DNA of 64,000 bases from Alloascoidea hylecoeti (Eukaryota), in NCBI GenBank assembly GCA_001600815.1, contig BCKZ01000019.1:311981-375980 (forward strand). The letters run 5' to 3'. Position numbers and translations under genes: made by a program. This document shows positions 1 to 64,000 of the stretch, piece after piece. Each line of letters opens with the position of its first letter. The stretch's first letter is position 1. The notes beneath the pieces were generated by a model that worked only from the letters and a program-made list of their open reading frames with translations, made no database searches and was not told where the DNA came from.

Positions 1-997
1 TTATAAACAATACTTCTCCCATAATTATAAACAATGATTTAAATAATGATAAACTAATGAATCCAAATAAAATCAACTTAAAAACATTGGAATATGCTAA
101 CAATTAAAATTTAAATGACACAAAGGAAAGAAAAAAAGAGGAACTTTAAAGAGGAGGAATACAATTAATTGGAAAAAATAAAAAACTTATCATAGATGTA
201 GGTTTTAAATGTTTGGTTAGAGAGTGATAATTAAAATTAATAATAATGATTAAAAAAAAATTTTTTTTTGAATTGAATTGAATAGAATAAAAGATAAAAG
301 TCAAATGATTGTCATTAGTTAAGGAAGTGTCTTGTTCATAAATATAGAAAAAAAAGGAAAACAATAAAAAAAGAGTAATTAATGTTGTTGATTTTGATTT
401 TTTTTGCATACATGTTTTTTTTTTTTTTTTTTTGTGATTGATTGATAAGAACAATTTCGGTTTGAAATTTGAATTAAATTAAAAATAGAAATTGATTATG
501 TTGAATAAATCAATTGATTAATATGACATCATCTCAATTATTAAAAATATTTTTAACAAAAGAGGGGAGTCCAAATGATAATAACATCATAAGATAAATT
601 CCAACTTTTTTTTTTTATCCACAACAGAAAGTAGTAATTCTAGTCCAAAATTTATTATTTTTCGATGATCCTGAATCATTTCTTGTATTTGTAACCGCCA
701 ACTGTTGTTGTTGATGTTGTTATTTCAATTTTAATTAACTTATTTCATGCTTACATATCCGATATGCAGTGCAGATCAATCATCAAATGATCTACATATG
801 TTTCAGATTTATATTAAACTACATGCCTTGCATATTAGATATGCAGGGGTTACGTGGTCATTCATATACTACAGCAAGCCCCTTAATATTATTGCCACCT
901 CCTTATTATTATTTAGCCTATATAGTTACATATATAAGACAGTTAAATCCATTGGATTTAACTCTCTACTTTTTCTTATTCCTATTTAATATACTAT

Positions 998-1045
998 TTA
1001 CTTTATCTTTTTTACTCTATCAGTTTTACCGATTAATAGTTGATT

Positions 1046-1078
<33 letters not shown>

Positions 1079-2574
1079 TTGTTGCTGCTGTTGTTTTTGT
1101 TGTTGTTGACGTTCTTGATGTTGTCGTTGTAATTCTAAAGCATCATTTTGTTGTTTTAATTGTTCTTGTTGATTTTGATATTGTTGGCGTTGATAATCTA
1201 ATTGTTGATCTTGTGATAAAGATGAAAGGTGTTGAGATCGATGTTGACCAGAATATTGAGTATTTCTAAAACCAATTGTTTGATTATTATTAATAATATT
1301 ACTATTTGGTCTTGAAAATCTTTGTTGTTGTTGTAAAGGTTGTTGACGGCCTCTTCTTTGAGCAGAATTAGATCTTAAAACAACATTATTTGGAGGTGGT
1401 AATTGATCACTTAATCTTGCATTACTAATACGCTGTTGTCTAATTCTTTCTCGATCACGATCAGGTGGAGTAGCATGCCCATAACCATGTAAATTTGGTT
1501 TCCTGTTAATTTCAGTATCAAAACCTCTACCACCGTTTAATTTCTTCCAATCATAATTACCATCTTCAACTTCTCCAATAGATAATAAAGCATCTGTAAA
1601 TAAACCACGTAAATAATCATAATCTGGAGTATCTTCAAAACTTAAATTTCTAACATAAGTTAAATATTGACCAAATTGAATTGGGAAACCTTCACATAAT
1701 TCCATAATAACAGTAGTTTGTTTTTTTTCACCAATTTTTTCATATTTTTGTTTGTTTGTTGGTGCTTTTAAACCCTGCCATGGTAAACTTCCTCTTAAAA
1801 AATACATAAAAACATGACCTAATGCTTCTAAATCATCACGTCTTGACTGTTCACGACCAAGATGAGTATTTATACTCATATATCGAGCGGTACCACTTAA
1901 ACTTTTCCTTTCACGATAAGGAATATGTCTCTTTGATTTTGGGTCTCTATAAAATTTAGCCATTCCAAAATCAATCATATAAATCATATCAGAAGATTTT
2001 GTACCAGGTCTACCGATTATAAAATTATCAGGCTTAATATCCCGATAAATTAAATCTCGTTCATGGATTGTTTGTACTCTGGAGATCATTTGTTTTGCAC
2101 ACATGACGACGGTCTTCACTGAAAATCGACGACCACACCAGTCGAATAGGTCTTCTAAACTTGGTCCTAGGAGATCCATGACAAGGATATTATGTAGACC
2201 TTCTTGTCCGAAGTAATAAACATTGGGGATACCGACTAAAATAGCAATAAAAAATAAAAATAAAACAAAGCAAAAAAGATAAAAAAGAGGTTAGATAAAG
2301 AAATGATTTGGGTCTTTTAAAAGAGTTACATACCACATCCTGCTAGTAAACGATAAGCTCTGTATTCATCTCTTAATTGTGGAGCCTCACTCTTCCGTGG
2401 TTCCTATACAAAAATGTTAGAACAAAGTAGATTTATCACAAGCGTTGGAAAACTTACAAATTTGATTGCCACCTGCTGATTGTTAAGAAGGTTGGTTCCT
2501 TCAAAAATGACACCAAACGAACCTTCTCCGATTTTCCGTCCGACTCTGTAATGAACGCCAATAATGTTGGACAT
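998..2574 (-). CDS. YCK2: Casein kinase I, Yck1/Yck2 (Cki) type. Exons 2574-2458, 2403-2334, 2235-998; probable true C-terminus encoded at 719-615
   Basis: Spliced product reads [21 protein letters not shown]...[19 protein letters not shown]...[15 protein letters not shown]...YRDIKPDNF...DFGMAK...[25 protein letters not shown]. Introns 2404-2457 (GTAAGT..CTAAC..TAG) and 2236-2333 (GTATGT..CTAAC..TAG). YCK1 vs YCK2 cannot be distinguished. Confidence 0.93.
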
Positions 2575-2700
2575 TTTGCTTGTTTTCTGTAAAAGTGGAG
2601 GCTGTGTGAAGATACGAAGAAACTAGAGCTGACTAACGCATGACTAATCGTATCGATGCTACTTTTTCCTCACCATCGTGAAAGTTGGAAAAACATCGTG
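2575..2700. promoter_or_regulatory. Very compact divergent promoter shared by YCK and EAF3
   Basis: Only 126 bp between the two divergent ATGs. Contains a TGACTAA direct repeat at about 2630-2647. Confidence 0.6.
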
Positions 2701-3710
2701 ATGCTGGAACTGGGATCCCGTTGTTTGGCTTATCATGGCCCCTTGCTGTACGAAGCAAAAGTCCTCAAACTCCATGAGCCTGGAAGCAACATGGTCCTGA
2801 TAAAAGAAGGCACGTTCAATACTCTCGAGAGCGCGGGGCTTGCTGAGGAATACACATCCCAACTCACCTATTATATACATTACAAAGGATGGAAGGCCAC
2901 TTGGGATGAATGGGTACCTAAAGAGCGTGTCTTGGAGATGAACGAAGAAAATATTAGAACTCAAAGGGAACTCAAACAAGCTGCCTTGGATGCAACAACT
3001 TCTTCATCCAAAAGAAAAGGAAGAAGCGAAACACCAGCAGGAGATGATAAAACTCATGATCATTTAAAAAAAAGAGTACGTGGTGCTGACCCTGATCTTG
3101 AAAGAGAAGAAGATTATTTAAAACGTCCAGAAATTAATTTAACAGTATCAAGTTCATTAAAAGCAAGACTTGTTGATGATTGGGAACATATTACAAGAGA
3201 TCATCAATTAATTTCTTTACCAAGTAAAACGAATGTTATAGATATTTTAAATATGATTAAAGATAATATTCCAAATGAGAAAAAAGTTATTGGCTCAACT
3301 GAAGCGGATATTTTAAATGAAGTTATATCTGGTTTAAAATTATATTTTGATAGATCATTAGGTTCTATTTTATTATATAGATTTGAAAGACAACAATATC
3401 TACAAATTAAAAAAAAATATCCAAATAAACCTGTTACTGAACTATATGGTGGTGAACATTTACTTCGTTTATTTGGTATGTTATTTCAACTTTACTCTAA
3501 CCTTTTTCTCTGTTGTTTTAACTAACTTAATACTTAGTATCTCTCCCTGGTTTAATTGCACAAACAAGTATGGATCAACAAAGTGTTGGTATTTTGAAAG
3601 ATCATTTAGAAGAATTTCTAAAATATATTGAAAATAATCAAGATAAAGTATTTACAGAAACTTATACCAATGCTTCTCCAGCTTATGAAGCATTAGCTTT
3701 AAGTGGTTAA
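2701..3710 (+). CDS. EAF3: Eaf3/MRG15 chromodomain + MRG domain subunit of NuA4/Rpd3S. Exons 2701-3475, 3538-3710
   Basis: CLAYHGPLLYEAKVL, IHYKGWKATWDEWV, LVDDWE, LLYRFERQQY, YGGEHLLRLF|VSLPGLIAQTSMD. Intron 3476-3537 GTATGT..CTAAC..TAG restores the frame. An in-frame upstream ATG at 2656 is possible. Confidence 0.95.
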
Positions 3711-5899
3711 AACAAAATTTAAACATCACAAGCTACTCAACCCTTTTATTAATCAATGTATGACACAATTAATGTTATTAATTGTGATTGATAATGTATT
3801 CTAGCTCATTCAAAATTGTAATTTCTTCATTATTATCATCCTCATATTTCCCCTTGATCTCTTTTCTATTCTTTTGTAATTTGTAACATTTCTTTTTTTT
3901 TTATTTAATTAATAATCATAAAATGTTGCTTGTATTACAAAAGCCAGAACATTTGTAATTTAACCATGGCATTGATAACTATCTTTTTTCAAAAGAACAT
4001 TTATACCAAATTTAATATTTTCTACGAGATATAAGTATAGCTATCTAAAGTTTTAAGTGTTCAGAAAGCCCTAGGCCTTCAATTGCTACAACATATATTC
4101 AATTAACTTAAACATGTTTATTATCATATCATGATTCAGAATCCTAAATGGTGGGCCTAAAACGATTGTTGCTAATACGATATTAATTTAATTCATTTGA
4201 AACTTATCAGTTAAACATATTAGTTATAGTTAGTGCTAGCTCTAGATTTACACCTCATCAAATTAAACAATTTTATATATTTCTTTCCTGTTAATAAATG
4301 TCTAAGTTTCACATCAATTCTAGAATTACAGAGTAGAGTTAGTGAAACTTATTGTTAGTTACAATGTTACATAGCTAAAAGCGAATAAAAAGCGTGAAAG
4401 GCTGTGAATTGATTTCAATGTCATATTTTTTTCACATACAGTATTTTCCACTTTCAATTCGGTAGGTGAAAGCGAAGTATTGGATGGACTGTGTAGGGTA
4501 TATTTCGACACAAAGGGAATTTGATCATGAATTAAATTTTCGCTGTCTGGGTGATACAATTGTTCGACATTTTGTCTAAGGTTTGATGCTGTTTTTCTTC
4601 AATTAAAATTGGTCACACCAAACCCCGCTTAAAAGAGCCAAGGAAATATAAGTAAATCTAATAAGTTGAGTGTTATTGGTTAGAAAGTATTAAACAGATA
4701 TGGATAAGACATCGGACTCATCACACAATTGTAAAGGTTATAAGCTACAACATTATATTTGAGTATTAAATGGTTTCTTTGTAATTTCCTTTACATTCCT
4801 TTAATTCTGCTTTCCTATTTTATTCTTACTAAATAATTATAAATATTAAATAGCTTTTTTTGTAATCTGATTACGAACATTAATTTTTGTTATTCTTATA
4901 ATTAATCAATATATCATGACTAAAACAGCTTTTTTCTTTAGCGCTAAGTAATACAAAAAAAGTTTATACTTTATCATTTTATTATACATTATACCAATAT
5001 AGCATTAAATACACAAGAGGAAGAATAAGAAGAAGAGAAAAAATAAATAATATGTTGGATATATATTACACTCTTAGAACAGTTCACTAAAGAGTCGATT
5101 GGCTTTTTGGCGCAACTGGGAGAACAGGCACTTTGAACTTTAACATAATATATATATGTTTTATTTAATAACTTCATTTTACCCTGGAGTCTGGAATATT
5201 ATTATTTGAATTTGAGAAACAGATTTTCCCATTCCCCGTTTGCTAAATGTATTAAGTACTTTGAAACCGTTGACAATTTAATAGAACTGAAACTTCGATA
5301 GACTCTGATTTACCATAAGCCAATTGTCATAAGGCCCGTGATTTCTATGAAAGTATAACTCTTGTAGAGACGAGAATTTTTTCACTAGAAAATATTTTGT
5401 AACTTTCGACCTAATACTGGATCTTTATCGGCTTTAATTGAGGTATTTATTTCCATATACAAGTCAAACTACTTGTTTAGTTTCTTCAGATTGAGGATGA
5501 TATCAAAACACAGATATCTCAGATTTGAATTCTTCAAATTGAGGAACGAGGCTGATAAATTTTGTTTTTTAAAGAATATGTCAATTATTTTTTTCGTTTA
5601 TAATTGTTTCAGATAAATTATTCGTTTTTAATTCTTTTAATATCAACTTTCACTATTTTTATTGTCATATATGATCATTATACCAAATATTCTTTTGTTT
5701 CTCAAATTTCAAATTGTTTTATAGATATTATTTATTTTTATGATGTCTACTATATCTAGCTAGAATTATTGTAATATTACAAAACATTTCATTCAGTTGG
5801 TGGTGGTCTTTTCTCAAGAATTATTCGAATATAATTTTCTTAATTTTACATTTATTGAAAGTGTGCTCTTCAGTTTCAACTTTTCGTTGAAGGCAGTAT

Positions 5900-5931
<32 letters not shown>

Positions 5932-7216
5932 GGACACATTATTATCAAATGCTTTCTAACTATTTATTGTAATTGTTGATGTTATTATAATTTATTTATA
6001 ACCTATATTATCATACCTGACAAAACCAAATATTTGTGAACATTAAAATGTCCTTTTTTAAATTTTATTTTCTTGAAATGTATTTTGTTTTATTCTCTAT
6101 TAACCATTCTCATAGTGGTTTGCAAGTTGTTAAACCCTTCTACATGTAGATCAATATCACTAAATCGTCTCTGTACTTGTTTATTCTAAAAGATTAACCC
6201 TCTAATGATTATATAGCTCTGCATATTAGAACATTTCAATCTTTAAAGTTAATAGTTACATATCTTATCCCACTATTGTTTTGAATACTTTAGTCTTTAT
6301 ATCACAATGAAGATGTGGTTTTCTGATTCTATTTCTGATTTGAAAATTAGTATACAGTGTTATGCACTTATTCAATTGATGTCTTCTGCTCATTTTCTCT
6401 GTAATTTTTTTAGATAGTTGGTTTCCTTTTATTTGGTTCCTGCTTCGAAAATCTTTTAAGTCCATTCATTACATCTTATAGCTTTAAGTGATATCTCTTG
6501 CTTCATATAGATACTATTAAGATCACCAGTAAAAAACCAGCATGTTACTGAAACAAGTGAGTTTACAATTGTGATTCCTTCTACTACTTAGCATCCTTGC
6601 TAGCTACTAGCGCTTTTACAAAAAGTGATGAAGATAAAGGTTTACCTATCAAATTCTTATATATTTACAGGACAGGACTGTCCAATAACATAATAATAGT
6701 AAAATTTTACAGAATCAATTTGTACACAAGCTGCAGCTTTATAAATACTTCCATTTACGCCAACTGTAGTGAGGCATAGAATCCTTTTAGGGATTTTCTG
6801 ATACCACATGCATATTGGCACTTTTAAAAAGAACAAAACAATAATGTCTGCTTCATGCTTCTAATCCCCAACATGCTTTCCTTTCATGTTTTAGCCCCTA
6901 ACAATCATAATTAAGCTATATATTAATTAATTAGTAGTAGTAGCTACTAGTAAGTCTATCATTATACCAAACTCAGATACATTTGAAAACAAAAAGTATA
7001 AAAAAATAAAGTAAAAAAGACGTTATCGGAATTAGACAATTAAGTAAATTTTAATTGTAATATTTATTATAAATTATATTTGTTGATAGTTTTGTAATTC
7101 GTGTTTGAAATAGAGCACTTTGATTAAAGCGAGTACTATATAAGGTCTTATGGTATATATATTAAAAATAAATAATAATTAAGCAAAGCTATAGCAATAC
7201 CATCCAATTAAGGAAC

Positions 7217-7888
7217 TTATAAAACAAGATCATATTTATCATTTAATAAAATTTCTTCAACAAANCCAGAAGGTAAATCATAGTTTGAAGTATCAATCAT
7301 ACTTCTTATTTCATCCTTTTCTTCCTGATTAACTTTCATGTCAGAAACAATAGTTTTTGTTGTATTGATAAACATAATTATATCATTCAATAATTGTTGT
7401 AATTCTTCTTTTACCTTATTTCCATTACCTAAAAGTGTATCTTTAATAGTTTTACCGATTCCTGATATTGAAACATCTTCATTATCACGTTTAGTATTCC
7501 NAGGTTTGCTCTTCTGCCAGTAATTAAGAACAATATCCCAATCAGCAGTAACATCGTCNTGTGAAACAGAGATAGATACTTTTGAACGTTCGGCGAAAGA
7601 CCTAACTCTTTTAGATAATTGATTCAATAGTAACCCCAGACCATTACGGTCTTCCGGTCTTAAACTTATAGTCTTGATCTCGACATCGTCACGTTTAACC
7701 AGGTTTCCAGCAGCCATTACAATTTCAGTGGGAGTTTCAATGGGAATTTCAGTGGTAGTGGGAGTTAACGTTGAGGTTTCAGTTATGGATACAATTACCG
7801 TTGACATTGTGGTTGGAATTGGGGCAGCTGCTGTCAAACGTGTTGCCAATAATAGGGAAACTAATGTTTTTCCAAAGGAAGTTTTCAT
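7217..7888 (-). CDS. Orphan secreted preproprotein (223 aa) with signal peptide, Thr-rich pro region and three KR sites
   Basis: MKTSFGKTLVSLLLATRLTAA|APIP signal-like N-terminus; LVKR, LSKR and NTKR sites; TATA-like sequence about 85 bp upstream. No family recognised. Confidence 0.75.
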   Translation of the reverse strand: MKTSFGKTLVSLLLATRLTAAAPIPTTMSTVIVSITETSTLTPTTTEIPIETPTEIVMAAGNLVKRDDVEIKTISLRPEDRNGLGLLLNQLSKRVRSFAERSKVSISVSXDDVTADWDIVLNYWQKSKPXNTKRDNEDVSISGIGKTIKDTLLGNGNKVKEELQQLLNDIIMFINTTKTIVSDMKVNQEEKDEIRSMIDTSNYDLPSXFVEEILLNDKYDLVL

Positions 7889-10100
7889 CTTGGTAAAATC
7901 AAATTATAAATGTGATAGTAATTCAAGTATTAATATTTTNAAAGAAATAGAGTGAAGGGGACTGGCACTCTTTATATAATCCGATTAAAATGTTATAGTT
8001 GTTGAAAATGGTTTCTGCATAAATCCATATTAATCGCAGAATCCCAAAGCAGAAATATATTTCAAAATTGTCAATGAATGCATATGCATAGTATTGTACT
8101 TCACTTCACTAGAGTTGGATATAAAAAAATTAGAAAATTTCGAACTCATATTTGTTTCTTCATTTCTTTCTTATTTCAAATTTTGATTTGTTACTTAAGC
8201 TTGTATTCTAACTTATAAATATTAAAGGAGGGGTTTCAAATAAAGTGCGATATTTAAGCGATTTCCTAATCGAAGTTTTATAGCTAGGGAGTTCATGGAA
8301 ACATATACACACATACATTAAGATTATCGATATCTATAACCATGGTTTGAATCGATGCAAACGGAGATACTACTGGATCAGTAGAATATATATAATGGAG
8401 CCCACTGTTTAATTATAAAATGTCTATCAATGATTATAGAAGCTACAGGAAATATATATTTAGATCATATTAAGTGGAAATACTGTATTACCTTATATTC
8501 ATGCAATTTACTATAGGATCAATGATATATAATTTATAAGATGAACCTCTTTAAAATATACCCCGAAAACCATGGCCACACCCCATTATTACCAGAAAAC
8601 GGAAGATACCAAATTTGAACGATATATTAATATGCATATTAAGTTACCAACTACAGCTCCTTATTTAGTTCCAGATTTTAATACTGGTAATTTAGGAAGA
8701 TCAAGATCATATAACTTGGAATTTCTCATTAGATATGCAAATCAGCCCAGGGAGCCGCCGTGTCTAAAAGCCTTGAAAGGAAAATTAGGCTTAGGATCAT
8801 TACAACATTATAGACGAGGTTGTAAGCATGATAATAATAATGTTTAGCATTGATTTTTTTTCTTGTTGATAATTATTAATTATTCTTTATTCTAATTTCC
8901 AAGAAACAATAGTTTCATATACTTGAACCAGTAAATAAATGTCATTTTCACAATTTCATATGTCATTAAATGACCTTCTGATATTCCAAAATTATGTTAT
9001 TGTTTGATTAATCATTAATACTTATTGATATATTGCTAATATATTTTCATGTAACTTATATCTGACCATAATATTATACCAAAACCAATGGTACCGTACT
9101 AGATATTCAAAATCACTAAATATTGTAGTTATTATTATTATTATTATTATGACCTCTTATAATTGATAAAAATTGAAATCCAAAAAATCAAATTTTTTTC
9201 AGTTTTATTATTATTTTCTTGGTTGATTTTTTCATTTTCGATATATATATTATTTCATTGATAATTTTTCTATAAATTAAAATTGTAACCTTCTAGAATA
9301 TTTATGGATCAAACGGTTATGTTGGATGCTAGGATCAAACAATTTTGATTATGTAATTGATACAACTGATTGCATTGAACCTAATACACCCCGGTTTTTA
9401 ATAGACTGCTGGCAGCAGTATGCAGTGAGACGTAAGCGGGATGTTCCGACCAACTTTTGGTTATTGGTTATTGATGTGGTTTTCATTATTGTTTTATCAG
9501 TTGTGTATAGTTGATGAGGAGGGTTGAGTTGAACAAGAATGTAGCCGGGATCTGAATCGACAAAGGATCCGAGCATATTTAGTATGTCATAATATTAACA
9601 TATTAGGTAATATATTAATATTGATACTAGAGTAGCACGTGCTAGGAGCGTTTGAAGACTGCAGGAATTCATAAGTGAAAGGATGAAAGAATGAACCAGG
9701 GACCAGAGATTACGACATTAGGAAGATCACAGCAAGCCGTGTGAGGAATCGTGTCGTGACCGAGCAACCGAACAAAGTGGTCTCAACAGTGGAAGTTGAA
9801 ACGGAGGATTCTCGAAGTTGGTGTTTTCGGTCGAAGGTTTCGTGCCAAGACCGAAAAATGGGCATAGTAATTATAATACAAATCCGTTGGTCCTTCAAAC
9901 TTCAGCTTCACACCGCCAAAAGGCGAGCAGACCATTAGCATTGCAATCGGAAAGATAGAGGACCCTGCAGGAAAGAGGAGTTTTGAGTTGTATTCAGTTC
10001 AGAGTCAGTTAAGCCTTGTTAGTGCTGCGCTAGTCCTGCAGGTGCTACAAGGGGTAATTATGGTTGCATGCATACACACCCGTTTAATATTTCTACTCTT

Positions 10101-10113
10101 AAAAAAAGCGGGG
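10101..10113 (+). promoter_or_regulatory. Mig1/CreA-type glucose repression site upstream of ACS
   Basis: AAAAAAAGCGGGG matches an AT box plus SYGGGG, about 180 bp before the ATG; TATAAATA at about 10203. Confidence 0.5.
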
Positions 10114-10291
10114 AATTAGTTGGGAAAACCTTTGATCCGAATAAAAAATTGAGTCCCTCATCATTTAAATTAAATATTCATAAATAGAATAAGAACCATA
10201 AATATAAATATACTCACATCTTTCTTTTTTTCCATTTCTCAATTTCATTTTTATTTCTTATCTTTCAGCTTCAATATCAACATCCACAATT

Positions 10292-12292
10292 ATGTCCGCA
10301 TCCAACAATCTTCCAAAAGTAGCTGAGGCCCATCATGCTCAGACATTATATGCTCCAAAAAACTTCCATAGAGATCATCCAGGTTTCGCCCATCTTCAGT
10401 CCTTCGATCAATATAAAGAAATGTATAAACAATCAATTGATGATCCTGATACTTTTTTTGGAAAACAGGCAAGAGAATTATTATCCTGGTCAAGAGATTT
10501 CAAAACTGTTCATAATGGTGGTTTTAAATATGGTGATTTCTCTTGGTTTATTGAAGGTCAATTAAATGCTTCCTATAATTGTGTTGATAGGCATGCTTTT
10601 GCAAATCCTGATAAAGTCGCTATAATTTATGAGGCTGACGAACCAGGTCAAGGTAGAAATGTAACATACGGTGAATTATTACGTGAAGTTTCAAAAGTTG
10701 CTAATGTTTTGGCAAGTTTTGGTGTTAAAAAAGGTGATACAGTTGCTGTTTATTTGCCAATGATTCCTGAAACTTTAATCACTTTATTAGCAATTGTTAG
10801 ATTAGGTGCTATACATTCTGTTGTATTTGCTGGGTTTTCTGCTGGTAGTTTAAGAGATCGAATTTTAAATGGTGATTCAAAAGTTGTTATAACAACTGAT
10901 GAATCAAAACGTGGTGGTAAAACAATTGATACAAAAAAAATTGTTGATGAAGCTTTAAAACAATGTCCAAATGTTAAAAATGTTTTAGTTTATAAAAGAA
11001 CTGGTAATCCAATTCCATGGAATAAAGAAAGAGATTTTTGGTGGCATGAACAAGTTGAAAATCAAAGACCCTATTGTCCTCCTGTTCCAGTTAATTCTGA
11101 AGATCCAATTTTCTTATTATATACTTCTGGTTCAACTGGTACTCCAAAAGGTGTTGTTCATGCAACTGGTGGTTATTTATTAGGTGCTGCTTTAACTGCA
11201 AAATATACGTTTGATTTGCACAAAGATGATAAATTATTTACTGCTGGTGATGTTGGTTGGATTACTGGTCATACTTATTGTCTTTATGGTCCTTTATTAT
11301 TAGGTGCAACTTCTGTTGTTTTTGAAGGTACTCCTGCTTATCCTAATTTTTCAAGATATTGGGATATTATTGATGAACATAAAATAACTCAATTTTATGT
11401 TGCTCCAACTGCTCTAAGGCTTTTAAAAAGAGCTGGTGAAAAATATATTCATCATGATTTATCTTCATTAAGAGTTTTAGGTTCTGTTGGTGAACCATGT
11501 GCTCCTGAAGTTTGGTTATGGTATGAGCAAAACATTGGTAAAGGTAATTGTCATATTTGTGATACTTATTGGCAAACAGAAACTGGTTCTCATATTATTA
11601 CACCATTAGCTGGTTCAAGTCCAATGAAACCAGGTTCTGCTTCATTTCCATTTTTTGGTATTGATGCAATGATTATTGATCCTGTTTCTGGTGAAGAATT
11701 AGAAGGTAATGATGTTGAAGGTATTTTAGCAATTAGAAAACCATGGCCATCAATGGCTAGAACTGTTTGGGGTGATCATTCAAGATTTTTAGATATTTAT
11801 TTAAAACCTTATGCTCCTTATTATTTCACAGGTGATGGAGCTGCAAGAGATCATGAAGGTTTTTATTGGATTAGAGGTAGAGTTGATGATGTTGTAAATG
11901 TTTCAGGTCATAGATTATCAACTGCTGAAATTGAAGCAGCATTATTGGAACATCCATTAGTTGCAGAATCAGCTGTTGTTGGAATTCATGATGATTTAAC
12001 TGGTCAAGCAGTAAATGCTTTTGTATCATTAAAAAAGAAACCTGAAAGTATATCAATGATTAAAAAAGAATTAATTATAACTGTTAGAACTGAAATTGGT
12101 CCCTTTGCTTCACCAAGGAAAATTTTATTAGTTGATGATTTACCAAAAACAAGATCTGGTAAAATTATGAGAAGAATTTTAAGAAAAGTTTTAAGTGGTG
12201 AAGAAGATCAATTAGGTGATATTAGTACTTTAAGTAATCCTGCAATTGTTGAACATATTGTTGATGTTGTTCATGCTTCTGAACAACGTTAA
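10292..12292 (+). CDS. ACS2: Acetyl-CoA synthetase (AMP-forming)
   Basis: [58 protein letters not shown] motifs. ACS2-like by N-terminus; paralogue call tentative. Confidence 0.95.
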
Positions 12293-12937
12293 TAATGTTA
12301 ATTATGATAGTTTGTTTTTATTGATTTTAGTTTAAAATGAAATTGATTCCGTTAATTGTACAACACTGTAGATATCAAGTATTAATAAATAAAATCAATT
12401 GAACATGTTGCTCTTATTGTTTAGCTTTACTTGTTAATAAATTGTTATACTTTGAACCCCACCTCCATTAGTTACGACTCAATAAAACTCAATCTTACAA
12501 TTGAAATTGTTTATTTTAATTAAAAGTGTCCATTGAACGATGAATTGTCATCGACAAACATCTTATAATTATTATTGCTAATTAAATATAAATTGCGTAA
12601 TATCAATTGATTTTGAAGTAGCAATTCTATAGTTATGCCAGCTACGGTTAGCATATCGGGACTAACCGCGGTTAAGTTAAACATAATAAAATACTGATGA
12701 TTTTACAGTATGGTCTACACAACATATTAATATTAGTAGTAATTATAAAATATAAATCTAAATTCTTATAATATAATCATCAAAAATAAAAAACTAAATA
12801 GTATAATCTAATAATAAATAAATAGAATAAATAAATGAAAATAAATAAATAAAGGCAGTTGTAATAAATCTCTTTAAATTTTTTTTAATTATAAATTTCA
12901 TTTGTCAGGACAATCGAATAATATTAATAATTAAGAC

Positions 12938-14721
12938 TTAGAAAGCCTCTAAAACTCTAAGAGTATTAGTATGTCCAAGACCTTTTGTCCATCCTTGAAC
13001 AGCAACGACAGCATCACCTTTATTTAAAATTCCTAAATTAACAGCTTCAGAAATCCCCCAAGATAATCTTTCTTCAACATCTTGTTGCCAAAATTCAGCT
13101 TCAACAGGTTGACGATCATAAATAAATGGATAAACACCACGATATAAATGAGAATATCTTGCTGACTTTTTATTTCTTGTAATCATAATTATTGGACATT
13201 TTGGTCTATATTTTGAACAAAGTCTTGCTGTTGTACCAGAAGTTGATAAAACAATAATTGCTTTTGCATCTTGTTCAAATGATGCAGATACAGCAGAGGC
13301 AGCAATTGTTTCAACAGTTTCCGTTGGTCTAACAGCCAATTGCTTAATTTCATTAAAAATTGAACCATAAGCTAAAGCTTTTTCAGCAGTAATACAAGTA
13401 TCATGCATCATATTAACAGCTTCTTTTGGATAATTACCTTTAGCAGTTTCACCAGATAACATAACACAATCAGCACCATCCAAAACAGCATTACCAACAT
13501 CTGAAACTTCAGCTCTTGTTGGTCTTGGATTATAAGTCATTGATTCTAACATTTGTGTTGCACAAATAACTGGTTTACCAGCTAAATTACATTTTGCAAT
13601 TAATTGTTTTTGAACAACAAAGACTTCATAAGCAGGTATTTCAATACCTAAATCACCTCTTGCAACCATAACACCATCAGTTTCTTTTAAAATATCATCA
13701 AAATTATTAACACCTTGTTGATTTTCAATTTTTGCAATAATTTGAATTTCTTTACCTTCTTCTCCTAAAACTTTTCTAATTTCTTTAATATCATTACCAG
13801 TTCTAATAAATGACGCAAAAATCATATTAACATTATTTTCAACACCAAATCTTAAATCAGCTTTATCCTTTTCTGATAAAGCAGGTAAATCAACATCAGT
13901 ATTTGGCAAATTAACACCTTTATGTGAACAAATTTTACCAGAATTAATTGAAATAACTTTTAATGTTTTTGAATCAGTTACTTCAATAACTCTAAATGAT
14001 AAAACACCATCATCAATAAAAATAATTTTACCAACTGATATAACATTTGTTATATTTTTATAATCAATATACATAATTTTATCATTTGATTTTGTTTTAA
14101 ATTCATCATCAGTTGTAAAAATCATTTCATGATTTGCACTAATTGGATAATCAATATCTCCATCTGTTGTACCTGTTCTAATTTCTGGACCTTTTGTATC
14201 AAGTGCAATTGCTAATGGACGACCAGGATATAATTTTTCTGATTCTCTTGCATTATCAATAACTGATTTATGATAGTCATATGAACCATGGGAAAAATTC
14301 ATACGAACAATATTAAGTCCAGCTAATAAAAAAATAATTAATGTTAATAAATTTAATTATTTTTTTCATTATTTAATAATTTTAATAATTACCTTTTCGT
14401 AAAGTTACTAAAACTTCAGCATTGTTTGTTTTTGGACCTATCAATTAAAACGATTAAAAGAAAGTTAGTATTAAAATTTAATACCATTGATGAACTTCAT
14501 TATCCAAAATCAAATTATTTGCAACATTTTTCTGAATAAAATCATTATTTTTTAAAAAATGTAAATTATAAAAATTTGCATTATTTTTGAAGCACGTTTT
14601 CACTAACAACAAAATGCAAAACAATAACTTTTCATCGATAAGGAATAAAAAAGCAATAGAAAGAAATATTATATATTCTTAAGCCACGTTTTATCATTTT
14701 GTTTTGTCAAAAGTTCAAACT

Positions 14722-14752
<31 letters not shown>

Positions 14753-14990
14753 CTCTTATCGGGAGCAATTGTGATTAGGACCAGACAAGGAACAAGGAAC
14801 CTCATCACACTAAACGGAAAATTCATGCATCGGCAATTGAAACAAAGGGATTCGAAATAACGAGATATGTAATGGAATCATATAAAGAAAGTGAATACAT
14901 ACCAATTGTTCCAATAATTGAAGTTCGACGATAACTTGCTTGTGGTCTATCTCTTAAGTCAAAAGTAGAAAGCCAATGAAGTTTAGACAT
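12938..14990 (-). CDS. CDC19: Pyruvate kinase. Exons 14990-14903, 14437-14393, 14322-12938
   Basis: MSKLHWLS...[70 protein letters not shown]. Introns 14438-14902 (GTATGT..TACTAAC..TAG) and 14323-14392 (GTAATT..TAG). Confidence 0.97.
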
Positions 14991-15396
14991 TGTTTATAAT
15001 ATTGAAAATTTCTAGTTAATTGTAGTTTCAAAGATCAATTAATATAATCTGTTGTTTAATTCTTAAATATTTTTCAAAAATAATAAGAACGAAAAAGTAT
15101 TAATTATAAAGAAAGAAAAGAAAATCAAAAAAAAAAGATTAATTTATAATTTAAAGAAGGTTGAAGAAAAATTTAAAATTAGAAGGATTGACAAACAAAA
15201 AAATATTGAAAATTACGTAGACAAAACTCAAAATTAAAACACAATCAATATTGAAATTATTTATATACTTATCAGGATATCCTTTCTCCTCGAAGATTCT
15301 TTATAAACATATTTATATTCAATCTCTTATATTTTTCTATCTTTTGATCCTTTTTTTATCGTGAAAATTGATGACTAATTTGGACAATGCATATAG

Positions 15397-15403
15397 CACG
15401 TGA
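15397..15403 (-). promoter_or_regulatory. TCACGTG E-box (Tye7/Cbf1-type) about 410 bp upstream of pyruvate kinase
   Basis: ATCACGTGC on the minus strand. The bHLH factor Tye7 is an established glycolytic activator in yeasts. Confidence 0.4.
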
Positions 15404-18400
15404 TATCATTACTGTATTGGATTCGTGCGTAAAAGCAATGTATTTCGCTTCAAAATTGTACATAACAGTAGGGTGGTAGTTCGTTTGAAATAATAATAGG
15501 CAAATATTGATGTCTAATGTTAGCGATACAGCTTAGAAAAAGAAATAATTGGTATTTTTTTATAATTATAAACATAGAATGTTGCAGCTGGTAAGAAATT
15601 ATAATCGAAGGAGTCATCGTAAGATTTGTTAATAGCTAGTAGCATAATTTATATTATACAAATCAGAACTACGTTAAAAAAAGATGTGTTGAATTCACCA
15701 AAAACTTCTAAATCTAAACTTGCAACTGAATTTGTAGGTACCTGTCAAAAGTAACTAAAGGTTAGCTTTGAGTTTTAATCAAGAGTTATATTTGATTTAG
15801 TATCGAGATCTTGATCAATTTCTTTTTATTTACTTTACCTAGAGAGCACTCTATAACGAGAAGGAAGTTGAACATGATTAAAGTGTTTACAATCTAGTTG
15901 ATATATATTTGAAGGGTAGTGTTAAATACGCTAAGGCTTTTCAATAAAGGCTGGTATTGGCCATATTTTGTTTTACCTAAAGATGGCCAAAATTAAGTAA
16001 GATTACTGGCCGAATAATTAGCTTAATAAATGCTCGAACTTCAATGTAACATGTGGCCGAATACATAATACAAGTGAACAGTGATCAATTCATCATGTGT
16101 GAATTATATTATATTCTGAAAATGCATCGCTTTGTTGTAATCACACATAATAATTTCACTTTATATTTTTGTAAATTAGAATTATACAGTTAAAGTATCA
16201 ATTGCTTTATCTGAATTTTCCAATTGTTATAAGCGCATACGACGCATTCACTATTTAGTGAATAAATCTTATGTATTTAATTGTAACCTTAACTGATTAA
16301 AAATCGATATATGGAACCATGGATGCAGTAGTAAATCCGGTGTTGTTGAAACAAAAAAATTTCAAAATTACTTACTCGCCAACCTACACCAATTGCCATC
16401 AGAGAGATAAGAGAATATGTGTGTAAATATATTGCTATAACTTGCTCTAGCTATATTAATATTCTACAATAATCTTAATGACCATCAAACGATAAAAGGG
16501 CGGATAGGCGTTGAAATCCGTTCTAGACCCTCAATATTAATCATGGGTATTAAATTATACTAAACCCGCTATTTTAATATTATCTTTAAATAATCTACAA
16601 AAGATTATGCTTAATTATAGTTTATACATTTACCGGTTCTATTCGTTTAAAACTTTCGATTGAATTACACAACAACTGGGAGAAACGATGGTATTATTGG
16701 CTCTCCATAACCGGGAACATTATGATTATTAACTAATATTTATATACTCAATTCAGCTATCATTGAAAATCGATTGTTTCACTTCTTCTCCCGATTACTA
16801 GAAATGTCCATGTACGGTATATATGAAACAGTGATCAATATCTTATACTAGCTAGTTATTATTATATTTTTAATTAAGAAACTCTAGAATGACAGATCTG
16901 TAAGTTCAAATGTAGCTGCATAGATCTCTTAAGCTTCCTAAAAGTTATTCCAACAGAATTCTCCTTCCGAAACACATATCGCGTTCCTTTTTCTGAAGTG
17001 TTCATCCTTAAAGTTGACCTAAACACTTGCCAGGTTCCCAGGTTCGGAAAAATCAATTATCTTCCTCCTGAACAAACTTACAGTAAATTTAATACTATGC
17101 TATGATGCATAGTATTATTATATTATTTAATGTAAGTTCTTATTTCTTTTCTCACGTTATCAGTTGCCAATAGATCTCACGAACAATATTCACCTTTGCG
17201 ATTGATTATAGGTCTAGACTTCATTATCAATTGACTTCGCTAATGTTATCATTATCAAAGTTATATTTACGATTGCACAATATTAATGCACATATTTTTA
17301 ACAACCCTAGTATTAAATACACCTATAATTTAGATCAGAATGAAAACATGTTAATTATCACAATCAGTTGTAGATTTACTGTGTGTATACTTAACGTTAT
17401 ATAACCATGGTTCTTGTAATCGATATATAATTATTAATAAATATAGATACCATGTTCGTATCTAATATTGAGACTCTTGGGAGGTACTTATTTTTGATCA
17501 TGAATCATGATCGTAAGTTGTAATGTTGAAAGAATTGATAAGATTTTTTATAAAAAAGTTTATAATTACTCTGAGAACGTTCAGGTCAGATTATGCAACC
17601 TAGTTCTCACAAAACTACTTATATATATGATTAGTGTTATAATTAGCTAGGGGGTCCAGGCCAGCTGCAGATATATAGAACTATTAATGTATATAAATAG
17701 CTTGTTTCATTTTATTTTCAATCTCCGATTGCAAAATTTTTAAATTTGGATGTGGATAATCACTGGATATCATATGAATTGTTGCAATTGTTTAAAACTC
17801 AGGTACTTAATTATAAGACAATATAATATGCCAATGGTACTAAATGGATAATTTTTTATTATTTCAATTTATTTGCATGCTCTCCTCTGCAGAAGATTCC
17901 TTGTTGCACACCGTAATACAATATTACGAATATACTTACCTAGGTTTTTTATATAATTATAACTTTATATAAGAGTCAAGACCCAAGACTATTCAAATTG
18001 GCAGTATCTAATTCTTCGTAAATAGTTATAACTTATAATAGTATAATTATTTATAAGTTCATATGTTTTTGAAATTTTCATGTATTTAATATGATAACCA
18101 CTTTCATCTCTAATTTCAATGCTACATATATATATATTGATGTTATAAAATCAAATCTTTGAGTGTATGTAAAATTGTAAATACTGGCATGCCGAACAAC
18201 GGTATATTTCTATTTAAATACGGCTACTTATTTTGAAACATTTCAATCTGATCGATGATTAATAATATACGAGTATTGGTATACTTAATTAATACATAAT
18301 TAACGCTTATAACATTATAATTATCATAAGATCTTTTTTTTCATTTGAACATTAATTGTACTATTAAAGCTAGCTAACGTATACCTTTATAGGGGTAAAT

Positions 18401-20267
18401 TAATATAATTAATAGCTATTTAGATCTATTAACAACCGCCCCACAATACTTCACAAAATTTTATGTTGTAATTAGTTAGTGACAATTATTTTCGAAGAAG
18501 TCACTATTGTACCATTAAACAAAATGAGACAATTGTAATAATTGCGTGGGGATATTACTGCATCATTTTAATATAGATAAACCCTGAAGTAGGGCTAAAT
18601 ATATCATTGATTCATTATAACCGTTTTAATAGTAACATTTTAGCCCTAAATTTCATTAGTAGCCTTAACAAACTTTATAATCAAAATTACACTAGAGTCA
18701 AGAGAGCTAATGTTTAACTTAAAGAGTTATAATATAATTGAAATTGTAACTGAAATGCATAAATCTAAAATCATCTAATAATATTGTTAACATATTACAT
18801 TTATAGGTCATATCTGATTAATTTCTCTTAATTATGAGTCTTATCTTAAAATAAGTTCAGGCAATCATACTTGTGACAATTAATATTATAAATAAACACA
18901 ACTCTATATTTTATTCATACGCGTGGTACAAAAATCCCCTTTGCGATTATTCAATTCTTATTCATCACTACCCTTTTTTGTTTATATATAAGAGTTGTCA
19001 TAATTATAACAATTGGTAGAATATATATGTCATGCAAGTGAAGTTAAATTAGTTAAATAATAGACGTTTTTAAAGCTTTGAGTTCACAAACATCATCAAT
19101 ATTTGTAAGATTAATTAATTAATGTCGATAAATGGAATAATAGTGTACGATGTATATTTATAGGATTTGTAAAAATAACATAAATAACTTTGAATGTTAT
19201 TGTTTACGGCCAATTCAATTGCAGTTTCAGCGCTAACAACTACCATATATAAAAGTTGCAATTGTTTAATCTTAAGTTTAATGATCTGAAGATAACCACA
19301 ATTTAATGTTATAAGTGATGATCGAAATGAGCCCAGAAATAAAAAGCATTGATATTACCATCTGATGATCTATATTTATGACACCATCGATATCTATCCT
19401 CCACTATCATACGGACCAAGTTACAATAATTATAAATCTTGAAAAATTGCAACACCATTAAATATTAAATTAAAACCTCTACAGATCAATTAAAAGAAAA
19501 CATAAACATAATATTCAAGCTTAAAAAGGTAATCTAAATATAAAATAAATAGCTATTATAAAAAATATGATTTAAAACAAACATACGTATCTTCTTATAT
19601 GTTTTATCCTGTTTTGTTTTGTTAGATTTCCAATCCATAATTATTCTAATCAATTTAATTTATAAATATTTTGTAATTTTTATAGCTTTAGTAAAAAAAG
19701 AACTTTAGTTAATTATAATAATTATAAGAAAATCCCGATATATAGTTAATAAAAACAAATAAATAATGGAAATGAAATGCAAAATAAGTACTAGTCTTTC
19801 TAATATTAAAAATTTCTCATGATACGATATCATAATCGATTTTATAATCTTAGATTTCAAAAATACAGAAATATAAATAGCAAATTTCATAAACGATAAA
19901 ATTGAATGTAATAATAAATATTGGATCAATGAGACAAAAAAATAACCAAGAATATTTTAAAAACATAAATAAAAACACATGAGAGAGAAAAAAAAACATT
20001 AAATAATTGCCAATCTTAGTTATCAGATCTGTAACCAATTCCAAAAGCCTTAAAAAAAAAGCTAGATAAATAACCTGGTAAATAAATGGCAGCGATTGTT
20101 TTTAGCTAACACGTTTTAATTTCGAATTCCTTATCATCGATCAGCCAATTACAATCAAAATTCCATAATCAGAAACCAGTGAGTGTCCGATTCCCCCGAT
20201 ACAAAACTTAAGTAAAATATAATTATAATGATCATGAATTCGATCTTTTAATTTTTTTATCTGTATT

Positions 20268-21008
20268 TTAAATATGCAAATGACTTAAATCATAATTACC
20301 ATACAATGACGAATATCCGTCATTTCTTAAATATGAGTTAAATTCATTATTATTTGTATTAATACCAGCATTAACAAGACCAAGACCAAACCCATTTGCA
20401 TTTGCATTTGTGATTCCACTATAATTATTCATATTTAATAATTGTTGTTGCTGTTCATAATTAGATAACATAATATTTTGTTGTAATTGATTTTTATAAG
20501 GCATAAAATTTAAACCTACATGACCATTATTACTATTATTCATATGATGGTAATTGTTATTGGAAGGATGTAAAATACTTTCATTCAAATCATTTATATC
20601 TAATTGATCATTTGTATTGTTTATAGTATTCATTGGATATATTGAAAGATTAGGATCAAATTGAATAGGTGTTCCGGTTTCAGAAGTTATTGTGGTTATA
20701 TTTGAAGTTTCAGAATTTGTTCTTCCTGAGTTACTAACATTGGAATTATTAATCAATGATAATTCAACTTGGTCTAAATCCATTACTGATGTGGTGAATG
20801 AGTCAGTTGTGGCTTGGGATGAATAGGATGATGGAAAACATAGCTCCTGTGAATTTGCTGTATTTGGTAACAATTGCTGTTGTTGTTGTTGGAAAGTTTG
20901 TGGCATTTCTGAAATCTGATTGAAATTTGGTTGCAATCTAGGTATATTTGAATCTTGGTATATCTGAGAATTTAAAAAATTTTGCTCTTGATTTAAAATT
21001 CCCGTAAA

Positions 21009-21040
<32 letters not shown>

Positions 21041-21067
21041 CATTATTATTATTATTATTATTATTAT

Positions 21068-21115
<48 letters not shown>

Positions 21116-22437
21116 GCATAGTAGTTATAGGATATTGATGACTCGAATTACTATTAGAATTCGTATAATTTGAAATATGATTACCTGGTGTTTTAATTGT
21201 ACCTGAAGAACCATGTTGTTGATTCCAAGTGTTAGTAACTGGTTGTGATGGGGGTGATGAAGAATGATCATGAATCATGAAATTATTAGATGATGAATCT
21301 TCACTATTTAATAAAATTGGTTGTTGTTGAGGAATATCAATGAATGTAGAGTTTGAACTTGAATTCGGATCAGAAAAATCTGAATCCGATCGGTATATAT
21401 CTGGAGGTTTAGAAGACATAATCGTAACTGATTGGGATCTGGATTGCTCTTGAGGTTCCAATTTTACCCTTTTAGAATTAAGATTATAATCATCTTGTTC
21501 GTGCTCGTGTTCTATATTAGAATTATTAATTGGCGAAGAAGAAGCAGTAGATGTAGATTGAAGCTTTTTCTTCTTTTCAGTATTTCGGACCCTAACTTTA
21601 CAACCAAGAGAAGCAATATCACGAATTATTTGAGGGGAAGATTCCAAACCAGGGAAATCTTTTGCACTATAAGCTTGAAATTTCGCTGAAATTAAAGAAG
21701 CTCTTTTAACAACTCTCGCATTACAGTGAGGAGGTTGAGAAGCATCCTTTTGAATGGTAGAAGAATATTTATAAACATCCAAATTTGAAATATCAGGTAA
21801 GAATTCAAATAAACTGAATTCAAATTTATAAGTACCTTCAGTTTTAACAGATATATCACCAAAGAAAAAATATGCTCTTGGATCCCCACCTTTCCAGATA
21901 ATGTTTGCAGATGTAACAGTTGTACCAAATATTAAATGTTTTGGATTCTGTTTCATTTGAAGAGTTTCAAGTTCCTTCCTTTTCGTTGGTTTTGATTTTT
22001 GCTTTTTTTGTTTTGGTTGACATGTAGAATTAGTTGTAGGTTCATCCAAGGGAATGATTTCAATTGTAAGGAAATAAGTTCCCATCGCCCGTGTAATTCT
22101 AAAAAAGCAGTTAGTCATGTAAGTATCAGCTGGTCTTAGCCAAGAACTAAATTAAACATTAACTCAAACCCATAAAACATGACACTTACACATTCTCACC
22201 CTTTGAACCATCCCGGTTTTTGCGAAACAGCTTCATCAGAATTACTGGCGGAGGATCCACAACGCGTCTTCCAGACAATTTCGATGCGTTGCTTGCCCTG
22301 GATCTGCATGGCTCCTGTACTATCTTCAAGTCATAGATAAGATCCTCAAAAGGAGTCGTAATGGTACAGTTCTTGTCAATGTCGTAATACGGAAGCCGTG
22401 ACAAATGATAATTTGGAGTTGCAGCAGAAGTGGCCAT
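20268..22437 (-). CDS. Velvet-domain regulator with long N/Q-rich C-terminus. Exons 22437-22190, 22098-20268
   Basis: YDLKIVQEPCRSRA...RRVVDPPPVI and YFFFGDISVKTEGTYKFEFSLFE...FQAYSAKDFPGL...GCKVRVR are velvet motifs. Intron 22099-22189 (GTAAGT..GACTAAC..TAG) joins the two ORFs in frame. Confidence 0.88.
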
Positions 22438-25400
22438 CGTTTGAATTTCAAATTTGGAAAAATTGGCTATTTCTGAAAAAGAGGATTCACTTTATATTTA
22501 TACCCCCAGGTATCTATTATAATAGAATGAAGAAATAAGGATAGAGGTTGCCAATCACTGCTGGCGATGCGTGCTATGCACCCTGCAAATGTGCATATAC
22601 ATATTAAGAACTGCAATTTTCATCCGTATGCAGAATGCATGAGACATCTGCTATTCGGACCGGGGGTATAACCTCCTTACACTCGTATACTCTTTTGATG
22701 TAAATTTTATCTTATACCAGTCCTGGTTATTCAAGTAATTATTTATTATAACGGAAAAGCAGTAATTCTAGACTAAAACTACTAGTTTACCAAGATATGA
22801 TTTGTTTTATTTATTGATTATCGTATATATAATTAAATAAATTTTTTTTATTAAGCTTGCCTCGTTATAATTACAATGGGAAAGTGTGTGAATAATGGTA
22901 TTATCCTACATATATGTAATAGCTCTCTCTCAAAATACCAAAGATTATATATCTGCTTCTATAACCACATTCCATACTGATTCATGACGTTATCGATAAA
23001 CCTAATTACAAAAATATATCTAAAACTAAAACTGAGTCGTTGTATACCTTTCTGGAGCTTGCAATTGGATTATATATCCTATAGCTGATTATGTGTATGA
23101 CGTTTTTGTTCATTATTGGTAGCTACACATAAATGTATGTCTCATTTTACATAACTACACCTACAATCCCCAGTTTTCAATAATTAGACTATTGCTACAG
23201 TTAACAACAACCGTTTAATACGAACATATGTAAGAGAACACCCATAACTACGGAGTTGAGAATGTTGGATTCAATATATATACGCGTAGTGACTATAAAC
23301 TATCACAGCAGTGTTAGAAAAGGAATATGAGTGGAATAAAGTGATTGGTGATCATCTTTGAAAGAATATATAACGATATTGATATTGGAACTAAGCAAAC
23401 ATGGCCATAGAATCTAGTGGTTATAAGGTAAAAATAGTAATAGCCGCGAGGACATAATTAAACGGGTACTCATCCTATCTAAGACACAGGAAAATCTGGT
23501 AATATCCTTCTTTTGGCTGGTATAAGCATTTGGCGACGTTCAGCGGATATGATTTTCAGAACTCGCAGTTGTTACAGAACTTTCCCCATATATTCTATAG
23601 TAAGAAGGGTTTGAATTCTGTAGACGGTAAACGTAATTGACAACTTTGTCAAATATGTTGCTAATACACACGTTTTAAAAAGTAATGTCGTTATTGCATC
23701 TACATAGCTACAATATAAGATACAGATATATAACTACTTTTCTTAAATTTCAATTGACCCCTCAATTTACACATCTATGACGATTCAAATATTTATTAAT
23801 AGTACCAATATATAATTATCAGTTTATTAATACAAGTATTCAAAATATATTCGGTAACTTTTGAATGGCTATATCATAATTATAAGCTGCTGCTTTGGTA
23901 TTCTAGATTGGTGACCGTGAATGGATCTGTTCATCTAATCCTCCAATATCTCGCTCATTTTGTTAAAGAGTGTATCCAGTACTTTATCTCTTCTCAATAC
24001 AGTTGGAGACTCTCCTCAACAACTTCTCTTTAACCTTCTGATATATCTTTGAAGATTCTAGTGATTCCTCCTCTGCAATATATCTCATCAGAATTAAAAA
24101 ATCATCGGAGTCAAAGATTCCTAAAGCATAGGTGTTGGAAGAAATAGCCTTAAGCTTAATTCTTCCCTTTCAAAACCTATTATGTCAATGGAGAGTCCCA
24201 GATGATCATTTTTGCTTCAAACTGAATATATAAAGACAGATTAGTGAGATATGTTTGTACATCCAATTATAACTCATTCAAGACAATATACAAGTGTAAT
24301 TGTTCCTCGGTTATTAAATTGCTTTAAATGTTTATATTAATGAATGGAATTATTAAAAGAATACCATAAACTCCCTCTATAGCTTCCTATTGTTTTTCTT
24401 TTGGCTTTTAATTACAATTGTATTTAATTGAATCTGAGATACCACCATAGTTAGATAAGCGTCTAATTTTCTGTATCCAGTATCTCCAGTCCGTAATAAT
24501 TGAATATATATTTGCTATTTCATTAGTACATGTATTTATATATATATATATGTCTTAGTAGCTCATTTAATTAAACGTTATAATTAAATTGTATACATCT
24601 CAAAGTTAGCCTAGATCTTATATCACTCAAAATTTGATTTATATTCATATAAACTTTATGATAAGTAATGTTTGGTTTCATTTTCATCTCAGTTGTACAT
24701 AAATATCAATATTAATCACATTAATCAGATAATATATGTGCCATGATATACCTAAATCTAGATCAACTCTTAAAAATAAACATTCTTATCATAAATTAGA
24801 ATAGAATGGAATTGCAACTGGTTTCTTTTGTATATTTTTCCTTATTTGTAGTGGATACCCATCAACCCATTGTTCTAGAGTTTGCTCATGAATTATATTA
24901 ATTAGCTATAAACGTTAATTTCGGGGTCAAATTTGGATGGCCTTGATCTATATCACGATATGTAAGTCATAGTGACTCCATTTTCCCCGGGGAAGTATGC
25001 TATATCGCACACTATTAATTAGATGTACAATATAACTAAATTTAGATTATTGAAATTGAAATGGATGACCATTATTGTACAATAAATATCGCTTATTTGA
25101 CTTGATTAATATAATATAATGTTTATGAACTTATGCTTAGAGCCAAAAAAGCTTATTCCTTCGAATTAATATTCCTAAACACGATCGTATTTTTTTAACA
25201 AACGTAAATTTACAATTTTAACGTTACATTAATAATGCTGAGATTATTGAAATTACCAAAATGAGAAAAACAGAATAGAGTTTTTTCAAAATTATAGACA
25301 GAATTCGTATAATTATCTAGGATTGATGATCATCAACAAATTAATTTTTTAAATAATGGCTTGCAGGAAGTATGATGTTTTGAGTTCAAAATGATTCATA

Positions 25401-27251
25401 TATCTGAGTATTGAGTTATTATTGTCGATTGTTATTGTATTTATTATAAATATGAAATTATACTATAAGATATGTATACTCCGGATACGGATTCATCGTC
25501 ATGATCGTATACTTTATCCATGTTTTCTTCATGTTTGGCAAAAAATGCCTAAATATATATACAACTGCCATAGCTGGAGATTAAATCCTGCTATCCATGG
25601 TACGCAGTTACGTGGCTATGTCATTGACAGCAACAGTAATTCACAATACTAAGTTTTATAATTAATAATTCAGGTTGTGGATCCGTTTATGTATATGCAC
25701 GTGACAAAGGCATTGCATGAAAATTTAATTATAACTCTTAAGAATCTTATAGTTAATCTGGATCCACAATATTTATAAAAGTATTTATATCATTCCTCAT
25801 TTTTATCTATGAATTTAAAAGGCTTAAATCTATAGTCTCATACAACTACTTGAAAAGAGCCTAAAGGCACAAATACAGATACAGAGCTCCAGCATGATCA
25901 TGATCATGGCCACGTAAGAAATTTTTTAATAAAAAGAAGAATGATCATCTTTTATAAAAAATTTTATATATATAATTACTTATGGCTTATGATTTTATCC
26001 ATACAATATCAATATACGAGTTATAATTGCTACTATTACCTAATTGAGTTCAAAAATTAATTCATGTTTTATGTATTATATAACGTAGATCATACAACGT
26101 TATAAACTTATACTTGTTTAGAATGTTTATATATATGATTATTATGATATGACTATTACTTGAAGATTCAGCTACTGAAATATTTTTGTATGAATGAATA
26201 TATAATAATGATCACTAAAATTATCATATATATTCCGTTTGAAATGCCAATTATACGCTTAAGCAATGATCATGAGATATATTATATTTATATACAAACA
26301 AACCCCGTTTGTACAAAAGATTCATGAGTATATACTTTTTTATTTATTTTATTTTCTTTCTTATTATACCCTAATTGAGATTTCAATTACGGCTTTATTT
26401 AAGCTTAAACAGCTGCAATTCCATGATCATGAGATTGTTAGAACACCATTAAAATATCATCTTAAACGATCACAAAAGAGACTCTTATTCATTCTATTTT
26501 CTTTTTTCAAGTTAACGCCTAGGCTTGTAGTTGATAATATTTCATAATATATTTTTCAATGTGACGAAAATTGATAAAAATGGCCTTTGTTGGAACAACG
26601 CCAATAACGAATTCGGAAATATTATTTTCCTAAAATAGTTACTTAAAAGATCATGTCAAAAATAAACATTAACGCATGAAGAAATATAAATATTATTAGA
26701 AAACATCATAATGCTCATAATATGTAGTATTTAACATTACAATGTATAATGATAATTTTCATCTTATCTAGACTATAATTAACTAGAAAATCTCACGTAT
26801 AATATATTGTAAGAAAAGGAAAAGAAGGTTACAATTATTTGGCCAACCCATAATTGACGTTTATCGTTGTTTTTTTAACTATAGTTAAGTTAGTTTTTAA
26901 TTTATAAGCTTATACTTTCCATATTCTTTTTCTTTTTTCCAAATATATATATTGAGTTCCAATTTTAATAAATTGATATATAGATTTAGAACCTTAATAG
27001 GAGCCGTAAAACACCATTAAAAAACTCATATAGTTTATTTATTATTTATAGTATATAATGCAACTCAAGTTTAATTCATTTTCAATTCTGACTATCTAGA
27101 TCTAACATTTATAGCTATATTAATTACAATCCAGTCGAAATTCAGCTAGATTCAATTATCCCAATTTTATATATTTATATTTTCATCCTTTTAAACACTT
27201 TCAATCAGATAATTGCAGTAACATCTTTTATGTTGATATATAATTCTTCAA

Positions 27252-28562
27252 TCATGATGGATATGAATAATTTTGATAACTTGGTTGAAATCCACTTTCA
27301 TTACTGATAGAAAGATTATTATTATTTGTATTTCCAAGCGGGTTCACATATGTGCTTTCAACTGTAGTAGCTTCGGTGGTGTTTCTTGTATAAGGATATG
27401 TGAAATTACTATGGTTATGATTTTGTAATCCTAAAAGTGAACTTATGCTTGAACCAGATAATTGTTGATGATTTGTGTTTGATCCCAGTGTGTTCATTGC
27501 TGCTGCTGTTGAAAGTACTGATGATGATATTGGTGAATACGTTGTTGTTGGATTCTGAATATTATTTATTGATGAATCTGTTATATCATTTAACTGTGGT
27601 GCAAAAAAAAACGGATTACTAGCTGAAATTGAACTTGGACGTGTAATTGAAGTTGCCGCTGAAGGATTTACATTCGGTATCGTATAATTATTATTATATG
27701 ATAGCGATGATTGACTTGTAGAAAATAGAGGTGAAGACGCTGGATAATTACTGGTGTTATAAATATTATATTCTCGTTGATCTGCAGCCGGAGGTATTGA
27801 TTGCATCTGAATACCCGAACCTGTTATCGAAGAAGAAAGCGGTTCATGACCATCTGAATGTAAATGTGATAATGGATTTGAGATTAAATTTGAAATAGAA
27901 TTGGAAGAACGATCATTTGAGTTTGAACTAATCATAGAACTTGAATAGCCAGCCGGGGCTAAATTAGACATGTACGAAGTATTTTTCGGATTAAATCCTA
28001 CTAAATTTGATTGTGGCGATATATCACCATAGCTACTATAGTTTTGGTATATCTTATAACCATCATTAGTTACATCTCCATGTTGATTAGTTTCAGCAGG
28101 TATTTCAGGGCCGTACAATCTTCTATATTCTTGCTCTCTTCGTTGTCGTGCTGCTTCAAGTGAATTTCTCTTCTTTTGTTCTTTCCATCTTTTTCTAAGA
28201 TCTTTATATTGCTCAGGTCTTCTTCTTCCACCGTGGTTTTGTGTAAGAACGTGGGCGTTTAGATGATTAAGAGTACCATATGCCTTCAGACATCCTCTAT
28301 AATGGCATATATATATTCTTTCAATCTCACTGAATTTCCGTCGTGGTCTCTTTCTGCGCCTGTGGCCACTTTCTTCTGGTGGTTCTGAATCTGATTGTTG
28401 GCTGTTCAATCCCATCAAGTATCCGTTATCTGGATTCATAGATCTATTTGAGTACGCATGCAATTCTTCTGTTTCGCGCTCATTGGGATCTGACTGCGTT
28501 TGAAATTGTATACTAGGTACACCGATAGGTAATGATGGATTGGGAGCACCATTATTGCTCAT
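27252..28562 (-). CDS. CON7: Con7/Vta2-type single C2H2 zinc-finger transcription factor
   Basis: RKRPRRKFSEIERIYICHYRGCLKAYGTLNHLNAHVLTQNHG...RKRWKEQKK matches the Con7 family. First ATG is 28562 (the ORF track starts at a TTG); an upstream exon via TAG at 28590-28592 cannot be excluded. Confidence 0.85.
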   Translation of the reverse strand: MSNNGAPNPSLPIGVPSIQFQTQSDPNERETEELHAYSNRSMNPDNGYLMGLNSQQSDSEPPEESGHRRRKRPRRKFSEIERIYICHYRGCLKAYGTLNHLNAHVLTQNHGGRRRPEQYKDLRKRWKEQKKRNSLEAARQRREQEYRRLYGPEIPAETNQHGDVTNDGYKIYQNYSSYGDISPQSNLVGFNPKNTSYMSNLAPAGYSSSMISSNSNDRSSNSISNLISNPLSHLHSDGHEPLSSSITGSGIQMQSIPPAADQREYNIYNTSNYPASSPLFSTSQSSLSYNNNYTIPNVNPSAATSITRPSSISASNPFFFAPQLNDITDSSINNIQNPTTTYSPISSSVLSTAAAMNTLGSNTNHQQLSGSSISSLLGLQNHNHSNFTYPYTRNTTEATTVESTYVNPLGNTNNNNLSISNESGFQPSYQNYSYPS

Positions 28563-31275
28563 ATTTTTCTTCGGTAGCAAATTCGAACTCTAAAATGATG
28601 AACGATATGTGGTGTGAAGAGTATGGTTGATCGAGAAGAGTGTTGAGAGTAGCACCACCAAATCTATATTTTTTAAAACGAGTGAGGTAAAAAATACTAA
28701 AAAATTATTATTAATTTATTATTTTTAGATAAGGAAGGTGATTTATATATATATGTTTTTATTATTAAAAATAAAAATGCCACTATTTGTATCATTAAAA
28801 ATACATTGGAAAAACTCCGTATTTTAAAATTCAGTGAAGTAAAAAAGCCGATGGTACTCTATTGGAAAATCAGATAGTTAAAATACGGGCTTCTCACCTT
28901 AAATCAACAGAAAAACAAAATTAGAGATACGTAACCCAAAGTTAGGATAATAAGCTCTCGAGAATGTAGTCCTAAGTCCACTTTAAGAAAAAAAGGTGCT
29001 TACAGATTACTAACTCTAAACACGTCAAAACTTGTGTTACATAGTAAATAAATGCAATTATATATTATGATTGTATAATATAAATGTATTTAACTTTTAA
29101 AGCACAACAAAATCATTATTCTCTACCAGATCTTAGTGCTATTTTTCGGTCTTCCCCTAAAGGCTCATATATCCTCTTTACAGTAGATTTATTAAGCACT
29201 CAGTATGTCTTAAATTGGAATTGTTGGTTGGTTGGTTGGTTTATGTTATTATTATTTTCTTTCTCATTCAGACTTACCTTCGAAGAATTATATCTCATCT
29301 TTGGCCTGTTGCATTCGTGTAAGTGCAATTACGAAAACCTTACAGTTACAAACAATAATATCAAGACACAATTTATTAGCAATAATCTGAAAATGTAAAA
29401 AATGGAGAATTTCCTGAAAAAACTAAGGTTTTCAAATTGTTTAGTACACTTTATACGTTTTCGTCACTATAATTATAAAGTTTTTGTCCACTCATCTTCT
29501 TCCCCTTTTCCAATCATTGCATAAAGTGATATTCTCCTCACCATATAACTCTCTACGATAAATATGATGCAATCTCTATAGCCATTTGAAAACTGTAGCT
29601 TACCATGACTATTATATTTATTTAGATATTTCTATTTAATGTTTAATATTCTTGTAATCTTTAAATTATTATTTTATTATATTTATTTTGCGTGGTAAAG
29701 TTTTGCAGAATTTAAACTATTTTATGATTGTTTGGGTTGTGAATCTAGATTGCTACAATTTTATAATTGGATAACAATTTGTTAACAATCGTTGTAGAGT
29801 ATTAATATCTACACCCCTATATTATACATATAATCACTTATTAATATATTAGCATATTTCATTATATTTGTTAGAGAGTGATTATAAATCTTACACTCTA
29901 GACTTGGAGTGCAAATAGGAAATATTTGAGCTGTATGCATATGCACTATATATGTTAAAAAACTCTGTAATTGCCTGCACAAGTTATGGTACCGCTTCTT
30001 ATCTATGTTCTAGTTATGTAAAAAACAAATCCAGTAAGTGGTTAATAAAGCAGTAAATTATATACCAAAGATGACGATTGAGGACATATATTTGAAATCA
30101 ATTGCAAATGAATATAATTTATAATAAAATATAAGGTTCTCATTATTTGCTGAAGTTAAGAGCAACAGCAGCGGACAACATCTACATCAATATTGTATAC
30201 TCCCTTAAAAACTTGAGACTCTTCATGCAATATCGGGAGTGATTCGGCAACATTAGATGAAGTCTATATCTTAATTGTATCCTTCAATGCTAGATATGAT
30301 ACACAATTGAGCTATTAAATTGACTACAGAAAATTATCTAAGACATTCGGATACATTGCTTAGAATATACTATAAATGTTATTTAATTAAAGCCGATTTT
30401 TTATCTTATAATTTCCTATTATGTTTCTGATTAAGCTTTTAGTTAGCATCTTTCAAAATAATAGTACTAATGTTGCTTGGAAATCGATACGCGTAATTGA
30501 TCGTATCTGAAGTGATTGTTTTCGTATATAAGAATGAATTGTAATTCTTTCAGATTTATGCTTATATTAATTACTTGCTATTGTTCACCCTTCACCGAAA
30601 TGTATATGATGGTTTGATGTCCCATTCTGGTTGCAATTGAGAGCGTTGTAGGTTTACAACTTTACATGTGTATTGCAATTGGCATTAGTAATGTGATTTG
30701 CTACATCGAAACAAATACCAAATCCATTAGTGATATATCATATATCATCACAACTTAAGGTTGCATCTATAATTAGAGATAAATCTGCCATGACATAGTA
30801 TTAGTTGTTCTACTTTTCTTTATTTGAAAATACTTTTTACTTAACAATAAATCCTTGCTATACCATATATTATTTTGCAATCTAGAAAATATTAGCAAGA
30901 AATCCAACCAAAGTGATTATATTTATACAACCTAAAGATAATTGTAATATAGAAAAGAAAGAGAAGTATATGTTACATAAGGCATCGACTTGCGATCGAT
31001 CATATTATAATTATTCCAAGTAGTATCATCTATAGAAAATATAAGTACCTTATAGATTTGGAAGCGCTTTAAACCTAATTTTCAAGCTCAGTCATCCTCA
31101 AAACCATTGTTTATTATGTGAATTAATTTCTACAATTGTATCATAGATACTTACTCACAACGCTGTTTTTCTTTAATTCTAATAATTAAGAATTATTTGG
31201 CATTGATGCCAGACCCACATAGTACATCCTACATACCACCACTGGAATCCTGACACTAAAGTTACACGGCCGACG

Positions 31276-31320
31276 CTAAATATTTTGCCGCCACTAAATA
31301 TTTTGCCGCCACTAAATATT
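31276..31320. repeat. 18-bp tandem repeat (CTAAATATTTTGCCGCCA) x2.5
   Basis: Read directly. Confidence 0.9.
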
Positions 31321-31843
31321 AGTTCCCGAAACCTACGGATAGCTTCCGATATATCTTATTGATTTTCTAGACTAATATATAAACAATAAGATCTTCACAA
31401 CTCAATTGAGATGTCAATGACTGTAACAGAACTGTATACACTTTGCCCACCCGAAAAAATGAAGTTTTGTGGGCAGGCTGTGTAAGCCACAAGCATTATA
31501 ATCAGCTAGCCAAAAATGTCGGGGAACTGAAAGTCATGTACTTAAAATCCATTATTCTATATCTATGCATAGTTCTATGGTAACATGGTTTCTTCTAGCG
31601 TAAAAAAGGACCGCAAATTAAATTTTGATTTAGAAGTCTAAATTTTGGAGCTGAGGGAGGTGGTCCTGTAGTAAGTACAGATAGTAGTCTTAAGCTTGGT
31701 TGTGCCAATAAAATTAGAAATGACTTTTCCCATAAGTTTCCCATTAGTGTTATAAACTCGGCTCTAATAAGATCTAACGAACAGGCCGTAATAACATGGT
31801 TCACGTGGCATATGTTGTTTGCAATTGTTGGTTTCCTAATTGT

Positions 31844-32421
31844 GCTTTAAATATATACACTATTTTCACTGTGAGTTCGGTATGTTAGAGGGTAACATTC
31901 GGTGAGTTCGTGTACATTGTTTCGGCACGTGGAAGATTAAGTTTTCGTTGGTAGGGCTGCAAATATTTTAGTACATTGTTCTATTAATTTTGTTATTCAT
32001 TTGGCATATAAGTTAGTGATTTTGGAAACGGTTAATTAGTCATCTTCTAATATGCACTGCAACCAGTTATGCACAACTGTTGGAACGTGTTTCTACTTAT
32101 TCTTGGCCACATTTGTGCATAAAATTATCAAAGAGACTGTGCCGAGCCAATCCCGCCAAAAAGCCATGACTTCTGGACAGAGGTGACTGATCAAGAGTGC
32201 AAAATGACCGCCTGCATATTAGAAACTGGCAAATTAACCATCTCTAAAATCACTAACTTATATGCCAAATGAAAGACGAAATAAATAGCAGCATACTACC
32301 AAAATATCTGTCACCCCACCAACTAACATTTAGCTAATGTTGTGCCAAAATAACGCATATAAGTGCACCGAATACTATCCTCTGGCATACCGAGCTCATA
32401 GTGAAAATAGTGTATTAAAGC
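31844..32421. mobile_element. Fold-back / long-TIR non-autonomous element (about 200-bp imperfect inverted arms)
   Basis: About 31844-32046 is the diverged reverse complement of about 32213-32421, e.g. ATACACTATTTTCACT and TTCATTTGGCATATAAGTTAGTGATTTT. Inner inverted repeat TTATGCACAA/TTGTGCATAA. Confidence 0.75.
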
Positions 32422-33108
32422 CAGCTTGTTTTGTGTGTGACAGCCTGTGTGGAAAATGGATGGTACATGACAACACGTGTGTCCCATTTTCATCATATTT
32501 ATTAATCTTTATAACAACAGAATTTACGGCGCTGTAAAGGGATTGTCAATAGAGTATAATGGCTTAAAATAAATCAATACTATCACTGATCATGATGATC
32601 AATAACACGATATCGGTAATATGATTTGCTTGTTTTTACTTGGATTCATATTTAAATCTGCTCGTATTTTAGTAATTAAACATATTCATAATATTCGTTT
32701 GACTGAGTTTCATCTAAAAACCTCCATCTAAATATATTCACTTGGAATTGATTTGATTGTTTTATAATTAATTACCAATTGGCAATTGAAATACATATGC
32801 ACTTTTACAGGAATTGTTTTTCTACTCTCCCAGATTTAATTTGTTACTTATAATTATAACAAAAGGTATATAACCTTACTTTTTTTCTGTTTTACATTAA
32901 TGATTTTTATATTTAGATATATACGTTGCAAGATTAATATACGATAAAGTATATTGTATTCTGTTCGATTAACGCCATATAAATAAATGAATGAATAAAT
33001 AAATAAAAAAGATTCCAATAATCATTAGCCATTAATTTTTCCCTTGGTTCATGTTGTCATAGTATATTTATTGTGTAAGTTTTATTTTGTTAAGGTATGC
33101 ATGTTATC

Positions 33109-33921
33109 TTAGTTATCTTGAACAGATTGTAAAATTCTTAAAATATATAAGAATAAATTAATGATATCAAGATATAAAGAAATAGTAGCCGCAATTTCCT
33201 CTTCGGGATGGTATTTATTCATTATCATTTGTGTATCAACCATAATATATAATGAGAAAATAACAGCGCCACCAATACTATAAATTAATTCCATACCACT
33301 TGAAAAAGGAATGATGAGAGAAACAAATCCAACACCTAATAAACCACAGAGGGCCCCAAATAAGTAGCCATATAAACCGGTTAAATCATATTTTGTTTGA
33401 AATGCAAAAAGTGACATTCCTGCAAAGATAATTGCAGTAAGTAAAACAGCTTCTAAAACAATCCGAGTATCAGAAAGTGAAGAAATAACACCAAGAGCAT
33501 AACTTTCAGATAATGTAAAAAGACCCAAAAAGATTAAATTATTTGGATATGATTTTCTCCAAACTAATGAACAAATCATAAATGCAAGAGAACCAAACAG
33601 TGAAGCAAAAAGTGCCCAAGGATGAGTTATACTCCATTCTCTAATAGTAGGGAAATAAGAAATGATTGAACCGACAGCAACCGTAAGCGCTAATTGGAAG
33701 AATAATAAAGTGTAAACTCTTCGAATGAAAGCATGTCTGATTGATAATTCACATTGTGACACAGAAGTTGAATATTTAAAGTCATCGGGGACTTCATCTT
33801 CGGGATTTCGGTCTGAAAAAAGAGGCTCATCAGAGTAGGGATTTGTGGTTGGTGCCTCATAAATTGGAGGAGGTTGGGAAAAGTTTGAATTTGAAAGGGT
33901 TGGATCTTGTTGTGCAGCCAT
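33109..33921 (-). CDS. BXI1: Bax inhibitor-1 family (TMBIM/LFG) membrane protein
   Basis: VPDDFKYSTSV, IRHAFIRRVYTLL, FAFQTKYD, DTQMIM...EEEIAATISLYLDIINLFLYILRIL; multiple TM helices. Confidence 0.93.
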   Translation of the reverse strand: MAAQQDPTLSNSNFSQPPPIYEAPTTNPYSDEPLFSDRNPEDEVPDDFKYSTSVSQCELSIRHAFIRRVYTLLFFQLALTVAVGSIISYFPTIREWSITHPWALFASLFGSLAFMICSLVWRKSYPNNLIFLGLFTLSESYALGVISSLSDTRIVLEAVLLTAIIFAGMSLFAFQTKYDLTGLYGYLFGALCGLLGVGFVSLIIPFSSGMELIYSIGGAVIFSLYIMVDTQMIMNKYHPEEEIAATISLYLDIINLFLYILRILQSVQDN

Positions 33922-34000
33922 GATAAATGTAGGATATTTCTAAAATAAACACAATTGCGAGGAGTGGCGGAGGTTTAACTCAGATCCCTAGAATATCAGC

Positions 34001-34008
34001 CCGGGTAA
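34001..34008 (+). promoter_or_regulatory. Reb1-type site in the 298-bp divergent BXI1/ALD promoter
   Basis: CCGGGTAA exact consensus. Nearby are GTCACATG (minus, about 34057-34064) and inverted CGGAG-A-CTCCG (about 34117-34127). Confidence 0.4.
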
Positions 34009-34219
34009 CTATGATTGTGTAATAAATCAGTCATGATTATTAATACAGATGATTTGCATGTGACGCGGAAAGACCTGCTCTATTTAGCCGATCTTATCTA
34101 ATAATAAATATACTGACGGAGACTCCGCTTGGAAATACGGTACTAATATAAGATCTTCTTATATAAAAGACAATTGGAAGATTAAAAAACTCTTTGTTCT
34201 CCAGAAAACATAAATAAAT

Positions 34220-35722
34220 ATGACTTTACCTTTATCAATTGAGACTACTTTACCTGACGGTAACAAATATAGTCAACCTACTGGTTTATTCATTAATAAT
34301 GAATTTGTACCTTCTAAAAAAGGTTCAACTTTTGACTCCTTTAATCCTGCAACAGGCGACAAAACATCAACAGTTTATGCCGCTGACTCTGAAGACGTTG
34401 ATATCGCTGTATCGGCTGCAAGAAAAGCATTCAAAACAATTTGGAAAAAAACTTCAGGTACAGATAGAGGGGATCTTCTTTTCAAAATGACTGATTTATT
34501 AATTAAACATAAGGATACTTTAGCAGCTGTTGAGGCATTTGATTCAGGTAAACCAAAAGCTCAAAATGCTTTATTTGACATTGATGAATGTATTCAATGT
34601 TTTAAATATTATGCTGGTTGGGCTGATAAAATTCAAGGTAAAACAATTGAAACAACAAGTGATAAATTAGCATTTACAATTCATGAACCTTATGGTGTTG
34701 TTGGGCAAATCATACCATGGAATTATCCTTTAGCAATGGCTGCTTGGAAAATCGCTCCTGCTATTGCTGCTGGTAATACAATTGTTTTAAAAACAGCTGA
34801 ACAAACTCCATTATCTTTATTAGTTTTTGCTGAATTGGTTGTTAAAGAGTCGGGTATACCAGCTGGTGTTATTAATATTTTATCAGGTTTAGGTAAAGAC
34901 TGTGGAACTCCTTTAGCTATTCATCCTGATGTTGATAAAATTGCATTTACTGGTTCAACAATGACTGGTCGTTTAATTCAAAAATTAGCGTCTGAAAACT
35001 TAAAAGCTGTGACTTTAGAATGTGGGGGTAAATCACCATTAGTTATATTTGAAAATTCAAATTTAGAGCAAGCTGTTAAATGGTCAGCTATTGGTATAAT
35101 GTCAAATAGTGGTCAAATTTGTACTGCCACTTCTCGTATTTATGTGGAAGAAACAGTTTATGAAAAATTCTTACAAGACTTAAAAAAGCATGTTCTTGAA
35201 GAATATAAACAAGGTGATCCTTTTAATGATGATGTTGTTGTTGGTCCTCAAGTAAATTCAGTTCAACAGGAACGGGTTTTAAGTTATATAGAAAAGGGTA
35301 AAAAAGAAGGCGCGCGATTGATTTTGGGTGGAAAAGTACCTGAAAATAGTAAAGGTTATTATATTGAACCTACAATTTTTGCAGATGTTTCTGAAGATAT
35401 GACAATCATGAGGGAAGAAATATTTGGACCTGTTGTTTCAATTTCATCTTTTAAAACAGAAGAAGAAGCATTGGAAAAGGCAAATAATACAATCTATGGT
35501 CTTGGTGCGGCTATTTTTCAGAATGATATCACCAAGGCAATTAACATGGCTAAGGAAATTGAAGCAGGAATGGTCTGGATCAATTCAAGTAATGATAGTG
35601 ATATACGAGTTCCATTTGGTGGCGTTAAGATGAGTGGATTTGGAAGGGAGTTAGGTGAATATGGTATTGAAACTTATACCCAATCAAAAGCAATTCATGT
35701 CAATCTTGGAACAATTGTATAA
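34220..35722 (+). CDS. Cytosolic NAD(P)-dependent aldehyde dehydrogenase (Ald2/Ald3-like)
   Basis: QIIPWNYP, FTGST, TLECGGKSP, SGQICTATSR, EEIFGPV, PFGGVKMSGFGRELG; no mitochondrial presequence. Confidence 0.93.
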   Translation: MTLPLSIETTLPDGNKYSQPTGLFINNEFVPSKKGSTFDSFNPATGDKTSTVYAADSEDVDIAVSAARKAFKTIWKKTSGTDRGDLLFKMTDLLIKHKDTLAAVEAFDSGKPKAQNALFDIDECIQCFKYYAGWADKIQGKTIETTSDKLAFTIHEPYGVVGQIIPWNYPLAMAAWKIAPAIAAGNTIVLKTAEQTPLSLLVFAELVVKESGIPAGVINILSGLGKDCGTPLAIHPDVDKIAFTGSTMTGRLIQKLASENLKAVTLECGGKSPLVIFENSNLEQAVKWSAIGIMSNSGQICTATSRIYVEETVYEKFLQDLKKHVLEEYKQGDPFNDDVVVGPQVNSVQQERVLSYIEKGKKEGARLILGGKVPENSKGYYIEPTIFADVSEDMTIMREEIFGPVVSISSFKTEEEALEKANNTIYGLGAAIFQNDITKAINMAKEIEAGMVWINSSNDSDIRVPFGGVKMSGFGRELGEYGIETYTQSKAIHVNLGTIV

Positions 35723-36399
35723 CAGAAGCAATCTTCTTATATAAGCTAGAAATATATCGAACTTCTGATATAGTAATGAACTTTATAAGTATGTTTAATA
35801 TTTCTTATACGATATAATTATATATATACCCCTAATATATCCTAATATAAACTTGTGGGCCAATATAGCAATCACCCCTTGTACATGTCAGACACAAAGT
35901 TACACTGATCCCCAAGCTCCATTAATATTGTAAGTTTCTTCATTTCTAGTATTAAGATAAATGTTCAATCCACTTAGGGTATTTAATAGCGAAGTGAAAT
36001 ACTGTCTCATGAAACTTTTGTCCTTAACATCTAGTCCTCAAAGACTCCTCATGTATAAATAGAAAATTGGCTCGTATTTCAGTGTAACATAATAATAACT
36101 TTTATATGCAAAAAATAAAAGTAGAATTTTTTCGCCGTAAATGATGTTTAATATCGCAGCATTACGTTTTCCTATATGAAGACTTAATTTTTGTTTGGTA
36201 TACGGATCATGCATATGCAATTTTCGATAACGGTTAAAAGTATGGCAATGCTTAACGTCTAGCCTATTTTAGAAAGTTAAAACTTTCACAGTATATAAAT
36301 TAATAAGCAGTGTTAATTGACATGCATCTCGTATATAATTTAAAGAAATCGTCGTATTCCATTTTTTCAATTTTTTTAATATTTAATATAAATTTAATT

Positions 36400-38961
36400 A
36401 TGGATTTTAGACCAAGGTATAATGAGAACACTAATGCAACTATCACACACAATAGCGAAAACACCTTTAATACTCAACAGATCGATAACCGGGATCTAAG
36501 ATCTTTATATTTACAACATTCTGAGTTAAATGGTAATAGTAGTATTCACCAGCAGGTACCTTTTCAAGAACAAAACGGTAATTTCACTTATCCACAACAA
36601 CAAGTACAACAACTTTTACAACAACCATTTCAATATTCGCAACCAGTACAACAACAAAATCAATATATTTATCAGTCATCTGTAAATCAATATAGTCAAC
36701 AACATCAACAAATAGCTCCGACGTTCTATCAAGGAAATGTAAATCCAAACATATTAGACCAAGGATCAGACTACTCTCAATATGCTTTGCAACAATATCA
36801 TGAACAAAAAAGAAAAGAAGCAAAACACGCAATGATTATAAAATCTATGGGCACTTTCCCAACTAATTTTCGACGTTCGTATTCTAGAAGAAGACATAAA
36901 AACTCACATTTTGGTTGCAAACAATGTAAACGAAGACGAATCAAATGTAATGAACAATTTCCAATTTGTACAAATTGTATAAAATCAAGATTAACCTGTT
37001 CTTATCAATCACTTACACAAAATCAAATTGATACAATAATGGCTAAAAAGCAACAACAAGAAGAAGAAGACAATTTTGAATCAATGTTAGAGGATCCAAA
37101 TAGCCATGAACAACCTTCTACTTCAAATTCTAGGAATGTAAACATCAATATCCACTCAAGATCAATTTCAAGTGATAGATCTCAATTTCAACTTTCGCCA
37201 ATAGATTTTAGTATGAATTTAGGTACTTCAATATCTGCACCTATCTATGGTGGACCTGCAGATTTATTTTCCTCATCACATCAAATGTTGCAACCGCAGG
37301 TCCCTGCATCTGTAGAAGCAATCCCAGGAGCAATGCAAGAAGTAGTAACTTTTGATCCTTTACCAGAAACACCATTACAAAATGGATTGAATAATAATTC
37401 TTCAAGTTCAGTTATAGCACCAGAAAATAGTAATGATCAAATAACATTACCTCCAGTTTCAAAGAATTATTCAAATTCTCTTGAGCCATATCAATCGATT
37501 GAACGAGATGATCATTTTGGATTTGAATCACAAAAGGTAAAATTTAGAAATCATATGAAAAAACTTTGTCATTTAGCGGCACAATACGAATATTTATATT
37601 ATTCAATTGTTAATTTTGGTTGCCTCTTATTAAGCTCAAAAGTTGAAGATCCACAAGAAGTTGAATATTGTTTACAACAAGCTACAAAATTTAGAGATCT
37701 AACTTCCATGGAAGTAAATAGAAGAACAAATAATTTACAATCAGTAGCTGCAAATGGAAATATTGATGAATTTAGTACTTTATTTGCATCTGTAATTATT
37801 TTATCTTGGGATTTATATTCACCTAGAAGTACCCTGACAGCTCATTTAAAAAGTTTAGAATATTGTTCAAAATTTGCAGCAAATAATACAAATTTACCAG
37901 TATTTGAAAATGATGAAAATTATTCAGTGTTATGCAATGAATATATGTATCAATGTTTAAAATATATTCATTTTCCAAGTTATTCACATGCTTTTTTGGG
38001 AGAATTTTTAAAAAGATTGGAAAATGTGAAACCAACACTACAAGGTATGTTAAATCAACAAGATGATTATGAATCAAAAAGAATGTTCGAAAATGAATTT
38101 AAATTTTTACATGGCATAATCACTAGATTAAATAATTATTTAAATACAGTTGCAGCACAACCAATAAAAAATGATGACTCAATAACTTCATATTCATCAG
38201 AAGTTTTATTTAATTTATTAAAAGAATGGATTTCAAATTTTCCAAGTGAAGCATGTTCTTTTAAACCAAGAAGACATCCATCATTTCATGTTTTGTATAC
38301 TTATTATCATGCTGCTTCAAGATCACTTGATGCATTTTTCCCAGAAATTAGATATTTATTTTCAATGAGTTTTAATGGACCAGTTGATTTGGTTTCAATG
38401 GATTTACAAACAATGTCAAGTGCAGTATCATCAAATGTTATTCCATTATTACAATATCCTTTCAGAATTATATCATTTTTTAAAGAAAGGTTATACAAAC
38501 TATCAAAATTAATTATAATAAATAACCCATTTTCAGTTGAGAATGATGATACGAGAAATAAATCAAAAAAATTAAAAATGATAAAGGAAGATTTTATAAC
38601 TTCTTTTGAACATGATCAAATCACAAATGATTCCTTCCCCCAGATCGATAAAGCAAATAAAGATTTTGATGTTGGAACTATTGAAGGAGAATTTGTACTT
38701 ATTGGTGGGAATAAAGAAACATTAGATGGTAGCATAAGTCCTACTACAATTCTCACCACAGATTTTCAATCACATTCAACTCCAGTTACAGTAATGGATT
38801 TAATGCCCGTCTCTTCATCTAGTAGCTCTTCTTGTTATAGCTATTGTGGTGGCCATGGAGAGTCAGATTTATCTAAGGGAGATTCATTACAAAAATACAT
38901 TGTTATTAGGCGTTCTGCTTTATCAGGTTTGGCAAATCAAGCAAGGCAGGTTTACAGTTAA
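36400..38961 (+). CDS. Zn(II)2Cys6 transcription factor (Upc2/Ecm22-like cluster) with Q-rich N-terminus
   Basis: RRRHKNSHFGCKQCKRRRIKCNEQFPICTNCIKSRLTCSY. ATG 36400 (MDFRPR) is the most plausible start. Confidence 0.88.
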   Translation: MDFRPRYNENTNATITHNSENTFNTQQIDNRDLRSLYLQHSELNGNSSIHQQVPFQEQNGNFTYPQQQVQQLLQQPFQYSQPVQQQNQYIYQSSVNQYSQQHQQIAPTFYQGNVNPNILDQGSDYSQYALQQYHEQKRKEAKHAMIIKSMGTFPTNFRRSYSRRRHKNSHFGCKQCKRRRIKCNEQFPICTNCIKSRLTCSYQSLTQNQIDTIMAKKQQQEEEDNFESMLEDPNSHEQPSTSNSRNVNINIHSRSISSDRSQFQLSPIDFSMNLGTSISAPIYGGPADLFSSSHQMLQPQVPASVEAIPGAMQEVVTFDPLPETPLQNGLNNNSSSSVIAPENSNDQITLPPVSKNYSNSLEPYQSIERDDHFGFESQKVKFRNHMKKLCHLAAQYEYLYYSIVNFGCLLLSSKVEDPQEVEYCLQQATKFRDLTSMEVNRRTNNLQSVAANGNIDEFSTLFASVIILSWDLYSPRSTLTAHLKSLEYCSKFAANNTNLPVFENDENYSVLCNEYMYQCLKYIHFPSYSHAFLGEFLKRLENVKPTLQGMLNQQDDYESKRMFENEFKFLHGIITRLNNYLNTVAAQPIKNDDSITSYSSEVLFNLLKEWISNFPSEACSFKPRRHPSFHVLYTYYHAASRSLDAFFPEIRYLFSMSFNGPVDLVSMDLQTMSSAVSSNVIPLLQYPFRIISFFKERLYKLSKLIIINNPFSVENDDTRNKSKKLKMIKEDFITSFEHDQITNDSFPQIDKANKDFDVGTIEGEFVLIGGNKETLDGSISPTTILTTDFQSHSTPVTVMDLMPVSSSSSSSCYSYCGGHGESDLSKGDSLQKYIVIRRSALSGLANQARQVYS

Positions 38962-39927
38962 CATTATGTCCTAACATCAAGTAAATATAATTAGTTTGAT
39001 GTTAAAAGATGAACCAAACACACACCAGATAATATTGGGAATTGCAGAGCACTTGTGAGTTCTTGCACTCAATAACTTGAAACTAAATTTAGAAATGGTC
39101 CTTTTAATTCAGACACATCAAGCTTAAATCTCATTCAAGTCGGGTGGAAAAGTCAATCAAGCAAGTCTAGTCACCCAAAATGCTACTCCTGGTATTTTCA
39201 GCAAGAACCGCTAGCGGCAGTTGTTTTATTAAACGAATAATTCAACTCGACTTTATGGGACGCTTCTGTTCTCGACTGCCTACTAAATCACTAGCGGTTT
39301 CGGCAGGAGAAAAAATTAACACTTATATGAGATGAGCTTGAGTTATATTTACTATATTATGGTATATATCTACGTATACTTCTAATTTGTTGGATACCTA
39401 TTATTACAGTAGCAATTTTATATTTACACAAATTATGGTCTTTATTCAAAATAAAATTCAAAATGTCTTCTTAGTGTATTTTCAATTGTTTTTGAAATTA
39501 TGTTCTTTATCAAAAATATAAAAATATAAATGTCTTTTCATAATTAATAGATTTTTTTCTAAATTTATAATGTCTTTTTAATGAATTTGCAATTTTTATT
39601 GAAATTAAATTAATGTTTTCATACAGGTATAAGCTTGCAATTGTATGTTTATGATTATATATAGAGCTATTAATATAATATTTAGTTTTGTATTGTTATC
39701 TATAATAGTGTTACTATGAGGGTTTTTAATGGCGTACTTCATGTGCTTGCTATGGTCCGTTGAAAGAGATATGATGTAAATTAGTATTAAGGAGTTTACA
39801 GCTTTATGTATATTCCTTTTTGCCAATGAATCTCTGTTGATTGTTAATGGCTGCACTACACTACAGTTTATTTCATCAGATGTAGAAGAATAGTATAAAT
39901 AGACTGAATCACAAGCACAAGCATATA

Positions 39928-40182
39928 CAGTGACTTAATTAGGCTTGTTGAACTATAAGTTTATATTCGCTCACATGATGAAACTGTTCGCCTATATTCT
40001 AGACTGATAATTCGACCCAATAATATTAATCCAGTCCTTTCACTTAATTTCGGTCACTTTCCATTAAATATTATTGAGTCGAATTATCAATCTAGAATAT
40101 AGGCGAACAGTTTCATCATGTGAGCGAATATAAACTTATAGTTCAACAAGCTTAATTAAGTCAAAGTTAACGCAAAACACTG
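39928..40182. mobile_element. Tc1/mariner-type MITE, near-perfect hairpin
   Basis: TA|CAGTG...CACTG|TA ends. About 100-bp arms (39931-40030 vs 40063-40163) differ by only a few mismatches; the right arm has about 15 extra bp before CACTG. Confidence 0.85.
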
Positions 40183-42536
40183 TAAGTGTGACCAATAAAG
40201 TAAAAAAAACCCAATATATCAAGAATAATATAATACACTAAAGCTACTGGGACTTTCCAAAGGAAAAATCATCATCCGAAGAATCACAGCTCCAGTCGAA
40301 ATCAGATATTGCATAAACTTTATCATGTTTCTCATTAAATACACTAATTTTATACGCATTTTTGTCCTTAAAAAATTCAGAAGCTCGCTCCTTTTAGGAA
40401 TCCTTCTTAATTATCTAGTTGCTCAAATCAAGTCTTTGATTTGATCTAAATATTATGCTGTTACTACTGTATACAGCGTATAGGCTGTAAGTTGCTCTGA
40501 TTCCATTGAACGATTTCTTTGGAGAAGTTTAATAGGTATTTTATAATTTTTATTTTGTCAGTTGGATTATGAAATAGATTGAGATGAAATTATTTACAAA
40601 AGTATTATATGATAGGATAGAGTTAGATGAAAGAAAAAACCTGATTTGGATTTTTATAACTTTGAAAAAAATCTTGGTATTCTTATTTGCGGGCCTTGAT
40701 TTTTGCGGGATCTCTCTTTGACGCCAGATATCATGGAGAACAATTATTACCGGAAGCATAAAATGCCAACCTATGCAACAATACCTTCATACGAATATTC
40801 ACTAACTATTCTGTAAATATATGAAAGATTATTGGTATAAAAGGCAGTCAGTTATAATTTTAACCTTTGGTGCCAAGGTGATGCAAACCAAAAGCGGATT
40901 TAAGACCACACCAGTTCTTTTCAAGAACACTATTAGCTTGCTATTATCGTTACCTGTGGGCCAGGCTTTTGTTTACATCAATATTCCTTGAGGGTGATTA
41001 AATCTGATAGCAATATTTAAAATGCCTTGCAATTGCAAATTCTTAATTATAAGCTAGCTGCAGTGTTCCTCAAAGTGTAGCCTCGGAACCACATCTTGAA
41101 GTTCACAATGCTTATATAATCATGACCAGATCATACTACAAAGCTTGAGAATAGAAAATTCTAAAAATTTCCTATATTCTCCGAGACATGAACAGGAAAA
41201 TTAAGGAAGCAATATATAGGAAGTTAATAGGAGTGTTAGGAACATATATATTAATCGGAATAGACAAGGCGCAATATAACTTATGGAAATTTATGGGATT
41301 AATTCTCTTTTGATAAGATCATTGCCATGATGAGATTATTCTTTTAAACGTTTCTAATAATTATAATAGTGATTTTTTAAAGATACACCTCGAGGTGCAA
41401 TTGTCGATTGCATCACTGTATGTCCTGAAATAGGTTCTATGACTCTTCTATACAACAATGAGCCATCTCTCTAGGGTCCATATGCATTAATTTCATTCTA
41501 TTTAATCTGAATGATAATTCTCTAAAATTAAAGTTGAATATCAAAATCGGCTTCAATATTAAATCTTACTAAGTACTAGATTTGAATCATTTGATTAAAA
41601 TTCTTATTAAAACTAACTTATGATATTTTATTAAATCTTTGAAACATAGTAATTACAGGCTATTTATAAGTTATGTTATATCATTATGTAGACTGTATGA
41701 TTATTTAATTGCCATAATGAAAGCAAAAGATGGAGAATGTGAAAAACCATCAATGTTTCCAGAACGCATATAAATTATAAATCTGCTTCCTAATTTCTCC
41801 GTTTTTTCCGTTATCATCAGATGACGTTCACGGATCATAGTCAAAAGATAAAAATGGACAGATATTGATGATATACTATCGCAGCAGAAGATTTAAAAAG
41901 TTCAAATATTAATATTGTTCAATGGTGATAGGTAATACGTATAATGAAATTGTGCAAAATTAAGAAGTTATAACTAGCGCTACATTATATTGCAATTGTA
42001 TAGGTCGGCCGCGGGTTATAATATAAGAAAAAAACTTATAGTATCCAATCAGATTTATCCTCTGGAAACGGAACGGAAGAGTTTTTACCCTATTTGGCCC
42101 CTTAGCGCTTTACAGTTGAATTGACAATAGCAATACTTCGGTTCGGCTGACGCCAATATTAATTTTGGATATCAAACTTCACCCGAAGGAGTGGGGGTTT
42201 GTTTCTCATTATTTGTATGAGATAGATCTCGCTTAATGGGGTATTTTCTACTTCGCAAAGCTTGCAATTGACTTAAAAGGGTATGTTTTTAGGCCTAGGA
42301 ACTCTCCATGTCATGTAGTACTGTACTCATCAGCCAGTAAGAACCCCAGTAAAAACACGTAGTCATGAAAGTGAGTTTCGTCTGCAGAATATCAATCGAT
42401 CATACGGGGTTAATAATATTATATAATAATAATTTTATTAGTATGAACCCATTTTATATATAAACGTAATATTCTCCTGCCATTTAAATTTAAATTTAAA
42501 TTGTATTTGTAAGTACAATTATACTATAGAAAAGAA

Positions 42537-44580
42537 ATGGCTCCCCTTCCTAAGAATTTTATCATTGTCGTTGGAGGTGGTCTTGCTGGCTTATCAGCAG
42601 CTCATCAAATTCTCATCAATGGTGGTAATGTAGTTGTCATGGATAAGCAAAGTTTCTTTGGTGGTAATTCTACAAAGGCCACTTCAGGTATTAATGGAGC
42701 TTTAACAAGAACACAAGTTGATTTGGAAATTCGAGATTCAGTTCAACAATTCTATAACGATACAGTTAAATCAGCGAAGGATAAAGCTAGACCTGATCTT
42801 ATTAAAGTTTTGACATATAATTCTGCCGCTGTAAGTGAAAAATAATCTTTAAAGTTTATCTCATCTCGAAGAAAATGAGAATATTTGTTCTAACATATCA
42901 TTTTATATTTAGGCTGTTGAATGGTTACAAGATGTTTTTGACCTTGATTTAACATTAGTTTCAAGATTAGGTGGACACTCTCAACCAAGAACACATCGTG
43001 GTCATGATGCTAAATTCCCTGGTATGGCAATCACCTACGCCCTTATGGAGAAACTTGAAGAGATTGCAGAATCTTCGCCAGATCGAGCAGCTATATTATT
43101 AAAATCAAGAGTTATCAAATTAATTAAAAAAAGTTCAAATATCGTTACTGGTGTTGAATATGAGATAAATGGTAAAAAACAACAATTAACAGGTCCTGTT
43201 ATATTAGCAACTGGTGGTTATGCAGCTGATTTTACAGAAAATTCTCTTTTGAAAAAATATAGACCTGATGTTTACGATTTACCATCTACAAATGGTACTC
43301 ATGCTACAGGTGATGGTCAAAAAATGGTTATGGAAGCTGGTGGTGGTTCTATTGATATGGATAAAGTCCAAGTTCATCCAACAGGTCTTGTTGATCCAAA
43401 GGATCCGGATAATAAATGGAAATTCCTTGCTGCTGAAGCTTTAAGAGGTGAAGGTGGTATTATGTTAAATTCAAAAGGTGATCGATTCTGTGATGAGTTA
43501 GGAACAAGAGATTATGTTTCAGGGGAAATGTTCAAGACAACTTTCCCAATTCGGTTATGCTTGAATAAAAAAGCTTCAGATGTTTTAGATTTCCATTGTA
43601 AGCATTATGCTGGACGTGGATTGATGAAAAAAATCACTGGAAAACAATTAGCTGAAGAAATTGGTTGTGGTGTTGATCATTTAAAAAAAACATTTAAAGA
43701 ATATAATGATTATGCTATTTCAGCTGCAAACGGTAAAAGTAAAGATCCATTTGGGAAAAAATTCTTCGCTAATACACCTGTTGAAGTAGATGATGATTAT
43801 TATGTTGCTTTAATTACTCCAGTGCTTCATTTTACAATGGGTGGTGTTTCTATTAATGATAAATCTGAAGTTTTAGACGAAGGAGATAAAGTTATTAATG
43901 GTCTTTTTGCAGCTGGTGAATTGGCTGGTGGTGTCCATGGTGCAAATCGTCTTGGTGGTTCATCATTATTAGGTTGTGTTGTTTATGGAAGAGTTTCTGC
44001 AGATGCTGCTTCTTCATACTTATTACAACTTTTATCGAATAAAAAGGATTCAGCTGGTCCAGCTGGAGCTACTTCTAGATTAAGTCAAATTAGTTTACAT
44101 ATTGATGCTTCCCATCCAAATAAAGTTATTGTTGACTGGGGTGAAGGTTCTGGAAAAAGTAAAGGTTCCAAACATAAGGGAAAAGAATTTGAGATTGAAG
44201 AAGATGATGACGACGATGACTATGAAGAAGAAGAAGAGGAAGAGGAAGAAGAAGAAGAAGAAGAAGATGATGATGATGAGGAACAAGCTGCAAAACCAGC
44301 AAAAGGTCAATTTGTTATTCCAACAAAAGAATATTCAATGGAAGAAATTGCAAAACACAATACTAAATCAGATTGTTGGGTTGTCGTTAAAGGTGTTGTT
44401 TTAGATGCTACTCATTTCTTAGAAGATCATCCAGGTGGTGTTAATTCAATTGTAAACTTTGCTGGTAAAGATGCTACAACTGAATTTGCAATGCTACACG
44501 AAGATAGAGTTATTCCAAAATATGCAGGTAGTTGTGTTATTGGAACAGTCGCTGGACAAGAAGTAACATTAATGAAATAA
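42537..44580 (+). CDS. Soluble fumarate reductase (Osm1/Frd1 family) with C-terminal cytochrome b5 domain. Exons 42537-42830, 42913-44580
   Basis: VVGGGLAG FAD motif, GGNSTKATSGING, RLGGHSQPRTH, LHFTMGG, GVHGANRLGGSSL; b5 motifs IAKHN..DCWV, HPGG, GKDAT..F..H. Intron 42831-42912 GTAAGT..CTAAC..TAG, phase 0. Confidence 0.93.
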
Positions 44581-44670
44581 TTCATGAATCAACTATAATT
44601 AGTCATATATATATTTATCTTATTTTTTTTGTTATAATATTACCCATACGTATACGTTAGAAACTTTGGG

Positions 44671-45483
44671 TTGAAATGTATCTTATAATTTACAAATGAT
44701 CTTATGGTTATTGAATACATACTTATGAGTACGAATTCGAAGGTTTTTACAGCTGTCAATTTTTGTGACTTTGTGGAAATTACTACAGTTTCTTGATATT
44801 CGATCATACATGTTATTTATGATTATAAGGTTAAATATTTTTTGCTCCACTTCTTTTTGTTCACCATGATCACCACTAATCAATACTATGCTTATAATGA
44901 ATATATTATACCTATATAAACTTATATGAAAAAAGCTCATTTGATCAAGATAAGAAGGCCGGACAAACTTCACCCCAACACAATTACATTATTAGAGGCA
45001 GTTTGAAAAAGTCAGTTACTGATGTTTTCAAATTAATTGTGAATTGTAAAAAAAATCGAAGCAACCGACCGTCCACATTGTCAACCCTATTATTTAATGC
45101 AAGGTGTTTGGTCTTCCCATCGTTGAATGTAAATACTGTTTTTTCGGATTCAAATAATAGGGTTCACAAAAATTAAATAACACACCGGCCGGGAAGTGTT
45201 TAACGATATGTATATGGTCTAATTTAATCGTTGTTGATTTGAAAACATCAGTAACTGACTTCTTCAAACTGCCTCTAGTACTGTATTTATGTTGTACATG
45301 TGGTTCTTATCTTGATCATTTACTGAAATCAAATGAGCTTTTTCCATATAGTTATATGAAGTATTTATTATAGTAATATATGTAAAGGAAAAGAGCTCAA
45401 GAAATTTTTTTTAACCTTATAAACTTTATAATCAAAAATATCGCTTAAGATCTAGAAGGTATATGACGTAATATACATTTCAG
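44671..45483. mobile_element. Older degenerate inverted-repeat element enclosing the 44995-45275 MITE
   Basis: Flanks are mutually inverted: TTATAAGGTTAAA, TATATG(A/G)AAAAAGCTCATTTGAT, TGATCAAGATAAGAA, TGAAATGTAT. Outer ends approximate. Confidence 0.6.
44995..45275. mobile_element. TA-flanked MITE with about 38-bp TIRs
   Basis: TA|GAGGCAGTTTGAA(A/G)AAGTCAGTTACTGATGTTTTCAAAT at both ends in inverted orientation; inner inverted repeat AACCCTATTATTT/AAATAATAGGGTT. Confidence 0.85.
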
Positions 45484-46275
45484 CTTTATTTCATATAGAT
45501 AGCTTAGAATATAAACAAATAGACTTTAATATGCCCGATCTCATTTTCTCATCTTAATCTATCATCTAAGGTTATTAAGCCCATTCTCGATGTAGATTTT
45601 AAATGTCATAGGCAATTTTCTTTCCCATGCTTATCAAATGAGCCCCACAAACACTATCACACAGTTCCATTCTTTCTTTCTGGTCAAACTTCCAGCTAGG
45701 TATTGGGATTTCCAAACGTTGAGACTTCAATTGCAATCGCTACAAAAGAAGACAGTGAGAATGATAAACCGTGAATATGCCAAACTCGCCACGATTGATC
45801 TCGGTTTAGCAAAATGGGGGTATCTCAATCTAGTTTTCAAATATATCTGTTGGGACTAAACATCAAGAAGTGGTTAGGAATCAATTAAACTCCAATTACA
45901 ACTCCACGAACATTATAATTAACAATTCCACATTCTAATATATTTATAATTTCATTATTCAAATTTATGTAAATTAAATAATGATTAACTTACAATAATT
46001 TTTAGGGCAATATTGATTGCAATATGGGTAGTATTGGGTACCAGTATGAGATTACATGTATTACGCAATTCTCCCATGATATGATTCTCAGCTGAATTAG
46101 GATTGACACATATTTAAATACCTTCTGATTGTGAAGAGGATTCAATGTCATATAATTAGTGAGACAAGATGAAGTGCAAGTTTATATTACGTATACAATT
46201 ATATACATGTATAACTAAACTTAAACACAAACTTGTCATAGCTGGTGGTATAAACTCCGATCATAAAGGTGTGTT

Positions 46276-46321
46276 TAGTATAGTATAGTATAGTATAGTA
46301 TAGTTTAGTTTAGTTTAGTTT
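46276..46321. repeat. Compound pentanucleotide microsatellite (TAGTA)n(TAGTT)n
   Basis: Read directly. Confidence 0.9.
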
Positions 46322-46559
46322 AAAATTGTTTTATTGAAGATTAGAATTGATAAGTTATCCATGATTAGAATTTTTAGAAACTGGTGATAATATCGAATAT
46401 TACCAATAATAATATTTTACGATGTCTCAAATTTATATAATTTTAAAGGAATGTATAATAATATATTAGCGCCGAGATTAAGTTCCAAAACCATAACTAT
46501 TTTTCTAAATTTCAGGCATCAATTGCAAGCTTAAGATTTCTTATTTTCACAACAGATCC

Positions 46560-47140
46560 CGGACTTAACTGCGATGGTGAGAGAAGTGTCTGATCATAAG
46601 ATTATGAATGGATTCCAATTTCCTAGCATTAAGCTTATTTTAACATTGAAAAAGAAGCGTCGACAATCCGAAACGAAGTTAACTCAATAGTTCCCCTGTC
46701 TTCTATGATTTCAAACCAATGAGGTTAACGATACTTTCAGCGCCCGATAAAGGAGATTAATGTAAAAGCTTTTGTGCTTCACTATATTGTTCGATTTTCA
46801 ATCGGCATCAATAATTACTTCCTTTTGTTTTGATGGTTATTTACGAAAATAGAAAAAAATGAAAAAAAATCTAGTACTGAAGTTATTGTATGGCAAATAA
46901 ATGGAATTTCACTCTTCTAAAGCTATGTGTTCTGGGGAAATGAGAAAACTCAGTCGTACAAAAAGTTCTGCAACAAGTACAAACAGCATCCATGTTAATT
47001 ATCGAGCTCCATTACCATAACATTGAAAGCGGCATTTCCGGTTTTATCGGGTCTCATCCCGAATGCAAATGACAACGGGCATGTCCACTTAATGACACTT
47101 ATAAAAGTTATACCATCATAATGAGTTTTGGTGTCTCCAC
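46560..47140 (+). pseudogene. Possible decayed Ty3/gypsy pol fragment (RNase H to integrase zinc finger)
   Basis: Frameshifted pieces in gypsy order: SDHK, KLTQ*F..YDFK, KEINVKAFVL, then IIELHYHN..(G)HF. Matched by eye only. Confidence 0.35.
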
Positions 47141-47580
47141 AACACTAGTAAAGATCCAATTGGGACATTAAACATTCATTTTAATTCATTTTTGTATTTG
47201 AAGCCCTTGAAAAATCGACATCAATTGAGAAAATTATAAGATTTTTAACAGCAGTTGTGTTAAAGTCAATGAATATTTGAAAACTGTAACGTTTACAATT
47301 AAATTTATAAAGTTAATAACAACTTGCAATTGCAATTGACAAGTGTACGCTACTTCATACACAAAATTTATATCAATGTAAAAAAATTCAATTCACTTAT
47401 TTATATTTGATTCTATATTTCATATATTCCAATCTTCAATTAAAATATCACAAGTTTATAAAATATTATTATTCACTTTTTTTATTATTTTATTATATAA
47501 AACTTAACAATAAAATTTGAAAGTAGTAGCTTAAATGTATAAAAAAAAGAAAATTGAAATAATAGTTTGGAGAGTACAAT

Positions 47581-49122
47581 TTAAAAACATTTACGATGAA
47601 CAATTGAAGGTCCAGATTCGTCGTACTCTTGTTTTGAAATCCACATTTGTTGGAAAGTTGACAATGAAGCCAAAATAGAACCACCAATCCAGACAGAGTA
47701 TTTTCTCTCTGGTGGAGCAATGATTTTAACTTTCATTGAAGAAGGAGCCAATGATGTAATTTCCTTTTGCATACGTTCAGCAATACCTGGGAACATTGTA
47801 GTACCACCAGACATAACAATATTACCGTATAAATCTTTACGAACATCAACATCACACTTCATGATAGAATTGAAGGTAGTCTCATGGATACCAGCAGCTT
47901 CCAAACCTAAGACAGAAGGATGGAATAAAGCTTCTGGAGCACGGAAACGTTCATTACCAATTGTAATAACTTGACCATCAGGTAATTCATAAGATTTTTC
48001 TAATGTAGAAGATTGTGAAGAAGTTTGTAACTCTTGTTCAAAGTCCAAAGCAACATAACATAACTTTTCTTTAATATCACGAACAATTTCACGTTCAGCA
48101 GTTGTTGAGAAAGTATAACCACGTTCAGATAAAATCTTCATGAGATAATCAGTTAAATCTCTACCAGCTAAATCGATACGTAAGATAGCATGTGGTAAAG
48201 CGAAACCAGCATAAATTGGAACAACGTGGGTAACACCATCACCAGAATCCAAAACAATACCAGTTGTACGACCAGAAGCGTATAAAGATAAGACAGCTTG
48301 AATAGAAACGTAGAAAGCAGGAGCATTAAAAGTTTCAAAAATAATTTGTGTCATTTTTTCACGATTTGATTTTGGATTAATTGGGGCTTCAGTTAATAAA
48401 ACTGGATGTTCTTCAGGTGCAACTCTTAATTCATTGTAAAAAGTATGATGCCAGATTTTTTCCATATCATCCCAATTTGTAACGATACCGTGTTCAATTG
48501 GATATCTTAAGGTTAAAATACCTCTCTTTGATTGAGCTTCATCTCCAACATAGGAATCTTTTTGACCCATGCCGACCATGATACCCTGATGACGGGGACG
48601 ACCGACGATAGATGGGAAAACAGCACGGGGAGCGTCATCACCGGCAAAACCGGCTTTGCACATACCGGAACCGTTATCGATAACAAGCTAATAAAAGATA
48701 AAGGTTAGTATTGAAAAAAAATTAGAGAGATGTGATGGTTGAGAGGACTCAAATGAGGAGAGATTTGGAAAATGTAAATCTTTGCCTCTTTACTTGACTT
48801 GACATTTGACAGGGGACCAAAATTCAACTTTAATGGCCAATACGTGCAAAGCACGGGATGATAAAGAAGCATTGGAAGTCAAAAGTCATGGGTTGGATGG
48901 ATATGAAAGCCATAAGGGATACATACAGCAACGACCTCTTCTATAAAGGGAGTTAGTATTATTCGGCAAATGCCCCGTGGCCACTTCAGATCTCATCTGA
49001 AAAATGAGCATTCAGTAGAGAAAACAAGGTGGCGAGGTTGAAAGATGGGCCTCCAATGGATCCAGGTGGGCCATAGAGAACACGGGGATAGGTGGCGAAA
49101 ATAGAAACATACCTTCATTCAT
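47581..49122 (-). CDS. ACT1: Actin, 376 aa. Exons 49122-49113, 48940-48927, 48687-47581
   Basis: Canonical actin sequence ending HRKCF. Introns 48941-49112 and 48688-48926, both GTATGT..TACTAAC..TAG, give [19 protein letters not shown]. Confidence 0.98.
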
Positions 49123-49356
49123 TGTGGATATAGACTTTGGAGTTGGATGAAGAGAAAAACAGCGAAACGGGGCCTATTTATTGAAGGGGGCTGCAAGTAG
49201 GGCGTGCTGAGATGTACGCCAATAACACCCAGACACCCGCGCGAGGCGATACAATCATTCTTTCGCCACCCAGCATCTGATATAATTATGTGTACTTTCG
49301 ACATTTTCCATTTGGTCTCATATTTATATTCATGTTTGTATTCTTTTTTATATAAA

Positions 49357-49752
49357 CTAGAGTACTTTAGTTAACAAATAAGCAATTCCCGGCAAAATAC
49401 CCATTAACCACCAAACATAATTAGAATCAACCAGTATAAATAGTATATCAACAACCCAAGTAATGTACAATAAATCCAATAACAATTGTGTTAATCCAGC
49501 TGCTCTTAAATCCTCTCCCGATTTAATTGGTTGTCCTTGTACATTTTTAACGGGTCTTCCGGCCTTTTCAAGCCAATATTGAACAAAGATGGATGGAAGC
49601 GTGAGGAAAAACCAAACTTTAATCCCATGAGGTCTACCGATCAAAAAATGACCTAAAATAACTGAGGAATTGATGATCAATGATATTGAATGTAATCTAT
49701 TCAATAATTGAGTATTATAAGCTGCTTGTTTTTTCAGAGATGCTTTTGCCAT
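49357..49752 (-). CDS. SND2: Snd2/Env10 (TMEM208, DUF788) ER-targeting protein
   Basis: MAKASLKKQA..N, LEKAGRP...SGEDL...GLT....DLLYITW, YVWWL..LP pattern. Confidence 0.8.
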   Translation of the reverse strand: MAKASLKKQAAYNTQLLNRLHSISLIINSSVILGHFLIGRPHGIKVWFFLTLPSIFVQYWLEKAGRPVKNVQGQPIKSGEDLRAAGLTQLLLDLLYITWVVDILFILVDSNYVWWLMGILPGIAYLLTKVL

Positions 49753-51827
49753 TGTATAATATTGTGTTATTTGTTGTTAATGCTGACTGGCGAAAAGTGT
49801 TTGGGTGTGTTGTGGTTTACCAAAAGTGTCACTATATAAGGCGACGCTAGGTTATTATTTTAACGTTGGAATTATCACTTATGCATGATATGATGGTTTA
49901 AAGGGCGTACCGTACCCGTACCGTTCTCCTACCCGCACGTCGGCTATGAGATTTTTTATATGAATGATAACGGTCACTTGATATAATTTTTGATTACATT
50001 TAATTCTGTTTATCTATTCAAAAATCCACTTCATGTATAATTGCTTTAATCTCCAATTAACGTAGTGTCACGTGTACATATAGTTTAAACTTCCTCGCAT
50101 GCTTAGACAAAGGACTTTTCAAATAATTATGAAGAATTATTATAATCATTTGTCAATATGTTGATGATTCTTTAATATTAATTATGTCTTGATGGAATGA
50201 AAAGATTCAAGGTTAATGATCTAGGTCAGACCAAAAGATTTTTACATAATGATCATGTATTATCTTTCCTTACTGTTTTCCACCCCAAAAATCTTTTAGA
50301 CTAGCCCAGATCTTTAATTTGGAATCTTCCATCATATCAAGGCATAATATATCAACATATCAACATATCATTATAATATTTCTTGATATACCAAAATATG
50401 TGCAACATGCATACGAAGCGCGATTACTTAATGTTAAAATGCGAATTCTGCGATTCTCTCAAGTGATTGTACATAATTAAGGTCAAATTGAAACGATGGT
50501 ATTGTTTATTTTTGCTTAGCCAGACTCATTAGCTGAATAATAGCTTCCCATCACAGACCAATCGGGTATATCACGTGCCGCACAATGCGAACCTGTTGAA
50601 TCAGTGCTGATGGAGTTCTGTGCATAAATGTGCATACAGCGTTACGTTTAAATTGGATCATTCTTACTATTAAAAGTAGGGCTTATAACAAAATAAGGGG
50701 ACCGGGGATTTGGGACTATGATTGATGAGCTTGAACTTTAGAAGAATCTCAACGGTGAGTCAAAAACATTTATGCTTCCATATTCCGTGCCGATCCCTAA
50801 TCGTGATATTAAAGTACAGCCGTTAGCTTTACATAACTTGTTCCATTTATAATGCTGAAATATAAGACGTGCAGCAGATCGATTTACGATGGTCTCACTC
50901 CTACATCATTCTCTTCACTCTCCATATTAAAAATACAGCTTACAAGACAGGCTCGGTGGTGGTTTGATTATCAGTACAATTTTTGCTTTCTATGAGATAG
51001 GATATACAAAGCGCACCAGTTTTCGCTGCGTTTTAGAATTACAACCGGCGTCATGTATAAGTCCTGTTGAACCACGTGCACCTACCGTAGCTATCTATGC
51101 AAAGGGAAAGTGTTGATATATTTTTGTTCCTTTTCTTCACCTCCCCTCTTCAAATGTTTTCTCCATCTTTTGTCGTCGCTACTTCATTGGTATCCATCTT
51201 GCTGCCGGTAGTGCCAGCGCTGCACCAATTGAGGAAAGGCTTGAAGGTGTCTGTCCAGTTGCGTTGATAAACTTGTTCAGCATATACAAGGGTAGTCGAT
51301 ATTAACGACTATTCTATGTTCATGCATGCAAGTAACCTAATACGGTAATTAATCTCGGGTGCATACCGTACCGAATGAGAGAATAATTATAATAAGACAA
51401 ATAGTAAAATTTCAATTTTAATCTTTCGATATTGTTGTAATAACTTTTATTATAACAGACTAAGAATACTAAATACAAAATAATCAGTTTCAAATTTTTT
51501 TAAAATATCTTTCGACACCAATCTTGTAGTTGACCAGCTGTTAGATGATAGCCGATAAGTTTAAAGGGAATATATCTATTTATATAGTCTAATCTTTCAT
51601 GGGTTATTCAAGTATATCAATCTAATATGTAGCAACATGTATTATACATGTGTAAGTTGCATTATAACATAGTCTTATTCAAAACAATCCTCTTAAAGTT
51701 ATCCTCCCCATTTAATCAAACTTGGAGTTCAATTCAACCAACAATCAAAGCAGCAAATCATTTATCTCCTTTTCAGTAGACATCTTTCATCCCCCATCCA
51801 AAGAAAAATAGTCCTCACTCTACAAAT

Positions 51828-52514
51828 ATGAAATCCAACGATGAATTCCATAATGATTTTACTGGCTATAATATTAATTCATTGGAATCGACTCCTGAAG
51901 TTATTAAGTTGAAGTATATAGAGTCTTATGGAGGTATTTATAACTATATCGATTCTGTTAAATTTAACGCAGAAGCTCTTGGATTATTAGAAAAATATCT
52001 TAATTATAAAATATCAGAAGTATCTAATTCTTCTCAACAAAATATCTTTCATACTTTACGATCAATGATTTTAAATAGTTCATCAAAGGAATATTCAACA
52101 ATTAGAAATTTGCGATAAAATTAAAATTAATGTATTTGGATCAATTTGGATCGAAGATGAATATAATTTAATTAATACTAAATTATCATATTTAAATGAT
52201 TGTGAGTATATAACTGGTTATGATCCAGAATATAAAGATTTTTGTGAAAAAAATTACTGGTTTATCATTATTTTATTCGAATAAAAATATTAAAATTGAA
52301 TGATAAAATAAAGGATTTAGTTATAAAGAAAATTGATGAAATTAAATCAAAGCAATTATAATCATCTAAAGCTGATTTAAATGAATTAGTCTCACATAAA
52401 ACGATGGCGATATCGACAGGAGCCATTAAAAAGAAAGGTTCTTTTATGGGTGAAATGAATATCTTATTTTTATGGTTTATGGGTATATTATTTTTGTATT
52501 TTGCCTTTCTGTAG
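51828..52514 (+). pseudogene. Frameshifted gene relic with C-terminal hydrophobic tail
   Basis: The 96-aa ORF continues across frameshifts as LEICDKIKINVFGSIWIEDEY...YKDFCEK and NDKIKDLVIKKIDEIKSKQL*SSKADL...KKKGSFMGEMNILFLWFMGILFLYFAFL*. Confidence 0.55.
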
Positions 52515-54383
52515 ATATTTATCTTGGACTTGTCACATAGTCATATTACTACATAAGGGTACCACTTTGTTATACTTACTCCAATCGAACAATGACCTCT
52601 TTTCTAATAAACTAAGCTTATATTTGACTACAATATAATTAATTAGATTCATTTACATTCCCAAGTAGTATAAGGTAATACGTTAACACTATAACCCTTT
52701 ATCATATATTATCTTTTATTATCCTAACAATTCATATTATATTTTATATACCGGTGAATAGCTATATATAGAGCGTTTCCGAGTTAAACTAGTTATAAGG
52801 TGTAGTTTAAACTATCTTGAACTCGTCTAAATATAATTAAGAAGATTAAGAATAAGAGTGTATAATAAACCTAACTAAACACTGTAGTAAACAGGTATTA
52901 CCACTCTCCTTTGTATTAGATAGAAGCCATTGATTTTGGTGAGACGCTTGCTTTGGTAATTTACGTACCATGAAAGTGATGACAAAGAGTTGATCAAATC
53001 GAGCTCGAGATACCAAATTTCAATCACTTCGAAATCATGCTTATTACTATAATTAGGAGATTGGTTGTATATAATCCGGGTAACATCATCCACTAAAAAA
53101 ACTCAAAATACTGACCTTTCGAAATACATGGTGCGGCCATGAGATCTTTACAGCTTGATGATGAATCAATCTACTGAATCGAAAGTCACATAAAAGAGAT
53201 GTATCATTTGATCATAGTATTAAAAAGATATAATGTGAAAATGTTTTTATTTTTTTACTGATCATTTTTTGATCTCTTTGCTGTTATTTCATACTTTATT
53301 ATTTTGAATACTATAGCAACATGGGTACATTTATTTACGTTCAATTGGTATTTTAATGAAACAAAGCATCGTTAGTTGTAAATAGAATTTGATTATAATT
53401 ATGATCTCTTAAACGTGCTGTTAGGTATGGAATATACTTTAGTTAAATGCATTACTCATATATATATATATAGATTAAACACTAACATTTTCTAACATGT
53501 AAAGTCTCATTTGTTTATGACTTTGGTTTATTTTAAGGTGTAGTTTGGGTGGTGTTAGGCCTACGTGACCTTGAAATAATCGGATGGTTCAAACTATACG
53601 TATAGCTATAGGTCAAAAAAACTAATATTTTTATCTTGATACGTTTAAATAATACAATAGCTATAGTTTGACTGTCAAACTAAAATGTTTGGGGAAAGAG
53701 CTTACTTAATTATAATTAAAACTGTTTACTTTTTTCTTCCCCCGCTCATTTAAGATCTTATAATTGCTTTTATTTCCCGTAGCTGAATTAAACTGTTTAC
53801 CTCTCGAGTCTCGACCTGTTAGAAGCTTATTGGGAGAATGAAAGATCATACTTCTCTATATAATATTAATGCCATTTGAACAGCTAAAATGGATGTCATG
53901 TGTGGAAACCACAATCTATCCTCCCTAGTACTATAAAAAGTATTATAGAAAGCTGATCATGAAGTCAATTGAAAGTAGATGTTGTATAAGAAATGTCTCA
54001 TGATATCTAGAATTTTCTAGTATACCAATTAAACAGTTTAGAATTGGATTTAGAGGTTATATTGCTAGGATACTTCAATTCTTGCATTTGGTGCTATCAA
54101 TTAAACATTTATTTATAAAACTTACATGTTGATCCTCTGAGGATTCTACAGACGTCAAAAAATCAATGTACTTCATTATTTCAAATAACAAATTTAAGTC
54201 AAGTAAGCATTGATAGTCATGGGAGATTGTAATTCCTACGAAATACGATTTGTTAGAAAACATTAACTAAAAATATAAATGCTTTAGATTTAAATTGAAA
54301 TTCAGTAATTTATATAATTCTAAGTTCTCAATTGAAAGATCAATAGTATAAGCTTATAATTTGCAAGAATTAATATTAATGAC

Positions 54384-56149
54384 TTATACATTTTTATAGT
54401 TAATTATTAAATTTTTATAATCATCAGGTATTGATTCATTTGGACCAATATAATTATCGTAAAAGGAAGGCAAATTAGTTGGATTATAACTATTAACTAA
54501 TTTTTCTCTCCATTTAACGCTCCAATGAAATTTTGCATTACTTGGAATTTTTCTTTTTTTACCAAAATTTGGTTTATAGTATGTAATCCATTCACCATTT
54601 TCATTTTCTAATTTATATGGAATTGGTAAAATTTCAAGAAACCACCATGATAAATAAGTTATAAATGAATTATTACCTCTCCCTGAAAAAGCATTATCTC
54701 TATAAACAAAATCATGTTGTTGTCTATTTTCATTATGATAATAAGATAAATAAAAATCTTCACAATTTTTTTTAGTTTTAAAAGATAATAAATCATGATC
54801 TTCTGCAATTAAAGAAAGATTTGAACTTGATTTTTCATTATATTTATTAAGCATATCTTTTCTAAATTTCACACCCATTTTAAAAGCTTCAGAAATCATC
54901 CAACGTAAAGGAATATTTGCTAAATGATCACCATTTTGATCAATTGGCCAACTACCACCAACATCTGAATGATTTCCAGGAAACCATAATTCTAATATAT
55001 CACATTTGGAAGATTTTGATTGTTGTTTTTTTTGTTTTTGCTTTTGTTTTTGTTCTAAAATTACTGAACTTTGTTTAAATTTTGATCTTCTTTCATCAAT
55101 ACTTAAGGCATGTCTAATACATTTAATATTATTAATTTTTGGATTAAATGGAAATAATGTATTTGTTAAAAAACCAATTGAATTAACAGAATCAAATAAT
55201 CCTAAGAATTCAATTTCAATATTTTGATTTATACTAAATAATGATTTAACCTAATAAGATTTATTAATTTTCAATCATAATTCAATTTAATAATTAAGTT
55301 GCTTACTTCAGCTATTAAAGATGATTCTAATCGGAATTTTGAATTAGAATTTGAAGCATCAGGTTGACCAGCATATTCCCAAGATTTATAAACTTTCCAA
55401 ACAGTTGGAACAAGACCTTCTAAACTATTAGTCATTAATCCAATACATTCAATCATACCAGCTAAAATTCTTGCTATAAAAGCACCACTACTATATAATA
55501 GAATCAAGTAGTTAGTTTCTTCCATGTGATAACGAGAAGTGAGTTAGTTAGTTATATATTTACCTAAAACCAAATAAATAAATCTTTGAACCAGTTTTAT
55601 ATTCTCTCATTAAATATTTATAAGCAAATATAATATGTTCTTCAATAGTTGTTGCAAATAATGCTTCACGATATTTATGAATATGTCCCATTGGCCAATT
55701 TGTAAATCTACTCCATATAGATGGGTTATTATAATCAGAAATATTTATAGGAACTCCAATTCCAGCTTTATTTATTTTTAAATAATCAAAAAGAAAAGAG
55801 AAAAAGGAGAAGAAATGGAAAATTCAAAGTTAATTATTGGATAAATTAGTGTTTTTGTAATAAAATTCATTTTAACCACAGTTTTTGTATGATAATTTGA
55901 TTTCACCACAGTTTTTGTATGATGATTTCATTTTTACCACAGTTTCATTTTTTTAAAAAAAAGGAATCATTAGTAATGCTTACGTTGATAATAACATTTT
56001 TGGATATAAGAATCATCAAGTTTCATAACTCTATAAAATCTTAGGATGTTTGTAAAAGGATCAGGACTAAAATTATAGGCTGTACCATCAAAGCAAAGAA
56101 CAATATTAGGATTGTGATTCCTATTGATATTGATATTATGGTCAATCAT
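54384..56149 (-). CDS. DUF2235 (Tle1-like alpha/beta hydrolase, YEL023C-like). Exons 56149-55984, 55765-55564, 55490-55307, 55250-54384
   Basis: IVLCFDGT, FTNI, YYQ|PGIG, IYLFGFS|SGAFIARILAGMI, FLGLFDSVNS, RHALSIDERR, WFPGNHSDVGG, IPLRWMI. Introns 55766-55983 (GTAAGC..AAG), 55491-55563 (GTAAAT..TAG), 55251-55306 (GTAAGC..TAG). Confidence 0.9.
55875..55945. repeat. About 30-bp tandem repeat (ACCACAGTTTTTGTATGAT...) x2.3 inside DUF2235 intron 1
   Basis: ACCACAGTTT occurs three times at about 30-bp spacing. Confidence 0.85.
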
Positions 56150-56518
56150 AGTGCTGCTGATAAATATAGACTTTTAACTATTAATATATATATAATGATT
56201 GGAATTGGAATTATCCTCTATTTTATCGCTATACATTATTTTATCATTATTAATGAAACCCTACATAAGACACTATATAATGAAGCCTTCAACTTTATGA
56301 TACAAAAATGGTTTTGAGAAGCATAAATATGATTTCCAGATCTAGGTTTGATGATGTTAATAGCATAAGTAGTATATTTCATAAAGATATGTAGGAATAG
56401 GCTGATTTTTCGGAATGTACTAGTAATCCTAAAGTATCTATTTGGTACAATTATCAATAATATTACATGGTTTGTATCATTAAAACAGAGAGATAGACCT
56501 CAGCAAACGTACTGAATT

Positions 56519-56544
56519 TGTCAAAACTGTCAAAACTGTCAAAA
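56519..56544. repeat. (TGTCAAAAC) x3
   Basis: Read directly. Confidence 0.8.
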
Positions 56545-57254
56545 TCGACAAATGAGAATGCTTGGATTGTTGGTAGAACCTTGATTGAAATATATAGAAT
56601 ATATAACAAACCCTGGCTGTTGAAACAAAAAGAACAGTGTGCGAAATAATGATGTTCATTTACCGGACTTTCGATAACTTAACTAGTACTCATTCTCAAA
56701 CATTTCAACCACGGATGGTGGTGAAAAAGGAAAACAGCGAGATGGATGCATACGCACACTGAGAATGAAACACACTATGAAGTATAAACTTATACCGTCA
56801 ATCCATGGCTCGTGCTAAATTTAAGCAGATAAACTCCTACATACTCCGGTTTTCTACCACTGTTCTGTTCTTATAGAAATCATTTCGCTTTTTGATGGTT
56901 AATCTCTACAACATTGATTCTTAAAAATAAACGGTTATGACATCCATTGATGTAATGCACACATGTAATATTATGAAGGACCATCATCAGCCGTACATTA
57001 GTATTACAAACAGGTAGTAACTCATCATTGATATTTTGATATATTTCAAGATTATAAACTGTTGTGGTGTACTTTACTGGGATAAATTCAAGCCAAAATT
57101 TATTGGTGTACAAGTATATTTATAGCCAAATTCTTCAAGATGATACTGTATAAATTTGGAATACAGCCAATTGGTATAATTGTGCCTATACTTTTCTTAA
57201 CTTTTAACCAAGATGTTAATATTATGTAATTATAATGATTATTAATTGTAACGT

Positions 57255-57312
57255 TTTTCAAATTTCCAACTTTTCAAATTTCCAACTTTTCAAATTTCCA
57301 ACTTTTCAAATT
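57255..57312. repeat. 16-bp tandem repeat (TTTTCAAATTTCCAAC) x3.6
   Basis: Read directly. Confidence 0.9.
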
Positions 57313-58084
57313 CGTAACGGATAATTATAATTCATAATATACGCAAGGAGATAATAAGTCGTATTTTTCACATACCCATAAATAGCTAACAAAAAACAGT
57401 TTTTATATCGTATATTTATTAATATTATATTATTCTTGTTTCTTTTTCTCTCGATAGGGACTTGCTATTTTCAGAAAGTTTAGCCATTTAAGTGATGGCA
57501 ATCATCATTTTTGGACGATGTTTATCCACAGTTGGAAGAAAATAATATTTGCATGATAATAAACACAATGTGTGCCATTTGCATTAATATTGTTCTGCCA
57601 TGCTGTCGAAATATAATATTATTTATACGCCAATAATGCGAGTCTCACGTTAACCTTCTGGTATTATAATTATTATTAAACACAAACATTCAATCAAATC
57701 CAATATAAATTACCCTGTTAAATAAATTAAAAAATAAATATGTACTTTTCTAGCTTTTTATATTTTGATAAATTACTTCTTCTTAAATATATAAACAACA
57801 ACCAAAAACTGAGAAATAAGTTATACATGTGTACGTTCTCTTTTTTATAAAGTATAGATGGTATTCCAAAATTGTAAGCATAGAAAATGAGCAACAACCA
57901 TTTCCTGTAATTGATGATAAAGATGGAGAATAAAAAGTATGAGTATATATATGTATGAAAAATAGAATGAAAAATGGGGTTAAAGAAAAAAAATCATGAT
58001 AATCAGATATATGCAAAAAGATAAATAAAAAAAAAGAAAAATAAGGAACTTCTAAATCGTTATCAAAATAAATTGAAATTGAAA

Positions 58085-59536
58085 TTAATTTGAAGTCCTA
58101 TCACTAGGAATATAATTTCCAATTGGATTAAAATTCCCATTAATATTTCTACCAGTTATACCACTAATTACAACTCCACCACCAGGTTGATTTGTTTCAA
58201 TTCCATTAAATTTTCTTTTATTATTAGTGTTATTACTATTATTATTATTGTTGTTGTTGTTGTTGTTGAAATTTAATGTTTCACAACAATTATTAAGTTT
58301 ATATTTCATTGTTTCTAATTCATTTCTCATTCCTCTTATTTCATGAACTAAACTTTTAACGTTTGCATTTAATTCTCTAATTTCTGCAGTATCTGTACCT
58401 GCTTTACCTGTACTTGGATTTGATGAAGTACTAGAATTTGGAATAACACATTGAGAATTTGAATTTGAATTTGAATTTGAATTTGAATTAGAATTAGAAT
58501 ATTGATCATAATTCTCACTATTTAAATTAGTGACTGATGTATTTAATGTAGTATTTGATGATGATCCAGTTGTTGATGTATTTGAACTTGGTATTGAACT
58601 TGATGTTAAAATATGTCTTGAAGTTGGTCTATTTTCAATATTTTCTGTTTTTGTAATGATTCTAGGAGTTGCGAAATTTGGAGCTGATAATGTTTGAACC
58701 TGTTGAGAATAAGGAATCTGATGAACAGTAACATTGACGGATTGTGATTGCGATTGTGATTGTGACTGAGATTGGGCTGACTGAGGGGTTGGCTGATAAT
58801 TTGAACGAACAGAAGATACCAAGGGGTTATAATTATAATCAGCAGCTGAGTACGCAGATGAATTGATTACAGATCTAGAAGGAGAAACTTGACTTGTTGA
58901 TGAAGAATAAATAGACGTGTTATAAGGGTAAACATTCGAAGACATTGCAGAACTATTTTGAACAGGAGTTGAAATACTGGTGGTTGCGTAGTTTTTCAGT
59001 GAAGGTTCTGAAGAATCATGTAAATTTACATTCACACTCCTTGACTTTGACTTTGAATTGGAAGATTCTACATCTGTTTCAATACTGCTGTTTTTTGATG
59101 AATCTTCATTTTTTTTCTCTCGTTTACCGAAATAAAACTTGCATGTTTTTAATAATCTATCAACATCATTATTTGTGAGTTCATCTCTGTTTGGTCTTTT
59201 CATTTTTTCATCGAATCTTGCTTGAAGTAGCCAATATCTATCTCTGCACTGTCTTGGATTTCTATTTCTTCCATTTGCTTTGACTTGATTAGATATAAAC
59301 AAAAAAAAAGACCGTATTGATTTTGCATTTCTTATCTCATCTGGATGGTCGTGTACAAGCTTCACTAGCAGATGGTCCTCTCCCTGGCTCCAGTTATTTC
59401 TAGACCCAGACGACATTTTTCCCAAGTTTAGATTTTGCTGACTTTCAATATTATTATTATTATTATTATTATTTGAATTCAAACGTAAAGCAATGGTGGA
59501 GAGATTCGATAGCGATAGAGAATTATATCTATTCAT
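58085..59536 (-). CDS. Myb/SANT-like (trihelix-type) DNA-binding protein with low-complexity middle and C-terminal coiled coil
   Basis: NWSQGEDHLLVKLV...FFLFISNQV..NGRNRNPRQCRDRYWLL; heptads IRELNANVKSLVHEIRGMRNELETMKYKL. Confidence 0.75.
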   Translation of the reverse strand: MNRYNSLSLSNLSTIALRLNSNNNNNNNNIESQQNLNLGKMSSGSRNNWSQGEDHLLVKLVHDHPDEIRNAKSIRSFFLFISNQVKANGRNRNPRQCRDRYWLLQARFDEKMKRPNRDELTNNDVDRLLKTCKFYFGKREKKNEDSSKNSSIETDVESSNSKSKSRSVNVNLHDSSEPSLKNYATTSISTPVQNSSAMSSNVYPYNTSIYSSSTSQVSPSRSVINSSAYSAADYNYNPLVSSVRSNYQPTPQSAQSQSQSQSQSQSVNVTVHQIPYSQQVQTLSAPNFATPRIITKTENIENRPTSRHILTSSSIPSSNTSTTGSSSNTTLNTSVTNLNSENYDQYSNSNSNSNSNSNSNSQCVIPNSSTSSNPSTGKAGTDTAEIRELNANVKSLVHEIRGMRNELETMKYKLNNCCETLNFNNNNNNNNNNSNNTNNKRKFNGIETNQPGGGVVISGITGRNINGNFNPIGNYIPSDRTSN

Positions 59537-59951
59537 TTTTCACAGTTATACCCAAGGCAAAACAAGGTATAAGTATATGAAAAAAAGTGTTAACGTTATA
59601 TAATAGATAATTTCTATTTCTATCAAAAGTTACATAATCCTAATTATTTACAATTTTAAACATTCTGATACACATTTCTGTCAAAAAAATATACAATAAA
59701 AATACTCGTATTTAAATATATAAAAAAAATAAAAATTAAACATTTTTTAAAAGCGATCGTCGCTCCGTATTAAAATCTGCGTGAATGCAGGAATCCAGGA
59801 ATATCTCCGTTTTAGGAAAGAGGCATGAGTGCATGTAAACATCCATTGATCCAAGAAAATTCTCCTTTTTTGTCCACTTCTCCTTCTTTCAACAATCAAA
59901 ACAAAATTGAGCATTTTGAGAACCTCAACGAACAATTGATAAAATTTTATA

Positions 59952-61307
59952 ATGTCTACAACTACAATTTTGAAATCTTTTTTCCCAAATATCATCGTTG
60001 ATGGTGGATTATATGATAAAGCTGAAGAATTTTTCACTTATCATGATTCAAAAGTTAAAGATCTTCCCCTTTTACCAAAACTTGATTCTTTTTTCAATGT
60101 TGAAAGTAAAATTGAAGATGAAAATAAAAATTTAACACCAAAACCAATTCTTTTTGAAACAATTGTTCAAAATCTTGATTTTTTAAATGATTCAAAAAAT
60201 GTTAAAATATCAACAAAAGAATTTGAAAAAATTTATAATTTAATTTTTTATATTATTTCTTTCTCTGAAGATTATAAAACATTAATTGATTTAATTTTAA
60301 AAAAATTTGAAAATTTTGCAAATGAATTAAATGGTCCACAAATTTTAAATTCAATTACAATTTTATTTAATTTATTATCTTCATCTTTAAATGATGAATC
60401 AGATTCAACAGTTGATAATTCAGAATTATTATTTAACATTTTTAATTCAATTTTAAATATAATTGAAAAAACAGAAAATTATAAATTCTTATCAGAATCA
60501 TCTTTTATTAAAAATAAAAAATTATATATAATTTTTAAAAATTGGAAAATTGATAATAATAAACAATTAGAAATTTATTATAAAATTTCAAATTTATTAA
60601 AAAAAAATCCAGAAAATGATAATAAATTAAATAAATTATCATATGAAATTTTATATGAAGGTTTGGAAAATTTACCAATTTCAACTTATCCAATTACAAC
60701 ATCATTGGTTATAACTGCTTTAAATAGTGATTTTATTTATAGATTTAATGATTTATTATCTTTGGAAGCAGTTGATGATTTAAGATTTAGTGAATTAATA
60801 CTTTTTAATCTTTTAACTGTTTTAAATAATGGTGATTTAAATGGTTTTATTGAATTTATTGAAAAAAATCCATTTTTTTTAAAAGAAAATTTAATTGATG
60901 AAAAAATTATCCAAAAAAAAATTACAATTTTATCATTAGTTTCAAAAATATCACAATTGATTTTTAAAAATTCAGATTCAATTTCAAATTCAAATTTAGA
61001 TTCGTCTACTAATTCTTCTTCAAATACTAATCCTAATCCAAATCCAAGAATTATAAAATATTCTGATATTTCAAAATCTCTTAATAATATACCAATTGAT
61101 GATATTGAAACATTAATAATTGATACAATTAAATTAGGATTACTTGAAGGTCAATTAAATCAAATTAAACAAGAATTTGAAGTTAATAAAATTGAATATT
61201 TAGGTTCTTTAAGTGTTAAAGAATGGGAAAATATTAATAAAAAATTAAATGATTTAAAAATAAATATTTCTGAAGTAAGTCAAGTTTTAGAAAATGAAAA
61301 AAAATAA
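59952..61307 (+). CDS. Translation initiation factor eIF3 subunit M (PCI domain)
   Basis: KKITILSLVS...IKYSDISKSL..IPIDDIETLIIDTIKLGLLEGQLNQ...EWENINKKLNDLK is a typical eIF3m C-terminal PCI region; size fits. Confidence 0.8.
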   Translation: MSTTTILKSFFPNIIVDGGLYDKAEEFFTYHDSKVKDLPLLPKLDSFFNVESKIEDENKNLTPKPILFETIVQNLDFLNDSKNVKISTKEFEKIYNLIFYIISFSEDYKTLIDLILKKFENFANELNGPQILNSITILFNLLSSSLNDESDSTVDNSELLFNIFNSILNIIEKTENYKFLSESSFIKNKKLYIIFKNWKIDNNKQLEIYYKISNLLKKNPENDNKLNKLSYEILYEGLENLPISTYPITTSLVITALNSDFIYRFNDLLSLEAVDDLRFSELILFNLLTVLNNGDLNGFIEFIEKNPFFLKENLIDEKIIQKKITILSLVSKISQLIFKNSDSISNSNLDSSTNSSSNTNPNPNPRIIKYSDISKSLNNIPIDDIETLIIDTIKLGLLEGQLNQIKQEFEVNKIEYLGSLSVKEWENINKKLNDLKINISEVSQVLENEKK

Positions 61308-61585
61308 ATGCAATAAGGTAGATCTAGACTGAGATTAAATGTTACACATGGATACATACATGTTTGATATTTAGGTCTGATCTACTACTATTTTTTGTTT
61401 AACATTTGAGAATTTCATTGGGTTATAACAACTTTCTTATATTTAACATATATAATAACAAACGTTATTTCATAGAGATATCGTTATTTCATTTCAATCG
61501 TTATATAAATATTTGATAGTAAAATATATTTTATTCTTTTCAGTAATTCATTAATTCATTAATATTCAACTATTTTTTTAAATTG

Positions 61586-61620
61586 AACGTGTAAACGTGT
61601 AAACGTGTAAACGTGTAAAC
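61586..61620. repeat. (AACGTGTA) x4
   Basis: Read directly; lies between convergent eIF3m and SGF73. Confidence 0.9.
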
Positions 61621-62334
61621 AAACGTATACTAAAAAACATTTCCTCATTTACATTTTCCGACATCTTACCAGATAACATCGTTGTCAACGTTAAGCTTTC
61701 GTTTATAATTAAACTCATAATTTTTATATACTTATCTAGATTTAATTATTCCAATATAATATTGGAAAATCTCATAAACTTATAAATACTTTAAACTACA
61801 TATATCAATATTTACGCCTACAAAAAACTAATTATAGACTCTAAATCCTAATCAATCGGGAATAACAAACCGCCGCGGCGCCAACGGGTTGTGTTAACAA
61901 TTGTCCCATTTCTTAACAACTTTATATAATTGGTTGATATCTCCCCGGACCCTGGAATTGTATCCTTGATATAATTATATAATTATTCTAAATATATTCT
62001 TTTGAAAATGTTTGAAAATACGATATCAGAGATTCAGAGGTAGTTTAATTATAAGCATAAACTTATTTAAAAGTATCAATTTTGACAGAATAGGTGTAAA
62101 CGTTTGATATCAAGCGTCAAATGTAACGTTACAGATAAGCTTAAATATTTTACTATGATATTAATTAATATTATAAATTATTAATAATAATATGATAGAA
62201 TATATATTGATGAAAAAGGGTATAGTCATATTTTAAAATATATACTGTTTAGCTTATAATAGCTATGATATAAACTATATTCCATGCCATGATAAGAAGT
62301 AACCAAAATAAATACAAAAACCTTTAATTAAAAT

Positions 62335-63810
62335 TTAACCTCTTGAACCTTTTAAATTTGAACCTTTTGAACCTCTTGAACTCCTTGGTGATTGTTCCTG
62401 TTTAACCTGTTGAGCTCTCTGAGCTGCTTGAATTTGTTGAACTTGCTGAGCTTGCAATTTCTGAACTTGATGAACTTGATGAACTTGATGAGCTTGTTGT
62501 AATTGAGAATTACGTTGTGATCTTGATCTTGATTGAGAAAATTGTTTTTGTTGTAAAACCATTGAATTTTGATTAACACAAATAATATCATTTGGATTTT
62601 CAACACTAATCATACATGCTTCTCCAAGTATTCTTCCAACACCTGAATTATCTGAACTTTTTGGTGCAAAAGCTTTTGAAAACATTTCTCTCATTCTAAA
62701 AAAATTTGTTCTAACAACAGTTGGTAATATAACTTTACTTTCTAAAGGTATTGGTTCAACTCTTTGAACACCAGAATAAACTTCTTCAACTTCTTCATCT
62801 TCATCTATTGGACCATTTTCTTCTTTTTCAATTGCTAAATGTTGAGCATTTAATAATTCTGTATTTATTGCATGCTTTCTTCTTTGATAATTTGATAATA
62901 AAACATCATAAGTTGCTGATCTACCAGGAACTGATCTTTTTGCAGACATTGAATGTGTTTTACAAGTTAATGATCTTGCACAATATTTACCATTTGGTAA
63001 TTTAACACCACATTGAATTTCAATATTAACTGGTGCATTTTTTTTAGAAATTTGTATTGGTTTTTTAGATTTTAATTTTTTTGTTGTTGATGATTCAAGT
63101 TTTTGCTTCCTTGTTTTTTTATTATTATTTTTTTTATATTTAGTTGGAGTTAGATTATCATTATCATTATCAATTTCATTATCAATTTCATTATCATTTT
63201 CATTATCATTTTCATTATCATTTTCATTATCAGATATTGAGAATGCTTTTCTTTTTTTATTTGGAGTTCCTGGTCTTGAAGAACCATAATCTGAATCACT
63301 TAAAAATGCTGATGACATTCTAACAGATTCACTTCTTTTATTATTATTTTTAATGATTTTTAATGATTTTATTTCTTCTTGTTTTAATTGTTGTTTTTTA
63401 ATACATTTTGTAATATGATTTGAAATAACAGATGATAATATTGGTCTTGAACAATAATTACAAATTCTATAATCTAAAGGTTCAGATAAAGGATTTTTTG
63501 ATTTAAATGATGACGTTAGTGTTAATGAAGAATTTGGTAAAGATGATAATGATTTAACATGAGGATCTGATTCTGGAGATGAATGATCTAAATCATCAAT
63601 ATATGAACCAAAATCTTTCCAAACGACTATTTTAGGTGATGATTTTTTCGTTTTATTGATCATGTTGTTTAAATGTGATGGAGTTTTATCAGTATCATCA
63701 TTATCATTATTTGTTTTAGATTTTGTAGTACCAAAGACTTGTTTTAAAATGGAATCGGATACATGAAGTTGTTGTCCTTTACTCTCGATGTTATTATCTA
63801 TGAAATTCAT
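62335..63810 (-). CDS. SGF73: SAGA deubiquitination module subunit Sgf73 (ataxin-7)
   Basis: N-terminal zinc finger YRICNYCSRPI...HITKC and SCA7 domain QCGVKLPNGKYCARSLTCKTHSMSAKRSVPGRS. Confidence 0.93.
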   Translation of the reverse strand: MNFIDNNIESKGQQLHVSDSILKQVFGTTKSKTNNDNDDTDKTPSHLNNMINKTKKSSPKIVVWKDFGSYIDDLDHSSPESDPHVKSLSSLPNSSLTLTSSFKSKNPLSEPLDYRICNYCSRPILSSVISNHITKCIKKQQLKQEEIKSLKIIKNNNKRSESVRMSSAFLSDSDYGSSRPGTPNKKRKAFSISDNENDNENDNENDNEIDNEIDNDNDNLTPTKYKKNNNKKTRKQKLESSTTKKLKSKKPIQISKKNAPVNIEIQCGVKLPNGKYCARSLTCKTHSMSAKRSVPGRSATYDVLLSNYQRRKHAINTELLNAQHLAIEKEENGPIDEDEEVEEVYSGVQRVEPIPLESKVILPTVVRTNFFRMREMFSKAFAPKSSDNSGVGRILGEACMISVENPNDIICVNQNSMVLQQKQFSQSRSRSQRNSQLQQAHQVHQVHQVQKLQAQQVQQIQAAQRAQQVKQEQSPRSSRGSKGSNLKGSRG

Positions 63811-64000
63811 TAATAAAACGAAATATATAACAAGAAATGATATATATTATTTTTGTATCCTTTTTTTGTGTTTGTGTCTTCGTAGCCACAGTAGTTCAGA
63901 AAAAGTAAAAAATTAATAGTCTACACATACCAAGACCAGATTCAAATTCAAATTCTTTGGTTTTAAACTTATGATTAATCATGTTTAATACAATGAATGA

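Follow-up and report, generated by a model that had tools for sequence, protein, structure and literature searches.

The segment that interrupts a casein kinase I gene near the start of the window (the whole stretch of 64,000 nucleotides of Alloascoidea hylecoeti that was analysed) is the LTR of a retrotransposon inserted into an exon of the gene, and not an intron. It is very probable that this is a young LTR retrotransposon insertion in one gene of the Yck1/2 type, that only part of sample S1 carries it, and that it belongs to a recent expansion of the element. The element does occupy this site, though in a heterozygous or subclonal state.

The kinase gene and the inserted LTR

The interrupted gene lies on the minus strand and encodes a Yck1/2-type casein kinase I, with two introns and a long last exon (Table 1). 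The CK1 kinase domain is present, the best homologues include budding-yeast proteins named YCK2 or casein kinase I, and proteins of Trichomonascus and Blastobotrys stand near the top of the list. No kinase protein of the same species occurred among the homologue matches listed, of which the best reached 80% identity over half of the region, and a search with the low-complexity linker as query gave no matches. Apart from the kinase frame, a separate minus-strand frame ends in ...TRITTFCCG; this stranded tail contains a C-terminal Cys-Cys peptide resembling the FW..I..FCCG ends of homologues, and CC falls within the last 6 residues in 114 of the 120 kinase homologues among the matches listed. 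The peptide is outside the reach of the frame of the inserted allele.

Table 1. Features of the kinase gene and of the insertion, in window coordinates
Feature	Position	Strand	Basis
324-bp LTR (TGTTG...TAATA), antisense to kinase, possibly a collapsed full-length element	715..1038	+	sequence
Target-site duplication, copy 1 (GTTGA)	710..714	+	
Target-site duplication, copy 2 (GTTGA)	1039..1043	+	
Exon 1, Yck1/2-type casein kinase I (ATG at 2574)	2458..2574	-	sequence
Predicted intron 1 (donor GTAAGT, CTAAC at 2420, acceptor TAG)	2404..2457	-	sequence
Exon 2 of the kinase gene	2334..2403	-	sequence
Predicted intron 2 (donor GTATGT, CTAAC at 2294, acceptor TAG)	2236..2333	-	sequence
Exon 3 as far as the insertion, encoding a PF00069 kinase domain (E 4e-16) plus the Gln-rich linker	1044..2235	-	
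13 LTR-coded residues and early stop (TAA 1000-998), inserted allele	998..1039	-	
Stranded end of exon 3, host tail ...FWTRITTFCCG (palmitoylation peptide), stop 617-615	615..713	-	

A preliminary description of this DNA had reported that the kinase frame stops at 998 with its tail detached, and this was confirmed, the early TAA being distinct from the one that closes the tail. The gap, given there as about 300 nt, exists but is 324 nt plus one 5-nt duplication; likewise the minus-strand tail, said to resume at 719, does run to 615, but its first residues QH (719-714) are the LTR end plus one base, and host sequence starts from 713.

The search for other genome copies that the same description had suggested was run against the own genome with window 700-1050 and returned 14 near-full-length matches, revealing a recent insertion. 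All 14 full-length copies share identical 324 bases and each is flanked by a perfect 5-bp direct repeat of its own, against a chance expectation of about 0.002 per site, so the duplications are not due to chance. The middle of the target duplication is A/T-rich, positions 2 and 3 being A or T in 13 of the 14. Patterns for the two LTR ends locate the same 14 places in the assembly, and the 5' end pattern adds three more, namely two older relatives and one fragment at a contig end. The LTR begins with TGTTG and ends with TAATA, thus with TA rather than the usual CA; we treat terminal TG...CA as a usual LTR trait and not as a defining one, and among yeast LTRs it holds for "most elements" (PMC4139406). 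A purine tract directly precedes the LTR start (position 715) in contigs of two sequencing runs, as AAGAGGGAG in run X3 and as AAAAGGGAG in run X4, closing 563 further letters, and in run X2 a 593-letter contig (30 + 563) stands at the same place before the LTR start. A DNA transposon or MITE was rejected, since the element has a purine tract ahead of it and no terminal inverted repeats. When the antisense LTR was folded, z was -2.25, to which no weight was given.

Several features of the LTR itself were observed in passing. Compared with its older relatives, the young LTR has about 75 extra bases (window 745-830), and an imperfect 20-nt repeat with 77-nt spacing (750-769 and 827-846) is possibly a duplicated enhancer segment. 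TATATA motifs occur at 919-936; a promoter on the plus strand of the LTR would fire antisense into the kinase gene.

When the element and one copy of the duplication are removed, the kinase frame is open through the Gln tract into the FCCG tail and contains no stop; thus the inserted allele, if translated, would have its last 31 host residues, including Cys-Cys, replaced by 13 LTR-coded residues. Yck2 of S. cerevisiae is palmitoylated at its C-terminal Cys-Cys by Akr1, and without the terminal peptide it goes to the cytoplasm (PMC3145546); by this analogy the truncated kinase would putatively escape palmitoylation and stay cytoplasmic. The gene resembles Yck1/Yck2 of S. cerevisiae (PMC3145546) in its kinase domain, Gln-rich linker, aromatic pair and C-terminal Cys-Cys, but differs in that three such genes occur in this genome (L031, L032 and L033) and that the assembled allele of one of them is cut by an LTR. 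The paralogue tails end in FCCG (L032, 86%) and SCCG (L033, 79%), and two further CK1 genes, L034 and L035, end without Cys-Cys.

It is highly improbable that the LTR is becoming an intron, weakly spliced out of some transcripts of one allele so as to give both a soluble and a membrane-anchored kinase. In-frame GT..AG pairs do exist, an ATAAC at 723 lies 17-21 nt ahead of the CAG at 704-702, and the three pairs named in the preliminary description (1015-702, 1029-671 and 1001-682) restore the frame as claimed; however, 27 other GT/GC..AG pairs do so too, 30 pairs that bring the tail into frame having been listed in all from 1500 downward, and frame alone therefore means little. The donors before the early stop read GTAAAA or GTAAAT, against GTAAGT and GTATGT in the introns of the gene, and the sole good donor, GTAAGC (754), comes after that stop. 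The lack of CTAAC was rightly noticed before: none occurs on the minus strand between 1043 and 640, where the ATAAC at 723 and a CTAAT at 838 occur, whereas the two introns of the gene have one each. Nor does anything suggest adaptation at this site, the copies being identical and lying in both orientations to host frames, and with an empty allele and two paralogues rescue is unneeded. The earlier proposal of a weak intron that toggles between two kinase forms finds no support in what is one of 14 identical LTRs of mixed orientation without the splice signals of the gene; from the proposal of a recent insertion turning into an intron, the recent insertion into the exon survives, while the second half is likewise unsupported, since removal of the element and duplication already restores the frame.

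Inserted and empty sites, and the copy number of the element

Contigs of four runs out of ten (X1-X4, none of them RNA) were compared with the window, X5-X10 having a small share or none; X1 and X2 are from sample S1, and X3 is a metagenome. An X1 contig matches positions 449-742 with zero differing letters, across the left junction and 28 bases into the LTR, while X2 and X3 contigs match up to 716 and then continue with letters of the right flank, which is the empty site. The inserted and empty forms thus both exist in S1, so that not the whole of this sample can carry the insertion; it may represent one allele of a diploid, a sub-clone or mixed culture, or two DNA preparations. Positions 1034-1193 were skipped as a repeat, so this comparison covers the left junction only and not the right one (1038/1039), X4 has no contig over 381-704 and leaves the left flank uncovered, and no single contig spans the whole site. 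X1 is not independent of the assembly, the main LTR of S1 being identical to that of the window, and the best-matching run may be the assembly source; moreover, run contigs drop variants, which makes allele shares unreadable. Over the kinase region 1194-2700, X3 and X4 agree with the window in every letter, but their LTR is a variant with 3 substitutions (in X3 also a one-base gap). In X2 and X3 the match of the empty-site contigs extends three bases beyond what plain removal of the element predicts (window 710-716), so the empty allele seems to have one codon more than the allele inferred for the time before the insertion, still in frame; the extra codon would fit a second haplotype, but could also be a feature of the aligner.

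The empty site in X2 and X3, the location in a simple repeat and the restriction of the run comparison to the left junction would all be in keeping with a misassembly, in which a high-copy repeat was threaded into the CAA tract and the join is present in no cell. We hold this to be most unlikely, because an X1 contig runs from the unique flank 28 bases into the LTR, and because a perfect 5-bp duplication occurs here and at 13 other sites, most of them outside simple repeats, which is the signature of an integrase. The misassembly at the CAA repeat that had been put forward earlier is thus unlikely at this site, where the X1 contig holds the left junction and the duplication is perfect; a different assembly error, namely the collapse of a full-length element to one LTR, is likely.

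Such a collapse may concern all copies. At 14 of 14 sites the assembly has a single LTR between the duplicated bases, and none is joined to an internal region. Measured on single contigs, the LTR in X2 has a depth of 10037, the internal contig next to it one of 4971 and the kinase one of 58.3, giving ratios of 172 (LTR/kinase), 85 (internal/kinase) and 2.02 (LTR/internal), though contig depth is no copy number and such ratios are rough; the LTR/kinase ratio in X1 is about 172 (172-173). The corresponding ratio in X3 is 9.6, for a contig with LTR and internal parts; in X4, contigs of this mixed kind give about 11, and one that holds the LTR only gives 23. That 14 assembled LTRs have no internal junction despite this depth means that the assembly has lost full-length copies. 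A 16-nt internal-end pattern taken from X3/X4 had no exact match in the assembly and, with at most 2 mismatches, 99 matches against 130 for the control.

The simplest reading assigns most LTRs in S1 to full-length elements, and the 324-bp "solo" in the kinase gene is probably a full-length element collapsed through its two identical LTRs, rather than a product of recombination. A true solo LTR, such as remains when the two LTRs of an integrated element recombine, is unlikely by comparison and differs only in what sits at the site, the effect on the kinase being unchanged. The one LTR between duplicated bases at each of the 14 sites is exactly what it predicts, and depth would accommodate it, as 14 true solos would lift the expected LTR depth from 9943 to 10351-10759 and the observed 10037 is within plausible bias. 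However, the LTR/internal ratio in X2 is as expected if nearly all LTRs are in full-length elements, the assembly, which joins none of the 14 to an internal region, has certainly lost such elements, and the Gypsy-7a_cRei burst of 86 copies in the Chlamydomonas laboratory strain CC-4532 showed no solo LTRs (10.1101/2022.06.16.496473). That burst is similar to the present case in its many new sites in one strain and few elsewhere, some of them coding, but it concerns a gypsy element of an alga and was shown by long reads, while expansion here is inferred from contig depth alone. In the accessible parts of the literature consulted, we found no direct yeast parallel for LTR collapse in short-read assemblies or for strain-specific bursts.

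Depth counts integrated elements and free cDNA alike, and the high depth in S1 might stem mainly from free linear cDNA of the Tca2/pCal kind and not from about 85 integrated copies per genome, leaving a few dozen insertions. Just 14 insertion sites are in the assembly, and for Tca2 one strain is described with about 50 extrachromosomal copies per cell (PMC4139406). On the other hand, the ratio of LTR to single-copy depth is equal in the two S1 runs, as fits genomic DNA but also one shared preparation, and in X2 a further flank abuts the LTR start at single-copy depth (58.5); we consider the free cDNA doubtful. Tca2/pCal of Candida albicans is likewise a budding-yeast Ty1/copia element of strain-dependent high abundance, but it ends in TG..CA and is mainly extrachromosomal, whereas 14 duplicated integration sites are found in the present assembly (PMC4139406).

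Superfamily and primer site

The internal region of the young element adjoins none of the 14 assembled copies, and its membership in Ty1/copia, which is likely, therefore rests on relatives. Two older relatives, L016 and L017, have LTRs that are 90% identical, about 75 bases shorter and end in TATTA. Directly after these LTRs stands GATTTCCAATCTTT, followed by a frame encoding both a CX2CX4HX4C knuckle and the protease motif DSGA, behind which both elements break off; this primer-type site and gag/protease start after the 5' LTR are thus seen in the relatives and not in the young variant itself. The gag-like frame of L017 had no Pfam match. A further relic, L015, whose start lies about 0.4 kb behind a primer-type site identical in sequence to that of L016 and L017, has protease, integrase-like and RVT_2 frames in copia order, the protease and integrase motifs being recognized by eye and RVT_2 by match. 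Older relatives are also broken by nested elements: gypsy-like frames lie in L085:2495-7437, and a copia RT in opposite orientation is nested at L086:2502-4199.

LTRs and solo LTRs of budding-yeast elements, Ty1-Ty5 of S. cerevisiae, provide the general background for comparison. With the Ty1/copia LTRs of yeasts, including Tca of Candida albicans, the young LTR shares a length within 127-780 bp, the TGTTG start, the 5-bp duplication with its A/T-rich middle and the purine tract before the LTR, and the relatives share a primer site that matches an internal part of a tRNA; unlike these LTRs, it ends in TA and not in CA (PMC4139406).

GATTTCCAATCTTT was found at L016:1745-1760, at L017:1741-1756 and at 19 genome places, and is complementary to the anticodon arm of tRNA-Ser(AGA) at every position but one, where a C faces the first anticodon base. 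Searching the genome with a 14-nt pattern yielded 29 places, against 1 for the control; 10 belong to the AGA type and 19 to the GGA type, and among 12 loci examined, tRNA-Ser(AGA) genes were present at 4 of 6 AGA-type loci, and tRNA genes at 0 of 6 GGA-type loci. Judged from this complementarity, the relatives are putatively primed by a tRNA-Ser half with inosine at the first anticodon base, that is tRNA-Ser(IGA), and it is possible that such a primer is shared by several copia families of this genome.

The nearest likeness is the plant Ty1/copia element Bianca, whose primer is a half tRNA-Ile with the first anticodon base A edited to I (PMC6317226). The primer site is in both cases complementary to a half tRNA with an A-to-I change at the first anticodon base, but the relatives of the present LTR match tRNA-Ser(AGA), instead of the tRNA-Ile of Bianca (PMC6317226) or the tRNA-Arg(UCU) and tRNA-iMet reported for internal primer matches of yeast copia elements (PMC4139406). 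A fungal copia clade with an internal tRNA-Lys match has also been described (PMC5445492). Within the accessible parts of two of these sources, half or internal primers are described only for Met, Ile and Arg tRNAs (PMC6317226, PMC4139406), and no tRNA-Ser half primer was found in the literature searched, which was mostly open-access; a tRNA-Ser half primer would thus add a type beyond those in PMC4139406 and PMC6317226. A GATTTCCAATC-type site together with an integrase before the reverse transcriptase, if present in the young element, would mark it as a copia element with a tRNA-Ser half primer.

Other insertion sites and significance

Five of the 14 copies lie inside host coding frames, namely those of the kinase, a GH16 protein, a P-type ATPase of the PMA1 kind, a tRNA ligase and Gtr1/RagA. 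The tRNA ligase copy (L013:1501-1824) splits the phosphodiesterase domain of a protein that has one strong genome match and one weak match at 25% identity; the others are at L007:1501-1824 (PMA1-type ATPase), L004:1502-1825 (GH16, with the domain split) and L008:1506-1829 (Gtr1/RagA, 3 codons ahead of the stop). Two copies sit at the 5' edge of frames, those of a kinase and a Gti1/Pac2 protein, the first of them (L005) lying 5 codons past an upstream stop of the kinase frame; these two positions are relative to frames and not to exons. Of the remainder, two are in old copia relics and five at sites without a long frame across.

The element is in sense orientation in the PMA1-type and Gtr1 frames and antisense in those of the kinase, GH16 and tRNA ligase. 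Such mixed orientation to host frames means that the element is not one that is spliced out by design, and an introner-type element was rejected on this ground and because the element ends are not GT..AG. Ty1-Ty4 of S. cerevisiae insert near tRNA genes, unlike the 14 copies here; targeting to tRNA genes was discarded, as a tRNA gene is within about 1.5 kb at 0 of 14 copies. TRL1 and PMA1 are essential in S. cerevisiae, which argues that the tRNA-ligase and PMA1-type insertions are not fixed. Broken or oddly spliced genes in this assembly may be fresh insertions, and not the normal state of the species.

We conclude that a young LTR retrotransposon, most likely of Ty1/copia, has inserted, in the direction opposite to the gene, into the last, Gln-rich exon of a Yck1/2-type casein kinase I gene that is one of three, its integrase duplicating 5 target bases, as is seen at the site. 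The inserted allele, if translated, would end after 13 LTR-coded residues without Cys-Cys, and its kinase would be cytoplasmic by analogy with Yck2; present in only part of S1, on one diploid allele or in a sub-clone, the loss would putatively be buffered by the intact allele and by the two paralogues, whose Cys-Cys tails were found. The event would be part of an expansion that one LTR variant has recently undergone in S1, and this variant appears to insert without tRNA targeting and to be unpurged from genes.

A wider reading, which we advance tentatively and hold to be somewhat short of probable, is that in S1 a Ty1/copia element has freshly expanded about eightfold in the chromosomes, with about 85 full-length copies per genome equivalent where about 10 would be found otherwise. 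This element would be untargeted, with TG..TA ends and an inosine-edited tRNA-Ser 5'-half primer, and would be a natural mutagen of genes, hidden in the short-read assembly as 14 "solo LTRs". Tentative to the same degree is its corollary, by which a tRNA ligase, a proton pump and a casein kinase have been hit and the kinase insertion is one footprint among these. If the expansion is chromosomal, this would be a very active copia without tRNA-gene targeting, suited to studies of copy-number control and to insertional mutagenesis. The kinase case is in itself an ordinary retrotransposon insertion of little weight, affecting one of three paralogues with an empty allele present; the value for follow-up is in the possible expansion in one sample and in the tRNA-Ser half primer.

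Two minor observations concern the rest of the window. A divergent gene at 2644-3525 on the plus strand, which we take to be Eaf3/MRG-like, faces away from the kinase gene; its first ATG, near 2700, and that of the kinase, near 2574, are about 130 bases apart. The only four N bases of the window fall at 7265-7940, in or beside a 228-codon frame with a signal-peptide-like start, and are perhaps heterozygous or collapsed repeat sites.
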